Shown one piece after another: positions 1 through 64,000 of a stretch of 64,000 bases of DNA. This stretch comes from Calditrichaceae bacterium (lineage in GTDB: Bacteria; Calditrichota; Calditrichia; Calditrichales; JBFXGD01): the NCBI GenBank assembly GCA_050173015.1, contig JBFXLE010000003.1:205992-269991 (forward strand), given 5' to 3'. Both the position numbers and the translations under genes were made by a program. The notes under the pieces were generated by a model that searched no databases, was not told the DNA's origin, and saw only the letters and a list, made by a program, of their open reading frames with translations. The first letter of the stretch is position 1, and each line of letters starts with the position of its first letter.

Positions 1-477
1 AAGATAGTATTCCTCATACAAATATTTAACTGTTATACCCGCGAGCCAGTCCCCAAAAAACGTCGACGCATAGCTGACAGAGGCGCTGATATTGACAGCA
101 TCCACATTGCCGTCCGGTTCAGTGTCCGGGACATTACCCCTGATTTCAACTCCGGGAATCGTCATAAGATTTACCGAAACACCAAAATTATGCCTGCCTT
201 TTTTGAAATTAATGGCGGCAAACTGCTGAGTAATATCAAGAAGCCATTGATTATGCATCACGATCATTGAAGAGCCTTCAGCAGCCGCTAAACCGGCCGG
301 ATTCCAAAAAGACGCTCCCGCATCGGAAGCCAAAGCAGTAAATGCCCCGCCCATTCCCGCGGCCCGGGCGTCAACATCCAGTTTAAGAAACGCCATCCCG
401 TTGCCGCCCGCCTCCCCGGCTTTTAATCCGGCTGAAAGACCCGCGATCAGAATTAAAATTATTAATCGTTTTTTCAT
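1..477 (-). CDS. PorV/PorQ-family outer-membrane beta-barrel (T9SS shuttle-like); 3' end runs off the window
   Basis: Not in the ORF track. Manual translation from ATG at 477 gives MKKRLIILILIAGLSAGLKAGEAGGNGMAFLKLDVDARAAGMGGAFTALASDAGASFWNPAGLA..., i.e. a signal peptide plus the FL..dARa.gMG.a..A......s.fwNPAgL motif of PorV/FadL-like barrels. Confidence 0.8.
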   Translation of the reverse strand, partial: MKKRLIILILIAGLSAGLKAGEAGGNGMAFLKLDVDARAAGMGGAFTALASDAGASFWNPAGLAAAEGSSMIVMHNQWLLDITQQFAAINFKKGRHNFGVSVNLMTIPGVEIRGNVPDTEPDGNVDAVNISASVSYASTFFGDWLAGITVKYLYEEYYL

Positions 478-496
478 ATTATTTTCCAAAAATTTA

Positions 497-1438
497 TTAT
501 CTGATATAAACCTGCCATGAAAAAATATGGCTGCTGCCCTCATCAACAACACTCGGTACAAACGCATAATCAAGATGTGACAAGAACCGGCTTAGTTTGA
601 AATCCATACCCAGTCCCACTTCCGGTTGATCACCGTTCAAACCGAGTCTCAGGGCCAGATTTTCTCCCTGAAGGGCTTCAAATCCTATATGATGATCATA
701 AGAGCCCTTGTCACTCCATTCAAAATCGTACAGCGCGCGAAGCCATGGATATGGCGTGATATAACCAATACCGACACGATACGTCACCGGGAAATAATCA
801 ATGGTGGTCCCGCCACGCTCAAAAATATTTTCCGTATTGGCCTCCAGTTTTGAACCCACATCTTTCACAACCGCCGCCATTGTAAATTTTTCATTATACC
901 GGTACACCGCTCCGAAATCACCGCCCACCCCTTTTGAAGAATAATCAAATGAATCGGTACCGTCATTAATATATTCAAGTAATAATTTTAATGACACGCC
1001 TATCGATAATTTAGATCCGAATTTTCTGCCAAAGGTGAAGTAAACGGCGTTTGCCGAGTGATTTATTTCCCCGGTATTCTGACCGATACTGTTATATGAT
1101 GATAGATTATCCACTCCGCTCTCGATCCAACCAATAGAAAACCCGGCGCCTGGCGGCACTTTCATACTAAATCCCACATATTGGTAACGTCGGTCCTGTG
1201 ATAAAAAACTGTAAGAGAGTGAAACCACCTTATCTTCAATCATCCCGACCAGCGCGGGATTATAAAAGAACGAAAATCCATTCGGCTTATCCGCCACGCC
1301 GGCATCCCCCAGGGAAATTGATCGCGCGCCAAGTCCCATTCTCAGAAATGATCCCGCATATCCGCCATTTTCGTCCGCCATTCCCGACGAGAATGTAAGA
1401 AGAATAAATATGATCAGAACCGCAATTTTTTTTATCAT
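497..1438 (-). CDS. PorV/PorQ-family outer-membrane beta-barrel
   Basis: Signal peptide; FLRMGLGARSISLG...FFYNPALV motif; amphipathic strands ending in HIFSWQVYIR. Confidence 0.8.
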   Translation of the reverse strand: MIKKIAVLIIFILLTFSSGMADENGGYAGSFLRMGLGARSISLGDAGVADKPNGFSFFYNPALVGMIEDKVVSLSYSFLSQDRRYQYVGFSMKVPPGAGFSIGWIESGVDNLSSYNSIGQNTGEINHSANAVYFTFGRKFGSKLSIGVSLKLLLEYINDGTDSFDYSSKGVGGDFGAVYRYNEKFTMAAVVKDVGSKLEANTENIFERGGTTIDYFPVTYRVGIGYITPYPWLRALYDFEWSDKGSYDHHIGFEALQGENLALRLGLNGDQPEVGLGMDFKLSRFLSHLDYAFVPSVVDEGSSHIFSWQVYIR

Positions 1439-1451
1439 TAAGATTTCCGCC

Positions 1452-2912
1452 TTAATTTATCACAACCAATTTACCCCAGGTCACCTTGCCGCCGATTTTT
1501 GCGCGAAAGAAATACACACCGCTGGCAACGATTTCTCCATCACTGTCCCGCCCATCCCATTTTGTGCTACGGTCTGAATCATTTGTTGAAATATAGGCGT
1601 GATTATCCCTGATTGTAGTGACCTCTTCCATCGCGAAATTATATACTTTTATTTCCACATCGACAGATTTTGTGATATCATACTGAAAACGGATATAACC
1701 GTTTCTCGCTGGAGAAAATGGAGATGGATAGGCATAGACTTCCGGTTCTTTCCGTAGTTTTGTCGATACAAAAGACCGAATGACATTCCATGTATTGCCA
1801 TTGTCGGCAGTTACCGCTATTCCATCCGCGCTGCCCAGCCAAAGCCTCGTTACAGCACCTGTTTTCTGAACTGCTACCGAATAATATTCATCCGAGAGTA
1901 TTTCCTCGCCCGTGTTGGTATCTCTGACCGGTGGGACTACATACCATGAATACCCGTCATCTTCGGAGATAAACAACCCTTCATCCGCCGCCACGTAAAT
2001 ACGCGCTCCGTCAAACGCGAAATTGTGAGCAAATATCCCCGGAAGCATAACATCCCAGGACAAACCGCCGTTTGACGTTTTGCTGACCGCTCTGAGTTCG
2101 TTTGTGGAATTTGACTCAATTGTCGCCGCCCAGATCGTGTTATTAAATTCCTGGTGCGCCAAGGCGACCACAAAATTTCCTGAGATGGGATTTTCCTGAT
2201 TTTCATGCGTAAAGACCTGCCATGTCTCCCCTCCATCCGCGCTTTTACCGATACCGCCGGCAGTGCCGACCCATAAATTCCCGTTTTCAGAAATCACAGA
2301 AAACGCCAGATGAATAACATTATCATTTGCCGCCCGGAACGGCTGACCGTCAATGGTTCTGACCGTCCAGGTATTCCCCATATCTGTTGATTTTCTCAAC
2401 CCGCCGGCCCAACTCGTAATCCAGACCACGGAGTCCTGAGCGGCAATGTCATAAGTAACGTTAAAAATGGGAGTCGTCGTAGGACTGTATTCCGTAAGAT
2501 CTACAGGATCAACCGGTTGAGGCATACTCGTCCAGGTCTTTCCGCCATCCGTCGTATAGCTCAGACCGCCTCCCGCGGGCAGGTCTTCACCCTGAGCAGC
2601 CGTATCAAACGCGGTCGAAATCCAAAAAGTGGAATCATTGGTGATGGCCATTGCCGCGACACCGCCCTTGGCAATATATTGCTTACTTGAATAGGTCTGC
2701 CAATAATTTCCGAAATCAGCGCTTATATTCAGGCCATAACCCGTCGCGGCGCTGATTGTTGAATCACGCGCAACAAAATCAACGATTCCGTTTCCATAAA
2801 GATAGCCGTTAAAAACATTATCCGGATCATCCGAAATCTGATAGGTCTTTTTATAAATACCCTGCGCCAACAGGAAACCCGTGAGGAGAAAAAGCATGAT
2901 AACCGATTTCAT
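1452..2912 (-). CDS. Asp-box beta-propeller protein with a T9SS/FlgD-Ig-like C-terminal domain (PorZ-like architecture)
   Basis: Repeated S/TxDxGxTW Asp-boxes (TTDGGKTW, STDMGNTW, SADGGETW, SEDDGYSW, TADNGNTW); C-terminal VYAYPSPF...WDGRDSDGEIVASGVYF...GKLVVIN. Confidence 0.75.
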   Translation of the reverse strand: MKSVIMLFLLTGFLLAQGIYKKTYQISDDPDNVFNGYLYGNGIVDFVARDSTISAATGYGLNISADFGNYWQTYSSKQYIAKGGVAAMAITNDSTFWISTAFDTAAQGEDLPAGGGLSYTTDGGKTWTSMPQPVDPVDLTEYSPTTTPIFNVTYDIAAQDSVVWITSWAGGLRKSTDMGNTWTVRTIDGQPFRAANDNVIHLAFSVISENGNLWVGTAGGIGKSADGGETWQVFTHENQENPISGNFVVALAHQEFNNTIWAATIESNSTNELRAVSKTSNGGLSWDVMLPGIFAHNFAFDGARIYVAADEGLFISEDDGYSWYVVPPVRDTNTGEEILSDEYYSVAVQKTGAVTRLWLGSADGIAVTADNGNTWNVIRSFVSTKLRKEPEVYAYPSPFSPARNGYIRFQYDITKSVDVEIKVYNFAMEEVTTIRDNHAYISTNDSDRSTKWDGRDSDGEIVASGVYFFRAKIGGKVTWGKLVVIN

Positions 2913-2957
2913 CTCTTCCTTTCGCTCAAAATTTATTCCAGAGAGTTAATGATCAAA

Positions 2958-4124
2958 TTAATAAACCAACAGAGAATCAACTATTTCCGGGCTGAGCTGT
3001 CCCACTTTGTCCCTGGAATTAAAATGCAATTTATATAAACCTTTTTGATTACTGCTCTCCAGCTGGATGATCAGCGAAAACAGGCCGTCTCCCGCCTGAT
3101 CATCTCCGTAAAAGCTGCTGCCGTCATCATTTAGTTCAAATTTAGCGCCGCCGCCGCTGAATGTGCCGTCCGGTTTTTCCATCCTGAAGTAAACAGAATC
3201 GATATCGCTAAGTCCCTGCGGATCCCCTGCCAGGGCATGAATCTGTATTTTTTCCTTTCCGCTGGGTCCTGTGGGAAGCTTCACCGAATCCGGCAGTTCG
3301 GTTTCATAAATAATCCCGTTCATATTTTCCAGAAAGATGAGTCTGCTGACAGAAGCGCTTTTCTCGTTAAATTCATCATTTGCTATAAATTCCAGATTGT
3401 AAAAACCCTTTTTCGATGCGGAAAAAGATGAATCCATTTTGAATGAAAATATGGAATCTGCCGCTGTCACATCACCATGTGCAGCGAAATTTCCGTCATT
3501 ATACATGTTGAGCGTGCTGATTATAAAAGTGTTCTCCGCGTCTTTGATATTAAAATAGACGCTTCCGGCCGACGGCGCGCCGGTGCTGTCCACAGCGGTG
3601 ACATAAAGATATTCTGCGGTAATACCGCTTTTTAACGTATCCGGTAGCACCGTATTTGTGACGCGGATATTCCCGCTGAAATCAAAAATCACTTCTCTGG
3701 ACAACGGAATGGAAGTGTTCCCGTTTTTATCTTTTGCGCTAAAGACGAATTTGTATAGCCCCGCTCCGGTTGTTAGTTGAGACGGTGTGAATCGATTACT
3801 GAATATCCCGTCCTTTGCCAGCACATCTCCGGATTGCTGATGATAGTAAGATCCGTCATCATAAAGCGAATCCCTAAAAACCGCAATCCCTGAAATATTT
3901 TGCAGTTCAAAGGTTACACTTTCAAGCTCATCGAGTCCCTGCGGATCATAAACCTGAACCTCAACAAGATTCTGATTTTGTGATGATAAATTCCAGCTTT
4001 CATTCATCCAGGTGGCAAGAATTTCCGGATCACTCCCGGCTTGAATCCCATTTTCATCATCCGAACACGAAAACAGCAGAAACATTCCCGGCAAAATAAT
4101 AAATATTAATATTTTCCTGATCAT
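2958..4124 (-). CDS. Lipoprotein with three Asp-rich Ig-like repeats (choice-of-anchor X-like motif)
   Basis: Lipobox LFSC after the likely start MIRKILIF (the ORF track extends to 4154); three copies of L/MxD/NDG...D..AxD.xFS. Confidence 0.65.
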   Translation of the reverse strand: MIRKILIFIILPGMFLLFSCSDDENGIQAGSDPEILATWMNESWNLSSQNQNLVEVQVYDPQGLDELESVTFELQNISGIAVFRDSLYDDGSYYHQQSGDVLAKDGIFSNRFTPSQLTTGAGLYKFVFSAKDKNGNTSIPLSREVIFDFSGNIRVTNTVLPDTLKSGITAEYLYVTAVDSTGAPSAGSVYFNIKDAENTFIISTLNMYNDGNFAAHGDVTAADSIFSFKMDSSFSASKKGFYNLEFIANDEFNEKSASVSRLIFLENMNGIIYETELPDSVKLPTGPSGKEKIQIHALAGDPQGLSDIDSVYFRMEKPDGTFSGGGAKFELNDDGSSFYGDDQAGDGLFSLIIQLESSNQKGLYKLHFNSRDKVGQLSPEIVDSLLVY

Positions 4125-4202
4125 TGAATCACCTGTCTGTTTTATTTTCGGCATTTAATTTTTCGATCACCCGTCGTAACATACATAATTTTGTCTCAAC
4201 AA

Positions 4203-5135
4203 CTAAAGTGAATCATCGACCATTGCCTTTAGCAATCCATAGCGGATACCCCGGTCGCTGACATTAACCGTATCTATTTTCCTGAGCTCAAGCATGGTCA
4301 AATAAATGAGTAACCCATAGAGAATGACGTCTTCGCGGCCTGATTCAAGACCCGGCAAATTTTTACGTTCTTCGATGGTCATCCCGTTAAGCGTATAGAA
4401 CATCTTCCATATTCCGTCTCTGCTGAGTCTGTACCCGTTAATTTTTAACGGATCGTACTCAGTCATTTTCTCCCGGATGGCGGCAATCGATGACATTGTG
4501 CCGCCGGTGGCCACAAAGTTTATATCACCCTCTATATCCCCGAGAAAATTCAGCTCTTCCATTTTTAACTTTATATACGCGATTGCCTTTAGTCGGTCTC
4601 CACTGCATAGCGTATCTTTCATGCCCATAATTTCTCTCAGCGTGACAACACCAATAGACAAAGATTGATAATTATGAATTCGGTCTTTTTCTCCCAGGGT
4701 CACTTCTGTACTTCCGCCGCCCACATCCATGACCAGAATTTTATCATTCACATGCGTCAGCCCGTCCAGCACTCCAAGATACCCGTATTTTGCTTCATCT
4801 TCGCTGCTGATAATCTCGGTTCTAATCCCTAATTCCTTTTCGACCCTTTGCTTGAAATCTTCGCTGTTTGATGCTATTCGCAGAGCCGCGGTAGCGATTA
4901 GTTTCACCCGCTCCGGTTTGAATCGCTTTATGATCCTCAGATACTCGTCCAACACTTTGATCGTGCGATTTATCGCGTTGTCCGCTAAGCGGCCGGTTAA
5001 CTGTAATCCTTCCCCGATTCGTGTTACTCTGAATTCATGATGCAGAGCTTCAACCCGCTTATCAGCAGCGATCTTCCCGATTAACAGTAAGACTGAATTT
5101 GTTCCCAGATCTATGACCGCGTATGTCGGACTCAT
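4203..5135 (-). CDS. ppx: Ppx/GppA exopolyphosphatase (short form)
   Basis: AVIDLGTNS, ATAALR, SEDEA, DVGGGSTE and GIRYG motifs. Confidence 0.9.
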   Translation of the reverse strand: MSPTYAVIDLGTNSVLLLIGKIAADKRVEALHHEFRVTRIGEGLQLTGRLADNAINRTIKVLDEYLRIIKRFKPERVKLIATAALRIASNSEDFKQRVEKELGIRTEIISSEDEAKYGYLGVLDGLTHVNDKILVMDVGGGSTEVTLGEKDRIHNYQSLSIGVVTLREIMGMKDTLCSGDRLKAIAYIKLKMEELNFLGDIEGDINFVATGGTMSSIAAIREKMTEYDPLKINGYRLSRDGIWKMFYTLNGMTIEERKNLPGLESGREDVILYGLLIYLTMLELRKIDTVNVSDRGIRYGLLKAMVDDSL

Positions 5136-5136
5136 A

Positions 5137-5994
5137 TCATTTTCTGCCTAAAACAAGCGCCATCCACTCTTTACGCTGTTCCTTTTGAATCAAAATCCAC
5201 CCTTCCTTCCCGTAGGCTTCCATAATAACATCTTCATCGAGAACAAGTAATCCTGATAAAATTAATTTGCCTCCGGGATTCAGAAATCCGGAAAAACTTG
5301 AAGCAAGCTCGAGCAGCACGTTCCGGTTAATATTTGCCACAATAATGTCAAACCGGTTTTTTCCCACATCTTTCAGCTCGCCGGTAAAGCAGGTAATTTT
5401 TTTTGAAACTCCATTCAGCCCCGCGTTTTCCAGAGTATTTTCGGTCGCCACATGGTCATTATCGAAGGCTATCACCGGATTCGCGCCCAGCATTGCGCCG
5501 TAAATGGCAAGAATCCCGCTGCCTGTTCCCGCGTCCAGCAGACTCTGATCCGCCCGGAGATATTTCTCGAGCATCATCAAAATAAGCTGAGTGGTCTCAT
5601 GATGACCCGTTCCGAAGGCCATTTTGGGTGCGATGGTAATGACTGTCTCGCCGGGATTAGGTGAATAAGTATCCCAATCCGGTTTGATTATAATATTTTG
5701 GCCAAGATGAAATATTTTGAAGCTCTCCTTCCAGGCCTCATTCCAGTCTTCATCGGGCAAGTCGGATATTTCAATCTTCGGCTCACTTTGTTCCGGGAGA
5801 TTTTCCGCTAAATATTGCTTAAGCAGATGAAATTTCTCCTGATTCCATTCCCCTGAGTTAAAATAAACAAAAAAATCATTTTCACGTTCAAAAACCCCCT
5901 CCGAACCCAGCGCGAACAGATAGGGAGAAAGCCATTCCAGATTTTTTGGATCCATGATAATTTTTATTTCAAGCCAGTCTTGTTTGTTTTTCAT
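5137..5994 (-). CDS. prmA: Ribosomal protein L11 methyltransferase
   Basis: DWNEAWK, PKMAFGTGHHETT, LDAGTGSGILA, ANI and LILSGL motifs. Confidence 0.93.
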   Translation of the reverse strand: MKNKQDWLEIKIIMDPKNLEWLSPYLFALGSEGVFERENDFFVYFNSGEWNQEKFHLLKQYLAENLPEQSEPKIEISDLPDEDWNEAWKESFKIFHLGQNIIIKPDWDTYSPNPGETVITIAPKMAFGTGHHETTQLILMMLEKYLRADQSLLDAGTGSGILAIYGAMLGANPVIAFDNDHVATENTLENAGLNGVSKKITCFTGELKDVGKNRFDIIVANINRNVLLELASSFSGFLNPGGKLILSGLLVLDEDVIMEAYGKEGWILIQKEQRKEWMALVLGRK

Positions 5995-6040
5995 TTGCGA
6001 ATCAAACCCTGTATATGATTTTTATATGAATCTAACTAAA

Positions 6041-6946
6041 CTATTTTTCGTTGTATATGACCTCGAGCATAACCTGACCGACCGTTTGAAGACTTTCTGA
6101 ACTGCATTTATCAGGCGTATCCTCCCGGGTATGCCAGTAACCGTGATTTTTATCCGGATACTCAAAGTCGATCACATCAATGCAGGGAATTCCACCTTCA
6201 ATCAGAATAACATGATCATCATTGATATATTGTCCGACGCGTCGTTCAAACTGATAGGCGCCGATGCTTTCGGCGGCTGACCATACTTTGTCCACGATAT
6301 GTGGCGCGGACTGTTGTGAAAATCCCTCTATGGGCAGACTTAGATTCGCGTCACCTATCATATCAAGCAGGATTCCGTAACGCGGTCTGTAATTGCCCTT
6401 GTTTTTGACAAAATGACGCGATCCCAGAAAGTATTCTTCAAGGTGGCCCTCGGGTCCATAGTCCTCGCCGTCAAATAAAATCAAATCAACACCCACTTCC
6501 GGCGGATTGCTCTTTAGGTGATTAGCGATTTCCAACAACACCGCCACTCCGCTCGCGCCGTCATTGGCACCCGGTATCGGGCGATCCTTATCGCCTTTCC
6601 GATCCATATCGGCAAACGGCCGCGTATCCCAGTGAGCCGCGAGAAAAATTCTTTTACCGGCTTTACTATTATACGACGCGATAATATTTGTTAGCGGAAC
6701 AGTTTTTTTGTTTATACTGTCATAATGAATAAATGGCTGTAAAATTACGCTGTCAGCCGTTTTTTCAAGCTCCATTTTCAGATAATTCAGACACTCTTCA
6801 TGCCCTTTGCTTCCCGGATTCCGCGGTCCGAAATCAACCTGCTTAACCAGATAGTCAAACGCCCTTTGACCATCAAACTGAGGCAGCGCCTGTGAACAAA
6901 ATGTAAGATTGCCCAACAGGAACAGAAAAAAAATACGCCTGGACAT
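6041..6946 (-). CDS. M28-family zinc enzyme, glutaminyl-peptide cyclotransferase-like; probable lipoprotein
   Basis: AHWDTRP, GANDGASG, FDGEDYG, LLDMIG, DDH and YWHT..DT motifs; N-terminal hydrophobic stretch ending LTFC. Confidence 0.75.
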   Translation of the reverse strand: MSRRIFFLFLLGNLTFCSQALPQFDGQRAFDYLVKQVDFGPRNPGSKGHEECLNYLKMELEKTADSVILQPFIHYDSINKKTVPLTNIIASYNSKAGKRIFLAAHWDTRPFADMDRKGDKDRPIPGANDGASGVAVLLEIANHLKSNPPEVGVDLILFDGEDYGPEGHLEEYFLGSRHFVKNKGNYRPRYGILLDMIGDANLSLPIEGFSQQSAPHIVDKVWSAAESIGAYQFERRVGQYINDDHVILIEGGIPCIDVIDFEYPDKNHGYWHTREDTPDKCSSESLQTVGQVMLEVIYNEK

Positions 6947-6974
6947 GTCATCACTCCTTAAACTACAGAATCAT

Positions 6975-9900
6975 CTAATCCCTGATCGCTATATTTACAT
7001 TCATTCCAAATTCACTATGTGTATAGGTACCTGAAATTTTGTTTTCAGTAGCTCCGGTTTCGAAGAATAAACTGCCCTGTACTTTGGTATTAAAGCGGTA
7101 GCTTGCCGAAGGTCTCAGCTTCCAGGACTTATTATTTTGTTTCTCTTCAAAATTATCCTGATCGAATTGTTTTTGGAATGTTGTATTTTGTGAACGATCA
7201 AAAGTCAGACTAAAATTCACTTCATTTTTAAAAGATTTCGATTTGAACGGCCAGATCGGTATCCTGAAGCCGGCTGTTTTCGCGTAACTCATTGTGATTG
7301 TAAGCGAGCTTGTTTCCGTTTTTGTCGCGCCGGCGCCGGAATTATAAGAGTAACTTGTACTTTCGGTACGTCTGATATTTCCGGAGACTCCCCATACCGT
7401 GCGGATGTTAAATCCGACTAATGGCTGCCAGTTACTGCTGAACGATTGAGACGTAGGCACAAAACTGCCGTCCAGCTTAAGAGATTTGTTTTCTGTGTAT
7501 TTCCCGGAATGTCCGTGATCAACAGTCACGGATTGAGCAAATGTCGGGAAAAACAGATATTTCTCCACGCCTGACACCTGCACATTCCAATCCGGTACAA
7601 ACCGGCGTAAATCGGCATTTAATCCTTTAAAATCTGTAAGTGGATCATCACCCAGCGCCAGGAATGAAATGGACCGGTTTCCCGACCGGTTATTTCCGTA
7701 ATCTGAACTTGATTCCGATTCTGAAAAATCATGATTGAAGGTGGCCTTTATATTCTTAGCAAAATTATAACTTGTGGATGTTCTGATAGAGCGGGTCTGA
7801 CTAATGCTGGGGCCTATTAAATTAATTCCGTCATCAATCAAGCTTGAATCCTGGCCGACTCCGGTGCTGGTCGTAAATCCGAACTGATACTGCCAGTCAG
7901 GTATATCATTCAGATAAGGATTTGAGATATTATCATCTATGGAGTAGTTCATCTGGATGCTCTGCCACGAATCAAAAAACTTGTACAGAAGAATCAATGG
8001 ATTCGGGAAACTTTTTTTGTCATCTTCATCTTTTTTATCTTTTTCGGGATCAGTCTGGGATTGCGGGGTGGGCCGGCCTCTGCCCGCGGTTGTCCTTTTC
8101 TTTGCCTTGGGAGTGTAAATGCTATTCACCAGCGTGCTTGGATTCAGGGTCAGTCCAATACGCTTTCCTACTCTGCTGGTACTTTGCTTGTATTGATAAT
8201 TATTCGTCAGAGAATAACTAAAATTCGAATTGTACGAAAAATCAGTTTTCAGCCATTTGATGAGGTTCGGTCTGTAGTCCGCGCCAAAACTTTGATTAAT
8301 ATCGGTATCAAGCCCGAAATTAAATTTTGTGAAAATCTCTTTAAACATATCTTCGTGTTTCAATCCGACATAATCAGCATCCGCCCGATGTGATCTAGAA
8401 TAGGTAAAATTCAGGCTGTTAAACATCCGATATCCCGAATTAACCGATCTGGTTGAAGAGGTATTTATGGTCCTCTTGTTTTCTGCGGAGGATCTGCGGA
8501 GAAGGTCTGTTTCCACATCCGAAATATCCAGCGACAAATTAATATCATTTGGCGAATAATAGAGTTTTTCATCACTCAGTTTACCAAGAAGCGGAATTCT
8601 TTGTGTAAACTTAAATGGAGACACAAAGTTATTCTTTCCAAACGGGATTTTATATCTAATTGACTCTTTATACTGCTCCGAGTCATTAAATTTTGTTTCC
8701 CAGTCACTGCTGTGTTTTTTTGAATAATCAAAATCAAGCACGAGTTCATCAACTGTATAGCGATAATACCAGGATTTCGATTTTGATCTTTTACGGATAG
8801 TCGTGCCGACGCCAAGAACCTCGCTGTATGAGACCTGATCATCCAATTCCGGAGGCAGATCGCGAACACCGAACAAAGATTTCAATTTTTTGTCAAAGGA
8901 GTCATTCTTATACCCGGTAAGAATATCCGTTCTCGGGAAGTACTTAGGCACATTTCTGCTGTAAGAGGCGCGCGCGTCGATCGGTATGGAGATGTCCCAT
9001 GCGTCCGGCAGAAATTTATCCAGGGTGAACGTTCCTGAATAATTTTGTCTTTCGAGGGTATTGCCCCCTCCGAACTGAGTACCGATATCATGATAGTCCG
9101 CGTCTTTACTTTCCCATTCAGCATTAAATCTTAAAAGATCCGCTAATTTAATATCCGTCTTCAGACGCAAAGCTGTGGCGTTTTCCCTGCGTACCTCAGA
9201 GAGACGCATTTCATCGAGCCAAATCTCACCTGTAAAACCGAAGGAGTCCTTATTTTTGACACCTATTATAAAATACCTGATCGTGTTAAGGCTCGGAGCG
9301 CCCTTTACTTTATAATAACCTCCCGGAGATGAGCCAACCAGAGCATACTTATTTTCGCTGAATTTTACCTGTGAAAGTTCATCGAGATCGATATCCAGTT
9401 GATTCAGCGTGCTCCATCCCCTGTAAACATCCTGACCGTATTCATAATAGTTGTTGACATCCGATCCGAATCGCAAATAGAACCTGATATTTGAGCTGTC
9501 TCCATCATCCGGATTTAACGGTAGACTGCGATCGCCGTGAATAAACATTTTTAGCCGTTTGTAATTAACGAGCTCCATGGCGCTGTACAATGTTTTTTTT
9601 GCTTCAGCCACATAGCCGGCCGGGAAATCGGCAAATTTGAGCACAAGCGATTGCTCTTTTGAAATCGCGTCGGTGATGCGGTCACGCTCCCCTGCCACTC
9701 CCGGGGGTGATGTGTATGGTTCAGGACCACCAGGTATTTCATCAACATTCTCTTCGGTATTATATGTGGCAAGCGTAAAGACGGAATCTGACTTTACAAA
9801 AGTCGCGGAATCATTTTCGGCGATACCTGTTTCTTCCCACTCATTGCCGACAAAATCAAAAGTCGCTATAAGGATCCTTGTTCTTTCTGCCGGAATATCG

Positions 9901-12900
9901 CTAACCCAGAGGCGCGTGTAAAAAATTTGCTGAAAATCCGGATCGGGATTACCGATTTTCCTCGTAAAATCTTTGAGAGGTATTCTGAATTGCCGCCAGC
10001 CTTTTTCAGTCGCGCCCGCAACCCATCCTTTTGCCTTCAGATCATTCGGATCTAAGGAAAAGGTATATTCAAAATAATCATTAAACAGATTGAGCTGGCC
10101 GTCGCCATCCAGGTCTTCTGTATCAGGATATCTCGCGCCCTGAGCATTACCGTTTCCTTCCGTTCCGTTAATGCCGTCATAAAGGACGCCATCGAAAACA
10201 TTAGTCGCGCCGGTTCTTGGTTCATTCCAATTATCAAAGGGATCATCTCCCGTCAAACCGTCCTTTATACCGTCAAGACCGATATCTTCCCCGTCATCCA
10301 GCAATCCGTTATTATTGCGATCTTCTGTATTCAGCCCACCCCGGCTGAACTCGTTTCTTATCGTAGAGCCTTTTTGATACCAGTCTTCAGAAATACGCCC
10401 GATATCAATATTTATCGTGCCTTCTGTTCCCTGAACCCACAATTCGATATATTTTGTTTTTTGCTGATCGGCAAAACTGGCCGTCGTACGCATCACCCCC
10501 GCCCACGCGCTATCCGGATCGCTGGCCGAATCACGCCAGTATTCTAATCCAAGCACATCGGTTGTCTGTCCCGTTTGCGAGTTGACATCCCGGTCGGGCC
10601 AGATGTCCTGAATGGCGACCTGAGTGTACGGATTAAACCAGACAAGCCGAGACCGGGCATTATTCACAACCGTATCTATCTGTGTGACACCTTCGCCCAA
10701 ATTGGGTAAAACCACCGGCGGGCTCGCCATTGTCCATGTCTTATAACGGATTCCGAGCGTTGTAGTCCGCTTGCTTGCTTCGAAATCGTCAATATAGGCG
10801 ACACCATCTTTATCGCCGGTACTCTCGTTATTAAGAGTATTCGGATCTGGCAATACCTGAGCAAACTCGGTCTCTATATTAACATATGAGTCTTCATTCG
10901 TTTCAACAAGCGGAATAGCATCCACCATTTTTGTCAAAAAACGAGGCCGGAATTTAAACGCCGCGTTGATATCCCAGACCAGGTTTCTGAAAGGTTCCTG
11001 ACCTACACGAACCCGCTGATCAATGGTCGATTTATTTAAGTACAGCCCTGTAAATCCTATAAATGAGTCATCCCAAAAACGATATTCAGCGCGTCCTCCG
11101 AGAATGGTCTTTTTATCCAATTGAAACAGGTTTGCGCGTTCATATTTTATTTCTATATTTGAGCTGCTGCGCTTAGCTTCATCCGAAAGCAGAGTTAGCT
11201 GACCACTGAAATAATCGATCATATAATCCATGTCCCTTTGCAGCGATCGCCCATTTAGCGTGACAACTTCACTGCCCTCCAGCACATAAAAACCAAGATC
11301 ATAAGTTGATCTTGTACTCTTGGAGGTAACAATCATTTCAAACTTACTTTGCGTAAGCAGTTCCTGTGTATTCGTATAGCTCGTATTGTATATGTCAACT
11401 TTATATTTTTCAGGAAGAGATTCAACTTTAAACGGACTTCCTTCATCCGGATTGTATGGTTTTAGTGACGGGAAAATAAGGACACCGTCAGCCGGATATG
11501 TCGTATTCGGATTCCAATCGGCTTTCTCATCACCGCCTTCAATCGAATTACCGTTTTCATCAGCCACATCCAGTCCCATCAGGTTCAGAAAGGAACGGTC
11601 GATTCCTTCCGGATAGGCTTCCTGATTACCGGTTACATTGTACTGTATTCTCAGATCAAAGCCTTCACGTTGTATATTGCTTCCCCCAAGAGAATAGACA
11701 TTGCGCATCATAAGCGGCCAGGTATCCGCGTAAACATCTGTAGGCTGCATTGCCCGGGGTTTAATCATTTTCAGGATAACAGACTGACTTGTGTCCGCAA
11801 GATCCTCGTTAAGGGTTCCTACCTTCAGACCATTAGAAGTGGCATAGGCCACCGCGAGTATATCATTTGATTCGACCCCCTGGTTAAGAGTAAAATACCC
11901 CCTGTATTTATCGAAAGTATAGTCCTTATCTGGGTCAAGACGTTTAAAATATCCCTTATCTGTCCTGCCGTCCACTACCTGAATCGTATCTGTATTCGCG
12001 TTTAGATATTCATTGGGATTCAGGACAGCCCAGCCGCTTCGGGCATCATTATCGGAAAGGGCGGTCGATTTATAAATATCAAGCTGGCGAAGATCTGTCC
12101 CGCTTATATACGTGAACGGTTCATTCCCGTTAAATCCCTTTTCAAACTGCTCCAAATATGATTTATCAACAAAAAAGTATCTGTTTTTAATAAACTCATA
12201 ATCTTTGATCGTAGTTTTGGATTCACTCGCGTTTCCCGATAATTTGAGTTCCTGCTGTTGACCTTTCTCGAGGGAAGCTATTGTCGTGACATAAAAGTTT
12301 CCGATTTTCAGATCGGCTTTCAGACCAAACAACCCCTTGTTTGAACCTCCAAAGATAACATATTTCGTGGAAGGCAGAGATAAAGAAACATTTCCGGCCT
12401 CTATTTTTTGAACTATTTCATCCTCATCACCGTCATACCGTAATTTGAGAGTGTTTTCGATATCTGTCACCGCTTCACTGTTCTGATCAACAGAAACCGT
12501 AACTTTTTCACCGATTTTACCCTCGACCGTGAATTGTTGTGTCTGATTGAACTTGGGACTAAATGATGTTTTGTTCTCGGACGCGGAAGTTGCAGAACCT
12601 GATCTCTTTTCTGTTCTTCCGGAAAGATCGAATGTGATATTTCCGGTCACGCGCAAACCGATTCGGTCAGAACCGAATATTCTGGTAAAAGTTTTACTCC
12701 GGATTCTTATGGGGATATCCAGTTTGATCGCTCCAAATTCCTGCTCAGTCTGTTGCCGGAATTTATTCAAAACGGTTTTTTTCCATTGTTCTCTGCGGTC
12801 AAACTCAATTCTTAAGCGGACATAGGCATCCAAATCGATTACCGCCGGCAGATAAAACTCAACACCGTCCAATGCTTCCATTATCGAGATATACTCTGCC

Positions 12901-13130
12901 GTGGAATCCATTTTGACTTTCCGGACGTAAGATTTTGGGGCGCGCGCAAAAAAAGTGGAATCGGCGGCATACCCTTCCAACCCGAATAATTCAGGTTCAA
13001 ACAGAGTTACCGTTTTAGGCGGAGGCGGGACCCGAAGCCCCGGCTGGGTATAACCGTTTACTGTGATAAAAAACAGAATACCGGTTAAAATGACGAAGGA
13101 TAGAAGCCCACATCTTTTTTTGTTGCTCAT
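6975..13130 (-). CDS. sprA: T9SS outer-membrane translocon SprA/Sov
   Basis: About 2050 aa with a signal peptide. Motifs IFG...G.I.FD, GKIGEK..V.VDQNSE, LKLRYDGDEDEIVQKIEAGNVSLSLP, GLFGLK, AYIDDFE, PDTEDLD, WRQFRIPL and IWLDEMRL; beta-rich C-terminus. Start set at the ATG of MSNKK; a TTG at 13175 is possible. Confidence 0.92.
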   Translation of the reverse strand: MSNKKRCGLLSFVILTGILFFITVNGYTQPGLRVPPPPKTVTLFEPELFGLEGYAADSTFFARAPKSYVRKVKMDSTAEYISIMEALDGVEFYLPAVIDLDAYVRLRIEFDRREQWKKTVLNKFRQQTEQEFGAIKLDIPIRIRSKTFTRIFGSDRIGLRVTGNITFDLSGRTEKRSGSATSASENKTSFSPKFNQTQQFTVEGKIGEKVTVSVDQNSEAVTDIENTLKLRYDGDEDEIVQKIEAGNVSLSLPSTKYVIFGGSNKGLFGLKADLKIGNFYVTTIASLEKGQQQELKLSGNASESKTTIKDYEFIKNRYFFVDKSYLEQFEKGFNGNEPFTYISGTDLRQLDIYKSTALSDNDARSGWAVLNPNEYLNANTDTIQVVDGRTDKGYFKRLDPDKDYTFDKYRGYFTLNQGVESNDILAVAYATSNGLKVGTLNEDLADTSQSVILKMIKPRAMQPTDVYADTWPLMMRNVYSLGGSNIQREGFDLRIQYNVTGNQEAYPEGIDRSFLNLMGLDVADENGNSIEGGDEKADWNPNTTYPADGVLIFPSLKPYNPDEGSPFKVESLPEKYKVDIYNTSYTNTQELLTQSKFEMIVTSKSTRSTYDLGFYVLEGSEVVTLNGRSLQRDMDYMIDYFSGQLTLLSDEAKRSSSNIEIKYERANLFQLDKKTILGGRAEYRFWDDSFIGFTGLYLNKSTIDQRVRVGQEPFRNLVWDINAAFKFRPRFLTKMVDAIPLVETNEDSYVNIETEFAQVLPDPNTLNNESTGDKDGVAYIDDFEASKRTTTLGIRYKTWTMASPPVVLPNLGEGVTQIDTVVNNARSRLVWFNPYTQVAIQDIWPDRDVNSQTGQTTDVLGLEYWRDSASDPDSAWAGVMRTTASFADQQKTKYIELWVQGTEGTINIDIGRISEDWYQKGSTIRNEFSRGGLNTEDRNNNGLLDDGEDIGLDGIKDGLTGDDPFDNWNEPRTGATNVFDGVLYDGINGTEGNGNAQGARYPDTEDLDGDGQLNLFNDYFEYTFSLDPNDLKAKGWVAGATEKGWRQFRIPLKDFTRKIGNPDPDFQQIFYTRLWVSDIPAERTRILIATFDFVGNEWEETGIAENDSATFVKSDSVFTLATYNTEENVDEIPGGPEPYTSPPGVAGERDRITDAISKEQSLVLKFADFPAGYVAEAKKTLYSAMELVNYKRLKMFIHGDRSLPLNPDDGDSSNIRFYLRFGSDVNNYYEYGQDVYRGWSTLNQLDIDLDELSQVKFSENKYALVGSSPGGYYKVKGAPSLNTIRYFIIGVKNKDSFGFTGEIWLDEMRLSEVRRENATALRLKTDIKLADLLRFNAEWESKDADYHDIGTQFGGGNTLERQNYSGTFTLDKFLPDAWDISIPIDARASYSRNVPKYFPRTDILTGYKNDSFDKKLKSLFGVRDLPPELDDQVSYSEVLGVGTTIRKRSKSKSWYYRYTVDELVLDFDYSKKHSSDWETKFNDSEQYKESIRYKIPFGKNNFVSPFKFTQRIPLLGKLSDEKLYYSPNDINLSLDISDVETDLLRRSSAENKRTINTSSTRSVNSGYRMFNSLNFTYSRSHRADADYVGLKHEDMFKEIFTKFNFGLDTDINQSFGADYRPNLIKWLKTDFSYNSNFSYSLTNNYQYKQSTSRVGKRIGLTLNPSTLVNSIYTPKAKKRTTAGRGRPTPQSQTDPEKDKKDEDDKKSFPNPLILLYKFFDSWQSIQMNYSIDDNISNPYLNDIPDWQYQFGFTTSTGVGQDSSLIDDGINLIGPSISQTRSIRTSTSYNFAKNIKATFNHDFSESESSSDYGNNRSGNRSISFLALGDDPLTDFKGLNADLRRFVPDWNVQVSGVEKYLFFPTFAQSVTVDHGHSGKYTENKSLKLDGSFVPTSQSFSSNWQPLVGFNIRTVWGVSGNIRRTESTSYSYNSGAGATKTETSSLTITMSYAKTAGFRIPIWPFKSKSFKNEVNFSLTFDRSQNTTFQKQFDQDNFEEKQNNKSWKLRPSASYRFNTKVQGSLFFETGATENKISGTYTHSEFGMNVNIAIRD

Positions 13131-13569
13131 TAAATACAAGTTTCGATCACCAGGAGTTTGTTTTAATAAAGGCAATTAACCGTAGCAATAGATGTCTATG
13201 GGCTACCTCTTTTTTATTATACCATAAAAAGTAAAAAATATACGCTGACCAGTCTTTTAATTCAAGTTAAATTTGCTTCCCGCATTGATTGTCTGCTAAA
13301 TAATACAAAATTCTTGATCTTCTGTCATCTAATCTGATCGGCATAAAATCAAATTTATTAAACGGAGGATCTAAAATTTAATTTAAGCGGGAAATTCACC
13401 TGCCATATACCTATACTTATACTTTTTGAAATCACCGGGTGTCCGTTAAAAATATATATATTTATTCAAAGCCTTTAAAATCAATTAATTAGCGCATAAA
13501 GTTAAAAGACTTATACGGGAAATTGTTTAGTTTGGATTTTAATGGGAGTTTTCTTAAAATATTAGTCAT

Positions 13570-15048
13570 ATGAAAATACTAACCCGATATATAATTAAAG
13601 AACATATAGGTCCTTTTTTCTTTGCTCTTTCGGTTATCATGTTTATTCTTTTAATGAATTTTCTGGTAAAATACATCGGGCATATTTTTGGAAAAGGACT
13701 GGCGATCTTCACAATTTTTAAACTGATTGCCCTTAATCTGGCATGGATGCTTGCTCTTGCCGTACCAATGGCAACTCTTGTGGCGGTGCTTATGGCCTAC
13801 GGGCGATTCTCCGCTGACAATGAAATAACAATACTTAAATCCAGCGGTATAAGCATCTTTAAAATCATGAGGCCTTCCCTTTACCTTGGACTCCTACTCA
13901 CCCTAATCATGGTCTATTTCAGCGATCAAATCCTGCCTGAATCGAATCATGAAGCCCGGAGAATGTTCCAGGCAATCAGGCGAAAAAAACCGACTCTGCA
14001 GCTCGAAGAACATATATTTTATGATCTTTCCCGTTTTTCATTTGTGGTTGATCAGATTGAAAAGCCCTTGCAGGATGAATGGCTGGGTTTAAACAGCCTG
14101 CTTGGACCGGAGTACAGTAATCCGGATGATCTCGAGCGGCTGCGAAACATTACTATCTTTGACCGCACCGACCAGGGCAAAACAACCACAATTATTTCCG
14201 AAGAAGGATTTATGGTTTACTCCAGACCGCGGAAATCATTGGTATTTACCCTCTTTAATGGTGAGTTTCACGAGATTGATAATGAGAAACTGAGTGAATA
14301 TCAGCGGTCAAATTTCAGCAAACATATCGTTTACATACCGGCTGATGATTTTGAACTTGAGCAGGAAGAGGACAGCTACCGGGGCGACCGGGAAATGAAT
14401 ATAAAAATGATGCAGGCAAAAATCGAAGAAACCAGACAGCAAATGAGCGATCAGAAGAATAAGATCGGTGAAAATATTGATAAAAATTCCGAAAACCTCA
14501 TCCGTCTCCTAAAAGAGATGGAATCTGATAGCAGCGTGCTTCCGGCCGATAGCGCGATGATTGCCTCCATCGACACGGTAAAATGGAAAATAGCCAACAG
14601 GAAAGCTATCAATCAGACCGACCGGTATTATCAGAGAATGCGCACCAATCAAAATCTTGTAAAAAATAATGAACAAACGATCAATAAATTCAGTGTCGAG
14701 GTTCACAAGAAAATATCTATCCCGTTTGCGAGTATCGTTTTTGTTCTTATCGGAGCGCCGCTGGGGATAATGGCCAGGAAAGGCAGTATGGGTATCGCAA
14801 TCAGTATGAGTATAGGTTTCTTTTTATTGTATTGGGTGTTTCTTATCGGGGGAGAAGATCTTGCTGACAGACGTCTCCTGACGCCCTTTTTCGCCATGTG
14901 GGCGGCCAACATAATTGTAGGAATCGGCGGGATTTATCTGACATGGAGAGCCATAAAAGAAACATCTTTCATCAACTGGGGGAAACTGCAATCCTTTTTC
15001 AAATGGGGTAAAACGCCGACGCGGAATTCCGGGGAGACAAACTCTTAA
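13570..15048 (+). CDS. lptF: LPS export permease LptF
   Basis: MKILTRYI, PMA.L.A.L..YGR.S.DNEI...KSSGIS, EVHKKISIPFA...LIGAPLG; first gene of a tandem LptF/G pair. Confidence 0.85.
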   Translation: MKILTRYIIKEHIGPFFFALSVIMFILLMNFLVKYIGHIFGKGLAIFTIFKLIALNLAWMLALAVPMATLVAVLMAYGRFSADNEITILKSSGISIFKIMRPSLYLGLLLTLIMVYFSDQILPESNHEARRMFQAIRRKKPTLQLEEHIFYDLSRFSFVVDQIEKPLQDEWLGLNSLLGPEYSNPDDLERLRNITIFDRTDQGKTTTIISEEGFMVYSRPRKSLVFTLFNGEFHEIDNEKLSEYQRSNFSKHIVYIPADDFELEQEEDSYRGDREMNIKMMQAKIEETRQQMSDQKNKIGENIDKNSENLIRLLKEMESDSSVLPADSAMIASIDTVKWKIANRKAINQTDRYYQRMRTNQNLVKNNEQTINKFSVEVHKKISIPFASIVFVLIGAPLGIMARKGSMGIAISMSIGFFLLYWVFLIGGEDLADRRLLTPFFAMWAANIIVGIGGIYLTWRAIKETSFINWGKLQSFFKWGKTPTRNSGETNS

Positions 15049-16127
15049 TGTTTCATCTTACAGACAGATATCTGACACGTCAGTTCGCGATCAATCTATT
15101 TATAGCAATTGTGACATGGATTGTTATTTTTCTTGTTGTGGATATTATTGAACATATCTCAAAATTTCTTGACCGGGGCGCGACACTCAGTCAGTTCACA
15201 TTATATTATTTGTATTATATCCCATATATCATCAGTCTTACCCTGCCTGTTGCCATGCTGCTTGCTACATTATTTTCACTCAGCACGTTTGCCCAGCATA
15301 ATGAAATTGTCGCGCAGCTTTCTTCCGGAATCAGTTTATACCGGATATTAAGCCCGTTATTTTTTCTTGCCTTTATGATAAGTATAGCGGCCGGTTTTTT
15401 TAACGAGATTGTCGTTCCCGAAGCGAATCAGCGAAGATACGATATTTACCGCTATGAAATTTCCAAAAATCCGAGAACCTCCGGCACCTCACGGTCAAAT
15501 ATCTATATTCAGGATTCCGCCAACCGCAAATTCGTAATTAAATATTTTAACAGCAAATCCAACGAAGCAAGCAGTGTCAGCATACAGACGTTTAAAGGCG
15601 CCGTTCTTGTCGAACGTCTGGACGCGAAGAAAATGTTATGGAAAGACAGTCATTGGCTGTTAAGTGAAGGAACCGTAAGGGACTTTTCGAAGGATCACGA
15701 AAGTATTTACACTTTTACGGATTCAACCCTCACCGAATCAAGGGTAACACCAGAAAATTTAATTGATATACAAAAGAAACCGGAAGAAATGAGTTTTGAG
15801 GAGCTTAATCGCTTTATTTCAGAATTAAAGGCCATCGGTGCAGATGTAAGAAAATGGCTTGTAGAAAGACATTTGAAAATCGCCATGCCGTTTACTAATT
15901 TTATTGTCGTATTGCTGGGCGCGCCACTCGCATCGAGAAAAAGACGCGGCGGCATCGGGCTTAATTTCGGACTGAGTCTTCTGGTCAGCTTTATTTATTT
16001 TATTATCATACGAACCGGGCAGGTTTTTGGCCATCAGGGAACTCTCGATCCCTTTATCGGCGCCTGGCTGGGAAATTTAATTTTTGTTTCATTGGGTCTG
16101 ATTTCATTGTTTTCAGTGCAAAAATAA
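15048..16127 (+). CDS. lptG: LPS export permease LptG
   Basis: DRYL, PVAMLLA, NEIVA..SSGIS, PEEMS..EL, KIAMPF..LGAPL, AWLGN; translationally coupled to lptF (TAATG). Confidence 0.85.
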   Translation: MFHLTDRYLTRQFAINLFIAIVTWIVIFLVVDIIEHISKFLDRGATLSQFTLYYLYYIPYIISLTLPVAMLLATLFSLSTFAQHNEIVAQLSSGISLYRILSPLFFLAFMISIAAGFFNEIVVPEANQRRYDIYRYEISKNPRTSGTSRSNIYIQDSANRKFVIKYFNSKSNEASSVSIQTFKGAVLVERLDAKKMLWKDSHWLLSEGTVRDFSKDHESIYTFTDSTLTESRVTPENLIDIQKKPEEMSFEELNRFISELKAIGADVRKWLVERHLKIAMPFTNFIVVLLGAPLASRKRRGGIGLNFGLSLLVSFIYFIIIRTGQVFGHQGTLDPFIGAWLGNLIFVSLGLISLFSVQK

Positions 16128-16166
16128 TCTAATTATATAGATACTAAACAAAAAGAGATCTACGAA

Positions 16167-18392
16167 TTGTCGAAACACAAATACGTGCTTTCTCTTCATT
16201 ACTTATATTTATTTTTGCTTCTGCTGTGTATTTTGGCGCATGCGAATGATCCCAAATTTGTCATACAACCCGCGTATTTCGATTCCGGGATAAATATTGA
16301 CGGATACCTGAACGAACAAGTCTGGAAATCGGCCGCTCAAATCAGAAATTTTTACACTTATCAGCCGGTGGACGGTCATCCCGCGGAAGATCACACTGCC
16401 GCCTTAATTGGATATGACCGAAATAATCTTTATATAGCGCTCATCTGTTTCGACCGGGAACCTGAAAAAATACGAACGACCCTCAGCAAACGTGATGATA
16501 TTTTTACGGATGATCTTATTCTTCTTTATATTGATACGTTTAATGAAGGAAAAACCGCTTATCAATTCGCTTTCAACCCTTATGGGATTCAGGCGGACGG
16601 CTTACTGACTGAATACACCAGCGAAGATTTTAATCCTGACTTTATTCTGTATTCAAAAGGCAGAATGATCAAAAACGGCTACATTATTGAAGCGAAAATA
16701 CCATTTAAAAGTCTGCGGTTTCCCGAAAAAGATATCATGGACTGGAAAATAGGTATTTTGAGAATCATTCAACATAGCGGACAGGTGCTGGTCTGGCCGG
16801 CCATATCTCTCGATTCCCCCATGTTCATAGGACAATTCGGAACACTAAAAAATATCTCTCATATCAAAGGTGGCAGCCGACTTGAAATTTTGCCGGAAAT
16901 CGCGGCGATTCAGGAGGGTTCCATTGAAGAAAACGAGTTTGAAGATCACCCCGCTCAGGTAGAAGCAGGTCTGAACATCCGTTATGGTCTGGCTTCTGAT
17001 TTGAGTCTTGGCCTTACGGTAAATCCTGATTTTAGTCAGGTGGAAGCGGATGCCAATAAAATAGATGTTAATCGCCGCTACCCGCTCCGGTATAATGAAA
17101 AAAGACCTTTTTTTCTTGAAGGGGTAGATCTTTTTCAGACTCCGATAGAAGCGGTTTATACAAGACAGCTGCTCGATCCGCTCTGCGGTGCTAAAATTAC
17201 AGGCAGAATGGGAGATTACTCCATAGGAATTTTAAGCGAAGCCGATCAGTATGAAGGAAGCTCTGATTTTCTGAACTCACTTGACATTGATCCTGCCCTC
17301 AATAATAAATATCGTGATAAGTATACGTTTAACCATATATTGAGAGTGAAACGTAACTTATCGCCGCTTTCATTCATAGGTTTACTTGTCACTGACAGGG
17401 AATTTAGCAATACCTACAACCGCGTCTATGGGGCGGACGGTCAATTTGCATTCAGTGAAAATTATGTTTTGACATTTCAGGGATTGTTCTCACAATCAAT
17501 GCCTGTCACCGGATCCGGATATATAGAAGATCCGGCATTGTTCGCGTCTCTATACCGGGGCAGCCGCAATTTTAATTTTCAGTTTTATTATAATGATATT
17601 TATCCTGATTTCGTAGCCGCGAACGGTTTTATTGAACGGACCGATGTGAGGGAAGCAGGCCTGCAAATATGGTATGACTTTTTATGGCATGAACATTTTC
17701 TGCAAAAGGTGACTCCATCTTTCTATTACAGCCAAATTTTCGATCACGAGAGCAATTTAATAGAAAACAGTATCGTTCCTTCTGTTTCGGTTGATATCAG
17801 AACGCAGACATCGCTGAAATTTCAGTATTACTACCAAATGGAAGAATACTTTTTGAAGGAATTTCCAAAAGATCATTATTCTGTGACTCTTGACAACAAA
17901 TCCTTATCATGGCTTCACGCCAATCTTTACGCAGGCACCGGGGATGAAATATATTATTACGGAACCCCCGCCTTTCTCGGAAAATCAATATACATCACCG
18001 CCGATTTCACCCTGAAGCCGGCCAGGAATATTTCCAATGAAATTAGTTTTAAAACTTATCAGTTTGATGGCACTCAAAACAATTTGGATCTCTATCTAAG
18101 GCAGAACATATACAGGCTGCGCTCAAACTGGCAAATTACCCGGGATTTATCACTGAGATTAATTATCGAAAATATCGATATCAAGCAATCTAACACGGTT
18201 TACTCTGAATCAAATACGATAGATTTTAATTTACTTTTTAGTTACAATCCATCTCCCGGAACTGTTTTTTTCCTTGGGTATAATGATCAGCAATACCACA
18301 AAGATCATTATACGGGCGGTTGGTTTCTAAAAGATTATCAGCGGTTTGAACGAGGCTTGTTCGCAAAATTTTCTTACCTGTTTCGTTTATAG
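16167..18392 (+). CDS. CBM9-like/DUF5916-type outer-membrane protein
   Basis: Signal peptide; IDGYLNE.VW, YD..NLY, F.FNPYG.Q.D, EAKIPFKSLRF, TVNPDFSQVEAD, EKRPFFLEG; C-terminal FAKFSYLFRL barrel signal. Confidence 0.75.
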   Translation: MSKHKYVLSLHYLYLFLLLLCILAHANDPKFVIQPAYFDSGINIDGYLNEQVWKSAAQIRNFYTYQPVDGHPAEDHTAALIGYDRNNLYIALICFDREPEKIRTTLSKRDDIFTDDLILLYIDTFNEGKTAYQFAFNPYGIQADGLLTEYTSEDFNPDFILYSKGRMIKNGYIIEAKIPFKSLRFPEKDIMDWKIGILRIIQHSGQVLVWPAISLDSPMFIGQFGTLKNISHIKGGSRLEILPEIAAIQEGSIEENEFEDHPAQVEAGLNIRYGLASDLSLGLTVNPDFSQVEADANKIDVNRRYPLRYNEKRPFFLEGVDLFQTPIEAVYTRQLLDPLCGAKITGRMGDYSIGILSEADQYEGSSDFLNSLDIDPALNNKYRDKYTFNHILRVKRNLSPLSFIGLLVTDREFSNTYNRVYGADGQFAFSENYVLTFQGLFSQSMPVTGSGYIEDPALFASLYRGSRNFNFQFYYNDIYPDFVAANGFIERTDVREAGLQIWYDFLWHEHFLQKVTPSFYYSQIFDHESNLIENSIVPSVSVDIRTQTSLKFQYYYQMEEYFLKEFPKDHYSVTLDNKSLSWLHANLYAGTGDEIYYYGTPAFLGKSIYITADFTLKPARNISNEISFKTYQFDGTQNNLDLYLRQNIYRLRSNWQITRDLSLRLIIENIDIKQSNTVYSESNTIDFNLLFSYNPSPGTVFFLGYNDQQYHKDHYTGGWFLKDYQRFERGLFAKFSYLFRL

Positions 18393-18420
18393 TGAATTAT
18401 TTACCGGAGGAGGATTCAAA

Positions 18421-18987
18421 ATGCGCTCATCAAATGCGGGTCTGATCCTTATTGTTTTAGGATTATTATTTTTACTCGACAATATGGGATATATCGATTT
18501 TGGCGATATAATGAGTACCTACTGGCCATTGATTCTTGTACTTATTGGTATAAGAATCATCCTGACGCATAACCGGGATGAGTCAGGAAGAGATTCTGCC
18601 AAAAGTGCCGGACCATCAAAAAGAAGTGGGATTAATGATTCCGATTACAGCAATGTCATGGGTGATGTTCGCATGAATTTCGCGAAAAAAGAGATCGCTT
18701 ATCAGACAGTGAACAACATTTTTGGAGATATAGATCTCGATTTTTCGGAAAGCAAACTTCTCGCGGACGCATCGGTAAAAGTATCCTTGATTTTCGGAAA
18801 CATCCACATAAAACTTCCTAAAAATACTAAGGCGGATATCGAAGGAAGCAATATCGCGGGGGATATTCAAATCTTTCAGCAAACCGAAAGCGGATTCTTT
18901 AAAAATATACGTTATGGGGATAAAAGCGCCGGAAGTGTTCGATTTAAAGTATCTGTGATCTTTGGCGATATTCGCGTGATTGATTAA
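18421..18987 (+). CDS. LiaF-like cell-envelope stress membrane protein
   Basis: GGAGGAGG RBS before ATG 18421; GLILI.LG..FLLDN...YWP.ILVLIG N-terminus followed by repeated xxFGDIxL strands. Confidence 0.75.
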   Translation: MRSSNAGLILIVLGLLFLLDNMGYIDFGDIMSTYWPLILVLIGIRIILTHNRDESGRDSAKSAGPSKRSGINDSDYSNVMGDVRMNFAKKEIAYQTVNNIFGDIDLDFSESKLLADASVKVSLIFGNIHIKLPKNTKADIEGSNIAGDIQIFQQTESGFFKNIRYGDKSAGSVRFKVSVIFGDIRVID

Positions 18988-19070
18988 ATATTTATCCGCT
19001 CGACTGAGTTCGTGGATACAATTAGAATTATAAAAAACCCGGAGCCTTTTAACAGACCCCGGGTTACTTT

Positions 19071-20528
19071 TTATCTGCCCCTCTCTATAATCTTAATGGG
19101 AGTACCAGCAGGAATATTTTCATCCAATTCTTTTCCGTTCATCAGAGCAAGCTCTTTCCATAATGCTTCTTCAACCCCGAAGTCCTGGAAGGCCAGTTCC
19201 AGCATCCCGGCTTTTACTGTTCTTTTTATCCGGATCCGGTCCGGTTTCACCTCAAGTTTTGAGCGATCGGTTAAAAGATTGAATCCATTCATCGTGTTTT
19301 CAAAGCTGCGACTGTATTTTTCATAGTCCTGCAGAGACGTCAACCCATGAAATGTAAATATCTGATTGTCTTTCATGATAAAATAAGACATCACCTGGAT
19401 TACTCCCTGATCCGTTGTAATTTTTGAGACCACTTTATAAGCCCGGAAAGCATTGACCTTCAGGTCATTTTGATATACGGCCACAGCCTTGTTTTTTGAT
19501 ATGAATTTTTGCGCTGCCGCAAGAGGAGATGAGCCTTCCTCCAGCGTAAATAAAATGACCGCTTCTCCTTTGCCCGCGATTATCTGGACCTGAGTAGGTA
19601 AATTATTCACCTTCCATCCGGTTGGCGCGGGAAACTGAAATTGTAACCCGGGATGATAAAAAACACCCTTTTCCACAAAGCCCTGACGCGGATCTTCACC
19701 ATAAACAAGACCGTCGATCTTACTCATGTACTCATCGCGATTTATTTTGAAATCCGGTCTGTTTATTTTTTTCTGCCACAGAGCCGCTTCTTTCCGGATA
19801 TCCCCTACCCGGTTCTCAGGATTTGGGTGAGTTGAAAACCAGCTTGGCAGACCTTTTTCATCTTCTTTTTCTGACATTCTATCGAGGGTGATAAAGAAAT
19901 TTGCCATCTCTCTTGCGTCATATCCTGTTTTGGTGGAGTATTCAACACCGAGATCATCCGACTGTCTTTCATTATCTCTGCTGAATTTTAGAAAAAGCAC
20001 GCCGACTCCCATTTCCGCCAGTCCCGCGTATTTACTGAATTCTTCAGAAAACACCGACCCCAGCCCCAGGCCTAATTGCGCCAACTGCCCCTTACTGTAC
20101 TGTTTTGCCGAATGGCGGGCGGTGATATGCCCTATCTCATGTCCCACCACTCCGGCAAGCTCCGCTTCATTGTTCAGGTAGGCGAGTATGCCCCTGGTGA
20201 TATAGACAAAGCCTCCCGGAACCGCGAAGGCGTTAATAACAGGACTGTCCATCAATTTGAATTCATATTTTAATTCAGGACGGTGGGAAACTTTTGCCAT
20301 TTCCTGTCCCAGCCGATCTAAATAGTTATGAAGTTCCTTGTCATCATAAACCCCGTAAGTTTCAACCACCTGTTTATCCGATTGAATTCCCATTTTAACT
20401 TCATCAGAATCGCTTAGCAGCATCAGCTCCCGCTTCCCGGTAACGGGATTGACCGCACAGGAAGCAATCCATAAGATTAAATTGAACAGAATAAATATTT
20501 TCAGAGAATTTAGGGCGTGACCTGACAT
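19071..20528 (-). CDS. M48-family zinc metalloprotease lipoprotein
   Basis: Lipobox-like IASCAVNPVTG; NAFAVPGG, HEIGH, FSRDNERQSD, STHP....R. Confidence 0.88.
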   Translation of the reverse strand: MSGHALNSLKIFILFNLILWIASCAVNPVTGKRELMLLSDSDEVKMGIQSDKQVVETYGVYDDKELHNYLDRLGQEMAKVSHRPELKYEFKLMDSPVINAFAVPGGFVYITRGILAYLNNEAELAGVVGHEIGHITARHSAKQYSKGQLAQLGLGLGSVFSEEFSKYAGLAEMGVGVLFLKFSRDNERQSDDLGVEYSTKTGYDAREMANFFITLDRMSEKEDEKGLPSWFSTHPNPENRVGDIRKEAALWQKKINRPDFKINRDEYMSKIDGLVYGEDPRQGFVEKGVFYHPGLQFQFPAPTGWKVNNLPTQVQIIAGKGEAVILFTLEEGSSPLAAAQKFISKNKAVAVYQNDLKVNAFRAYKVVSKITTDQGVIQVMSYFIMKDNQIFTFHGLTSLQDYEKYSRSFENTMNGFNLLTDRSKLEVKPDRIRIKRTVKAGMLELAFQDFGVEEALWKELALMNGKELDENIPAGTPIKIIERGR

Positions 20529-20830
20529 TATTATCTCCTAAATTTTGAGTTTCTTATTCTATCGCGAACTATAATATAATTTATGATAAGCAAAAAAAGT
20601 TCGCAATATTTACAAAATGATTACATAGAGCAAGAAAGATTGATGTGTAACAAACGGCCGGCGCAACTTTAATATTCCGTCAAACAAACAGGCGGCACTG
20701 TCAGAATTTACCAAACAAATAATTAATGAATCAAAATACAAAAAAAGCATTAAAACGATGTAAAACGCGCATTCAGGCCTATTGAACTATAGTAATCTGA
20801 TAATGCGCCGAAAATAATTCATAAAAGATG

Positions 20831-20859
20831 TTGACAAATCAATTTCAGCTATTTATATT
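20831..20859 (+). promoter_or_regulatory. sigma70-type promoter of the TetR/efflux operon
   Basis: TTGACA (20831-20836), 17-nt spacer, TATATT (20854-20859). Confidence 0.75.
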
Positions 20860-20880
20860 GAATCATGATTCATTAATCAA
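20859..20880. promoter_or_regulatory. Putative TetR operator 1
   Basis: Perfect 14-bp palindrome TGAATCATGATTCA followed by TTAATCAA, overlapping the expected +1. Confidence 0.7.
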
Positions 20881-20890
20881 GGAAATAAAC

Positions 20891-21481
20891 ATGAGAACGC
20901 GCGAAGGAAACAAAGAAAACGATATTCTTGAAGCTGCAATACAGATATTTGCTGAAGCCGGCTATCATGGATCGAAAATTTCTAAGATTGCGGAAGTCGC
21001 CGGAGTAGCAAACGGAAGTGTCTATCTTTATTTCCGGAATAAACAGGACATTCTTGTAAAAATCCTTGAAAAACTCTGGGAAAAACTGGCAAAAGATATT
21101 CAGAAACTGGTTGATCAAACTGATTTAGATCCCCTTGAAAAAATTGATGGCATGGTGGATAAGGTTTTTGACACTTTTACTTCAAATCCAAATCTGGCCA
21201 TCGTTGTCATCAATGAACATAATCAAATGATACAAAGGGGTGTTGATGATTTCGCCAAACAGTATGAGAAATTTCTCGATGCCTGTCGTAAAGTATTTTC
21301 GGAAGGTGTTGAACACGCTTATATCAATCCAGATCTCGATGTAAAAGTGTTTTTGCACTTCGTTGTCGGCGGACTTAGACATCTGATTAATTTATGGGCG
21401 GGTAATCCTGATATTCTGCCTTTGCAGAAGATGCGTGATAATATAAAATACCTGATCCGCCATGGTGTGATAAAATGGTAA
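20891..21481 (+). CDS. TetR/AcrR-family transcriptional regulator
   Basis: ILEAA..IFAE.GY....ISKIAEVAGVANGSVYLYFRNKQDIL helix-turn-helix; ATG 20891 follows AAGGA. Confidence 0.92.
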   Translation: MRTREGNKENDILEAAIQIFAEAGYHGSKISKIAEVAGVANGSVYLYFRNKQDILVKILEKLWEKLAKDIQKLVDQTDLDPLEKIDGMVDKVFDTFTSNPNLAIVVINEHNQMIQRGVDDFAKQYEKFLDACRKVFSEGVEHAYINPDLDVKVFLHFVVGGLRHLINLWAGNPDILPLQKMRDNIKYLIRHGVIKW

Positions 21482-21509
21482 TTTTAAGGTAATTTTTTTT
21501 AATATTTAA

Positions 21510-21531
21510 TGAACATTGAGTCATTAATCAA
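21510..21531. promoter_or_regulatory. Putative TetR operator 2
   Basis: TGAACATTGAGTCATTAATCAA, a variant of operator 1, directly before tolC. Confidence 0.6.
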
Positions 21532-21545
21532 TTTTGGAGATTTCA

Positions 21546-23042
21546 ATGCGTTTTAGAACCGGAATAAGCATCATCGTTGGATTGTTGTTTAGCTCAGGCA
21601 TATACCCTGCTCGTGTGGATGCGGGAACACTCCCATTAAACACCGCGATCGATATTGCTCTTGAAAACAATAACAAAATCCGACAATATAATGAGCGTTT
21701 TGAACAAAAACGCTACGCGGAAAAAGAAGCATTGGGTAATTTCTTCCCCACTGTAAAAATACAGGCAACTTATAATCATCTTAACGATCCGCTGCAAATT
21801 GACCTTGAACCAATCCGCGAGGCAATGATTCAGATCCAAAGCGGTAATCAGGTTGAATTTGCAAATACCTATTCCCTTCTTCAGGGAAATTCAGCATTGA
21901 CAGATGCGGAACGCGGCGCGTTATACGATCAGTATTACGGTCAGTTGGACAGCGCCATTCCACCTTTTGTCGATACATTTAAAAATCAGGATTATCGGAC
22001 GGCATCTATACAGGTGACACAACCCTTATTCACTGGCGGCAAAATCATCGCCGCCAAACGATACGCCACGGCCGAGTTAAACACATCGAAAGAGGAGCTT
22101 CGGCAGACAGAAAACGGAGTCATACAGGATGTTATCAATCAATACATGAATGTGCTTTTACTTAAAAACGTCGTTCAAACACGGATAGAAGCCCTCGACG
22201 GTATGACAAAGCACAAAGAAAACGCCCAGCTTCTTTTTAATGAAGGACTGATCGCGCGGTACGATTTGTTCCGGGCGAAAGTGGCTGTATCCGATGCGGA
22301 ACGCGCGTTGTTCGATGACCAAAGCAACTTATCCCTTGCCATGATCGCTCTTAAAAACACACTCGGATTAGATGAGGATCTTGAACCCGAGGCCGTCTCC
22401 GATTCACTTTTGTACAGATTAATGGACAGAAACCTCGGATCATTCATTAATCAGGCCGAACTGAACCAGCCGGTACTTCAAATACTGAATTATAAGGGGG
22501 TCAGCGCCCAGCAGAACTATGTCGCGCAACGGGCTGATTTTTTTCCCACCATCGCGGGTTTTGCCAAATATGAGATGGTTCCCGAGGATCTATCAAGTTT
22601 AGAACCAAGATGGGTGGCCGGTATACAGTTGAATTATACGCTTTTTGAAGGATTTAAAAACAAAAACAGACTGCAATCCGCAAAACATATTAAGCAGGAA
22701 GTCACATATCTTCAGCAGGATACAAAACGGCAGATTGATTTATGGGTGGAGAAATCCTACAGAGATCTGCGTAATAATGAAACCCGTTACATCAAACTCA
22801 AATCCGATATCGCGCTGGCCAAAGAAAATTTGAGACTGAACGAGAAACGGTTTGAAACGGGACTGGGTACATCTCTCGAAGTCATCGACGCGAATCTCTC
22901 CCTGCAAAAAAGTCAGATAGAGCGATTGCTTTCGCTCCATAATTATTATCAATCCATGTCATCATTATATACGGCAGCCGGCAATCCCATACAACTACTT
23001 GAATTCTGGAATAGCGAAGGGGTACAAAATGAAGCTCACTAA
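21546..23042 (+). CDS. TolC-family outer-membrane efflux protein
   Basis: AIDIALENN, FFPTV, QPLFTGG, RFETGLGTSLEVIDA; two OEP halves; ATG 21546 follows GGAGA. Confidence 0.88.
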   Translation: MRFRTGISIIVGLLFSSGIYPARVDAGTLPLNTAIDIALENNNKIRQYNERFEQKRYAEKEALGNFFPTVKIQATYNHLNDPLQIDLEPIREAMIQIQSGNQVEFANTYSLLQGNSALTDAERGALYDQYYGQLDSAIPPFVDTFKNQDYRTASIQVTQPLFTGGKIIAAKRYATAELNTSKEELRQTENGVIQDVINQYMNVLLLKNVVQTRIEALDGMTKHKENAQLLFNEGLIARYDLFRAKVAVSDAERALFDDQSNLSLAMIALKNTLGLDEDLEPEAVSDSLLYRLMDRNLGSFINQAELNQPVLQILNYKGVSAQQNYVAQRADFFPTIAGFAKYEMVPEDLSSLEPRWVAGIQLNYTLFEGFKNKNRLQSAKHIKQEVTYLQQDTKRQIDLWVEKSYRDLRNNETRYIKLKSDIALAKENLRLNEKRFETGLGTSLEVIDANLSLQKSQIERLLSLHNYYQSMSSLYTAAGNPIQLLEFWNSEGVQNEAH

Positions 23043-24021
23043 AAACAAATTAATATTGTCCATACCATTAATAATAACCTTGATTTCAGTTCTCATTCTG
23101 ACCATACAGGCATATTCGATCGACACGGTTATCATGACCGGTCTGGTGGAAACAACAGAAATTGATATCGCCTCTAAAATTCCCGGTCGCATTGAAAATA
23201 TTTATGTGAGAGAGGGAGACGCTGTTACAAAAGGTCAACTGATAGCGAATTTGGAAAGCAAGGAAATTGATGCCAAAGTCGGGCAGGCCCGCGGAGTAAT
23301 GCAGGCGGCCGCCGCTAAACTGGAAATGGCCCGGAACGGAGCGCGTCCGGAGGAACGTGAAGCAGTTGAAAAAATGTACATGCAGGCGGTCCATCAGTAT
23401 GATCTCGCTGAAAAAACATGGAAAAGAGTTGAAAGTGTATACAAAGACAGTGTGATCTCCACCCAGGAGCGCGATCAGGTGGAATTTCAATATAAAGCAG
23501 CCAGAGAACAGATGGATGCTGCCCGGGCGAAATATGATATGGTCAAAAAAGGCGCGCGGCAGGAAGAAATAGCAGCCGCCGGGGGACTGTTTCTTCAGGC
23601 TCAAAGCGCGTACCAGGAAGCGTTGGCTTATCAGGAAGAAACCCGGCTGATTAGTCCAATTTCAGGCGAAGTATCCGCTCGGATTACAGATCCCGGTGAA
23701 ATTATTGCAGCCGGCTATCCTGTTTTTTCCGTCACCGATACTTCCGATGTCTGGGTTGTGCTGCAGATTCGCGAAAATATGATGAGTTATATAAAAAAAG
23801 ATCTGATGGTCAAGGGAGAAATTCCGGCGCTTGGGATGGATAGCGCGGATTTTAGAGTGAGCCATATCGCCACCATGGCAGATTTTGCAACCTGGCGCGC
23901 GACAAATCAGAAAGGCGATTTCGATCTGAAAACATTTGAAATCCACCTCCGTCCATCGGAGAAGATAACCGGATTACGGGCGGGTATGACGGTCCGCCTT
24001 AAATTTATAGAAAATTATTGA
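23029..24021 (+). CDS. HlyD-family periplasmic adaptor
   Basis: N-terminal TM helix; IASKIPGRI...V.EGD.V.KGQ, GARPEE, SPISGEV, ADFATWRAT...FDLKTFE, LRAGM. Confidence 0.88.
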   Translation: MKLTKNKLILSIPLIITLISVLILTIQAYSIDTVIMTGLVETTEIDIASKIPGRIENIYVREGDAVTKGQLIANLESKEIDAKVGQARGVMQAAAAKLEMARNGARPEEREAVEKMYMQAVHQYDLAEKTWKRVESVYKDSVISTQERDQVEFQYKAAREQMDAARAKYDMVKKGARQEEIAAAGGLFLQAQSAYQEALAYQEETRLISPISGEVSARITDPGEIIAAGYPVFSVTDTSDVWVVLQIRENMMSYIKKDLMVKGEIPALGMDSADFRVSHIATMADFATWRATNQKGDFDLKTFEIHLRPSEKITGLRAGMTVRLKFIENY

Positions 24022-24030
24022 GACGCTGAA

Positions 24031-25224
24031 ATGTTAACTATTTACTCAAAAGCTATTCGTAATGTTATGAAGCGGGAATTCATAAGGATCGCTGAACGCA
24101 AGACTCTGTATTCTTTAATGATTATACTCCCTATGATCCTGTTTTTGCTTTTCGCCCTCATCTATAAAAACCGGAGTATAGAAAACCTTCCGGTGGCGAT
24201 ATTCGACGAAGACAATTCAGCGCTTTCCAGATTGGTGATTCAATCGGTTGAGTCAACTAAATCAATGAAAATAGACCGCTACGTTCATTCCATCGATGAG
24301 ATTCGTGAATCGATGCTGTCCGGGAAAATACAAGCGGGTTTTTATATTCCGCGCGATTTTTCCAGTGAGATAAAAAGCGGAAAATCGACCCGTATGGTGG
24401 TTTATAAAAACACCAATAATCTCATTATAGGAAATCTGATTTATAAAGATGCTCTGACCATTACTAAAACTGTTTCCGGAGGTGTCTTACTAAAAAAATT
24501 ACCCTCTGAGGGTATGTCTGAAGACCAGGCAATGAATATTGTTAACCCGATCCGGTTGGAAACACAGTCCCTGTTCAATCCCGCATACAATTACGAGAAT
24601 TATCTTGTGCCCGGATTGATGCCGGTAATGCTTCAAATGATTATTATGATATCCGGCGTGCTTATTATCAGCTCCGAATACACACACCGCACAATAGATG
24701 AATTGTTCAAAACAGCCGATAACCTGGTTCTGGCCGTTTTTCTGGGGAAGTCCACTCCTCACCTGCTTATCTATACGACCATGTCTTTAGGAATGATCGG
24801 GATTATTTTTCCACTTTTCGCGATCCCGTACTCGGGATCTGTAGTTACCGGTCTTCTGTTTTTGATATATTTTATAGCTGCCAATTTCTTTTTGGCCATG
24901 TTTTTATCCACACTCATCCATGACCAGCTGCTTGCGACCGAGATCGCCGTATTTTTTAATACACCGGCATTTATTTTTAGTGGATACACTTTTCCTCTTT
25001 CGAGTATGCCCGGTCTTCACAGTATTTATGGTCAGATGATGCCGTTTACTCATTTTCTGAGCGGTTTTCTGAAAATCTATCAGATGAACGCCCCCAACCG
25101 GTATTTGTGGCCGGAAGTCCAAGTGCTTTCACTTTTTGTCTGGGGGTCCATCGCGTTAAGCTTAATCGCAATCAAATATAGAAAAAGCCATCTACCGGCC
25201 CTGACCGGAGGGGGGACGGTATGA
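24031..25224 (+). CDS. ABC-2 type permease (YhhJ/YbhS-like)
   Basis: LPVAIFDEDNSALSR periplasmic domain; FNP.YNY..YLVPG; FSGYTFP...MP. Confidence 0.85.
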   Translation: MLTIYSKAIRNVMKREFIRIAERKTLYSLMIILPMILFLLFALIYKNRSIENLPVAIFDEDNSALSRLVIQSVESTKSMKIDRYVHSIDEIRESMLSGKIQAGFYIPRDFSSEIKSGKSTRMVVYKNTNNLIIGNLIYKDALTITKTVSGGVLLKKLPSEGMSEDQAMNIVNPIRLETQSLFNPAYNYENYLVPGLMPVMLQMIIMISGVLIISSEYTHRTIDELFKTADNLVLAVFLGKSTPHLLIYTTMSLGMIGIIFPLFAIPYSGSVVTGLLFLIYFIAANFFLAMFLSTLIHDQLLATEIAVFFNTPAFIFSGYTFPLSSMPGLHSIYGQMMPFTHFLSGFLKIYQMNAPNRYLWPEVQVLSLFVWGSIALSLIAIKYRKSHLPALTGGGTV

Positions 25225-26456
25225 AAAATCTGAATTTAAAAATTACAGGCTTTAACAGGGTACTTCTGCGCGAGATTCAGCTAATAAAAAGTGATATCAA
25301 CATCCTCATGGTCATTCTGCTGGCGCCGCTGTTTTACGCGTTTTTCTATCCTTCTATCTATGTGCATAAAACCGAGCATGATGTACCGATAGTCGTTGTT
25401 GATCAGGACAAATCCGCGCTTTCTGCCGACCTGATCCGGTATCTCGATATCCATCAACTTACCAAAGTGACGGAAACAGTAACCGATCTGGAGCAGGCCA
25501 AAGACCGGATATACAGCATGGCCACGGAAGGAATTATTTACATTCCCGATGGTTTCGAAAGTAATCTCAAAAGCGGCAGTGGAACTGATCTGAAAGTTTA
25601 TATCAATACCAATCGTTTTTTGATCTCAAATGATATCAACAAAGCGGTAAACGAAGTGATCGGCACAATGGGCGCCGGAATCCGGCTAAGTTACTTCCGG
25701 ACAAACGGGAACAGCTTTGAACAGGCTATTGAGCTGATCGAACCGGTTCGCGGAGATATCAGACCGATGTTTAATCCATCTGAAAGCTACGGCGATTTTT
25801 TAATTCCCGGGCTCCTGGTTTTGATCATACAGCAAACCTTATTGATCGGACTTTCCGAAAGCATGGCCAAAGAGCGTGAAAAACATACACTCGGCAATCT
25901 TTTTGAAACCGCAAACAGGAGTATCTGGGCAACAATCGCGGGCAAAGCGTCATTTTTTATTCTGCTGTTCGGCTCATATAGTTTTTTTATGTTTACGGTT
26001 CTTTTCAAAGTGTTCAAGCTAAATTTTGCAGGAAGTAAAAGCGCGCTCTTTGTCCTTACATTTCTTTTTCTGCTCTCGGTCATATTTCTGAGTCTTTTTG
26101 TTTCATCATTTTTTAAGCGAAAAATTCTATCAATGCAATTTTTCGTATTTACGTCCTATCCGATTTTTCTTTTATCCGGTTACAGCTGGCCTCTGCAATC
26201 CATGCCGGCAATGTTAAGGACGTTCGCGTATGTGTTACCCGGAACCCCTTACCTGAACGCCGTTGTAAGAATTACTCAAATGAATGCCGGATGGAATCAT
26301 ATTTTGCCTGAACTTCTACTGCTCGCGATACTGACTCTCTCAGGCCTTCTACTTACGAGATTAAGAATGAAACAGCTGATAAATCAGGAACTGAATGAGA
26401 ATCTTCAATCACCTTTCTTCGGAATGATGTCATTATTCAGGCTAAAAAGGAGTTAA
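25221..26456 (+). CDS. ABC-2 type permease (YhhJ/YbhR-like)
   Basis: VPIVVVDQDKSALS; FNPSESYGDFLIPG; LSGYSWPLQSMP; ATGA overlap with the preceding gene. Confidence 0.85.
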   Translation: MKNLNLKITGFNRVLLREIQLIKSDINILMVILLAPLFYAFFYPSIYVHKTEHDVPIVVVDQDKSALSADLIRYLDIHQLTKVTETVTDLEQAKDRIYSMATEGIIYIPDGFESNLKSGSGTDLKVYINTNRFLISNDINKAVNEVIGTMGAGIRLSYFRTNGNSFEQAIELIEPVRGDIRPMFNPSESYGDFLIPGLLVLIIQQTLLIGLSESMAKEREKHTLGNLFETANRSIWATIAGKASFFILLFGSYSFFMFTVLFKVFKLNFAGSKSALFVLTFLFLLSVIFLSLFVSSFFKRKILSMQFFVFTSYPIFLLSGYSWPLQSMPAMLRTFAYVLPGTPYLNAVVRITQMNAGWNHILPELLLLAILTLSGLLLTRLRMKQLINQELNENLQSPFFGMMSLFRLKRS

Positions 26457-26566
26457 TTATCATGAATATAAACTTATCTAAAACAACAACAATTCTGCCG
26501 ACTCAGATTGCAGGGTTTGCGGAATATACATTCAATAAACGCAATAAACACTTAAAGGAGGTCGTT

Positions 26567-27097
26567 ATGAAACGCCTTGTATTATTTTTCAACATTTTTA
26601 TGATGGTATTTGCTTCATCTTTGTTCGCCCAGGACGGCAAGTTTTCTGTTGGTATCGTTACATCTCATTATAGTGATTATGATTCTGACAGCCACTTTTC
26701 GGCGCTTGATAATCCCACAGGGATGGGGATACTCGTTGGATACCGGATTAGCGAAGATGTTTCCCTGGCATTGACCAGTGAATTTTTTACCGGTGACATG
26801 GAAAACAATACCGGATCGGAAGATGTGATCCGTACATCCTTATCCGGTTTTTTCTTCCCGTTCAATTTCAATACTGTTAATCCTTATCTTACGGCCGGAG
26901 CAGTTTTAAGCAATAGCAATAAGGATTATGACAACGGTGATTCTATCAGTAATTCTAAATTGATGAGCAGGCTTGGCGCGGGTATTGATGTGCCTCTTGT
27001 ACAGAGATTAAGTCTGAATGCCGATCTCGGATTCTATGGCCATAACTTTAAATATACCGGCTGGGTTCAAAGTCTCGGCTTACGTTTTGCCTTCTAA
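26567..27097 (+). CDS. Small outer-membrane beta-barrel (OmpA/OmpW-like, about 8 strands)
   Basis: AAGGAGG RBS before ATG 26567; signal peptide; NPYLTAG, GAGIDV; C-terminal LGLRFAF. Confidence 0.75.
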   Translation: MKRLVLFFNIFMMVFASSLFAQDGKFSVGIVTSHYSDYDSDSHFSALDNPTGMGILVGYRISEDVSLALTSEFFTGDMENNTGSEDVIRTSLSGFFFPFNFNTVNPYLTAGAVLSNSNKDYDNGDSISNSKLMSRLGAGIDVPLVQRLSLNADLGFYGHNFKYTGWVQSLGLRFAF

Positions 27098-27117
27098 CGA
27101 AACCGGGTTAGTTAATG

Positions 27118-27153
27118 AATTCCTCCCCGCGAATGCGGGGAGGAATTTTTTTT
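27118..27153 (+). terminator. Rho-independent terminator
   Basis: AATTCCTCCCCGC-GAAT-GCGGGGAGGAATT followed by a T run, between convergent genes. Confidence 0.85.
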
Positions 27154-29263
27154 ATTTCAAAGTTTTTTGATTCTCGGATTGATTTTTATAATATTTTTTC
27201 AACCCATTATAGAGCCACCGGGCCATTTCCTCAGCAGGCGGAAAATCAACAATTTGCAAATCAAGCGCTACAGCCGCCTTATTTGTGTTTCTGATTTCCG
27301 GAATATCCATATTCTGCTCCACCGATATCTTATACACCGAATTCTTAAATTCATTGAGCAAAGCATCTGAAATATCAACACCTTTCATATTACCGGGATA
27401 TGTTGTCGCCTTTATTTGATCAGGAAGATTTGTTGCTTTTGTTACCCCGAACCTCAGATACCACCCTTCAGGAAATTTATTGATCCTTTTAATCCGGTCA
27501 TCAACGGACAGATCAGAATTATCCTCCCGGACCATATAAACCGTCATACCCGCGAATTTCAATTTTTCGCTCAGATATTTCACCACCTGGAAATTATAGA
27601 CAGATGCTGTCATGGAATCGTTTATACCCGCTCCTTTTTCGGAGCCTCCGTGCCGAGCGTCGATAACAATACTTTGATCAAAGAATAAACCATCCTCCAC
27701 TTCCCTTAAATCAAAATTCATTAAGGTTGTTTTATCGCTTTCAATCGCGATGTTGGTTTCCTGAGGGAAATACCCCCTTTTTTGCACCCGGATGGTATAA
27801 TTCCCCTGAGGCATGCCTGTCAAAAAAAACCTTCCGTCAAAATCCGTTCGAGTCAGCAGACTGTCACAAGCGTAAATTTCCGCATCAGGCAGAATCGTTC
27901 CTGCTTTAAGACTGCGAATTTCACCCTGGAAAATACTTATCCCATCAGAAACGAACCGGATCATAAGGGAATCAACCGCGCTGTCCGCCTCAGCATATAG
28001 CCACATGGCGGAATCAAAAGGCGTACTGTGCAGATAGACGCGCGCGGAACCTCCCCGGAGCAATCCTTGTTTGGTTTCGAGACTGCCCCCATAATTGGAA
28101 AATCCAAAATTAACGCCATCCCAAACCGGCTGACTATCTTTGTCAAGGAACAAAACATCAACCGGCAGATAGGAGATCCCGTCCGCGAGGATAGCCGCTG
28201 TCGGGATGGAAAAACGGATACCTTTTGCGGGAGATGACACGATAAAATTAATTGGGCGCTGTAAATTACTGTTCTTAAATAAATTGACCAGATCAACATC
28301 CACGGCGTGCTTTCCATTTGTCAGTGAAGAATCAACCGTGATCGTTATTCTGGCGGAATCCGGTTCAAAAGTAAACGGGACTTTACGCCCGTCAACACGT
28401 ACATCCATCAGGCTGCTAAACAATCTGAGTCTTTCTGAATCGCGTCCGTTCCTATTTCTCAACCCGTCATCCACTTTCAATTTCAACCGGGGCATTTTCG
28501 AAATACTGACTGAATCTTTACCCGCCAACCGGGCAGATGGAATTCCGCTCTTTGCGTATCTGGCAAGTCCCAGAAAAATACCATATGCTTCTCTCTTATT
28601 GTATTCTTTATCCTTGAGCCGCTTTTCCTCCCGTCTGTTTGAATGGAAAGAGCTTTCGCATAAAATAGCGGGGATTTTTGTGGTTCGGAGCAACCCGAAA
28701 CCCGCGGGATAAATCTGCTGATCGGAATGAAGACCATCCGGGGAAATTTGCGGGAGACGCAAGGCGTCCACCAACCCGAAATAAACATTTCTCGCGATAT
28801 CCATACTCGCGGGCGAAAGATCGGGATGGATATGATAGTAAACGGATACAAAGTTGGTGTTTGGATTTGCGGAAGCGTTATGATGGAGCGATATCAGAAA
28901 ATCGGCGCCGGATGTGTTAGCTATATTCGCCCGGTCAGCAAGACTTACATAAACATCATTCGTCCTGGTCAGAACCACTTGCACACCTGCTTTTTCCAGA
29001 AATGATTGAAGATACAAAGCGACACGAAGATTTACTTCTGCTTCCCGAAGCCCTGAGGGCCCTCGCTTGTAGTCCTTTATCTGACTCAGTCCACCGTGCC
29101 CCGGATCAATAACCACCTTGAATCCCTGCAAATATTTAGCGTAAACCGGTGTCGCGAAATACTCATCGGGAAGATCAGTCCAGACCTTCTCTTTCGACCC
29201 GATCCAGGCGCAGGATGAAACCAACAAACCGATAAACAGCACACTGAAGAATCTGACGTTCAT
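27152..29263 (-). CDS. N-acetylmuramoyl-L-alanine amidase lipoprotein (Amidase_3, Ig-like domains, degenerate second Amidase_3)
   Basis: Lipobox VSSC; VVIDPGHGG, REAEVN, ISLHHNA and ILCESSF in the N-terminal domain; TDFDGRFFL..MPQGNY.I.V...GY carboxypeptidase-regulatory-like domain; C-terminal IVIDARHGG. Confidence 0.85.
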   Translation of the reverse strand: MNVRFFSVLFIGLLVSSCAWIGSKEKVWTDLPDEYFATPVYAKYLQGFKVVIDPGHGGLSQIKDYKRGPSGLREAEVNLRVALYLQSFLEKAGVQVVLTRTNDVYVSLADRANIANTSGADFLISLHHNASANPNTNFVSVYYHIHPDLSPASMDIARNVYFGLVDALRLPQISPDGLHSDQQIYPAGFGLLRTTKIPAILCESSFHSNRREEKRLKDKEYNKREAYGIFLGLARYAKSGIPSARLAGKDSVSISKMPRLKLKVDDGLRNRNGRDSERLRLFSSLMDVRVDGRKVPFTFEPDSARITITVDSSLTNGKHAVDVDLVNLFKNSNLQRPINFIVSSPAKGIRFSIPTAAILADGISYLPVDVLFLDKDSQPVWDGVNFGFSNYGGSLETKQGLLRGGSARVYLHSTPFDSAMWLYAEADSAVDSLMIRFVSDGISIFQGEIRSLKAGTILPDAEIYACDSLLTRTDFDGRFFLTGMPQGNYTIRVQKRGYFPQETNIAIESDKTTLMNFDLREVEDGLFFDQSIVIDARHGGSEKGAGINDSMTASVYNFQVVKYLSEKLKFAGMTVYMVREDNSDLSVDDRIKRINKFPEGWYLRFGVTKATNLPDQIKATTYPGNMKGVDISDALLNEFKNSVYKISVEQNMDIPEIRNTNKAAVALDLQIVDFPPAEEMARWLYNGLKKYYKNQSENQKTLK

Positions 29264-29338
29264 ACTTCCTTTCGAATCAATATCAACTTCTAAATGTAAT
29301 AATCACAAGGGCATATCATCCGGCCCGGGATTGCCCGA

Positions 29339-32300
29339 CTAAATTTTCAAAGTATCATCCTCTGTTTTTGGAAAACCCGTTCGTAAATCTTTTACAAGAC
29401 CGGAATACTTTTTTTCCACCTTGAATCCAAACCGGTAAAAATACTCAGGTCGCAGAAAGGCCGTGGTCACCAGTTCAACATACTCATCCCGCAGCCGGTT
29501 AAAGAATTCATTCATGATACCTTCGCTGATTCCTTTCCTGCGGTAGCGATTCGAAACTACAATTTTTTCCATATAAACTGTTTTTTCATCTATGTAGCTG
29601 TAAAATAGTCCGCCGATGATGTGTCCCCGTTCTGAAACAGACACCAGAAAACGATGTTCCGGCCGGAAGTTCACCGGAAGACTTGCTTCAAGAAACAACT
29701 GATGCAGCCGGGATATTTCTTTTGGTGAAACCGGTCGCCTTACCTGAAAAGGCACCCCGTCATAATCATCCATTCGCACGACTACATCCGCCATTGAACC
29801 GCCGTCGCTAAGAGTGCTCACAAGAATCGCCGAATCTGTCGGCTTTAGATGCGGGTAACTGAGACGTGTTAGGAAGAAGGCCTCTTTTTCATTCAAGGTA
29901 TATTCTTTCTGCACACTCGACAACAGGGATAGCGTCTCTTCTGTGGAGATATGTTTTTTATGTTGCTTTCGTACAATATCCATCATCTCTTCCTTCAACT
30001 GCCCGGAGGAATCGGCAAAAACAGTTTCCAGGAAAAACCGGGTCCGTGTTTCAGGATATTGACGATCCAGTTCCTGAAGTTGGTAAGTATCCGAGAGTTC
30101 ATTAAGTGTCCTCGCCTGCGCGGTAAACGCGGCATCCTTGCTTATATTATACCAGCGGTGGAATCGCTTGATCGCAAAATACAATTTCTTAGGGACAAAT
30201 CCGTTTTTCCTGGTTTGTGTCATGAACTCATTCAGGGAATCGGCGAGATTGTTCATGGGACACGGGATTTCTGAATTTTTTACCTCGCGGTAGATCTTTT
30301 TTAGTAATTTTAACCCGTTTTCTTCCCCCAGCGCGTCAAGTATCCCCGAAAAAACATAATTACAAAATGATTCTCTCTTTATAAAAGGATACTGTTCCTC
30401 GGAAGTTTTAATAAACTGCTCCGAAAAATCATGCAGCAACTCAACGGCGTTCGTGGTTGCGACACGCTCTGCTATGGATATAAACCGCACTCCTGTCTGA
30501 TAATCATGGGAGGGAACAATGATATTATTAATCGATTTATCCGTCAACGCCATTTTATACCCCGTGCGTCTCCAGAAACTAATGTGGGCGGCCATTGCCG
30601 TCCGTATAAAAAACGGCCATAAGTAAAACAATCTTCGATTCATCTCTTCATTCTTCTTACGGATTCCTCTCTGCATTATTTTTCCGACGGAATCTCCGGA
30701 AGCAAACTCTTCGCTCCAGAGGTCATATTCTCTCCAATACCCTCCAAAATCATCCACAAGGCTCAATCCGTCCTTTGCCGCGCCTGCATGTATCAGCCAG
30801 TTCATTTCGGAAAGAATCTGTTCGGTGGGATAATTTTTATTCAGGTTCAGAGTAATATCGTAGCCGCCCTGGTATCTTGTTTGAACGGATACGCGATAAA
30901 CAGATTTCTCGTTTGAACTGCTTAGCTGACTTACCCAAATTCCACCCGGCGGTATATCATATAAACGTATCATGTTTCCGTTTGAGAAAAGAAAAATCGC
31001 TTCTCTCAGGATGGAAGTATTAGTGATGGCATCCAACTGACGCTGTCTGTCTGAGTCGGGTATATCCTGTTCAAATATGATGACGTCCGACCAGCGGTAT
31101 TCTTCACCGGTTTCCACATCAACCGCCACAGTCTGATTACTTCCCAACCAGTCCCGGAAACCATCCAGAAGTTTAATTCTTGCTTGCGAGGCTAATTCTG
31201 AAAGCTGCTGCCAGTCATTCCGAAGCTGATATTTAACGATGAGCTGGCGAACACGTTTGTAACGGGTAGGATGATAAATACCGTAAGTTGCCAGCAACTG
31301 AAACAGGGAAGGCAAAGCGGTTTTTTGCAAATTCGCTTTTTTTGACAATCCGGTTAATTCACTCTTGATAGCCGCGTAAATCGCATTGAGATTCTCATCG
31401 CCTCTGCTTGCTTTTACAATGTCTTCAATCAGTTCATTGTCGATAATTTCCGCATCATCACGAATAAATATCTTCAGAAACCATTCGAAGTTTTTACCTT
31501 TGAAAATCGGCAGGCCAAGTTTGAATAATTGTCTGCGGATCCCGGCATGAATACTAAAATTCGGCCGGGATATTAAATCGAGCGCCAAACTGTAAATCGG
31601 AAGATTTTCATCTTCAAAAATCATGGCAAGATAATCTATTCCGTAAGCAGCCTCTTCAAAATTGCCGGATCGCAAATGTATCGCTGCCAGATTCAGCCCC
31701 ATTAATGATTTTTCCCCGCCGGATAAAACCATGTTCATAAGATCCAGTAAACGGCCGTTCAGGTCAACCGGCCCGGTCGTGGAATAATATTGAACAAGTT
31801 CATTCGAGCCGTCCAGGCGGTACCATTGAAATATGGCATCTCCTGCGAATTCAATCAGCTTTGTATTCCCCAGCCAATAAAGAGGATTGGCGAGGAATAT
31901 CTGAAAATCAATATAATTGCGTTCTATTTTGTAGTTAAAATCACCGATCTGAAGTATTTCAGGACGTCCGTCATTCTGTTTTATTCTAAGTACCTGATCG
32001 TATTTTGGTATAGAAAGCCCATCGGCGGTCGTTTTGATATCACCTTTGAGACACCCTTTTTCTCTCAGGAACCAGTTCGGGACACGTATCTCCGTCTCTC
32101 CCCACAATAAAGATGTATAATTTTTCGTATACATCAAATTGATGATATCATTAAAGTTGTTTTCGATCACACGGCGCTTGTAAGTACCTTTTGGTGTTAA
32201 TTCTCCCTCTTCCGCGGTGAAAGGACGGTCGATAATTCTGAAATCGACAATGCGTTCGTATGGCGCGAGAAATTTATTAACGGTAACGACAACAGAAGAA

Positions 32301-34207
32301 AAGTAAGCCTGCTTTTCGGCTTCATCCATTCCTTTTAAAGCTGTAATTACTTTCTCCTCATCCGGATATATGAGGACAGTGTTGTACTGCCGGTGATCGC
32401 CTACCAAAAACACCTGTTTTATGAATTCAAAATCCCGGAAGTAATTTTCAATTTTCTGCGGCGCGATCGTCTCACCTTTGACATTTTTATAAATTTCTTT
32501 TTTTCGATCGATTATTTCATAAAACTTATTTTCATCCTGTTTCATCACATCACCGGTGGGAAACCAGCCGTCCGTGAAAGCGTCCTCGCCTGATTTTAAT
32601 CCATAATATCCCATCATTACATAAGCGCCTTTGATGAGAAGTTCACCGTCATGTCCCAGTTTCACATCAATTCCCGGAAGCGGCCGGCCAAGAGAATTTG
32701 GAAGATATTGTCCCGGAGGAGTCATGGTGATACCCCCTGTTGCCTCGGTCATTCCAAATCCGCTCATCACTTCAATTCCATATCGCTGGAAGAACTGAAA
32801 TACATCCGGCTCGAGATATCCTGCCGCAGAAAGTCCCCAGGCCAGTTTGCCGCCCGTTGCCTTTTTTACGGCTTTTTTAATTATCTTTTCATCATCAAAT
32901 TCAATATCCGTTTTTTGAGAAATATATTCATATAGCTGATACCATTTTTTGGGAATGCTGATAAATACCGTGGGTTTCAGCCGTTCCATATTATCAAGCA
33001 TGGTTTCCAGCGCGGGATTCTCCATAAATCCATACTCAGCGCCCCAAAAAACAGATCCAAGCATCTCTAGATATCTTCCGAAGGTGTGGAATAGCGGCAA
33101 ATAGGCCAGAAACCGATCCTGATGTCCTATTTTCGGCAATGCCATCGCGCGACAAAATCGTTTATACACCAGATTCATGTTTGAAAACATAATGCCTTTG
33201 GGGTCGCCTGTGGTACCGGACGTGTACATGATTGTGGCAAGCTCATCTATCTTTATGTTTTTTTGAAGGGTCAAATAACTTTGTTCCGGTAAACTGATCC
33301 CCCGCGCCACCATTTCCTGAAAGGTCATCACCCAGTCTTCTATGCTGCTGCCTTCCATGAGAACAACGTTTTTAAGATGCTTAAGATTTTTTCTGACTGA
33401 TTTTACTTTTGCCAGCTGTTTGTCGTTCGCTACAAAAACGACGGATGCTTCTGTTTGATTGAGAATGAATTCCACATGCTGTTCAACTGAATTTGCCGGT
33501 ATCATTATATTTACGATCCCGGTTGTCAGGCAGGCTAGATCAAGAAGAGCCATATTCAGGCTGTTTTCCATCAGAAATGCTACTTTGCCGGGTTTATCAC
33601 CATTCTGAAGCGCCAGTTTCGCCAGACCAAACGAGTACCTCTTTACAAGCTCATCAATCTGATTCCATGAATAATCTGTCTCAGTATTGCCATGAAACAC
33701 CTTAAAAAGAACTTTTTTATTGTATTCCTTCACCCGCTGCCTGAACATCGCGGCCACATTAAAATTACTGATCACAATCAGTTTATGAATAAGAAATTCC
33801 CATTTTTTTTGTTCATAAATCTTGATCAGAAATTCTGACTGACGAAAAACATCAAGATAACTGTGAATTAATTTACAGGCCGCCGTCTGCCGGTCATAGT
33901 CCCTTTCTGAAACAATGCTTATCAGATATTCGCCAAACCGGTAATAGATGTCGGAATCCAGTTTTTGCGCCAACAGGACAATCATTTCATTGAGTCCGGC
34001 TGATTCAAAGATTTCGTTCCAGGTATGTATTAGCTCCGGATACTGTTTAAACAGATCTGCTTCCACCACCTGATTAACTGAATCATTTATGGATTTACCA
34101 AAACTTCGCCTGTTCTCCGCCGGCAAAGCATCAACGCCCGCCTGCACCGTCTCATTAATAAAATTGGCGTGACTCATTATTACCGCTTTATTTTCTCTTG
34201 TAGCCAT
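29339..34207 (-). CDS. Long-chain acyl-CoA synthetase-like AMP-binding protein fused to a large central region and a C-terminal GNAT domain
   Basis: IMYTSGTTGDPKG, YLPLFH, GFGMTE, GELLIKG, WFPTGD, IIDRKKE, IAPQKIE; C-terminal YMEKIVVSNRYRRKGIS...FYRFGF (GNAT motifs A and B). Confidence 0.85.
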   Translation of the reverse strand: MATRENKAVIMSHANFINETVQAGVDALPAENRRSFGKSINDSVNQVVEADLFKQYPELIHTWNEIFESAGLNEMIVLLAQKLDSDIYYRFGEYLISIVSERDYDRQTAACKLIHSYLDVFRQSEFLIKIYEQKKWEFLIHKLIVISNFNVAAMFRQRVKEYNKKVLFKVFHGNTETDYSWNQIDELVKRYSFGLAKLALQNGDKPGKVAFLMENSLNMALLDLACLTTGIVNIMIPANSVEQHVEFILNQTEASVVFVANDKQLAKVKSVRKNLKHLKNVVLMEGSSIEDWVMTFQEMVARGISLPEQSYLTLQKNIKIDELATIMYTSGTTGDPKGIMFSNMNLVYKRFCRAMALPKIGHQDRFLAYLPLFHTFGRYLEMLGSVFWGAEYGFMENPALETMLDNMERLKPTVFISIPKKWYQLYEYISQKTDIEFDDEKIIKKAVKKATGGKLAWGLSAAGYLEPDVFQFFQRYGIEVMSGFGMTEATGGITMTPPGQYLPNSLGRPLPGIDVKLGHDGELLIKGAYVMMGYYGLKSGEDAFTDGWFPTGDVMKQDENKFYEIIDRKKEIYKNVKGETIAPQKIENYFRDFEFIKQVFLVGDHRQYNTVLIYPDEEKVITALKGMDEAEKQAYFSSVVVTVNKFLAPYERIVDFRIIDRPFTAEEGELTPKGTYKRRVIENNFNDIINLMYTKNYTSLLWGETEIRVPNWFLREKGCLKGDIKTTADGLSIPKYDQVLRIKQNDGRPEILQIGDFNYKIERNYIDFQIFLANPLYWLGNTKLIEFAGDAIFQWYRLDGSNELVQYYSTTGPVDLNGRLLDLMNMVLSGGEKSLMGLNLAAIHLRSGNFEEAAYGIDYLAMIFEDENLPIYSLALDLISRPNFSIHAGIRRQLFKLGLPIFKGKNFEWFLKIFIRDDAEIIDNELIEDIVKASRGDENLNAIYAAIKSELTGLSKKANLQKTALPSLFQLLATYGIYHPTRYKRVRQLIVKYQLRNDWQQLSELASQARIKLLDGFRDWLGSNQTVAVDVETGEEYRWSDVIIFEQDIPDSDRQRQLDAITNTSILREAIFLFSNGNMIRLYDIPPGGIWVSQLSSSNEKSVYRVSVQTRYQGGYDITLNLNKNYPTEQILSEMNWLIHAGAAKDGLSLVDDFGGYWREYDLWSEEFASGDSVGKIMQRGIRKKNEEMNRRLFYLWPFFIRTAMAAHISFWRRTGYKMALTDKSINNIIVPSHDYQTGVRFISIAERVATTNAVELLHDFSEQFIKTSEEQYPFIKRESFCNYVFSGILDALGEENGLKLLKKIYREVKNSEIPCPMNNLADSLNEFMTQTRKNGFVPKKLYFAIKRFHRWYNISKDAAFTAQARTLNELSDTYQLQELDRQYPETRTRFFLETVFADSSGQLKEEMMDIVRKQHKKHISTEETLSLLSSVQKEYTLNEKEAFFLTRLSYPHLKPTDSAILVSTLSDGGSMADVVVRMDDYDGVPFQVRRPVSPKEISRLHQLFLEASLPVNFRPEHRFLVSVSERGHIIGGLFYSYIDEKTVYMEKIVVSNRYRRKGISEGIMNEFFNRLRDEYVELVTTAFLRPEYFYRFGFKVEKKYSGLVKDLRTGFPKTEDDTLKI

Positions 34208-34289
34208 AAAACCAGACCCTTCTGTTTTTGAAGGAAAAATACTGAAATTCAGGAAAAAAACTTATATTGAAATTAAGAATAAACTAAGC

Positions 34290-34326
34290 AAAAAAAAACG
34301 GGATTGAAATAATTCAACCCCGTTTT
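34290..34326 (-). terminator. Rho-independent terminator after the DUF4097 gene
   Basis: Minus strand reads AAAACGGGGTTGAA-TTAT-TTCAATCCCGTTTT followed by a T run. Confidence 0.8.
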
Positions 34327-34348
34327 CCGGTGTTATTTGGTTTGGTAG

Positions 34349-35152
34349 CTATTTTTTATACAATTTTATGCTTCCGTTAGTTGTTTTTAAATATATCTGC
34401 GCCCCACCCTCGTTAATCATTCCGGACACCATTCTCTTTGATTCACTGTAATATTCGGTGACAGGAAGCTCGCAATCGATACTCCCGTTCGTGGTCTGAG
34501 CCTTGAAGTCAGCATTCAGGTTCTCAGGAAGATAGATCTTAATCGAACCATTGGTGGAGTTGAAGGTCATATCGTCATCCGGATAGACTTTTTCGAAAGA
34601 CGCGTTGATTTTGCCGTTAGTCGTCTTACCTCGAACCAATCCGCTCACATCATCAGCTTGTATATTCCCGTTGGTCGTCTCCAGTCTTAACCGCCCTTCA
34701 CAGCCGTCCAGATTTATTGAGCCGTTCGTTGAATGAATATTCAAATCCATTTTTTCCGGTACATTTATCTCATAATTAACGGAATAATTGTTATCCCCGC
34801 CGCTTAAAAGCCAGGAAAAAAACCCACTGCCACCATGTTTTTTGTGGGGTTGACTGGTGATAATCTCAACCTTACTCCCGGTCTGAAGAATATCAATCTC
34901 CAATTCTTTCATCATCTCGCGTGCTTTATCCATATTGGATGAACGTACTTTTTTATAGGCAATGATTTCAATTTCATTTTTATCCCATGACCGGATATCG
35001 ATACTACCATTCGTATTTTCAAGAATAAGGAGTTCTTTTCCTTCAGACGGAATCCTTTTTTTGAATGTCTCCTCCAGTGTCGCCGCGTGGAGCAAAGATG
35101 TCAATAAAATAATATTCAAGACAAAGAACAGGATAATCGTTGATCGTTTCAT
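34349..35152 (-). CDS. DUF4097-family beta-strand-repeat protein
   Basis: Signal peptide; repeated xTTNGSI/STNGSI units. Confidence 0.85.
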   Translation of the reverse strand: MKRSTIILFFVLNIILLTSLLHAATLEETFKKRIPSEGKELLILENTNGSIDIRSWDKNEIEIIAYKKVRSSNMDKAREMMKELEIDILQTGSKVEIITSQPHKKHGGSGFFSWLLSGGDNNYSVNYEINVPEKMDLNIHSTNGSINLDGCEGRLRLETTNGNIQADDVSGLVRGKTTNGKINASFEKVYPDDDMTFNSTNGSIKIYLPENLNADFKAQTTNGSIDCELPVTEYYSESKRMVSGMINEGGAQIYLKTTNGSIKLYKK

Positions 35153-35170
35153 GACACACTCCTGATTTAT

Positions 35171-36931
35171 TTATTTATCAAGACGGAAAATGGTAATACC
35201 CCAACTCGTAGGATCGTGAGGTTGAGTTGCATTCCAGTTGTAATAGGAATGACTGTCATCAGAACGGAAGTGAACGCGATAGGTACCGGAATCTAAATTA
35301 ATCACAGTATCAACCTTTCTGTTCTTTTTTGAGCCTCCGGCGTTTTCAGTATCCCTGTATCGCATTTTCCATACGGTATCGCCTGTATTTACATCCTCAA
35401 TCCATCCGTAATCGTACATCTCATCCCAATCACCTTCACCGATCGCATAAATACGCACCCGCGACTTCTTTTTGATCGTAAACTGTTTTTTTACATGTTC
35501 ATCATCACCAATCCTGGTGAGTTCAGCCAGAATATTATCATTCTTTGTCGTAAAAGTGTCTATACGTTCTGCTGCCTTGTTATCCGCTACAGGGTAAATG
35601 GCGACTCCCCAGGATTCGGCATCTATGGGTGGACTGGTATTCCAGTCTTCGTAGGAATGTGAATCGTCACTCTGATAGTGAAGCATATACTCACCCGGAC
35701 TCAGCTCAACAACCTGATCCAACATCCTGTTTTTACTGGCGCCACCGGCCGCGATAGTATCTTTGAATCGCATTTTCCAGATAATTTGCCCGGTTTTAAC
35801 GTCTGTGATCCACCCATAATCAAACATTTCTCCGTCTCGGCCTTCTCCAAGAGCATAAATTCTGAAATTTGATTTTCTGTTTACCCTGAAGCCTTCTTCG
35901 TGATAATCATTATCACGCACTCTTGAAATTCTGACGATTGCGTTTTTTTCAGACTCTTCAAATTTTTTCACGGCAGCGCGGTCAAAATCCGGATTCTCGG
36001 GTTGAATCGAAAGACCCCAGAAATAAGGATCATAGGGTGGATTCGCGTTCCAGCGCGCGTCGGAATGATTATCATCAGATTTATAATAGACGATATAGTT
36101 TCCGGGGGCAAGACTGATCTTCTTTTCAAATACCAGATTTTTCACCGCCCCCCCGGCATACTCTGAATCCTGTTCCCTCATTTCCCAGATTTTTTCCCTT
36201 GTTTTCGCGTCCACAATCCACCCAAAATCGTACATCTCCCCTTTAAAACCTTCCCCTAACCCGTAAACAACAACATTTAACTGTTTTGTTAATGTGAATC
36301 CCCTGCTCTCATAGGCGCGATCCCCGATATCCGTCAAACTGATGATTGCCGATTCTTTGAGAGCCTTTTGATATTTTCTGACCGCTTGTTCATTTAATAC
36401 GGCATCTACCCCGCTCACCTGAACCAGCCATTTATTTGAATGATCTTCCCACCAGGTATCGGATCCGAAAATTTTATCCATCAGGCGTCCGAAACTCAAA
36501 AAACCATCCCCAAAACTAAAATATGTTGGTTCTACGGCGGCGAAATAAAGCTCATATTCACCGGCCGGCAATTTGACTTCACCTCTGAATTCCCTGTTCC
36601 ATTTGTCCCACCAGTCCGTTTTTGAATTATCCTGAGTCATGCGCCAGACCATTTTTCTGGTTTTCGCGTCAATGATCCATGCATAAGCAAAAAGATTAAA
36701 CTTATCTTCCTGGAAACTATGAATTCTTTTAATCGTCTTATCGGCTCCGGCTCCAATCGCGTGTATTTTTAGGGTCCGGGGAGAATTAAGCGTAAATCCC
36801 GCCAGATTTACCTGTCCTTTATCCTTGTCAAAATCTTTTAACTCAACCGACTGATTTTGGGCAGTCAGTTGAGGCGTAGCCAACGCAATGACCAGCAAAC
36901 CAGTGAATATTATAATGAAATTCTTGTTCAT
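35171..36931 (-). CDS. Secreted protein with four tandem domains of roughly 130 aa, function unknown
   Basis: Signal peptide; four copies of (Y/F)(A/G)WIxDxxTxxxxWxM; copies 2-4 also carry AGG..KN and YxSDDxHS...WN...P.D...WG. Confidence 0.8.
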   Translation of the reverse strand: MNKNFIIIFTGLLVIALATPQLTAQNQSVELKDFDKDKGQVNLAGFTLNSPRTLKIHAIGAGADKTIKRIHSFQEDKFNLFAYAWIIDAKTRKMVWRMTQDNSKTDWWDKWNREFRGEVKLPAGEYELYFAAVEPTYFSFGDGFLSFGRLMDKIFGSDTWWEDHSNKWLVQVSGVDAVLNEQAVRKYQKALKESAIISLTDIGDRAYESRGFTLTKQLNVVVYGLGEGFKGEMYDFGWIVDAKTREKIWEMREQDSEYAGGAVKNLVFEKKISLAPGNYIVYYKSDDNHSDARWNANPPYDPYFWGLSIQPENPDFDRAAVKKFEESEKNAIVRISRVRDNDYHEEGFRVNRKSNFRIYALGEGRDGEMFDYGWITDVKTGQIIWKMRFKDTIAAGGASKNRMLDQVVELSPGEYMLHYQSDDSHSYEDWNTSPPIDAESWGVAIYPVADNKAAERIDTFTTKNDNILAELTRIGDDEHVKKQFTIKKKSRVRIYAIGEGDWDEMYDYGWIEDVNTGDTVWKMRYRDTENAGGSKKNRKVDTVINLDSGTYRVHFRSDDSHSYYNWNATQPHDPTSWGITIFRLDK

Positions 36932-36946
36932 AAAGTCCCATCCTTG

Positions 36947-38539
36947 TTAAAATGGCTTTGTCAATCTGAATATGACCTCGATGGGCTCATTGTTCGTATC
37001 CAGTCTCTTCGCGAAGCTCAAACGGTATTCACCGGACCAGCTCGTAAGCGCTAAACCTATATCAGATTTTATATTGTTTATCGTGAGATTTGAGAATCCT
37101 TCATACCATTTATCATCTTCCGGATTATTCACAAACCACGCCTTACCCATGTCAAAGAAAAGAATGTACCGCATCCTGTCTAAAAACAGTAAATTTGCCG
37201 ATACTGTTTTCGGGCTGATATTGTATTCAAAATTGGCAAGTACCATCCGGTCACCCGCGTATTCCTTATGATCAAAACCGCGCAATGTGCTTAATCCGCC
37301 GATCTCATACCACTTCTGTACCGGCAATTCGCCTTCCGATGACCCAATTTTCAGACGCATATCAAGCCGTTCATTGCCACCAAATTTTTGATAACGCCGC
37401 AGTTCAAAAATATACTGATTAAAATAGAAATCACTTTCCAGATCAGAATTTGACATTTCCATTGAAACCAAACCATACCAGCCGCGCCGAGGAAGTTTTT
37501 TGTTATCACGTGTGTCCAGATACAGTTCTCCGTAAATACTTCTCATGTTGCCTTCATTTATGAGAGGATTGGGCTGAAAATCTTTGTCCCCGCCAAAAAG
37601 GGCCCAGTTCGTATTTCTTTTAACGGATTCATAATCATCATTACGATAGGCCAGCGTACCCTTAAAAAAAATGGAGATATTTTGACTCATATGAAATTCA
37701 TAACCCGTGCGTCGAAAATAATCCTGGAAATCTTCATGTATCAGGAAAGACGCGAGACTGTTTTCCATTGGGGTGATCAGCCAGTCATCTTTTGTATCAG
37801 TCAAATCATGCACCTTGGCGCCAATTTCAAAACGGTAATCTTTTTGGTTGATCAGCCAGCGGTCCACTCCGATTTCGTAACGCCATTTTTTTTCTTTAAA
37901 ACCATATCCTCCAAATCCGTGCATGGAAAAATATCTGTTTTTACCACTGATCTTTTTGGGAACTCCTAGTCCCAGGAAAACGCCCTGAACTCGATTATAC
38001 CGCAGGATGAACTCATCATCCCAGCCTCCTAAAGGCAACGTACTGTATGAACCGTAAAATCGCCTCGACCAGTTCCAGTCCCACCAGTCATCATTACCCA
38101 CATCATACTCATCATCCCATTCAGTGCGGGGGAAAAGATTTTTTGCCCGGGTTTCGACCTGATTACCGGTAATCGTACTCTTTTCATCTTGATAAATACG
38201 GCCGTTTATGCTGGTCACATTCCCGTAGATTCTTCCTGTCTGACCGGTTCGCACATCCCCCAGAATCACAACCACATCGCCGTTGACCTGACCGTTTACG
38301 GATAAATTGCCCTTTACGACCACTACATTTCCGTCAATAGTGTCGTCTTCTGCGATAACCTTGTCGTCTGTATAGCGGTATTCGTCTCTTGTTTCATCGC
38401 TTAAATACTTCTCTTTTGCCCGTTTTTCAACTTTGTTAATATTTGGAATATCTTCATCGAAATCCTGTGTATAGCCGGTCCCATAACAGAAAAAAACCAC
38501 TGCAGTTAATAAAAAAAGTCTTTTGGTTACAAAAAACAT
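36947..38539 (-). CDS. Omp85/BamA-TamA-like barrel with an N-terminal bactofilin-like beta-helix
   Basis: GGAGG RBS before ATG 38539; IDGNVVVVKGNLSVNGQVNGDVVVILGDV repeat; RYNRVQG, DTRD....P.RGW, IGGLSTLRGF, LFFDMG.AW; C-terminal F. Confidence 0.75.
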   Translation of the reverse strand: MFFVTKRLFLLTAVVFFCYGTGYTQDFDEDIPNINKVEKRAKEKYLSDETRDEYRYTDDKVIAEDDTIDGNVVVVKGNLSVNGQVNGDVVVILGDVRTGQTGRIYGNVTSINGRIYQDEKSTITGNQVETRAKNLFPRTEWDDEYDVGNDDWWDWNWSRRFYGSYSTLPLGGWDDEFILRYNRVQGVFLGLGVPKKISGKNRYFSMHGFGGYGFKEKKWRYEIGVDRWLINQKDYRFEIGAKVHDLTDTKDDWLITPMENSLASFLIHEDFQDYFRRTGYEFHMSQNISIFFKGTLAYRNDDYESVKRNTNWALFGGDKDFQPNPLINEGNMRSIYGELYLDTRDNKKLPRRGWYGLVSMEMSNSDLESDFYFNQYIFELRRYQKFGGNERLDMRLKIGSSEGELPVQKWYEIGGLSTLRGFDHKEYAGDRMVLANFEYNISPKTVSANLLFLDRMRYILFFDMGKAWFVNNPEDDKWYEGFSNLTINNIKSDIGLALTSWSGEYRLSFAKRLDTNNEPIEVIFRLTKPF

Positions 38540-38588
38540 ATCTGCCTCCACAAAGATTGCGATATGGGTATTTTATTTCGTATAAGTT

Positions 38589-38614
38589 TACGCATGTTCA
38601 TATAAAAAGTTACA
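38589..38614 (-). promoter_or_regulatory. ECF (sigmaW-like) promoter for the Omp85/four-repeat/DUF4097 operon
   Basis: Minus strand TGTAAC-N16-CGTA, 50 nt upstream of the start; the B. subtilis sigmaW consensus is TGAAAC-N16-CGTA. Confidence 0.6.
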
Positions 38615-38771
38615 TTCACCTCCATTAATATGTACTTTTTACAAAATCGTGTGTGTGAATTTTGTGAATTGTTTTGATTTTCTTTTAAACCGCGTCATTT
38701 TTATTTTTTATCAATCAATAAAAAACCTATTTTTAGAAATTCTAAAAAAATGCAAATCGTTAAAGGGAAGC

Positions 38772-39929
38772 ATGAATCTGTTAAAAAAAGACCCGATGTA
38801 CAGATTTTTGATGGTACTTACAATTGCTTCGGTTTCCGGACTGCAAACATGGCGTACTCTGTTTAACAATTTCGCCGTTGATGTCGCTAATCTGGATGGC
38901 AATCATATAGGAATGATTCAGGCTTTCAGGGAAATACCTGGATTTCTGGCATTGCTCGCTATTTTTGTGATGCTGTTAATCCGGGAACATAAGCTTTCTG
39001 CTTTATCCATCGTCATTCTTGGTGCGGGTGTGGCGCTGACAGGGTTTTTCCCTTCCTATTCGGGTCTGCTCATAACTACAGTCGTAATGAGTTTTGGATT
39101 TCATTACTATGAAACCACCAATCAATCGCTTACATTGCAGTATTTTGACGCCGATACTTCGCCTTGGGTTTTTGGCAAGCTCCGAAGCCTGGCGGCGGCA
39201 TCCAATATCGCCGTAGGCGTCATCATATATCTTATCTCGCCGATTTTATCGTTTCTTCAATTATTTCTGCTGATTGGAGGCATCATCGTTTTGATGGGAT
39301 TGTGGGGTATAAATCAAAATCCCGTAAAAGAAAACATAATTCCTCAGCGAAAAAAAATCGCTTTCAGAAAAAAATACTCACTATATTATTTTTTAACGTT
39401 CATGGCCGGAGCGCGCAGACAGATTTTTGTGGCTTTCGCGGTTTTTCTGCTTGTAAAAAAGTTTAACTACACGGTCCGGGAAGTCACAATATTGTTTATT
39501 ATTAACAATATTATAAACTTTTTTTTAAGCCCGGCCATCGGAAAGGCGATAATCCGATATGGTGAACGTAAAGTATTGTCATTGGAATATTTTAGCCTGA
39601 TTTTTATTTTTATTGCCTATGCTCTGACAGAATCAAAATTACTGGTGGCGGGGTTGTATATCCTTGATCATATTTTCTTCAACTTTGCCATTGCCATCCG
39701 GACCTATTTTCAAAAAGTGGGTGATCCCGCCGATATCGCGTCCGGGATGGCAGTAGGTTTTACCGTGAACCACATCGCGGCGGTCTTTATACCTGTTTTA
39801 GGTGGGCTGTTGTGGATGATTGATTATAGAATTCCGTTTCTGGCGGGCGCTTTCATGAGTGTAATTTCACTAACCGCCGCGCAATTCATAAACGCAGATG
39901 CGCGAAAAATTGAACAGGTTTCCGTATGA
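38772..39929 (+). CDS. MFS transporter
   Basis: About 12 hydrophobic segments; REIPGFL, GARRQIF, RYGER; ATG 38772 follows AGGGA. Confidence 0.8.
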   Translation: MNLLKKDPMYRFLMVLTIASVSGLQTWRTLFNNFAVDVANLDGNHIGMIQAFREIPGFLALLAIFVMLLIREHKLSALSIVILGAGVALTGFFPSYSGLLITTVVMSFGFHYYETTNQSLTLQYFDADTSPWVFGKLRSLAAASNIAVGVIIYLISPILSFLQLFLLIGGIIVLMGLWGINQNPVKENIIPQRKKIAFRKKYSLYYFLTFMAGARRQIFVAFAVFLLVKKFNYTVREVTILFIINNIINFFLSPAIGKAIIRYGERKVLSLEYFSLIFIFIAYALTESKLLVAGLYILDHIFFNFAIAIRTYFQKVGDPADIASGMAVGFTVNHIAAVFIPVLGGLLWMIDYRIPFLAGAFMSVISLTAAQFINADARKIEQVSV

Positions 39930-40097
39930 TTCAAATGAATTGGGCAATTACGCCAAAACCGGAAATTTGAAACTATTGAAACAAAATTTGCGTTCATCAA
40001 AAAGCATATGTCGATTGACGCGATGCTAAGACGTTTTGAAATTTAGAACATTTATTCAGAGTTGTAATTTAAGAATCACATATACAGGAAGAACTCA

Positions 40098-42113
40098 ATG
40101 AAAAAAACTGGTTATATTCTGATTTTTATTCTCAGCGCCGGAGTTTTATTTGCAAATCCCTCGTCAAACACAGATTTGCGCTTCAAGACTCTCCGGCCGG
40201 AATCTTTCCATCCGCGTGTGGAACAACTTACAACGCATCTGTTAATGAGAAATCATTACAAAAAAACCACGCTTGATGATTCGTTATCTTCCAAGATATT
40301 TGACGAATATATTAAAACACTTGACTTTAACCGAAGTCATTTTCTTTCGTCGGATATCGAGAAATTTGAAAAATACAGATATCTTTTTGACGATTTTCTT
40401 CAGGACGGAAATTTAGACGTGCCTTTTGAAATCTTTAATCAGTTTCAGATGAGATTAGACAACCGTATGGAATACGCGTTAAAACGTCTGCATGAAAATT
40501 TTGATTTTACCATAGACGAAGATTATTACCCGGACCGCGAAAATGCCCCATGGGCCGAAAACGAGGAGCAGCTCAATAACATTTGGGACAAGAGATTAAA
40601 ATCGGAAGCGCTTAATTTAAAAATAACCGGTAAGGACTGGGATTCAATTGTTGAAATCCTGGAAAAAAGATATAAAAATATCCGGAATATGTTGAGTAAA
40701 TATCAAAGTGAAGATGTCTTTCAATTGTACATGAATTCCTTCGCGGCGACACTGGATCCTCATACCAATTATTTCTCACCGAAAGCAAGCGATGATTTTA
40801 AAATTCAGATGAGTCTCTCTTTAGAGGGAATAGGCGCGGTACTCAGAAATGATAATGATTATACCCAGGTTGTTGAAATCGTTCCCGGAGGTCCGGCTGA
40901 CAAGACAGGCCGCTTGCACCCGAACGACCGGATTACAGGAGTCGCGCAGGATACAGACGGTGAAATGGTAGATGTGATCGGTTGGCGCGTTGATGATGTG
41001 GTCCAGCTTATTCGTGGGCCTAAAGCATCAACGGTACGACTCCAGGTTCTGCCGGTAGATGCCGATCCGCACGCTCCGCCGATTACCGTTAAAATCGTAC
41101 GCGATAAGATCAAACTTGAAGACCGCGCCGCAAAAAGCGATACATTGGAATTAATGCATAATGGCAAGCCTTTTCGATTGGGAATAATTGATATTCCCGC
41201 GTTTTACTTTGACTACGAAGCTCAGCAACGGGGAGACAAATCCTACAAAAGCACTACACGTGATGTTGAGCGCCTGATAAATGAACTTAAATCTGCCGGT
41301 ATCGACGGGCTAATCATAGATTTGAGAAAAAACGGGGGCGGTTTTTTGAGCGAAGCGGTGGAATTAAGCGGATTATTTATTAAGGACGGCCCCGTTGTCC
41401 AGGTTCGTGATTCCGGGGGAATGGTAAAGGTCGAGAGGGATATGGATCCTCAGATTGCCTATGACGGTCCTTTGGCGGTAATCGTGGATCAGTTTAGCGC
41501 GTCCGCATCTGAAATCTTCGCGGCTGCAATTCAGGATTACGGCCGCGGAATTGTTCTCGGCAGCCAAACTTTTGGCAAAGGAACGGTTCAAAACGCGATC
41601 GATCTCAACCGGTTTTTCCCCCATAGCCCAACAAAATACGGACAGTTAAAACTAACCATTGCAAAATTTTACCGGATCAATGGCGGAAGCACGCAGCATA
41701 TAGGTGTTTTACCGGATATTACTCTGCCAAGCCGGTATAAACATGAAGAAATAGGGGAAAGTTCTCAGCAGAACGCACTGCTCTGGGATAAAATATCTCC
41801 TGTGAACTATCATGCTTATGGTTCTCAGATTGTGTCATTATTGCCCGAATTAAAAGTAAAGCATCAGATAAGAATAACCGATGATTCTGATTTCAAAAGC
41901 TTTATGGATCAGATCGAAAAATACAAGAAAAAACGGGAACAAAAATCGGTGTCTTTAATGGAATCCAAACGGCTAAAGGAGATCGAAGAAGCCAAGTCCG
42001 GGAAAGATTCTGACAGTGATGATGAAGATGCGCCTTCTGATAAAAAAGACCTGATTCTTTTTGAATCAGCTCATATTTTAAGCGATTATATTTTACTTTC
42101 TCATACAAATTAA
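40098..42113 (+). CDS. prc: Carboxy-terminal processing protease (Prc/Tsp, S41A)
   Basis: LDPHTNYF, LEGIGAVL PDZ, IIDLRKNGGG, SASASEI, TFGKGTVQ, KFYRINGGSTQ. Confidence 0.92.
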   Translation: MKKTGYILIFILSAGVLFANPSSNTDLRFKTLRPESFHPRVEQLTTHLLMRNHYKKTTLDDSLSSKIFDEYIKTLDFNRSHFLSSDIEKFEKYRYLFDDFLQDGNLDVPFEIFNQFQMRLDNRMEYALKRLHENFDFTIDEDYYPDRENAPWAENEEQLNNIWDKRLKSEALNLKITGKDWDSIVEILEKRYKNIRNMLSKYQSEDVFQLYMNSFAATLDPHTNYFSPKASDDFKIQMSLSLEGIGAVLRNDNDYTQVVEIVPGGPADKTGRLHPNDRITGVAQDTDGEMVDVIGWRVDDVVQLIRGPKASTVRLQVLPVDADPHAPPITVKIVRDKIKLEDRAAKSDTLELMHNGKPFRLGIIDIPAFYFDYEAQQRGDKSYKSTTRDVERLINELKSAGIDGLIIDLRKNGGGFLSEAVELSGLFIKDGPVVQVRDSGGMVKVERDMDPQIAYDGPLAVIVDQFSASASEIFAAAIQDYGRGIVLGSQTFGKGTVQNAIDLNRFFPHSPTKYGQLKLTIAKFYRINGGSTQHIGVLPDITLPSRYKHEEIGESSQQNALLWDKISPVNYHAYGSQIVSLLPELKVKHQIRITDDSDFKSFMDQIEKYKKKREQKSVSLMESKRLKEIEEAKSGKDSDSDDEDAPSDKKDLILFESAHILSDYILLSHTN

Positions 42114-42117
42114 TGAT

Positions 42118-42143
42118 AAAACCGCTGACCTCCCGGCGGTTTT
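42118..42143. terminator. Bidirectional terminator between prc and ogt
   Basis: AAAACCGCTG-ACCTCC-CGGCGGTTTT. Confidence 0.7.
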
Positions 42144-42154
42144 ATTTATCCGTT

Positions 42155-42628
42155 TCAGATCAGAATGGCTTTTTCATGTCTGAGAAGCCATTCTTTTCGA
42201 TGGATGCCACCGGCGTATCCAATTAATTTTCCGTCAGTTCCGATCACCCGGTGACAGGGAATAATTATTGCAATGGGATTCTTTTTATTAGCGAGACCCA
42301 CCGCGCGGACAGCTCCCTTGTCTCCAAGGCGCAACGCTATATCCGAATATGATACCGTCTTCCCGTATGGGATTTCTGTTAATTTTTCCCATACTCTCTT
42401 TTGAAATTGAGTTCCCCGCGGATCCAATTCCAAATCAAAATCATGACGCATACCTGAAAAATACTGATTCAACTGATCAATCGTTTTTTCAATTACCCGG
42501 TTTGACTTTTCCGGTCCGGGTGTCGTCGCTTCATTGACAAATTCCAGGCTAATCAGGGCGTTATCCGATGCTGATATTCTAAGAATACCGATCGCTGACT
42601 GATAATTTGCTGAATATATATTTTCCAT
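42155..42628 (-). CDS. ogt: Methylated-DNA-protein-cysteine methyltransferase
   Basis: GTQFQ..VW..L..IPYG, RAVG.AN..NP, IPCHRVIG, GYAGG. Confidence 0.93.
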   Translation of the reverse strand: MENIYSANYQSAIGILRISASDNALISLEFVNEATTPGPEKSNRVIEKTIDQLNQYFSGMRHDFDLELDPRGTQFQKRVWEKLTEIPYGKTVSYSDIALRLGDKGAVRAVGLANKKNPIAIIIPCHRVIGTDGKLIGYAGGIHRKEWLLRHEKAILI

Positions 42629-42658
42629 TGCGGTTAATATACATGATTCGGGATTTTA

Positions 42659-43948
42659 TTACGATTCTTTTCTTTCGATTTCCCTGATTTTAAAATAAAG
42701 CGCGACAACAAGTAAAGTAATTATGGTCGTGGCGAATCCCAATCCCATTCTTCTCGTTTTACTTTCCTTTATTTCTGAATCAGCAAGAATGATTGCATCC
42801 CGTGATTTTTTTATTCCTTCTCCTGTTTTCCGGCCGATCCGGACCGGATCAAACGTATGCACCAAGGTTCTGGCTTCTATCAGACTCTGATGCGCTTCCT
42901 GGAGAAGAAAGGCGATATCCACATCATCCATACCGATTTTTTGAACTTCTCGCATTTTTGTTTCGGCCGAATCATACGCGCTTGTTGTACGGGTAAGATG
43001 CTCATGAATTTTTTGGGCTGATATATATCCGGCGTCTCCTTTTGTATGGCAATTCACACAAACAGATTCGGCCCCGACACCCGCCATGGCATCCGAAGTC
43101 TTTTCGATTTTATGATTTCCATGGCATTCTTCGCAGGCATGAAGCTGCAGATTATCAAACTCAGTTGCCATTTTTGATGATGAAAAGTATTGCATGTTAT
43201 TTACATGACAGAGCCCGCAAACATGACTGATTGAGGAAATACCGGGCGGCATGGCGCCATGATTTCCGTGACAGTCGTTGCACGACGGCGCTCCTGTATC
43301 CTGATTTTCCAGAAGCGCTTTGCCATGAACACTGCCCGCAAAATCAGCATATTGGTTTACCGGAATTTTATATTCCTTCATATACTCCGCGTTGCCATGG
43401 CATGTATTGCAGGTCTCCGGTACATTCAGAGCGTAAACCCATGAACGCGAATCGTCAACCGCGAAAATGGAATGAGCGCTGTGACAGCTTACACAATCAG
43501 CGACTTTTTTGTCCCCCTTCTTAAGTTTCTGGCCGTGGATGCTTGTATAATATTGCGCGACCTGGTCTGTTGGGCTTTGCGGTTTATATTTTCTCATAAA
43601 TTCTATTTCTGAATGGCACCTGCCGCAAAAATTAGGAATATTTTTCTTGTCCGGGACTCCCCGGTACCCGGCCTTATTTGACATCGCATCGTCCATATCT
43701 TCCTTTGAAGGATCTCCGCCGTGACATCCGGAGCAGGATAATCCTAATTGCAGGTGAATATCTTTTAAATTATAATCTTCAGGTAAGACCTCCGATTCAA
43801 TATGGCATTTGACGCACTGATCATCACTAATCTTAACCAAAACATCCTGTGTGTATAAATGCTGATTCATCAGAACCACAAGGAATATCAAAAAGTGTAT
43901 ACAAATAGCGGTTCGTTTATAAAATAAATGCATCATCTCGCTCCTCAT
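42659..43948 (-). CDS. Membrane-anchored nine-heme cytochrome c
   Basis: Nine CxxCH motifs (CVKCH, CSGCH, CGRCH, CVSCH, CNTCH, CNDCH, CGLCH, CEECH, CVNCH); signal-like N-terminus; C-terminal TM helix. Confidence 0.9.
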
Positions 43949-45027
43949 ACTAAATATCCGTATATGGTCAGGGAGACAATATAGATTATCGCTATGCCGC
44001 CGATGGCCATAATCAATCTGCGATGTTTTCTCGAATTGGATGAAAAGCCGAAAAACGGCAACAATAACCAGATAAAAGCTATGACCGCAAAAAACATAAC
44101 CCCTACGATTTCCCCCTCAACAAACCAGATATGTGCCGGCAAAACCTTTAAAGTTTGGAACATGAACATAAAATACCACTCCGGTCGGATGCCTTCGGGC
44201 GCCGGCGCGAACGCGTCAGCCTTCTGACCGAGCTCCCATGGAAAAAAAACAGCAAGAAATAAAAGAATGTCCAGAACAACTAACCATAACAGCGCGTCTC
44301 TCAGAAAAAAATTTGGGAAGAACGCGATGGTTTTTTTCTTCGAATCAGGCAGATTTTTGTAAAAATCCGGTTCATGCATTCCCTGTCTTTGAACAAATAA
44401 AAGATGAATGCCGAGAAATATTGTAAAAATCGCCGGTATCAAAGCAACATGAAAACCATAGAAACGAAGCAGCGTTGCCCCGGTTACATCTTCTCCGCCA
44501 CGTAAAACGATTTTTGCGGCATTTCCGATAAGCGGCATGGCGCCGACAATATCTGTCCCTACTTTGGTCGCGAAAAATGCCAATTCATTCCATGGCAACA
44601 GATATCCGCTGAATCCGAATCCCATCACCAGAATCAACATGATAAAACCGGTCACCCATGTCAACTCACGGGGCTTTTGAAAAGCGCCTGTAAAAAAGGT
44701 ACTGAACATATGGATGAACACAAATAACACCATCAGATTTGCCGACCAGCTGTGTATCGATCTCACCAGCCAGCCGAAATTTACTTTAATCATCAAAAAT
44801 CTCACACTCTCAAACGCGCTGTCCACACCCGGCTGATAATACAGGAGCAGCAAAATTCCTGAGAAAACCTGTACGATAAATAAAAAGAGAGATACACCTC
44901 CCATATAGTACCAAATACTATGGCGGTGAACGGGAACCCGTTTATGTTTCATATAATCCACAAGCGGACTCAGTGTGTATCTTTCATCCAGCCATTTAAA
45001 AAAACTGTTTATATTTTTATTCCCCAT
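43945..45027 (-). CDS. Cytochrome b of a Rieske/cytochrome b complex (unsplit)
   Basis: Heme ligands in RSIHSW, FIHMF, GFHV and [18 protein letters not shown]. Start taken at MGNK (45027). Confidence 0.92.
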
Positions 45028-45028
45028 A

Positions 45029-45466
45029 TCAACCTGCCTTCGGAATGGAAATAACGATCTCATCCTTGATAAGATTTACGGTGAGTTCGTCCAGCGGTCT
45101 CGGAGGCGGCCCCGATATATTTCTTCCGCGCAAATCATAATGTCCGTTATGACAGGCGCACCAGATATGTTTCAAATCGGTGCGATACTGAACAATACAA
45201 TCAAGATGGGTACATGTCGCGGCGAAGGCGCGGAATTCGCCGGACTCAAGACGAATAAGAATGACCGGTTTCCTGCCGAATTTGATGATCTTGCTGCTGT
45301 TCTTCGGAAATTCAGAAATCATTCCGGCCTTAACCGAGTTGACATTGGCCTCCGGTACTTTCGGCGGTTTTAGATATGAAGTGATCGGGTAAAATATGCT
45401 GCCAAGCCATGCAAGAAAACTTCCTCCGATCAGAATATTCAAAAACTTTCGTCGATCAGTAGCCAT
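45029..45466 (-). CDS. Rieske 2Fe-2S subunit
   Basis: Tat signal DRRKFL; CTHLDC and CACHNGHY boxes; GPPPRPL. Confidence 0.92.
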
Positions 45467-45599
45467 ATTTTTTCCTTACTCCTATGGATTTACAGAATAT
45501 TGATAAAATCTCCCTAATTCAGTCTGACCCGCTCCATAATTTTTGTTTCCTATTATTTCAATAAGCATATCCGTTAATTTCATGAATAATATATTTTCT

Positions 45600-47252
45600 T
45601 CAACTTGTTTTTAGCTTTCCCGGCTCCCCTCTTGCTCTGATTCTGGTATAAATAATCGATATGGCAATCAGAACAAGTCCAAGCACTATAAATGAGACTA
45701 TTCTATAAACAGGCTCAAGTTTTACAATACCTATGATAAAAACATACATGATGGTCAACGCGAGTGTCATCACAGCCATCCATCGGTATTTTCTGTTGTT
45801 TAAAATAAGACTCATGATATAGTAGAATATGGCTACAAGCACCCAAGACAGACTCACAAATCCTGTCGGAACCGCATGGTAAAGCGCGTACGGGAAAATG
45901 ATAAAAGCCGCGCCCAAATATGTAATTCTCATTCGTTCGGTCTTGATCTCAAGACGATGCCTCTGCCAGTTCATAACTCTCGCGCTGAGAAGCGCGACAA
46001 CACCAAAACTCAGACTGATGGCAATGACCTCATCTGCATTCAGTACATAGCCGAGAAATATCAAAAGATAGATGATAAAATTTGCTATGATAATGATCCT
46101 TGACCTGAACCAGATAGCGGCGACAACAACAACAAGACTTTGCCAGCTCAACCAGAGAAAATAGGCCGGTTTGTCAAACTGAGATATAATTGCCGTACTC
46201 ATCGCGGCAAATCCAAGGATCGAGTAAAGGAATGTTGAATACTTGCTCTCCTCTCGCAGCCAGAAAACCACACCAAGAGACAAAAAGACCAATGTTGCCA
46301 CGAGATGATATTCCGGAAGGTTCAATTTAATACCTGCCATTGTGATCAAAAGGAACAGTGTATAACCTCCGAGACAGTTTAAAAAAGTGCTCAGAATTAA
46401 GCGGTCATCCTCTTTTTCTTCCTTACTTCTGAAAATATTTCCGCTTGCGAAAATTATGGCGTAAAGAAGTATGAATAATACATTTATGACAGGTGAATCA
46501 ACCAGTTGAATTTTATTCCCCATAAAGGGGTTATTAATAAACCATATAAAGTGAGTCAGATAGGTAAGAAAAATTCCCAATAGATAAATACTTTGCCGAT
46601 GATGTCTGATTTTATAATAAACCGCGATTGCCGACATGAGCACAAGTATGGTAAAAATCTGATAAGGTTCATCGCTCACAATAGCCGTGACATATCCAAG
46701 CGCCAATCCCAGACCGGTAAGAAAAACAGAATCACGTTTTGTCGAAGTTATAAGCACGATGGCCACAACCGCAAGCAGTAAGGCAAGAACAATCGTTTCA
46801 TTGTTAATTCCCGGTTGTTCGGTAAAGAAGAAAAGACGCAGCGTTGAGAAATACAGTAGCACCAGAGCTCCGCCAAGGAAGTATTGAGAAATAAACGGAA
46901 GAGATTTTCTTGTATAATGTGAAAATCCGAAAAATCCCACGACAATCAGATACCCGGCAATACTGGGAAGAATGGCAGGGAGATTTTGATATGGGAAGGT
47001 CAGTAAAAACACGATACCCAGCGCGAGAACGATAATACCTATTTTTGCAAACCAGAACTGACCGATCTGAAATTCCAGGTTGTCACTTTCTTCCTCGGTC
47101 CGGGCAAGGATAACTTTCTCCGATTCCAATACTTCAGCTTCAGTGGGAGTGATCGCCAGATATGATTCTATTTTTGTGATTCGCTCTTCCAGGCGATCCA
47201 ACTGTTTTTTGATTCCGGCGAGCCCCGGAGTGCGGCCTTTTGGCTGTTCCAT
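45600..47252 (-). CDS. DUF2339-like polytopic membrane protein
   Basis: N-terminal coiled stretch (LEERITKIE), LEFQIGQFWFAKIG, many TM helices, C-terminal RIVSFIVLG; AAGGAG before ATG 47252. Confidence 0.75.
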   Translation of the reverse strand: MEQPKGRTPGLAGIKKQLDRLEERITKIESYLAITPTEAEVLESEKVILARTEEESDNLEFQIGQFWFAKIGIIVLALGIVFLLTFPYQNLPAILPSIAGYLIVVGFFGFSHYTRKSLPFISQYFLGGALVLLYFSTLRLFFFTEQPGINNETIVLALLLAVVAIVLITSTKRDSVFLTGLGLALGYVTAIVSDEPYQIFTILVLMSAIAVYYKIRHHRQSIYLLGIFLTYLTHFIWFINNPFMGNKIQLVDSPVINVLFILLYAIIFASGNIFRSKEEKEDDRLILSTFLNCLGGYTLFLLITMAGIKLNLPEYHLVATLVFLSLGVVFWLREESKYSTFLYSILGFAAMSTAIISQFDKPAYFLWLSWQSLVVVVAAIWFRSRIIIIANFIIYLLIFLGYVLNADEVIAISLSFGVVALLSARVMNWQRHRLEIKTERMRITYLGAAFIIFPYALYHAVPTGFVSLSWVLVAIFYYIMSLILNNRKYRWMAVMTLALTIMYVFIIGIVKLEPVYRIVSFIVLGLVLIAISIIYTRIRARGEPGKLKTS

Positions 47253-47665
47253 GAGCTTTCTCCTTGAATTTATTCGACGAATTATTGCTATATTTTCATC
47301 CAAAACACCGATTCGGGGAACCGGAAAATCAATTATCCGAACATAAGATAATTTGCTGGGGGCTCGGGAAAAACTGAAACTCGCCCGCTGTTAACTGATA
47401 TTTCCCGATATCGTGTACTATTGCGCCCGGAATAAAAAATTGAATACTGTCAGACTGCTGACAATTAAAAATCAGATACCCGTGGAGATTGCGTAGGACT
47501 AACTGAGAGATGATGAGTTTGTATTTTCAATGGAATTACAGGTAAGCCGGAAAAATTTGATAGAGTAATTCAAAAGAGATATGCTCTCATTGTTCCCCCC
47601 GCCTTGAATAGCATTTTAACAATGATATTCAGATCAATAAAATGAACCTTCTTACACTTATTAAG

Positions 47666-47694
47666 ATTTTAAACGATTCTACGCCGGTTGTCAA
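47666..47694 (-). promoter_or_regulatory. sigma70-type promoter facing the DUF2339-like gene
   Basis: Minus strand TTGACA-17-TAAAAT. Confidence 0.65.
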
Positions 47695-47810
47695 TAAAAA
47701 AAATTATCTCCGGGTTATCGCGATAATTATGTTAAATCAGGTTGATTAATGCGATAAACCGGGGTATTCTCCCAAAATTATTAATTGATACACTCTAATA
47801 GTATTTATTA

Positions 47811-47839
47811 TTGAAACTAAATAATTTAGTTTATATCTT
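47811..47839 (+). promoter_or_regulatory. Promoter of the octaheme operon with an embedded palindromic operator
   Basis: TTGAAA-17-TATCTT; perfect AAACTAAAT-A-ATTTAGTTT inverted repeat at 47814-47832. Confidence 0.55.
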
Positions 47840-47911
47840 TAGTCTGAATTTGAAACAAATTTCACTTTAAAAACAATAAAGCGTCTTATAAATAATCGAA
47901 AGGGGTATATC

Positions 47912-49243
47912 ATGCGTTTGCTAGTATTTCTGGTGGCATTTTTGATGGCCGGGATTGGTCTGAGCCAGACAGCTCAGAGCGAGCAATCAAAATTCGCGGG
48001 AAAGTGTATGACCTGCCACAAGGAAAAAACACCCGGTCTATACAAACAGTGGTATGAATCGGCCCACGCGCAGCATAATGTCACCTGTATCAGCTGCCAT
48101 AGCGCCGAGAAAAGCGACGCGGACGCGTTTATACATGAGGGTGTCCGTATTGCCACATTGGTGACACCAAAAGACTGCGGTCGCTGCCACGCCAAAGAGG
48201 CAAAGGAGGTTCAAAATTCTTATCACGCGACCGCCGGAGAGATTCTGGATTCTAACGACGCGTATCTCGCCCATGTTGCCGGAGGCGCGCCCGTCGCTAT
48301 TCAGGGATGCGAAAACTGCCACGGAGGGAAGGTAAAAATTGATCCGGATTCCCCAAACAAGCTATCAAAGAAAAGCTGGCCGAATTCGGGTATAGGAAGA
48401 ATCAATCCCGACGGTTCAAAAGGATCCTGTAATGCCTGCCATACACGTCATTCATTTTCAAAAGCGCAGGCTCGTCAGCCGGAAGCCTGTTCAAAATGTC
48501 ATCTCGGACCGGATCATCCTCAGAAAGAAATATATGAAGAATCAAAACACGGAAACGCGTATTATACTAATATACATAAAATGAATCTTGATTCTGACAA
48601 ATGGGTTGTCGGAGAAGATTATTACGAAGCCCCTACCTGCGCGACCTGTCACATGGCCGCCTCTCCGGGGATGAAATCCACGCATGATGTGGGTGAACGT
48701 CTCAGCTGGACCCTGCGGCCGGTTGTCTCTGTCCATAAGGAGAACTGGCAGCAAAAACGCAAGAATATGGGAAAGGTTTGCACAAGCTGTCATGGCAATA
48801 CTTTTGTGGATGGTCATTTTTATCAATACGACGGCGTTGTTAGGCTCTATAATGAAAAATTTGCCATCCCCGCGACTGAAATCATGAATCTGGTGCGTAA
48901 GAATAAACTCCTGGAAAATCCGGCGAGTTTCAGCAACAACATCGAATGGACCTACTGGGAAATCTGGCATCATGAGGGCCGCCGCGCGCGTCACGGAGCT
49001 GCCATGATGGGTCCTGATTATACCTGGTGGCACGGTATGTATGAAGTGGCAAAACATTTCTACTTCAAACTCATTCCCGAGGCCAGAGAGTTCAAGAACA
49101 AAGAGGTTGATGACTACATTAATAATATGCTTCAAAACGATCCGATGCATAAATGGATGCTCACCAATACCGACGAACTAAAAAAAGGTATCAAATCCGG
49201 TAAAATTCAGGAAGTATATGAAAAATTTTTCGAACAAAAATAG
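47912..49243 (+). CDS. Octaheme cytochrome c of the HAO family (epsilon-HAO-like)
   Basis: Signal peptide; eight CxxCH motifs; GRINPDGSKGSCNACHTRHSF, CHLGPDHPQKEIYEESKHG, WHHEGRRARHGAAMMGPDYTWWHG. Confidence 0.88.
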   Translation: MRLLVFLVAFLMAGIGLSQTAQSEQSKFAGKCMTCHKEKTPGLYKQWYESAHAQHNVTCISCHSAEKSDADAFIHEGVRIATLVTPKDCGRCHAKEAKEVQNSYHATAGEILDSNDAYLAHVAGGAPVAIQGCENCHGGKVKIDPDSPNKLSKKSWPNSGIGRINPDGSKGSCNACHTRHSFSKAQARQPEACSKCHLGPDHPQKEIYEESKHGNAYYTNIHKMNLDSDKWVVGEDYYEAPTCATCHMAASPGMKSTHDVGERLSWTLRPVVSVHKENWQQKRKNMGKVCTSCHGNTFVDGHFYQYDGVVRLYNEKFAIPATEIMNLVRKNKLLENPASFSNNIEWTYWEIWHHEGRRARHGAAMMGPDYTWWHGMYEVAKHFYFKLIPEAREFKNKEVDDYINNMLQNDPMHKWMLTNTDELKKGIKSGKIQEVYEKFFEQK

Positions 49244-49246
49244 AGA

Positions 49247-50755
49247 TTGAAAATGCTAGCTAAATACAACGATTTTATTACAAAACTATCGATAAATATT
49301 TATGGTAAGACAGGCGTCGTATTAACGACGTCTGCTTTTATTACTTTCATCATTCTTGAGATTGCCCGGTTGGCAGGCGCGCTGACAAACTCGTACATTG
49401 GCCTGATCACTTATCTCTCACTGCCGACCCTGTTTGTCATCGGACTGATTTTGATTCCCATCGGCTGGTATAAACAGAAGAAAGCAACCGGGAAACGCAC
49501 CCGCGAACTACTGAAGGAACGATTTGATTCAACGGATGTAAAAGAAAGCTTCTTCGGCTCGAAACTATTTTTGAGAATCGTTGTTCTGACTCTTGCCAAC
49601 GTCCTTTTCCTCGTTATCGCAAGCAGCCAGATGCTGCACTTTATGGATGAACCGAAATTCTGCGGAACAGCCTGTCACAGTGTGATGAATCCTGAATGGG
49701 TTACATATCAACAGTCACCACATGCCCGGGTTAAATGTGTGGAGTGTCATGTCGGTGAGGGTGTTGATGCTCTGGTGGCCAGTAAACTAAACGGCGCGTA
49801 TCAGATGATTTCCGTAACATTTGATTTACTTGAACGCCCCATTCCCACACCGGTGCATCAGCTGCGTCCGGCGCGCGAGACCTGCGAAAAATGCCACTGG
49901 CCGGAGAAATTTTACGGTAATAAGCTGAAGACAATCGTTCACTATGAAAGGAACGACATATCCACTCCGCTTTACACGACGCTTAATCTAAAAATCGATG
50001 ATGGTAAGGGCAATGAACGGGCCGGCATTCACTGGCACATCTCAGAAGAGAATGAAATACGATACGCGTCTGTTGACGATGAGCGCGAAGAAATGATCTG
50101 GGTGGAAGTGCGTCAGCCGGACGGCAGCTTTAAACGCTATACTAATCAGCGAATTAAGAATGAGGCGTCAACCGGCGCTTTAGATGATACCAGAATAATG
50201 GATTGCGTTGACTGTCATAACCGGGCCACCCATATTTATGAAGATCCTGAAAACGCTCTCGATGAGCGCATTTTTAGAGGCCAAATAGACCGGACTTTGC
50301 CATACATTAAGAGAGAGGGATTAAGCGCCCTGACAAAGGATTATCCGACAAAAGATGCCGGGATGGAAGCAATCGCCACCCATTTACGGGGCTACTATCA
50401 ATGGAACCATCCTCAGCTGGCCTCACAAAAAATGACTGCGATCGACTCTGCAATCGCCGTTCTTCAGAGTATTTACGACAGAAATATTCACCAGGGAATG
50501 AATATCACATGGGGAAGCTACCCTAATCATATCGGTCATCAGGACGGAGGCGGCTGTTTCCGGTGCCATAACTCAAACATGGTCGCCGATGACAAGACGA
50601 AGATATCACAGGATTGTACGACATGCCATTCCATCCTTGCGGACGGTGAAAATGAACCATTTAAGTATTTAAACCCGGTTGACGAAAAAGAACGAAATTC
50701 CCAGATGCATCAATACCTCCAGGAAGAGTTCATAAATTCCTTCCGGAACAATTAA
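49247..50755 (+). CDS. NapC/NirT-like membrane multiheme cytochrome c
   Basis: Three N-terminal TM helices; FCGTACHSVMNPE...SPHARVKCVECH; then CEKCH, CVDCH, CFRCH and CTTCH (five CxxCH plus one CxxxCH). The start may be ATG 49253. Confidence 0.85.
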   Translation: MKMLAKYNDFITKLSINIYGKTGVVLTTSAFITFIILEIARLAGALTNSYIGLITYLSLPTLFVIGLILIPIGWYKQKKATGKRTRELLKERFDSTDVKESFFGSKLFLRIVVLTLANVLFLVIASSQMLHFMDEPKFCGTACHSVMNPEWVTYQQSPHARVKCVECHVGEGVDALVASKLNGAYQMISVTFDLLERPIPTPVHQLRPARETCEKCHWPEKFYGNKLKTIVHYERNDISTPLYTTLNLKIDDGKGNERAGIHWHISEENEIRYASVDDEREEMIWVEVRQPDGSFKRYTNQRIKNEASTGALDDTRIMDCVDCHNRATHIYEDPENALDERIFRGQIDRTLPYIKREGLSALTKDYPTKDAGMEAIATHLRGYYQWNHPQLASQKMTAIDSAIAVLQSIYDRNIHQGMNITWGSYPNHIGHQDGGGCFRCHNSNMVADDKTKISQDCTTCHSILADGENEPFKYLNPVDEKERNSQMHQYLQEEFINSFRNN

Positions 50756-50766
50756 CATATTTCCAT

Positions 50767-50797
50767 AAAATGGCGCCGCCATGAAGGCGCCATTTTT
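50767..50797 (+). terminator. Rho-independent terminator
   Basis: AAAATGGCGCC, 8-nt loop, GGCGCCATTTTT, just after the stop. Confidence 0.75.
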
Positions 50798-51083
50798 AAT
50801 TTCTTCCGGACATAATCTGCATTGTTTCCTACCGGCAAAAGATACTCCATATGTATTCTTAAAATTCTTCGTAACCGGTCATATATTTTGTAAAAAATCC
50901 GCGCGCCGTAAACCGCTTCCGGACGGGCGTTGGTTAATATTTTGCAAAATTTTGTCGTTTTCCCGCAAACTTTTATTGCGAATCCGAGTTAAAGAATTGA
51001 AATACCAGAATAATTTCCATAAGGATTTTGTTAAAATATTTGTGTCATCTAATCAGTAACCCTTTATTCCAAAAGGAGGAATT

Positions 51084-51287
51084 ATGGCAAGAATTTTCCA
51101 GGAAACCAGATCCGATAAAAGGCGGCTGTTTCGCTCTTTATTGCGGAAGGGTCATGAGAAAAGTTCAAACCGTAGTGATATCTGGAACAATGTTCATCTA
51201 AAGTCCATTATCACCATTGGAAGAGGTGGTAAAGGCCATGGCATGACTCAGGGAATTCACTCCTGGAACCGGAAGGGACGATGGTAG
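51084..51287 (+). CDS. Small basic hypothetical protein (67 aa)
   Basis: Strong RBS AAAGGAGG before the ATG; intergenic position; followed by a terminator. Confidence 0.6.
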   Translation: MARIFQETRSDKRRLFRSLLRKGHEKSSNRSDIWNNVHLKSIITIGRGGKGHGMTQGIHSWNRKGRW

Positions 51288-51311
51288 ATTTGATTGTTTG
51301 ATTTTTTAATA

Positions 51312-51345
51312 AAAAAGCCTTCTGAAATAATTCAGAAGGCTTTTT
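51312..51345. terminator. Bidirectional terminator
   Basis: AAAAAGCCTTCTGAA-ATAA-TTCAGAAGGCTTTTT between convergent ORFs. Confidence 0.85.
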
Positions 51346-51364
51346 GTTGTTTTTAACGATTTCC

Positions 51365-53512
51365 TTATTTCATCAAGATCAGTTTTTTTGTTATCATTCT
51401 ATCCGACGTTTTCACTTTGTAAAAATATAAACCTGAAGCAAACCCTGAGGCATTCCATTTAACCTGATGAGTCCCAGCGGAAATTTCTTTATCAAGCAAG
51501 GTAGCCACCACTTTCCCGGTAATGTCATAAACGGTTATTTCTACGTGACCTCGCCCTGCCATACCGAACTCGATAGTGGTTTCCGGATTAAACGGGTTGG
51601 GATAGTTTTGTCCCACATAAAATGTTTCCGGAATTATTTGAGCGCCGGTTATTCCTGTGGCCAGTGTATACTCGAATTCGAAGTAAAAATTGCCCGGCTC
51701 CTGAGTAACATTCACAGAATGCTCTGAAGCTGAAACATCATATTGATCTCCGAAATATGGAGCATATATCTTCCACAAGCCGTCGCAAACTCTGAAATTA
51801 AATGTTGTGTCAGGGCTTGCATTAGCGCCGGTCGCATAAACATTGGGGTATTGTCCGTCCGTCTGAATATCGAACCAGTAATTTAATGCTTCCGCGGGAG
51901 CGTTGATAAGTTTCACCGTGATATTTGAATTTCTGTAATTCAATACAAAATTAAGATTTTCAACCGTATCGCTATTCACGCTCACATTTTCATATCTTGC
52001 CGGAAAACCCAGATAGTTCTCATTCCAATCTTCGAAACTTAAGGAGTATGTTCCGTCTGCTGTCCCCTGCCGGTAAGTATAATCCGGTGCAATAACGGTT
52101 TGATAGACCGGTGTCCATGAATTATCAAAAATACTGATACGGGCCGAATTAAAATCAAGATACTCAGTCGGATCTCCTTCATCAAAACTGACTGAACCGG
52201 CCAGGGCGTTCGTCGCTGAAATCAGATTAATTCGCACCGTGTCACCGGGACTGCCAGATTTTGAGGTCTCCCCTTCGATTATATATCCATCCGGCAGGGG
52301 TGTTCCCCAATCCGGATCCGTGTTAATCGAGATATAATAAGTATATCCGCTACGAACTTTTAAGTCGCCAAATCCCCCCGTTGTCGTGAAGCCGCGCATG
52401 GATCCAACAACTTCATTTGACGCCTGAATAAAAAATGTCTGATCGGGACTGCCGCCATCCTTTGTAATCTGCACATAAACCGATGTATCCGTAGGGACTA
52501 CATAGATATTTTTTTCCAGGCTGTCCCCTTTATTAACAGTAAATCTTAACCTGTCATCATTCCATGTATCGGGGATGAGATAATCAGGTATTAATCCGCC
52601 TTCACCCCATACATATAATTCAAAGGTTGCCGATGTTTGCCCCGGTCCGAAAATAGCGGGCACACTATACTCACCCTGAGAAATATAAAAATCAGCTTCA
52701 TAGCCTGTAGTCGTATTTCTCAAACCGCCACCATCATTGATAAACACCTGTTGATGCGTAAATTCGTCTAAAATCTTTCCATAAACGATCGCCTCCGGAA
52801 GTTGCAGGTTAAAATCTACATTATTTATAGCGATGTTATTCACCAGTACCAAATGTTCATCCGGTTGAATATAGTTTCCTGCCTGTCTCTCAAAAAAAAG
52901 TCTCACATACCAGTTTTCATTGAATCCTTCCGCAGGGATGTTTATTGTGTAATCCCCATTTTCATCCGTCAGTCCTGACCAGAACCCGAGATATCCATTT
53001 TCAATCTCGGCTCCAATCATAATATTCGCGAGCGCGTTGTCCGGAGCTGTTTTATCTTCTTTTGTCAGCGTTCCGGATATAACCGCTGCCGGTTCAGCCA
53101 GCGGATCAATATGGAAACTCGCCGTGGCGGAACTCTGATCATTTCTGTCTGTTACCTTCATGATATAATCTGTCGGAGCGAATCCAAAAGGACCGAATTC
53201 CGCGTAAACAAGTCCGTCATTCACCGCGCTCGAATCCCCCGGTCCGTCATTTCCCACCATCCCATCCTGCATCATAAACTGATCGAGCAGTAAATCACTC
53301 TCAGATAATAGCTGATTATGATCCAGATCAAGATAGAGATAAAAATCCGCTACACCCCCGGGGACGGAAACATCAAACTCCCAGGCATAAAGTTCTCCCT
53401 GAACCATGGTTTGAGACTCAACACCATTTACCCAGAATTTCAGATAAGTTGTCGCCTGAGTCAGACTAACAGCCAAAATCACGATCATCAGACCTTGTAA
53501 CAAACGTTTCAT
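51365..53512 (-). CDS. T9SS type-A CTD cargo protein with Ig/beta-sandwich repeats
   Basis: AGGAG RBS; signal peptide; TDENGDYTI-type repeats; C-terminal QNYPNPFNPETTI...VYDITGK.V..L...WNAS.FASGLYFY...KKLILMK. Confidence 0.85.
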   Translation of the reverse strand: MKRLLQGLMIVILAVSLTQATTYLKFWVNGVESQTMVQGELYAWEFDVSVPGGVADFYLYLDLDHNQLLSESDLLLDQFMMQDGMVGNDGPGDSSAVNDGLVYAEFGPFGFAPTDYIMKVTDRNDQSSATASFHIDPLAEPAAVISGTLTKEDKTAPDNALANIMIGAEIENGYLGFWSGLTDENGDYTINIPAEGFNENWYVRLFFERQAGNYIQPDEHLVLVNNIAINNVDFNLQLPEAIVYGKILDEFTHQQVFINDGGGLRNTTTGYEADFYISQGEYSVPAIFGPGQTSATFELYVWGEGGLIPDYLIPDTWNDDRLRFTVNKGDSLEKNIYVVPTDTSVYVQITKDGGSPDQTFFIQASNEVVGSMRGFTTTGGFGDLKVRSGYTYYISINTDPDWGTPLPDGYIIEGETSKSGSPGDTVRINLISATNALAGSVSFDEGDPTEYLDFNSARISIFDNSWTPVYQTVIAPDYTYRQGTADGTYSLSFEDWNENYLGFPARYENVSVNSDTVENLNFVLNYRNSNITVKLINAPAEALNYWFDIQTDGQYPNVYATGANASPDTTFNFRVCDGLWKIYAPYFGDQYDVSASEHSVNVTQEPGNFYFEFEYTLATGITGAQIIPETFYVGQNYPNPFNPETTIEFGMAGRGHVEITVYDITGKVVATLLDKEISAGTHQVKWNASGFASGLYFYKVKTSDRMITKKLILMK

Positions 53513-53848
53513 AGCTTTTCTCCTAATCAAAATAATTAAACAATAATTAAATTTGAAGGACCACTAAACAGATAGTCGGCCGCTACTCGCAATATATAAG
53601 TAAAAAATATAGTTGAACCGAAAACGCGATAACGTTTTCCCGAATATATCTTCAATCTATGATTTATTTATCAATTCCTTTTTGTAAAATTATTTCTTCA
53701 TTAAAGACTATAAAAAATGGGACGAATATGACAACTCAGATAAAATATTTCCGGATTGGAAGATCCGAATGAGCCATATATTAATTGCCCAGCAACACGC
53801 TAATGATCAGGAATAACCTTTTTGTGGATTTACAATAGAGATTAAAGA

Positions 53849-55204
53849 TTGATGCAAACCAAAATAGTTTTTATTTCGGACTACCTTGACCAGTTTCAAA
53901 AATTCACCCGGGATAACCACACCCCGGATGATAGTATTGAGCTGATGGGTCATGCCGAGGCGAACAGAAAGCATATCTTTCAGAATTATTATGATTTGTT
54001 CATTGTGGATCTTAAGGAACCCTGGCTTGCCATACCTTTATGGGTTCGTGAACAAGCTCAGCATCATTATTTTTTTCAGTTTATTTTTATATCGGATAAG
54101 GCCATAAGCTCCGATCTGAATATGCTGCTGGACTCGCTGATCTTTAAGGTTGTTTCCCGGCAGGATGCGATAGAAAAACTCCAGGAAATTTCAAAAGAAG
54201 CCGCCATCTACTCTTCTCAGCACCGTTTCACACATCTGAATGGCCGAAGTAATTTACCAAAGGGTCCGTCCGCGTTAATCGGGAATCATGATTCGATTAA
54301 AGGAATCACAAAATTTATTGATATTGTTAGTAAAGCGCCATTTGCCCCGTGTCTTATCCGCGGTGAACTGGGAGTTGGAAAAGTACTATGCGCCAGTCTT
54401 ATTCACCAGAAGGTGGGTCTTCCGACTGAATCATTTGTAATAAAAAACTGTGAAAACACCACAACGAATGAATTACTTGGAGATCTTTTTGGAGTGGAAG
54501 GCGATGTTGAAATCTACGGACCAAAGAGAACGGGACTGCTGGATAAAAACACCGGTAGTACTTTGGTGCTTAAGAATATTGAGCAGCTTCCGACCGATGT
54601 GCAAAATCAACTTTTGCTATATCTGGAAAACAGAATATTCAAACCGCTCGGCTCTGAGCGCGTCATTGAGGCCAGTACAAGGCTCATCGGAATCACCAAT
54701 CATAATCTGGAATGGTTTGTAAATCACCATAATTTTAACTCCGGTCTGTATTACCGTTTGAAAGCATTTGAGATTGTACTGCCGCCGCTGCGCGAACGGA
54801 AAGAAGACATCGCTCTTTTAAGCAGTTATTTCCTTCAATTCTATAACAACCACTTCGGTAAAGAAATCAAAACTATCTCCATTGGCGCGAAACAGATATT
54901 AATGGATTACAAATGGCCTGGCAATATAAAGGAATTAAAAAACATCATCGAACGGGCGGTAATCATTTGTGAAAGCGATCAGCTGACCTATAAATATCTG
55001 CCTGAAGATTTAAAAACAGAAGCAAACCACGAGCATGATGGTGATTATTTTAATAACTGCACTTTAAAAGAACTGGAAAGACTGCATATTGAACGTGTTC
55101 TGACAAAAACAGAAGGCAATAAATCCAAGGCCGCTGAAATTCTCGATATTTCCCGCACGACTCTCAGAGAAAAAATGCGTCATTATCAAATCGAAATCAG
55201 CTAA
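53849..55204 (+). CDS. NtrC/Fis-family enhancer-binding-protein-like regulator with degenerate AAA+ motifs
   Basis: Receiver-like N-terminus; GELGVGK, LYYRL, LPPLRERKEDI, WPGNIKEL; Fis HTH GNKSKAAEILDISRTTLREK; GAFTGA and the Walker B DE are absent. Confidence 0.85.
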   Translation: MMQTKIVFISDYLDQFQKFTRDNHTPDDSIELMGHAEANRKHIFQNYYDLFIVDLKEPWLAIPLWVREQAQHHYFFQFIFISDKAISSDLNMLLDSLIFKVVSRQDAIEKLQEISKEAAIYSSQHRFTHLNGRSNLPKGPSALIGNHDSIKGITKFIDIVSKAPFAPCLIRGELGVGKVLCASLIHQKVGLPTESFVIKNCENTTTNELLGDLFGVEGDVEIYGPKRTGLLDKNTGSTLVLKNIEQLPTDVQNQLLLYLENRIFKPLGSERVIEASTRLIGITNHNLEWFVNHHNFNSGLYYRLKAFEIVLPPLRERKEDIALLSSYFLQFYNNHFGKEIKTISIGAKQILMDYKWPGNIKELKNIIERAVIICESDQLTYKYLPEDLKTEANHEHDGDYFNNCTLKELERLHIERVLTKTEGNKSKAAEILDISRTTLREKMRHYQIEIS

Positions 55205-55421
55205 TCTGTCATTCTCCTTTCCTCAATCCTCTGACCTTTACAAACTGATGTTTACAGTTGCTAAGTATTAACCAAATGATTAAGTTAAGTGTGTTTTTGT
55301 GTCAGTAATTCAGGACGATAACCGTACCGGCGTGGTATTTTTAAAAAAAGAGATGAAAACGGCCGGAAATAAAGGGATTTTTTCCGCAAAATTCTAATCA
55401 CATTATAGATATAAGCGAACT

Positions 55422-56540
55422 ATGGGACCTACAAAAATATATATTGATCATAACAATCTGATTCATAATATTGGCATCACCAAAAAGATGGCTTCTCCGG
55501 CAAAAATTATGGCTGTTATTAAAGCCGACGCATACGGGCATGGAATGACCGAGGTCGCCAAAACACTTGTTGCCAACGGAGTGGAATATCTTGGTGTCGC
55601 CTTCCCCGAAGAAGGCGTTCAGTTACGACAAGCAGGAATTAAAAATCCCATTCTTGTGCTGGGAGCGCAGATCCCGGAGTATTTTGAACAAAATATACAA
55701 TATGATCTTGATACAACAATAACCGGTATGCATCAGCTTGAGCCATTGCGAAAGATATGCGTAAGATTGAATAAGAAAGCCCGTGTTCATATTAAAATAG
55801 ACACCGGTATGAACCGATTAGGTTTTTCGCATGAAAAATTTATGGATTTGGCCGATGAGTTTTTTAATCAGTCCTGGATGGAAATTACCGGTATTTACTC
55901 GCATTTTTCCAGTTCTGATGAAGATGACCTCCACTACTCACTGTTACAAATGGAACGGTTTAATAAGATAGTTGCCGCCATAAAAGATAAATCCGGTCTG
56001 CCAATTCTGTCTCACATGGCCAATTCCGGAGCTATAATGAGAATTCCAGAAGCAAAATATGATATGGTTCGACCGGGAATAATGCTCCACGGTAACGCGC
56101 CATCCAATGAATTTAAAATGAACGGTGACTTTAAAGAAGTTATGCGTTTTGTTTCTGCCGTATCAGCGATCAAAAAACTAGGACCCGGACAACCGGTCAG
56201 TTATAACCGGAGATATCATACCAAAGAAGAAACCAGGATCGCGGTTATTCCCGCAGGTTATGCGGATGGGTATAACCGGGGTTTATCAAATAAAGGAAGC
56301 GTACTGATTAAGGGAAGACGTTACCCGATAATTGGAAGTGTCTGCATGGATCAGTTTGTGGTCGAAATCGGTTTAAATAGCGATATTCAAATCGGGGAAG
56401 AAACGGTTCTGATCGGCTCCCAGGGCGGTGACAGGATAAGAGTCGAAGAAGTGGCGCGGCAGATTGGCACAATACCGTATGAAGTCACCTGCTCGCCTTC
56501 CAGACGCGTTCCGCGAATACATCTGTATAATTCAATGTGA
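55422..56540 (+). CDS. alr: Alanine racemase
   Basis: MAVIKADAYGHG, HIKIDTGMNRLG, HMANSG, MVRPGI, GYADG, VCMDQ, TIPYEV. Confidence 0.96.
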   Translation: MGPTKIYIDHNNLIHNIGITKKMASPAKIMAVIKADAYGHGMTEVAKTLVANGVEYLGVAFPEEGVQLRQAGIKNPILVLGAQIPEYFEQNIQYDLDTTITGMHQLEPLRKICVRLNKKARVHIKIDTGMNRLGFSHEKFMDLADEFFNQSWMEITGIYSHFSSSDEDDLHYSLLQMERFNKIVAAIKDKSGLPILSHMANSGAIMRIPEAKYDMVRPGIMLHGNAPSNEFKMNGDFKEVMRFVSAVSAIKKLGPGQPVSYNRRYHTKEETRIAVIPAGYADGYNRGLSNKGSVLIKGRRYPIIGSVCMDQFVVEIGLNSDIQIGEETVLIGSQGGDRIRVEEVARQIGTIPYEVTCSPSRRVPRIHLYNSM

Positions 56541-56547
56541 GGGTATT

Positions 56548-57387
56548 ATGAAATTCTTAGTTTACGGAATTTTAATTACCATTTTTAGCTTCTTCTCCGG
56601 CCAGGCTCAGGTTTTAAAGGTCAGTGTCCAGGTTGAAATGAGCCATTTACCAACCGATCAACAGGACGAATTGATTGATTTATCTTCAAAGATTGAACAA
56701 TACTTTAATAATTATCAGTGGACAGACGACGAATATGAAACAGATATTGAGTGTAATATTCAAATAATTATTGAGACTGTTCAGAAAAAAACATTCGAAA
56801 AAATTTACAAGTCGCAGTTCCTGATTTCCAGTGTTTCCGGTGAGAACTTTTACGATAAAACCTGGGAATTTCCGTATGAAGCAAGTTTCCCCTTATACCA
56901 CATCAAAGGACAGTTTGATCCGCTGACGCATTTTCTTGATTTTTACGCCTTTATGGTTCTTGCGGGTGAACTGGATACCTACGGTCTGTTAATCGGGACA
57001 CCACTTTATGATAAGGCGCTCGATATCGCCAATCAGGGAGTTCTTAGTCAATATCCGCGCGGCTGGAGCACCAGGATGGATGATCTTCAGAAAATAACCA
57101 ATATCCGAACCAGGCCGCTCCGCGAAGTGAAACCGGATTTTTTTGAAGCTCTTTACCTGATGGATCAGGGGGAGTATGATCAATCCTATGTTGCCGCGAA
57201 AAAGGTGCTTGACGGGATCAGCAAGGTATTTGATAAACAGCCCAATAACCGTTATCTGCGGATGTTTTTTGACGCCCATTTCAGGGAGCTGGCTCGATTA
57301 TTTATTGGGCACAACGATGATTTGAATATTCTCATTGATTTTGACAGCAAACACCGTGAAACTTACAGAGAATTTTTGACAGAATAA
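56548..57387 (+). CDS. DUF4835-family secreted protein
   Basis: Signal peptide ending GQA|Q; YFNNYQWTDD, I.C...I, DKTWEFPY, L...LDFYA...L..E.DTY...GTP.Y..A. Confidence 0.65.
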   Translation: MKFLVYGILITIFSFFSGQAQVLKVSVQVEMSHLPTDQQDELIDLSSKIEQYFNNYQWTDDEYETDIECNIQIIIETVQKKTFEKIYKSQFLISSVSGENFYDKTWEFPYEASFPLYHIKGQFDPLTHFLDFYAFMVLAGELDTYGLLIGTPLYDKALDIANQGVLSQYPRGWSTRMDDLQKITNIRTRPLREVKPDFFEALYLMDQGEYDQSYVAAKKVLDGISKVFDKQPNNRYLRMFFDAHFRELARLFIGHNDDLNILIDFDSKHRETYREFLTE

Positions 57388-57405
57388 AAATTTTGATATT
57401 AGCAA

Positions 57406-57442
57406 AAAAAAGGGAAAGCCTTAAAAAGACTTTCCCTTTTTT
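57406..57442. terminator. Bidirectional terminator between the DUF4835 gene and tyrS
   Basis: AAAAAAGGGAAAG...CTTTCCCTTTTTT. Confidence 0.8.
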
Positions 57443-57455
57443 ATAGCATTCAGCT

Positions 57456-58667
57456 TTATCGCATTAGTTTTACAAACTTCCTTTTACCCACTTTAAGTAT
57501 CTGCCCTTCCGTTACCGTGACCACATAAAACGGATCAGATATTTTTTCTCCGTCAAGCGAAACACCGCCGCCCGTGACTAATCGCTTCGCCTGGCCTTTT
57601 GATTCTGACGTTCCTGTCATGACCATCAGATCGTCAATACGGATTTCAGCCTCGTTGATAACCATCTCGGGAATCTCATCCGGCAAATCTTTTTTGACAA
57701 AGATGTTTTCGAACTCCTTTTCAGCCTGGATCGATTGTTCTTCTCCGTGATACATTCTGACAATCGTCCTGGCGAGATATTTTTTCACATCTCTTGGATT
57801 GGTTTCTGGATTTTCCAATTGTTTGCTAATCCTGACCAGTTCCCCGGAATCCACATCGCTTATCAACTCAAAATAACGAAAGATCATTTCATCGGGAATG
57901 GACATGGCCTTCCCGTAAATTTCTTTCCCCGGCTCATCAATCCCAATATAATTTCCGAGAGATTTGCTCATTCTCTGTTTTCCATCGAGACCTTCAAGTA
58001 CCGGCAAGGTAAGGACGATTTGCGGTTCCTGATCAAACTCTTTCTGGATCTGACGTCCGATAACCAAATTAAATTTCTGCTCGGTTGCACCCAGTTCCAC
58101 ATCAGATTTAATCATAACCGAATCGTATGCCTGCATTAACGGGTAAAAAAATTCATGGATGCTGATCGGAAGCTGCGAACCAAATCGTTTGGAAAAATCG
58201 TCCCGTTCCAGCATCCGCGCGACGGTGAACCTGGCCGCCAGTCCCATCACCTCGTCAAATTTCATCTTGCTGAACCATTCGCCGTTAAAGCGAATCTGCG
58301 TTTTTGATTCATCCAGAATCTTAAAAAACTGCTCCTGGTAGGTCCTGGCGTGCTCCATTACTTCCTCGTGGCTCAATCGGGGCCGGGTAGAATTTTTCTC
58401 GCTGGGGTCACCGACCATCGCCGTATAGTCGCCAATAATCACCACAACCTGATGACCCAATTCCTGAAAATGTTGTAATTTTCTGATCCCTACCGTATGA
58501 CCGAGATGTATATCCGGCGCCGTTGGATCGAAGCCTTGTTTGATAATCAGCGGTTTATTTTTTTTGACAGAGCGTTCCAGTTTTTTTACCAGTTCATCTT
58601 CCGGCAGAATTTCAACTGTTCCGCGCTTTATCAAATCCATTTGTTCATTAACTGTTGGAAAAGCCAT
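57456..58667 (-). CDS. tyrS: Tyrosine-tRNA ligase
   Basis: GFDPTAPDIHLGH, YPLMQAYDS, RMSKSLGN; C-terminal S4 domain (KVGKRKF). Confidence 0.96.
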   Translation of the reverse strand: MAFPTVNEQMDLIKRGTVEILPEDELVKKLERSVKKNKPLIIKQGFDPTAPDIHLGHTVGIRKLQHFQELGHQVVVIIGDYTAMVGDPSEKNSTRPRLSHEEVMEHARTYQEQFFKILDESKTQIRFNGEWFSKMKFDEVMGLAARFTVARMLERDDFSKRFGSQLPISIHEFFYPLMQAYDSVMIKSDVELGATEQKFNLVIGRQIQKEFDQEPQIVLTLPVLEGLDGKQRMSKSLGNYIGIDEPGKEIYGKAMSIPDEMIFRYFELISDVDSGELVRISKQLENPETNPRDVKKYLARTIVRMYHGEEQSIQAEKEFENIFVKKDLPDEIPEMVINEAEIRIDDLMVMTGTSESKGQAKRLVTGGGVSLDGEKISDPFYVVTVTEGQILKVGKRKFVKLMR

Positions 58668-58713
58668 TACATCTCCGTATTTATTAAATTCTTCTTATAT
58701 TCATTTCCGGTTT

Positions 58714-59175
58714 TTAGAACCGATTCTTATTATGACGGTCCATATCGCGTTTCATATCCCGCTCGGCAATCGCCGCCCTCTTGTCATATTTTCTTTTACC
58801 GCGGGCAAGCGCCAGCTCGAGTTTGACCAGGTGATTTTTGAAATACAATTTTAGCGGTATAAGGGTCACGCCTTTCTCATCCACCTGTCGCATCAGCTTC
58901 TTTAATTCCAGTTTATGGAGAAGCAGTTTTCTGTCCCTCAGCGGATCATGATTTTCCATTGCCGATTTTGTATAGGGGGAAATATGCAGGTTGATGACCC
59001 ATAATTCGCCATTTACGAATTTAGCGTATGAATCGGCCAGATTCGCTTTACCGTCGCGAAGAGATTTAACCTCGGTACCGGTCAGTACAATCCCTGTTTC
59101 TATGGAGCTCACGATTTCATAATCGTGACGCGCTTTTCTGTTTGTAGAGATTATATTACTTTTATCTTTTGACAT
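58714..59175 (-). CDS. smpB: SsrA-binding protein
   Basis: NRKARHDY, GIVLTGTEVKSLR, RKLLLHK.E, LARGKRKYDKR. Confidence 0.97.
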   Translation of the reverse strand: MSKDKSNIISTNRKARHDYEIVSSIETGIVLTGTEVKSLRDGKANLADSYAKFVNGELWVINLHISPYTKSAMENHDPLRDRKLLLHKLELKKLMRQVDEKGVTLIPLKLYFKNHLVKLELALARGKRKYDKRAAIAERDMKRDMDRHNKNRF

Positions 59176-59207
59176 TCAGCTCGCCGTTTTGTTTGTAAAA
59201 GGTGATA

Positions 59208-59236
59208 AGTTTAACCAAAAAAAGCGGATTGTTCAA
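59208..59236 (-). promoter_or_regulatory. sigma70-type promoter of smpB-tyrS
   Basis: Minus strand TTGAAC-17-TAAACT. Confidence 0.6.
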
Positions 59237-59247
59237 GAGAATTACAT

Positions 59248-59298
59248 AAGTAGGAAGTAAGAATAAAGAGCGTTAAGAGAAAAGAGTTAAGAGTTAAG
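59248..59298 (+). repeat. Purine-rich heptamer repeats
   Basis: AAGTAGGAAGTAAGAA...GAGTTAAGAGTTAAG; further GTACGAA GTAGGAA GTAGGAA at about 59444-59464. Confidence 0.6.
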
Positions 59299-59324
59299 CG
59301 TGGGGGCGTGCCAATTTAAGCGCC

Positions 59325-59586
59325 CTTTTGACCTGCCTGAAGTTAAAAGATATAAGATAACAGACAAAAGAAGAACCGGTAGAGACTCAGAATTCTGCGT
59401 CTGAAGTGAAAGAAGAAAAAATGTCTGAACTGTGATTAAAAAAGTACGAAGTAGGAAGTAGGAAGGTGAAGAAGGAAAAATGTCTAAACTGTGATTCGTT
59501 TGACTAAATGATTTCATGATTAAGAGAGTGGAAATCAGAGTTATTATTTAATCATATAAACCCGCCAAAGGCGGGCAGGTCAAAAG
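59325..59586. mobile_element. MITE-like or REP-like non-coding element with 13-bp terminal inverted repeats
   Basis: CTTTTGACCTGCC (59325-59337) and GGCAGGTCAAAAG (59574-59586); internal direct repeat of about 31 nt (59406-59437, 59466-59496); CCCGCC-AAA-GGCGGG hairpin; no target-site duplication seen. Confidence 0.4.
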
Positions 59587-59608
59587 TTCGGACGATTTTT
59601 TATCAGGG

Positions 59609-60934
59609 TTAAAAAATATACAGCGCCGCTCTTTTGGCATAGGCCATTTCGAGATAGGTTAAACGCCATCCCTGATCGGTCCGGATCATATACAAATGAA
59701 GGACATCGCCAACCCGGATATCATATTTTGCGAGACCGGCGGGATTTATGTTTTTGAAGATCGATTTCAGGTGCAAATCTTTGGCGACATAGTCACCATT
59801 AAAAATCTCGGTTATCTCATAGAATCCTTCCACCTGATTCAAATCCTGATTTTCATCTGAAAGCAGGAAATCCATAAACGGATAATCACGTTGATAACCG
59901 CGGGTAATTTTCAGGACTCTTTCGATATCGGAGAAATTATCATCCATGAACCGTTCAAACAATCCGCTCATATTTACATGATCATTGTATTCGAGAAAAT
60001 GGATAAACCTCGAGAACAGCATTCTGACATTCTTTAAATCGATCCGGTCATCAACCACAACCTCATGTTCCATAAAAATCAGAAAAAATTCTTCCAGATC
60101 ATCGATATTCATTTCTTCAACGCGTTTTATTTCCAGGTAATCTGTAAGATATGTTTCAAATTTTTCCAGCAATTTTAACTCAATCACTGCACCGTACTGA
60201 TCTTCATACCCTTCTCTGAAATCTGCGATGATGGAAGGAATATTCGGAACACCTATTTTCCAGGGTTCGATCTCTTCTTCCTCGTCCTCTTCATCATAAT
60301 CGGAGAGCATATCTTCCCAGATATTCTCATCCGACTGAAGCAGATCACTAAACTTATCACCGGCATTATCATCCGGCTTGCTCAAAAGATGCTGACCTTT
60401 ATTTCGGATAAATCCTAAAATGATCGTCATCAAGAATTCCGCAAATTCTATCAGTTCCAGATCCGTTTCATCCAGAATCAGATTCAGCTCATAATTATAA
60501 TAATCCACCAGAGAATCGAGAACAACATAATTCAGAATATCCGAATGGAGACACTGTTCTTTTATGGAGCAGTCGCCGGGCTTCAGATTTAACTCACTGA
60601 TGAATGACTTTCTTTCGGTCTTTTCATCAATGCTTAATACTTCGTCCATTTTACCCGGACATCCAAGGGAGCAGGCGCCAAAGCAGTTTTTTTCAAGAAA
60701 CATCTGCAGGCTGTCGCCGATATTGAAAGCCAGAGTACCGATGTCTTCACTGCCGAGATATAAACGGGTTACATGCGCGGGATCAGAAAAGAATTCCTTC
60801 TCGATCACCGATCCAAGGTCGTTTATAAGCAGGAATATGAAGTAATCCAGATTGTTTAATTCATAAACTTCTTTTTCCCAGGAGCTCACAAATTCCCGCG
60901 CTGATATATATGTTTTTTGAAATCTTTCTGCCAA
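59609..60934 (-). CDS. Acidic hypothetical protein with a Cys cluster and an integrase-N-terminal-like helical segment
   Basis: 441-aa ORF; TTG start with GAGGA RBS and its own promoter; CFGACSLGC...C....C; poly-Asp/Glu tract. Confidence 0.75.
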   Translation of the reverse strand: MAERFQKTYISAREFVSSWEKEVYELNNLDYFIFLLINDLGSVIEKEFFSDPAHVTRLYLGSEDIGTLAFNIGDSLQMFLEKNCFGACSLGCPGKMDEVLSIDEKTERKSFISELNLKPGDCSIKEQCLHSDILNYVVLDSLVDYYNYELNLILDETDLELIEFAEFLMTIILGFIRNKGQHLLSKPDDNAGDKFSDLLQSDENIWEDMLSDYDEEDEEEEIEPWKIGVPNIPSIIADFREGYEDQYGAVIELKLLEKFETYLTDYLEIKRVEEMNIDDLEEFFLIFMEHEVVVDDRIDLKNVRMLFSRFIHFLEYNDHVNMSGLFERFMDDNFSDIERVLKITRGYQRDYPFMDFLLSDENQDLNQVEGFYEITEIFNGDYVAKDLHLKSIFKNINPAGLAKYDIRVGDVLHLYMIRTDQGWRLTYLEMAYAKRAALYIF

Positions 60935-60959
60935 CTTTAATCCTCTTCTTTTTTATGAA

Positions 60960-60988
60960 AATTTACACTCCGTCCATTCATCTGTCAA
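60960..60988 (-). promoter_or_regulatory. sigma70-type promoter of the acidic hypothetical gene
   Basis: Minus strand TTGACA-17-TAAATT. Confidence 0.65.
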
Positions 60989-61085
60989 ATAAAAAAAGCT
61001 GATTGAATTCAATTGTTTTTACCGGATTCATTTCTTAATTTATCCGACCACCAGAAATGTTCATAAATTAGCAAGGAGAAACAAA

Positions 61086-62480
61086 TTGAAATTCAAAGAA
61101 CTCACCGCCCCAACTACCGGTAAAGGTATTTCAATTGAAAACATGGAACTTAACGTTCCTGATAATCCGATAATTCCCTTTATCGAAGGTGACGGTACCG
61201 GACCCGATATTTGGCGCGCTTCTCAGTATGTTTTCGACAAGGCGGTTGAAAAAGCATACAACGGAAAACGTAAAATTGAATGGTTTGAAGTATTCGCCGG
61301 TGAAAAAGCCTTCAAAACCTATGGCGACTGGCTGCCGGAAGATACAGTAACCGCGTTCAAGGAATATCTCGTCGGGATCAAAGGCCCTCTGACCACTCCG
61401 ATCGGCGGCGGTTTCCGTTCATTAAACGTCGCTCTGCGTCAGATACTCGATCTGTACGTATGTCTGCGCCCCGTCCGTTATTTTAAGGGCGTTCCTTCCC
61501 CGGTCAAAAATCCCGAAAAAGTGGATATGGTGATTTTCCGTGAAAACACCGAAGATATTTACGCGGGCATCGAATGGGCAGAGGGTACCTCCGAAGTCAA
61601 AAAGATGATTGATTTCCTTCAGAATGAAATGGGTGTAAAAAATATCCGCTTCCCAAACAGTTCCGGTATCGGTATTAAACCCGTCTCAAAAGAAGGATCC
61701 GAACGGCTTGCCAAATCGGCCATCGAATACGCGCTGAAACACAACCGTAAATCATTGACCTTTGTCCACAAAGGAAACATCATGAAATTTACCGAAGGCG
61801 CTTTCAAAACCTGGGGTTATGAAGTCGGTGTAAAAGATTACCGCGACCAGGTAGTCACTCAGCGTGAAAGCTGGATTCTCGGAAATAAGGACGGCGACGC
61901 CAACCTTTCCGTTGAAGACAACGCCAGAATGATTGAACCCGGTTATGACATGATGACCGACAAGCAGAAACTGGATATCCGCACCGAAGTGGAAGCCGCG
62001 CTGAAACTGATGCCGACACACGGTAACGGCCAGTATAAAAACAAACTGATGCTTAAGGATACCATCGCGGATATTACGCTGCAGCAGGTATTGACCCGCG
62101 CCAACGAATTTGATGTGGTGGCTACCATGAACCTGAACGGCGATTATCTTTCCGACGCCCTTGCCGCGCAGGTAGGCGGTATCGGTATCGCTCCGGGAGC
62201 CAACATCAATTATATCACGGGACACGCTATTTTTGAAGCCACCCACGGCACCGCTCCAAAATACGCGAATCTGGATCAGGTAAACCCCGGTTCGGTGATT
62301 CTTTCCGGCGTGCTGATGTTTGAATATATGGGCTGGCAGGAAGTGGCCGATCTGATTGTAAGCGGTCTGGAAAAAGCCATTTCCAACAAGACGGTTACAT
62401 ACGATTTCCACCGTCAGATGGAAGGCGCCACCAAACTGAAAACATCAGAATTCGCGAAGGCGATCGTCGAAAATATGTAA
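61086..62480 (+). CDS. icd: NADP-dependent isocitrate dehydrogenase (homodimeric type)
   Basis: [86 protein letters not shown] start after AAGGAG. Confidence 0.96.
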
Positions 62481-62497
62481 TCTCCATCCTTTCTATC

Positions 62498-62536
62498 AAA
62501 AAGGCTGACACGGAATATGGTGGCAGCCTTTTTTTT
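62498..62536. terminator. Bidirectional terminator after icd
   Basis: AAAAAGGCTGACAC...GTGGCAGCCTTTTTTTT. Confidence 0.8.
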
Positions 62537-62565
62537 ATCAAACATCTCCCATCTTTTTTCTTTTA

Positions 62566-62606
62566 TCTTAACTTCCCACTTCTTACTGCCTACTTCCTAC
62601 TTCCCC
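62566..62606 (-). repeat. Heptamer tandem repeat abutting the stop codon of the helical protein gene
   Basis: Minus strand GTAGGAA GTAGGCA GTAAGAA GTGGGAA GTTAAGA. Confidence 0.7.
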
Positions 62607-63263
62607 TCACGATCTTTCCACAATGCCCAGCTTCTCCAGCAACTGCGGTTTTTCTTCCAGGGCGATGCGGGCGATGGCGATAAAATCGCTCAACCAGAAT
62701 TCCAGGGCGTCAAGAGCCTCGTCCCGTTCCACCGTGGCCTGTTGCGCTTCCCCTTTTTCCTTTTCCTGGGCGGCGTTCAGGCTAACCGTTTCTTCAATCA
62801 ACTGTTTACCAGCGAGCAGTTTTTCTTCGGTGATATTAAATTTGGCCATGGCGGTGATGATATCCGGGGCGGTGGTGGCGTTGATATAAAACTGAGTTGC
62901 CTGCGCCAGCCAGCCGGAGAGACTCCCTTTTCGTCTTCCGTTTAAATCCAGTTTCTGTGCTGCTCCACGGTCACTTTGCAGGGCGATTCGGGCAATTTTT
63001 ACATGTTTCATATAGACCGCGCTTGCCTTGTCCTTTACGGAGTTCACCGCATCGGTGGCTTCATACTGTTCGCCATATTCGCGAATCTGTTTTTGCTGTA
63101 ATTCATGCGCGGTGTCGAACAAAGCCTTGCCTTCGTTGAGACGGGTGTCGTCGTAACCGTATTCGGCCAGATAGGATTTTACCTGCTCATCGGACAAGGC
63201 GTTGGTAATCGCCAGTTCCGCGGCCATCATGCGTATTGCCATTGATTGACTGGACATAGTCAT
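62607..63263 (-). CDS. All-helical hypothetical protein with an internal two-fold duplication
   Basis: AAGGAG lies 7 nt before ATG 63263 (the ORF track starts at 63269); the halves share NA...L..GK.L...Q..E.GE...AT...IARIAL......KL. Confidence 0.85.
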   Translation of the reverse strand: MTMSSQSMAIRMMAAELAITNALSDEQVKSYLAEYGYDDTRLNEGKALFDTAHELQQKQIREYGEQYEATDAVNSVKDKASAVYMKHVKIARIALQSDRGAAQKLDLNGRRKGSLSGWLAQATQFYINATTAPDIITAMAKFNITEEKLLAGKQLIEETVSLNAAQEKEKGEAQQATVERDEALDALEFWLSDFIAIARIALEEKPQLLEKLGIVERS

Positions 63264-63433
63264 GTTCATTCTCCTTATTTATTCATCCTTTTATGAATTA
63301 ACCGGACGATGCCGGGAATAACTCATGCCGCATTTTGATGAATCAATTCAAAGATGTTTATGAATTCACGTTTAAAGATAGACTACATGCCGATACAGAG
63401 AAACAATAATACAATAACATAAGATCAAAAAAC

Positions 63434-63715
63434 GGTAATATGTCATTTCTGACATGGTAAAACTCATGCCCACCTGGTAGCAGTCGCTCTCGGGTGGTAG
63501 AAATCGTTACCAACCCGGTAGAAGTCATTCCCGGACGGTAGAAATGATTGTCAACCCGGTAGAAGTCATTCCCGGGCGGTAGAAATGGTTGTCAACCCGG
63601 TAGAAGTCATTCCCGGATGGTAGAAATGATTGCCAACCAGGTAGAAATCATTCCCGAATGGTAGAAATCACTTCAGGACCGGAATTTGTCATTTTTGACC
63701 GGTGAACTGTTATTT
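63434..63715. repeat. Non-coding tandem array of alternating 20-nt and 21-nt units (41-nt period)
   Basis: Units start at 63434, 63456, 63476, 63496, 63517, 63537, 63558, 63578, 63599, 63619, 63640, 63660, 63681 and 63701. Type A is GGTAGAAGTCATTCCCGGRY; type B is GGTAGAAATGATTGTCAACCC. Confidence 0.92.
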
Positions 63716-63873
63716 AAAATCCATATTTTGTAAAAAACTTTTGTTTAGAAAGTACGAAATAAGACAAAAAACGCTTTTAGCTTGATTGCTTTATTTATTG
63801 TTCGGCGAGCTCGTGAAAATCTTGAGGGAAATTTTTGTGTAGATACAGTTTTTTATTAATTATGGGCTCATTG

Positions 63874-64000
63874 TGTTCTGCCTCAGAACCTTTTGGAATT
63901 TTCGGACAAATTTAATACTATGACTTTTTAGTTAACTTGCCAACTTTAAATTCTCAAAATGACGTTCTTGTTTTGCCTGTTCTACCTTCAATTTTCTTTC
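63874..64000 (-). mobile_element. Probable downstream end of an IS3/IS481-like insertion sequence; continues beyond the window
   Basis: TGT-starting terminus TGTTCTGCCTCAGAACC at 63874; minus-strand ORF tail ERKLKVEQAKQERHFENLKLAS* (64000-63932) resembles the basic helical C-termini of rve transposases. Confidence 0.35.

Follow-up and report, generated by a model that had tools for sequence, protein, structure and literature searches.

A gene of the PQLLE family and a tandem array of short direct repeats upstream of it form a cassette that recurs in several phyla, and by membership tests this gene-array pairing fits none of the known repeat-plus-protein systems considered. The cassette lies close to the end of the window, a 64,000-nt stretch of a contig from a Calditrichaceae bacterium. 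A unit of gene and array had been put forward in the original prediction, made from the letters of the window, and the survey of homologous loci agrees with it: an array with a 20–22-nt period is present no more than 800 nt upstream of the gene in 66/73 loci, compared with 0/79 downstream regions and 1/63 regions located 1–1.8 kb upstream. In a search of literature listings by family name and repeat phrases, the pairing was found described nowhere. The arrays are tentatively explained as phased double-stranded DNA operators that are read by the PQLLE protein, which would be an autoregulated factor with a small and variable regulon.

The ORF of the PQLLE gene in the window at its full extent covers 62607..63269 on the minus strand, which would correspond to 220 aa from a first ATG at 63269. 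A start at the ATG of 63263 (218 aa) is favoured because of the length of the homologues (215–220 aa) and the Shine-Dalgarno spacing, with GGAG seven bases upstream. The protein matches NF052641 (NCBIfam, PQLLE family protein, no function assigned) with 249.3 bits against a curated cut-off of 80, and the match is full-length, with residues 8–216 aligned to profile positions 3–211 of 211. A second intact copy, 84% identical, is found on contig C12 of the same genome (253.2 bits with NF052641).

The PQLLE protein is an internal duplication, and the two alignable halves that had been noticed by eye were confirmed by an ungapped alignment with 27% identity over 85 residues (E = 6e-7). The AlphaFold2 model (pLDDT 92.3, pTM 0.76), based on a 20-sequence alignment, was all-helical with two repeats, each predicted to comprise helices of 17, 8 and 56 residues and a short one. 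Conserved motifs were located in the middle and at the ends of the long helices. The family is acidic, with a median pI of 5.07 and a median charge of -6.4 (n = 120 proteins).

No above-threshold match to the protein of the window was obtained in Pfam, PHROGs or PADLOC, and a Pfam search across 20 members of the family gave no informative relative. The combined AlphaFold and Foldseek check that had been proposed was run, and Foldseek returned nothing for the model at E ≤ 0.001 against the PDB. A wide search with VIA-align reached a best Z of 10.8 with BAR-type long-helix bundles, a value below the meaningful level for helical bundles. Searches with a PDB sequence profile and in the ESM Atlas gave no informative relative, and by sequence no solved relative. 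Pfam, NCBIfam and the fold searches recognised no DNA-binding domain, a new fold being conceivable, and no nucleic-acid-binding fold for either DNA or RNA was recognised by Foldseek or VIA-align.

The array in the window was described by Tandem Repeats Finder as a period of 41 nt × 4.9 copies with 86% matches and sub-periods of 20/21 nt, with degenerate or flanking units reaching ~63440 and ~63715 (Table 1). Nine GGTAGAA words, all in a single orientation, lie between 63496 and 63666, and no second cluster of this kind exists in the 4.34-Mb genome. Model R1, a sequence-only model of four units built from 66 loci without the window, matches 63499–63715. One metagenome unitig covers 62781–63903 with 0 differences and ties the array to the 5' part of the gene, and no joints or variants were seen in metagenome contigs; the layout of gene and array is thus not an assembly artefact. 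The gap between gene and array had been put at about 170 nt, and its measured length is about 190–200 nt. This leader has a paralogous copy in the same genome (G000:C11:108-285). The echoes of an array unit that had been reported in the gap are a 9-mer found twice within ~400 nt, for which the chance expectation is roughly estimated at ~0.3. Nothing credible was found in the window with Rfam (best E = 1.3), and no Rfam family covered the arrays when 15 loci were searched. Scanning the window for sigma-70 promoters gave a chance-level result. An inverted orientation of the window array was also considered, since k-mer sharing with arrays of the L007/L008 type favoured the opposite orientation (profile scan 116.6 vs 101.3). 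This signal was taken as an effect of dyad symmetry, because the paralogous layout on contig C11 is identical and the gene-sense unit resembles, by eye, the sense units of the other arrays in this genome.

Table 1. Coordinates of the features in the window and of related arrays elsewhere in the same genome.
Feature	Location	Strand	Size or period	Context and evidence
Hairpin with T-runs on both sides	62504..62535			between the convergent Iso_dh gene and the PQLLE gene; read from the sequence, not listed by a simple terminator scan
Heptamer run	62571..62604	minus	period 7 × 4.9	after the stop codon, not in the unit; genome-wide purine-rich repeat
PQLLE-family gene	62607..63263	minus	218 aa	ORF listing, NF052641 match, homologue lengths, model
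Leader (gap from array to start codon)	63264..63466	minus		GGAG Shine-Dalgarno at 63271–63274; short hairpin just upstream of it
Tandem array	63467..63668		nine clear 20/21-nt units, 41-nt super-period	Tandem Repeats Finder, GGTAGAA cluster, profile scan, model R1
End of multi-copy IS21-type element	63871..64000			contig and window end inside it; raised metagenome depth at 63858–64000
C31 array	contig C31		21 nt × 8.9	116 nt upstream of MOSC gene
C1 array	contig C1		21 nt × 8.4	upstream of DUF2490 gene
C18 array	contig C18		21 nt × 10.9	450 nt upstream of lipoprotein gene
C25 array	contig C25, 555–796 (R1 matches)			no co-oriented gene of at least 90 aa between array and contig start
C11 paralogue of the upstream region	C11:1–700			Shine-Dalgarno and ATG remnant, leader, array and right flank; gene cut after the first codons

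For the survey, 80 homologous loci were fetched from one-genome-per-species contigs, the search being seeded from the protein. Their phylum labels were Bacteroidota, Cyanobacteria, Chloroflexota, KSB1, Ignavibacteria, Acidobacteriota and others, and Tandem Repeats Finder detected arrays of 21, 42 or 63 nt upstream of most of them. The loci L013, L039 and L059 come from cultured Cytophagales isolates, which thus carry the cassette. The autocorrelation counts given above refer to loci with at least 400 nt of upstream sequence, where a best periodicity of 20–22, 41–43 or 61–64 nt with an identity of at least 0.5 was counted as an array; 7/73 loci failed this test. Four further PQLLE loci, from a pair of genomes in a single related genus, had no array by Tandem Repeats Finder, and model R1 reached at best 4.4 bits there. 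At one locus of this genus, degenerate A-runs spaced ~21 nt apart were seen by eye.

A profile search placed 3447 representative clusters in the PQLLE family at E ≤ 0.001, and nearly all proteins among the best 150 of the 3447 listed measured 209–240 aa. No fused forms were found, as a search for longer proteins gave a single one, which was an ORF read through an array. The NF052641 cut-off was exceeded in 6/56 genomes of the sample from the phylum of the window, and the family was absent from 14 well-known control genomes. A set of 72,556 plasmid records, one of 50,697 phage records and a viral contig collection gave no match, and the loci are chromosomal (chromosomes of 3.9–6.5 Mb). Many homologues are located on contigs of 1–4 kb, where the loci appear to break short-read assemblies because of the arrays.

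The neighbourhood survey of homologues that had been suggested showed the association with the array and no conserved neighbour gene, the largest neighbour cluster being a Uma2-family gene of cyanobacteria at 7/80 loci. Restriction-modification, toxin-antitoxin, NACHT/STAND, Abi, reverse-transcriptase and IS families account for many of the 116 nearest non-array ORFs, and 20/116 match PADLOC models at E ≤ 1e-8, a figure that comes without a baseline. A location of PQLLE loci in variable or defence regions is suggestive only; housekeeping neighbours occur too, among them gyrB and tRNA synthetase genes and the Iso_dh gene of the window.

Across loci, the family unit profile (gene-sense, circular alignment) reads AAT.ATT, followed by a C.CA element some ten bases on. 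The core is an odd-centred palindrome, AAT-S-ATT, and its score was reached by 0/5000 column permutations. On the gene-sense strand the base at the dyad centre is C in 241 units, G in 226, A in 57 and T in 37, and such near-equal use of C and G would be acceptable to a symmetric reader of duplex DNA. The period is 20.3–21 nt throughout, or ~two turns of DNA, and the units are contiguous, without variable spacers. Arrays hold a median of 8 units (range 4–17, profile chain), and within an array the units are homogenised, with higher-order repeats of 42 and 63 nt. The two-unit A/B pattern that had been noticed in the window proved to be a local higher-order repeat: strict alternation, with the centre changing between C and G in at least 70% of the steps from one unit to the next, was seen in 5/50 loci. 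A-runs are in phase in many units, and several array types (e.g. L016, L070 and L078) have no A-tracts.

Unit sequences are lineage-specific and co-diverge with the PQLLE protein. The similarity between arrays tracks protein identity, and the arrays of paralogues in the same genome are only as alike as their proteins predict. The orientation of the array relative to the gene is kept in 65/72 loci, as judged by a larger number of shared 8-mers in like orientation, and BLAST between loci gave plus/plus matches only. The sense strand is biased, with A>T in 60/72 and C>G in 53/72 loci. As an observation on the strands, the conserved orientation and the strand composition point toward transcription of the array.

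Similar arrays also precede other genes, so that the array is not private to the PQLLE gene. Further arrays of their own unit type were detected in four PQLLE-bearing genomes (3 in G042, 2 in G043, 2 in G044 and 3 in G045), and none in a fifth that was searched with its own array. In G042, an HSP90 gene is preceded by an array at a distance of ~130–180 nt, and a lipoprotein gene by another; two arrays of G045 precede genes for a zinc-ribbon protein and an alpha/beta hydrolase. In the genome of the window, model R1 recovered the window array and five more, on contigs C18, C25, C1, C31 and C11. Several of the extra arrays are co-oriented with the genes downstream of them (HSP90, MOSC, DUF2490, alpha/beta hydrolase and lipoproteins), and the orphan arrays L093 and L098 have no co-oriented gene close by. 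With strict filters, R1 matched in 2/6 PQLLE-bearing genomes and in 6/50 others (one strong match and five single weak ones), this being an insensitive test.

In a second genome of the same genus (G001; 94% complete, 320 contigs) no PQLLE gene was found. Its orthologous MOSC gene is still preceded by an array of nine units, and the array at the MOSC locus is thus present in two species. Downstream of its Iso_dh gene there is only the array-proximal flank with ~two units and no gene, which is the empty site downstream of icd that had been proposed as a check, and the cassette is accordingly variable within the genus. If the gene is truly absent from this genome, arrays do not need PQLLE, and no other single finding weighs as heavily against such a requirement.

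In the explanation that we tentatively favour, an array would be a series of phased sites in double-stranded DNA, each with a dyad core, placed every ~two helical turns and repeated 8–14 times. The sites would stand ~40–450 nt upstream of the gene with a fixed orientation to it. Reading of duplex DNA by a two-fold binder is suggested by the dyad core, by the exchange of C and G at its centre and by a spacing of two turns, and the lack of RNA structure fits as well. PQLLE, whose model is a helical dumbbell of pseudo-two-fold symmetry built on two 56-residue helices with conserved caps, would be the most likely reader of the array. It would control its own gene and, where a genome has additional arrays, a small group of other genes that varies between genomes. 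The near-constant array at its own gene together with the variable other targets suggests an autoregulated factor with a variable regulon, PQLLE being the only gene that is linked to arrays across phyla. We infer that the sites act as DNA and that PQLLE is their binder, and the direction of regulation likewise. Against PQLLE as the reader stand the acidic protein, the generic long-helix bundles as its nearest structural neighbours, the arrayless loci, G001 and the protein-seeded sampling. The cognate nucleic-acid binder that had been proposed from the two-fold protein and its array may be kept as a conjecture, set against an acidic family, no recognised binding fold and four loci without arrays.

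The pairing could also act at the level of RNA, which we consider unlikely. The array would then form a long A/C-rich leader without structure in the transcript of the gene, orphan arrays such as L093 and L098 giving an RNA of their own, and PQLLE would bind the repeated units in a manner resembling CsrA/CsrB or type III toxin-antitoxin systems. The conserved orientation and the sense-strand bias favour this, as do the neighbours matching PADLOC models and several loci of Chloroflexota, where a conserved sigma-70-type promoter (-35/-10) stands directly before the first unit in L070, L075, L078 and L065, and its -10 part also in L069. Because of this promoter the array is probably transcribed in those loci. 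The promoter spacer of the four loci with both elements holds a perfect 10-bp palindrome, and in L070, L078 and L069 the array is followed by a hairpin that shows compensatory changes. Such a promoter would be compatible with a roadblock-type operator too, hence binding to DNA may still apply. A general sigma-70 scan of 61 loci gave no enrichment before arrays, and the Bacteroidota-type -7 motif was met once in 10.5 kb. Terminator-like sites between array and gene were likewise not enriched, with 8/65 compared with 9–11/65 in controls. Sense array RNA was no more structured than its shuffles (median z -0.52), the antisense RNA being more stable in 57/72 loci, and a dyad core with an interchangeable C/G centre makes no obvious sense in single-stranded RNA. 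The acidity of the protein also speaks against RNA binding, as do units of 21 nt, far shorter than the repeats of type III antitoxins.

A somewhat unlikely alternative is that PQLLE is cargo, perhaps a stress protein co-regulated with HSP90, while the arrays are read by another factor or act alone as DNA-bending phased A-tracts or as an unstructured translation-enhancing leader. It would account for the arrays before unrelated genes, including the HSP90 gene of G042, for the MOSC array conserved in G001, where no PQLLE gene turned up, for the in-phase A-runs of many units and for an acidic protein with a generic long-helix fold. Several array types lack A-tracts, however, and arrays differ between paralogues of the same genome. 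The lineage-specific units, moreover, co-diverge with the protein in several phyla; any other reader would need to move or co-evolve together with the cassette, yet no second gene is linked. That the arrays are selfish or neutral tandem satellites, joined to PQLLE by shared mobility or insertion preference, appears very improbable. Several arrays per genome, homogenised units with higher-order repeats, the frequent placement of loci in variable regions beside restriction-modification, toxin-antitoxin, NACHT and IS genes, and the two-unit remnant at the icd site of G001 would all be expected of satellites. Their period, dyad core, orientation and position upstream of the start codon are nevertheless kept across phyla, the array at the orthologous MOSC locus is kept in two species, and the plasmid, phage and viral collections held no matches.

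A possible though doubtful extension of the operator explanation is that PQLLE proteins are the first members of a new class of array-reading regulators, with thousands of protein clusters in several phyla. The protein would assemble on 8–14 phased dyad sites into a filament-like nucleoprotein complex and so switch its own gene together with a mobile, lineage-specific set of others. If the protein does read the arrays, it would bring a new DNA-binding (or RNA-binding) architecture to a large family from several phyla with no function assigned, and regulons wired by copying an array before genes would be a new way of building them. For annotators, the arrays are a recognisable non-coding feature in any case.

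Among the known systems, iteron/Rep and parC/ParR are built on helix-phased direct repeats of ~20 bp upstream of the gene of the binder, with autoregulation by cooperative binding. PQLLE loci resemble them in having phased direct repeats, within 17–22 bp, upstream of a gene, and differ in being chromosomal, with 8–14 units and several arrays per genome before ordinary genes. No Rep family was matched in Pfam and none of the plasmid records held PQLLE; the fold searches listed no winged helix, which is weak on its own. Other than in parC/ParR, there is neither a partner actin-like ATPase nor another conserved neighbour in the 80 loci, and no ribbon-helix-helix fold was recognised. With a generic DNA-binding regulator, the cassette shares the dyad-symmetric sites upstream of its own gene.

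Type III antitoxins consist of repeat units of ~34–48 nt, the repeat RNA folding as a pseudoknot. Type III toxin-antitoxin systems (ToxIN, CptIN, TenpIN) share with PQLLE loci the same-strand tandem direct repeats directly upstream of a single gene and a patchy distribution, often in variable or defence regions. PQLLE units, in contrast, measure 20–21 nt with no predicted RNA structure, no enrichment of terminators is seen between array and gene, and arrays of this type also stand before other genes. The protein had been judged to resemble neither a ToxN-type RNase nor a Nop domain, and this assessment stands, as there is no PADLOC or Pfam match, no match to Nop at E ≤ 10 and an all-helical model that is not a ToxN/AbiQ-type endoribonuclease. 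TIGR-Tas and CRISPR likewise have a repeat array adjoining a protein gene, whereas the PQLLE array consists of contiguous 21-nt units without spacers or guide segments, and no Cas match was found. With CsrA/RsmA and CsrB-type sponge RNA the likeness is one of logic only: one protein, dispersed loci with many copies of a short motif, and a two-fold binder that could bridge neighbouring sites. There is no relation in sequence or fold, and the PQLLE array is cis-linked to its gene and carries a DNA-type dyad motif.

On the downstream side of the cassette, the predicted convergence with icd was found, as the gene convergent with the PQLLE gene encodes an Iso_dh family protein. The hairpin between the two genes is probably a two-way terminator, judging by its T-runs. 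At other homologous loci, the place behind the stop codon holds no comparable heptamer run by eye and mostly terminator-like hairpins. The heptamers at the stop codon of the window had been counted as part of the unit; the run is real, and it does not belong to the unit, since this purine-rich repeat is found at 187 sites across the genome. The heptamers are also found after the second PQLLE copy and in G001, where they follow the stop codons of other genes, among them a peptidase gene, and the stretch is multi-copy in metagenome contigs, with a high depth in many contexts. The probable IS end that had been noticed beside the unit, on its upstream side, was identified as the terminus of an IS21-type element present in multiple copies: the final 130 nt of the window are found again at the ends of other contigs and next to istA/istB genes of the IS21 type.

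Other states of the PQLLE locus were found within the genus. In the same-genus genome (G001), the PQLLE gene was absent downstream of the Iso_dh gene, where the array-proximal flank and about two units were kept and the heptamer block runs inverted relative to that of the window. A third, disrupted locus in the window's own genome (G000) retains the Shine-Dalgarno sequence and first codons together with the leader, about 11 array units and the right flank; the coding sequence is replaced beyond the first codons, where the contig ends.

The intact second copy of the PQLLE gene (PQLLE copy 2) lies behind a repeated sequence at least 127 nt long, which was found 3–9 nt upstream of the ATG of six unrelated genes in G000: PQLLE copy 2, one IS256-type transposase and four others. 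Every copy terminates in an identical sequence bearing a Shine-Dalgarno motif, and all copies are located at contig ends. The repeat resembles either a mobile element that supplies a promoter or leader, or the end of an IS whose choice of target is striking. On C2, one of the contigs carrying the repeat, an IS21-type element with istA and istB splits the gene for an IS256-type transposase of the Mutator family (profile positions 12–241 of 379).

The purine-rich repeat, in which A-rich AAGA-type blocks come after tandem heptamers, was genome-wide in G000, where it often follows a stop codon and lies close to a hairpin. The same-genus genome has it as well, and its depth in metagenome contigs was high.

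Coordinates of features in the window, its genome (G000), the same-genus genome (G001) and fetched loci (L-numbers); C-numbers are contigs
Feature	Position	Remark
Purine-rich heptamer repeat	window 62551-62604	186 further sites in G000
Repeat of at least 127 nt before ATGs	G000:C12:104618-104744	also ends of C9, C33, C28, C39, C2
IS256-type transposase gene split by IS21-type element	G000:C2:1-3930	L089
Third, disrupted PQLLE locus	G000:C11:1-700	L121
icd-side site without PQLLE gene	L090 1908-2210	G001:C18
Promoter-spacer palindrome	about 40-60 nt before first unit	L070, L078, L075, L065
T-box leader	L065 7552-7865	a few kb from PQLLE homologue locus
Group II intron fragment	L022 7554-7629	a few kb from PQLLE homologue locus

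Open reading frames of about 225–247 aa in four genomes sampled from the window's phylum (G055, G056, G058, G059) matched parts of the PQLLE profile below threshold (20–44 bits), and this sequence similarity is a hint of a broader superfamily whose members are similar in length.

At the array edges, the spacer of the conserved promoter preceding the Chloroflexota arrays contains a 10-bp perfect palindrome, a candidate operator of its own. At the gene-proximal end of the array, the position at which units carry an A-run was often taken by C/G and then a run of 5–8 T, as judged by eye in several phyla (e.g. window 63425-63435 and loci L005, L070, L078 and L094). The T-box leader and the group II intron fragment are probably unrelated to the PQLLE loci near which they lie.

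Follow-up and report, generated by a model that had tools for sequence, protein, structure and literature searches.

The array and its genomic setting

The locus lies at the right-hand end of the DNA stretch analysed here (the window, 64 kb from a Calditrichaceae bacterium), where contig C3 of a 4.34-Mb assembly of 54 contigs also ends. It contains the following features:

62551-62604, no strand assigned: heptamer tandem repeats (ATCTTTT and ACTTCCT on the plus strand), located directly after the PQLLE stop codon (Tandem Repeats Finder, TRF)
62607-63269, minus strand: gene of 220 aa belonging to the PQLLE family, here p220 (ORF call, NCBIfam NF052641)
63270-63433, minus strand: spacer or leader of 164 nt between array and start codon, with a strong ribosome-binding site (sequence)
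63434-63455, 63456-63475 and 63476-63495, no strand assigned: three degenerate array units of 22, 20 and 20 nt (sequence register)
63496-63680, no strand assigned: array core of nine units, alternately 21 nt (B type) and 20 nt (A type) long (sequence, TRF, autocorrelation)
63681-63700 and 63701-63715, no strand assigned: two terminal degenerate units, one of 20 nt and a stub of 15 nt (sequence register)
63716-63870, no strand assigned: AT-rich segment on the side of the array that faces away from the gene (sequence comparison)
63871-64000, no strand assigned: end of a multi-copy, insertion-sequence-like element, outside the module (repeat copies in the assembly)

As read from the sequence, the array at 63434-63715 is composed of 14 units which begin with GG(T)A and abut each other head to tail, and the alternation of 21-nt and 20-nt units in the core gives rise to a higher-order period of 41 nt. 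TRF reported this period for positions 63467-63668 (4.9 copies, 86% matches, score 271), together with weaker additional rows at periods 20 and 21. By autocorrelation across the whole array, the identity at lag 41 was 0.705, compared to 0.249 +/- 0.026 in 1000 shuffles (maximum 0.349), and it amounted to 0.447 at lag 20 and 0.437 at lag 21. Lags 10 and 11 were at background, and no sub-period of 10.5 nt was detected. The array is the sole stretch of the 64-kb window in which the identity exceeds 0.6 at any lag between 12 and 69. A preliminary description, made from the sequence without database searches, had listed about 14 GG(T)A-like units with a 20/21 alternation, together with coordinates and A and B types, and every detail that we checked was correct.

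The same description had regarded the repeat as non-coding and as distinct from CRISPR, and we agree on both points, since the 41-nt period breaks the reading frame and the units abut without unique spacers. No ORF of at least 30 aa spanning the array was found, and just two short ORFs on the minus strand (63358-63528 and 63372-63473) touch its degenerate left end. Of the contigs from four runs that were compared with the locus, a single one crosses the array: a contig of 1123 nt from run X1, which is possibly the source sample itself, spans positions 62781-63903 with zero differences and gives weak support against an assembly artefact.

The gene-proximal part of the spacer at 63270-63433 is also present in a second copy of the module on contig C11, and a consensus scan of this spacer revealed no sigma-70-type promoter between array and gene. 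On the gene-distal side, positions 63726-63836 are conserved (83%) with C11:556-665, again flanking an array, there with a different unit sequence. The segment 63716-63870 is a candidate promoter region that may read through the array toward the PQLLE gene; its promoter-like hexamers are weak here (8/12), and by eye they are better in the C11 copy. About 35 nt past the conserved segment the insertion-sequence-like element ends contig C3, and the sequence to the right of it is unassembled. Copies of 63871-64000 with 98-99% identity are located at the end of C40 and at the start of C33, and weaker ones on C2 (C2:3843-3922), C43 and C42. The C33 copy presumably encodes a transposase-like C-terminus on the minus strand, as read by eye. 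The locus is flanked by housekeeping genes and its setting is chromosomal; the gene further to the left of p220 we take to be an isocitrate dehydrogenase gene.

Both PQLLE paralogs of this genome, that of the window and that on C12 (L036, 1450-1494), have tandem heptamers of the AAGTAGG/AAGTAAG kind immediately behind the stop codon. Such heptamers are also present at many other intergenic sites (C1:217, C4:255562, C6:211017, C10:92778, C12:98-311, C20:10180 and C39:23653).

The PQLLE family

The start codon of p220 lies 164 nt from the array. The protein matches NCBIfam NF052641 ("PQLLE family") with an E-value of 2.9e-74 and 249.3 bits (cut-off 80) over residues 8-216 of 220, and a profile search of the whole genome placed the paralog on C12 above the same cut-off. 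The window genome has two PQLLE genes. No Pfam family matches p220. We found at least 504 homologs, every one of which is labelled hypothetical, and most of them are located on contigs of 1-5 kb. Among the named carriers of a homolog are Marinoscillum furvescens and a strain of Reichenbachiella. No fused forms were detected, and the lone longer match is an ORF which runs through an array. Homologs were absent from 72,556 plasmids and 50,697 phages searched by tblastn and from viral contigs scanned with the profile.

The protein is acidic (pI 4.99, net charge about -8; the median pI over 120 homologs is 5.07). Its AF2 model (pLDDT 94.6) is all-helical with two internal repeats, each predicted to have four helices, of which the first has 17 residues, the third has 56, and the second and fourth are short. 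Foldseek searches of PDB and BFVD yielded no match at E <= 0.001, and the top hit of a wide VIA structure search, a BAR domain, had a Z of 9.9, a value to be expected of any long helical bundle. An Atlas search led to unnamed clusters and, at 0.88, to DUF6261, which Pfam scans did not confirm. No recognisable DNA-binding domain was found in PQLLE proteins with Pfam and NCBIfam, and the family has no informative structural neighbour.

Linkage between array and gene across phyla

The preliminary description had proposed to scan the flanks of homologs of the 62607-63263 protein for periodicity, and the outcome of this check was strongly positive. Scanning one genome per species provided 35 PQLLE loci, to which three loci from relatives of the window genome were added. 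According to the record titles, the 35 loci belong to Cytophagia, Cyclobacteriaceae, Bacteroidales, Calditrichaceae, Ardenticatenaceae and other Chloroflexota, Aminicenantes, Pirellulaceae, Spirochaetes, Rubricoccaceae and Chitinophagales. Two genomes reached via these loci have 9 and 38 PQLLE matches, respectively, and 19 further loci were taken from these two genomes. An array was counted when TRF reported a period of 20-22, 41-43 or 62-64 within about 1-1.5 kb of the PQLLE gene.

By this definition, 53 of 55 PQLLE loci from Bacteroidota, Calditrichota, Chloroflexota, Aminicenantes, Planctomycetota, Spirochaetota and others have an array, which is located upstream in 46 cases and only downstream in seven; the two loci without array are L044 and L148. 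These counts include paralogs and related genomes and are thus not independent, so that they overstate the statistical weight. Among the 36 loci with enough flanking sequence, that of the window included, the array was upstream in 31, only downstream in four and missing in one. The corresponding numbers for the 19 further loci were 15, three and one; at each of these three, the array belongs to a neighbouring PQLLE gene, upstream of which it lies. Of 62 control flanks of the same loci, five reached the autocorrelation threshold, and four of these five are the downstream arrays. No other neighbouring gene is conserved among the 36 loci. Arrays are also present in long-read assemblies (L065, L066 and L068).

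The array is therefore part of a widespread two-part module, in which about a dozen units of 20-21 bp are combined with a small gene for the helical PQLLE protein. The listings and abstracts returned by our literature search contained no description of the PQLLE family or of arrays of about 21 bp beside it, and the module is apparently undescribed.

The genome with 38 matches to the PQLLE model (G064, reached via L056) has a size of 10.4 Mb and is possibly a mixed bin, which makes the true copy number uncertain. Some of its PQLLE genes are arranged as tandem or convergent pairs sharing one array. At four loci from Chitinophagales and Bacteroidia (L071, L073, L074 and L075) the array starts just after the PQLLE stop codon; here the first unit pairs with its own inverted copy, and the resulting hairpin, with a T run behind it, is terminator-like; the other units resemble its 3' half in repeated form.

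Conserved features of the arrays

The period of 20.5-21.5 bp is held across phyla while the unit sequence changes. A 21-nt register is kept in 42 of the 46 upstream arrays, and the exceptions include the array of the window with its period of 41 (20 + 21) as well as periods of 62 and 43. The upstream arrays have a median length of 248 bp and end at a median distance of about 125 nt from the start codon; in eight of the 46 this distance is 28-62 nt. Higher-order periods of 42 or 63 are common and are a signature of homogenisation by unequal exchange.

When the unit profiles were aligned by rotation, a shared purine-rich core emerged with 7.06 bits, compared to 4.06 +/- 0.08 in column-permuted nulls. 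With each array free to choose its strand, the core was on the sense strand of the gene in 35 of 42 arrays and inverted in seven, and the array of the closest relative (L043) is in the inverted minority. The units of the window scored 11.0 bits on the plus and 9.5 bits on the minus strand against the family profile (shuffles 3.9 +/- 0.5). Outside the core, the unit sequences are specific to the locus and to the paralog. Of 31 arrays, 23 have more GGA triplets on the sense strand and seven have more on the antisense strand.

A promoter-like pair of hexamers with at least 9/12 matches precedes the array in nine of 42 loci, and in eight of these nine it ends at most 27 nt before the first unit. 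Over all loci, the mean best score was 7.5 as compared to 7.06 in shuffles, and the positional signal is weak and post hoc.

The persistence of period, core, position and linkage to one gene family over such long distances suggests that the array is a cis-acting element of the adjacent gene. Further, a period which corresponds to two helical turns and which is independent of the sequence predicts a constraint at the DNA level, and we infer that duplex DNA is the level at which the array acts.

Other arrays, inheritance and spread

The array with GGTAGAA units is present in a single copy in the 4.34-Mb assembly. The search for further copies that had been proposed earlier therefore found this type to be unique, but it revealed other variants: TRF detected at least 15 intergenic arrays in the whole assembly, with periods of 20, 21, 41, 42 or 62 and about five unit variants. 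Among 41 genomes, these variants are present only in the window genome (G000) and in the same-genus genome G001, in which two of them intergrade inside single arrays. In the module copy on C11, units of 21 nt with a different sequence are followed by a remnant of the region upstream of the p220 gene, which is cut by a mobile element. The commonest variant of the window genome is located upstream of MOSC, DUF2490 and lipoprotein genes. Similarly, in the long-read genome G063, two unrelated membrane-protein genes are preceded, at a distance of about 100-130 nt and in the same orientation, by arrays with 74-75% identity to the arrays of two PQLLE paralogs.

Within this long-read genome, the PQLLE paralogs are 37-88% identical at the protein level and all have arrays. 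The DNA homology between paralogs extends from the array to about 25-46 nt beyond the stop codon. It follows that the module is old and has been copied as one unit. In G001 (94% complete) no PQLLE match was found, yet arrays are present; thus, at least some arrays persist without the protein. At the orthologous site in this genome (G001:C18), downstream of the same upstream gene, there is a remnant of three units with 81% identity over 72 nt and no PQLLE gene. The units at 63434-63495 of the window are orthologous to this remnant.

Several arrays of the window genome are located in neighbourhoods of accessory genes (restriction-modification, DUF3800). A type II restriction-modification pair occupies C11:729-2343, just past the second module copy; one gene encodes an EcoO109I-family restriction enzyme and its neighbour presumably a DNA methyltransferase, as read by eye; a type I restriction subunit adjoins the array at C10:5784. 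A repeat of about 125 nt, which contains internal hairpins and in some cases forms tandems, is dispersed over at least 60 places in addition to C5:35588-35713. It adjoins several arrays (on C5, C43, C47, C4 and C46), and in the searched loci it had no Rfam match at the gathering score. The same genome also contains true CRISPR arrays with a repeat of 37 nt and periods of 71-75 nt (C27:42874-44106 and 59978-61570), which are unrelated to the 21-bp arrays.

A second protein family beside similar arrays

Another array of the window genome is located beside a gene for a protein of 255 aa, which has at least 430 homologs and matches no Pfam family. The members considered here are:

C1:18115-18879 (window genome): gene of the 255-aa family
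C46:4721-5458 (window genome): gene of the 255-aa family
C4:47316-47555 (window genome): fragment
L110, L111, L113 and L116: loci of relatives

In eight of nine loci an array with a period of 20, 21 or 41 is found downstream of this gene, 40-230 nt past the stop codon and beyond an intrinsic terminator; the periods are mostly 20 and 41. The comparison of the two families by hhalign resulted in a collinear, full-length alignment which is not significant as evidence of sequence homology (probability 2.9%, E 0.015). In its predicted pattern of helices, two of which have about 55 residues, the 255-aa protein matches PQLLE. To judge by these predictions, the 255-aa family is probably a structural relative of the PQLLE family.

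Comparison with known classes of repeats

The module falls into none of the named classes that we considered. The iterons of plasmids and phages, to which Rep initiators bind, are direct repeats of about 17-22 bp that follow each other at about two helical turns, have a unit specific to the replicon and are found near a gene and AT-rich DNA. The window array resembles them in its direct repeats of 20/21 nt, about two helical turns apart, and its adjacent gene; a conserved AT-rich segment (63716-63870) lies beside it. In contrast to iterons, Pfam and NCBIfam do not assign the adjacent gene to any Rep family, the setting is chromosomal, the family is absent from the plasmid, phage and viral collections, the number of units is 8-16 instead of the usual 3-7, and arrays are also located upstream of ordinary genes. 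In tandem-repeat centromeres of plasmids, such as parC with ParR and sopC with SopB, one small protein polymerises cooperatively on an array which adjoins its own gene and serves as autoregulatory operator. The module differs from them in that no partition NTPase or adaptor is present, PQLLE is the only gene common to the 36 loci, the candidate binder is acidic and without a known DNA-binding fold, and copies are chromosomal and many. Thus, of the first reading in the preliminary description, the idea of protein-binding sites two helical turns apart fits the period, which is the strongest constraint that we found over the whole family, but its analogies with iterons and centromeres fail, since Rep and partition genes are missing.

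With the sponge RNAs CsrB and RsmZ, the arrays have in common many purine-rich motifs on one strand, including the enrichment of GGA on the sense strand (23/31). They differ in their strict periodicity and in the lack of hairpins presenting the motifs. Titration of CsrA was set aside as a general mechanism, since CsrA was found in the window genome (86.5 bits) but in none of five other carrier genomes, which may be incomplete. Promoter-proximal variable-number repeats of contingency genes and the mosaic elements BIME and NIME are intergenic, present in many copies and fast-evolving, and they have higher-order units near accessory genes. Our arrays differ from REP/BIME elements in that all units are direct instead of palindromic, their period is conserved across phyla and they are tied to one protein family. 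By eye, the core looked like a palindromic operator, but its self-complementarity is not significant (profile self-complementarity 0.999, compared to 0.908 +/- 0.063; fraction 0.10, i.e. p about 0.10).

A coding repeat of 7 aa was set aside as well: stop-free frames are found in 27 of 46 arrays in sense and in 24 in antisense direction, and periods of 41, 43 and 62 are non-coding. Further, the variability along the unit has no period-3 signal (0.068, compared to 0.103 in permutations). As to RNA structure, the fold z of the window array relative to shuffles is -1.42 on the plus and -2.47 on the minus strand. For 46 related arrays the median is -0.42 in sense and -0.70 in antisense, and seven of the 46 have a sense z below -2. 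In a search of 62400-64000 with Rfam 15 in permissive mode the best E-value was 1.3, and in gathering mode 15 array loci yielded two tRNAs and nothing else.

Of the systems mentioned, it is by analogy the polymerisation of a protein on a phased tandem operator that the module would resemble most.

Proposed function and alternative explanations

Based on our observations, we propose that the array is a cooperative row of head-to-tail protein-binding sites, two helical turns apart, which forms the control region of the PQLLE gene. We favour this explanation tentatively, giving it somewhat less than an even chance. The module would comprise about 8-16 direct units of 20.5-21.5 bp each and a stand-alone PQLLE gene. 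Binding of a protein to one unit would be followed by recruitment of more copies of it on the same face of the helix, which would turn the whole 250-300 bp into one cooperative nucleoprotein switch that overlaps the promoter or lies close beside it. As the binder we suspect the PQLLE protein, which could be an autoregulator with a small regulon. We infer this role because it is the most economical one: PQLLE is the sole conserved gene, the unit variant follows the paralog, and the variant recurs at a few unrelated genes. The inversion of seven of 42 arrays relative to the gene is in line with a site in DNA, which tolerates inversion, while an RNA signal would not. On the other hand, the acidic nature of the protein, its lack of a known nucleic-acid-binding domain and the arrays of G001 without detectable PQLLE speak against this protein as the binder, and units with a mean of 20.5-21.5 bp cannot all stay strictly phased on one face over 12 units.

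It is tempting to speculate further that PQLLE and the structurally similar 255-aa family constitute an unrecognised superfamily of array readers, in which each paralog reads its own variant of the unit of about 21 nt. A paralog would then polymerise head to tail along 8-16 units and switch its own gene and a few genes with the same variant. The paired 56-residue helices of PQLLE are predicted to be about as long as one unit of B-DNA. We consider such a superfamily possible, albeit doubtful.

Alternatively, the array could act as RNA. The position of the core, which is mostly on the sense strand (35/42), the hexamers close to the first unit and the short gaps to the start codon suggest that the arrays are probably transcribed, which would also fit a role at the RNA level. 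With a promoter just upstream of the first unit, the purine-rich units would be an unstructured, repeated 5' leader or non-coding RNA, a platform where an RNA-binding factor, which is possibly PQLLE, would bind at many sites and so determine translation, stability or read-through. The sense enrichment of GGA (23/31), the hexamers at most 27 nt before the first unit in eight of the nine best cases among 42 loci, the eight of 46 arrays which end 28-62 nt before the start codon and leave little room for a promoter, and the lack of a sigma-70-type promoter between the window array and its gene are all consistent with this. So is the folding of the arrays, which is no stronger than that of shuffles (median z -0.42), as expected for a single-stranded platform. 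However, a leader RNA leaves the period of two helical turns across eight phyla without explanation. It is also at odds with the inversion of seven of 42 arrays, with the seven of 55 loci in which the array is only downstream, and with the arrays of the 255-aa family, which lie beyond an intrinsic terminator. The evidence for promoters was obtained post hoc and is weak as a whole (7.5 versus 7.06 in shuffles), and CsrA, the one known GGA-reading partner of sponge RNAs, was found in none of five other carrier genomes. On balance we rate the leader RNA as unlikely, but as the main rival of the explanation that we favour. An RNA structure formed by hairpins of A and B units, which was the second reading of the preliminary description, is not supported: on the plus strand the z is -1.42, a sense z below -2 is limited to seven of 46 arrays, and there is no Rfam match. 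The partial complementarity of the A and B cores and the z of -2.47 on the minus strand are what can be said for it. That the array is a frameshifted remnant of a 7-aa coding repeat would be suggested by 21 being a multiple of 3 and by the open sense frame in 27 of 46 arrays, but the antisense frame is open in 24 of 46, periods of 41, 43 and 62 occur and a period-3 signal is lacking; and an assembly artefact is contradicted by the X1 contig without differences and by the arrays of the long-read loci L065, L066 and L068. The preliminary description had named the last two as possible refutations, and the evidence is against both. Taken together, hairpin RNA, coding remnant and artefact are hardly credible.

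The arrays could also be selectively neutral or selfish minisatellites or intergenic recombination hot spots without regulatory role, near which PQLLE genes merely land. Such behaviour would account for at least 15 arrays in a genome with two PQLLE genes, for their location beside restriction-modification and DUF3800 genes and beside dispersed repeats, and for the confinement of the unit variants to one genus (G000 and G001 of 41 genomes). The higher-order periods of 41, 42 and 63 and the homogenisation specific to each array are typical of unequal crossing-over, and the remnant of three units in G001 resides at the orthologous site without the gene. Yet arrays have been retained beside paralogs with as little as 37% identity and in eight phyla, and they have kept one period, a core motif (7.06 versus 4.06 bits), a preferred strand (35/42) and a preferred distance (about 125 nt). 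Neutral turnover thus covers the orphan arrays and the fast changes in sequence, but not these conserved features, and we regard it as improbable. Much the same features that recall iterons, namely direct repeats of 20-21 bp at a spacing of about two turns, a conserved AT-rich segment flanking the array and a gene of undefined function alongside, could point to a replicon, plasmid-like or otherwise mobile, that has integrated here; the array would be its iterons or its centromere, and the adjacent gene would encode the initiator or adaptor. This we judge very improbable in view of the lack of any Rep, ParA/ParM or ParB/ParR family in the gene or in the conserved neighbourhood, the housekeeping flanks and the absence of PQLLE from plasmid, phage and viral-contig collections; moreover, up to 9 and 38 copies per genome are old, diverged paralogs and not recent mobile copies. 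The cooperative row of binding sites in DNA, as outlined above, remains the explanation that we prefer.

Significance of the module

The description of the module is of interest for several reasons. The PQLLE family, with more than 500 members of unknown function, gains a concrete partner, namely an array of fixed geometry, in DNA or RNA, beside nearly every copy of the gene. Arrays of this kind break short-read assemblies, which may have kept the module from being noticed. If PQLLE reads the array, its family would be a new one among the proteins that bind nucleic acids in a sequence-specific manner, and the paralog-specific variants would be orthogonal pairs of protein and site. If another factor reads it, the array would be a portable control cassette common to very distant phyla. 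Last but not least, if the array readers envisaged above exist, they would represent a new kind of bacterial regulator and operator, which is distributed over at least eight phyla and is present in dozens of copies in some genomes.
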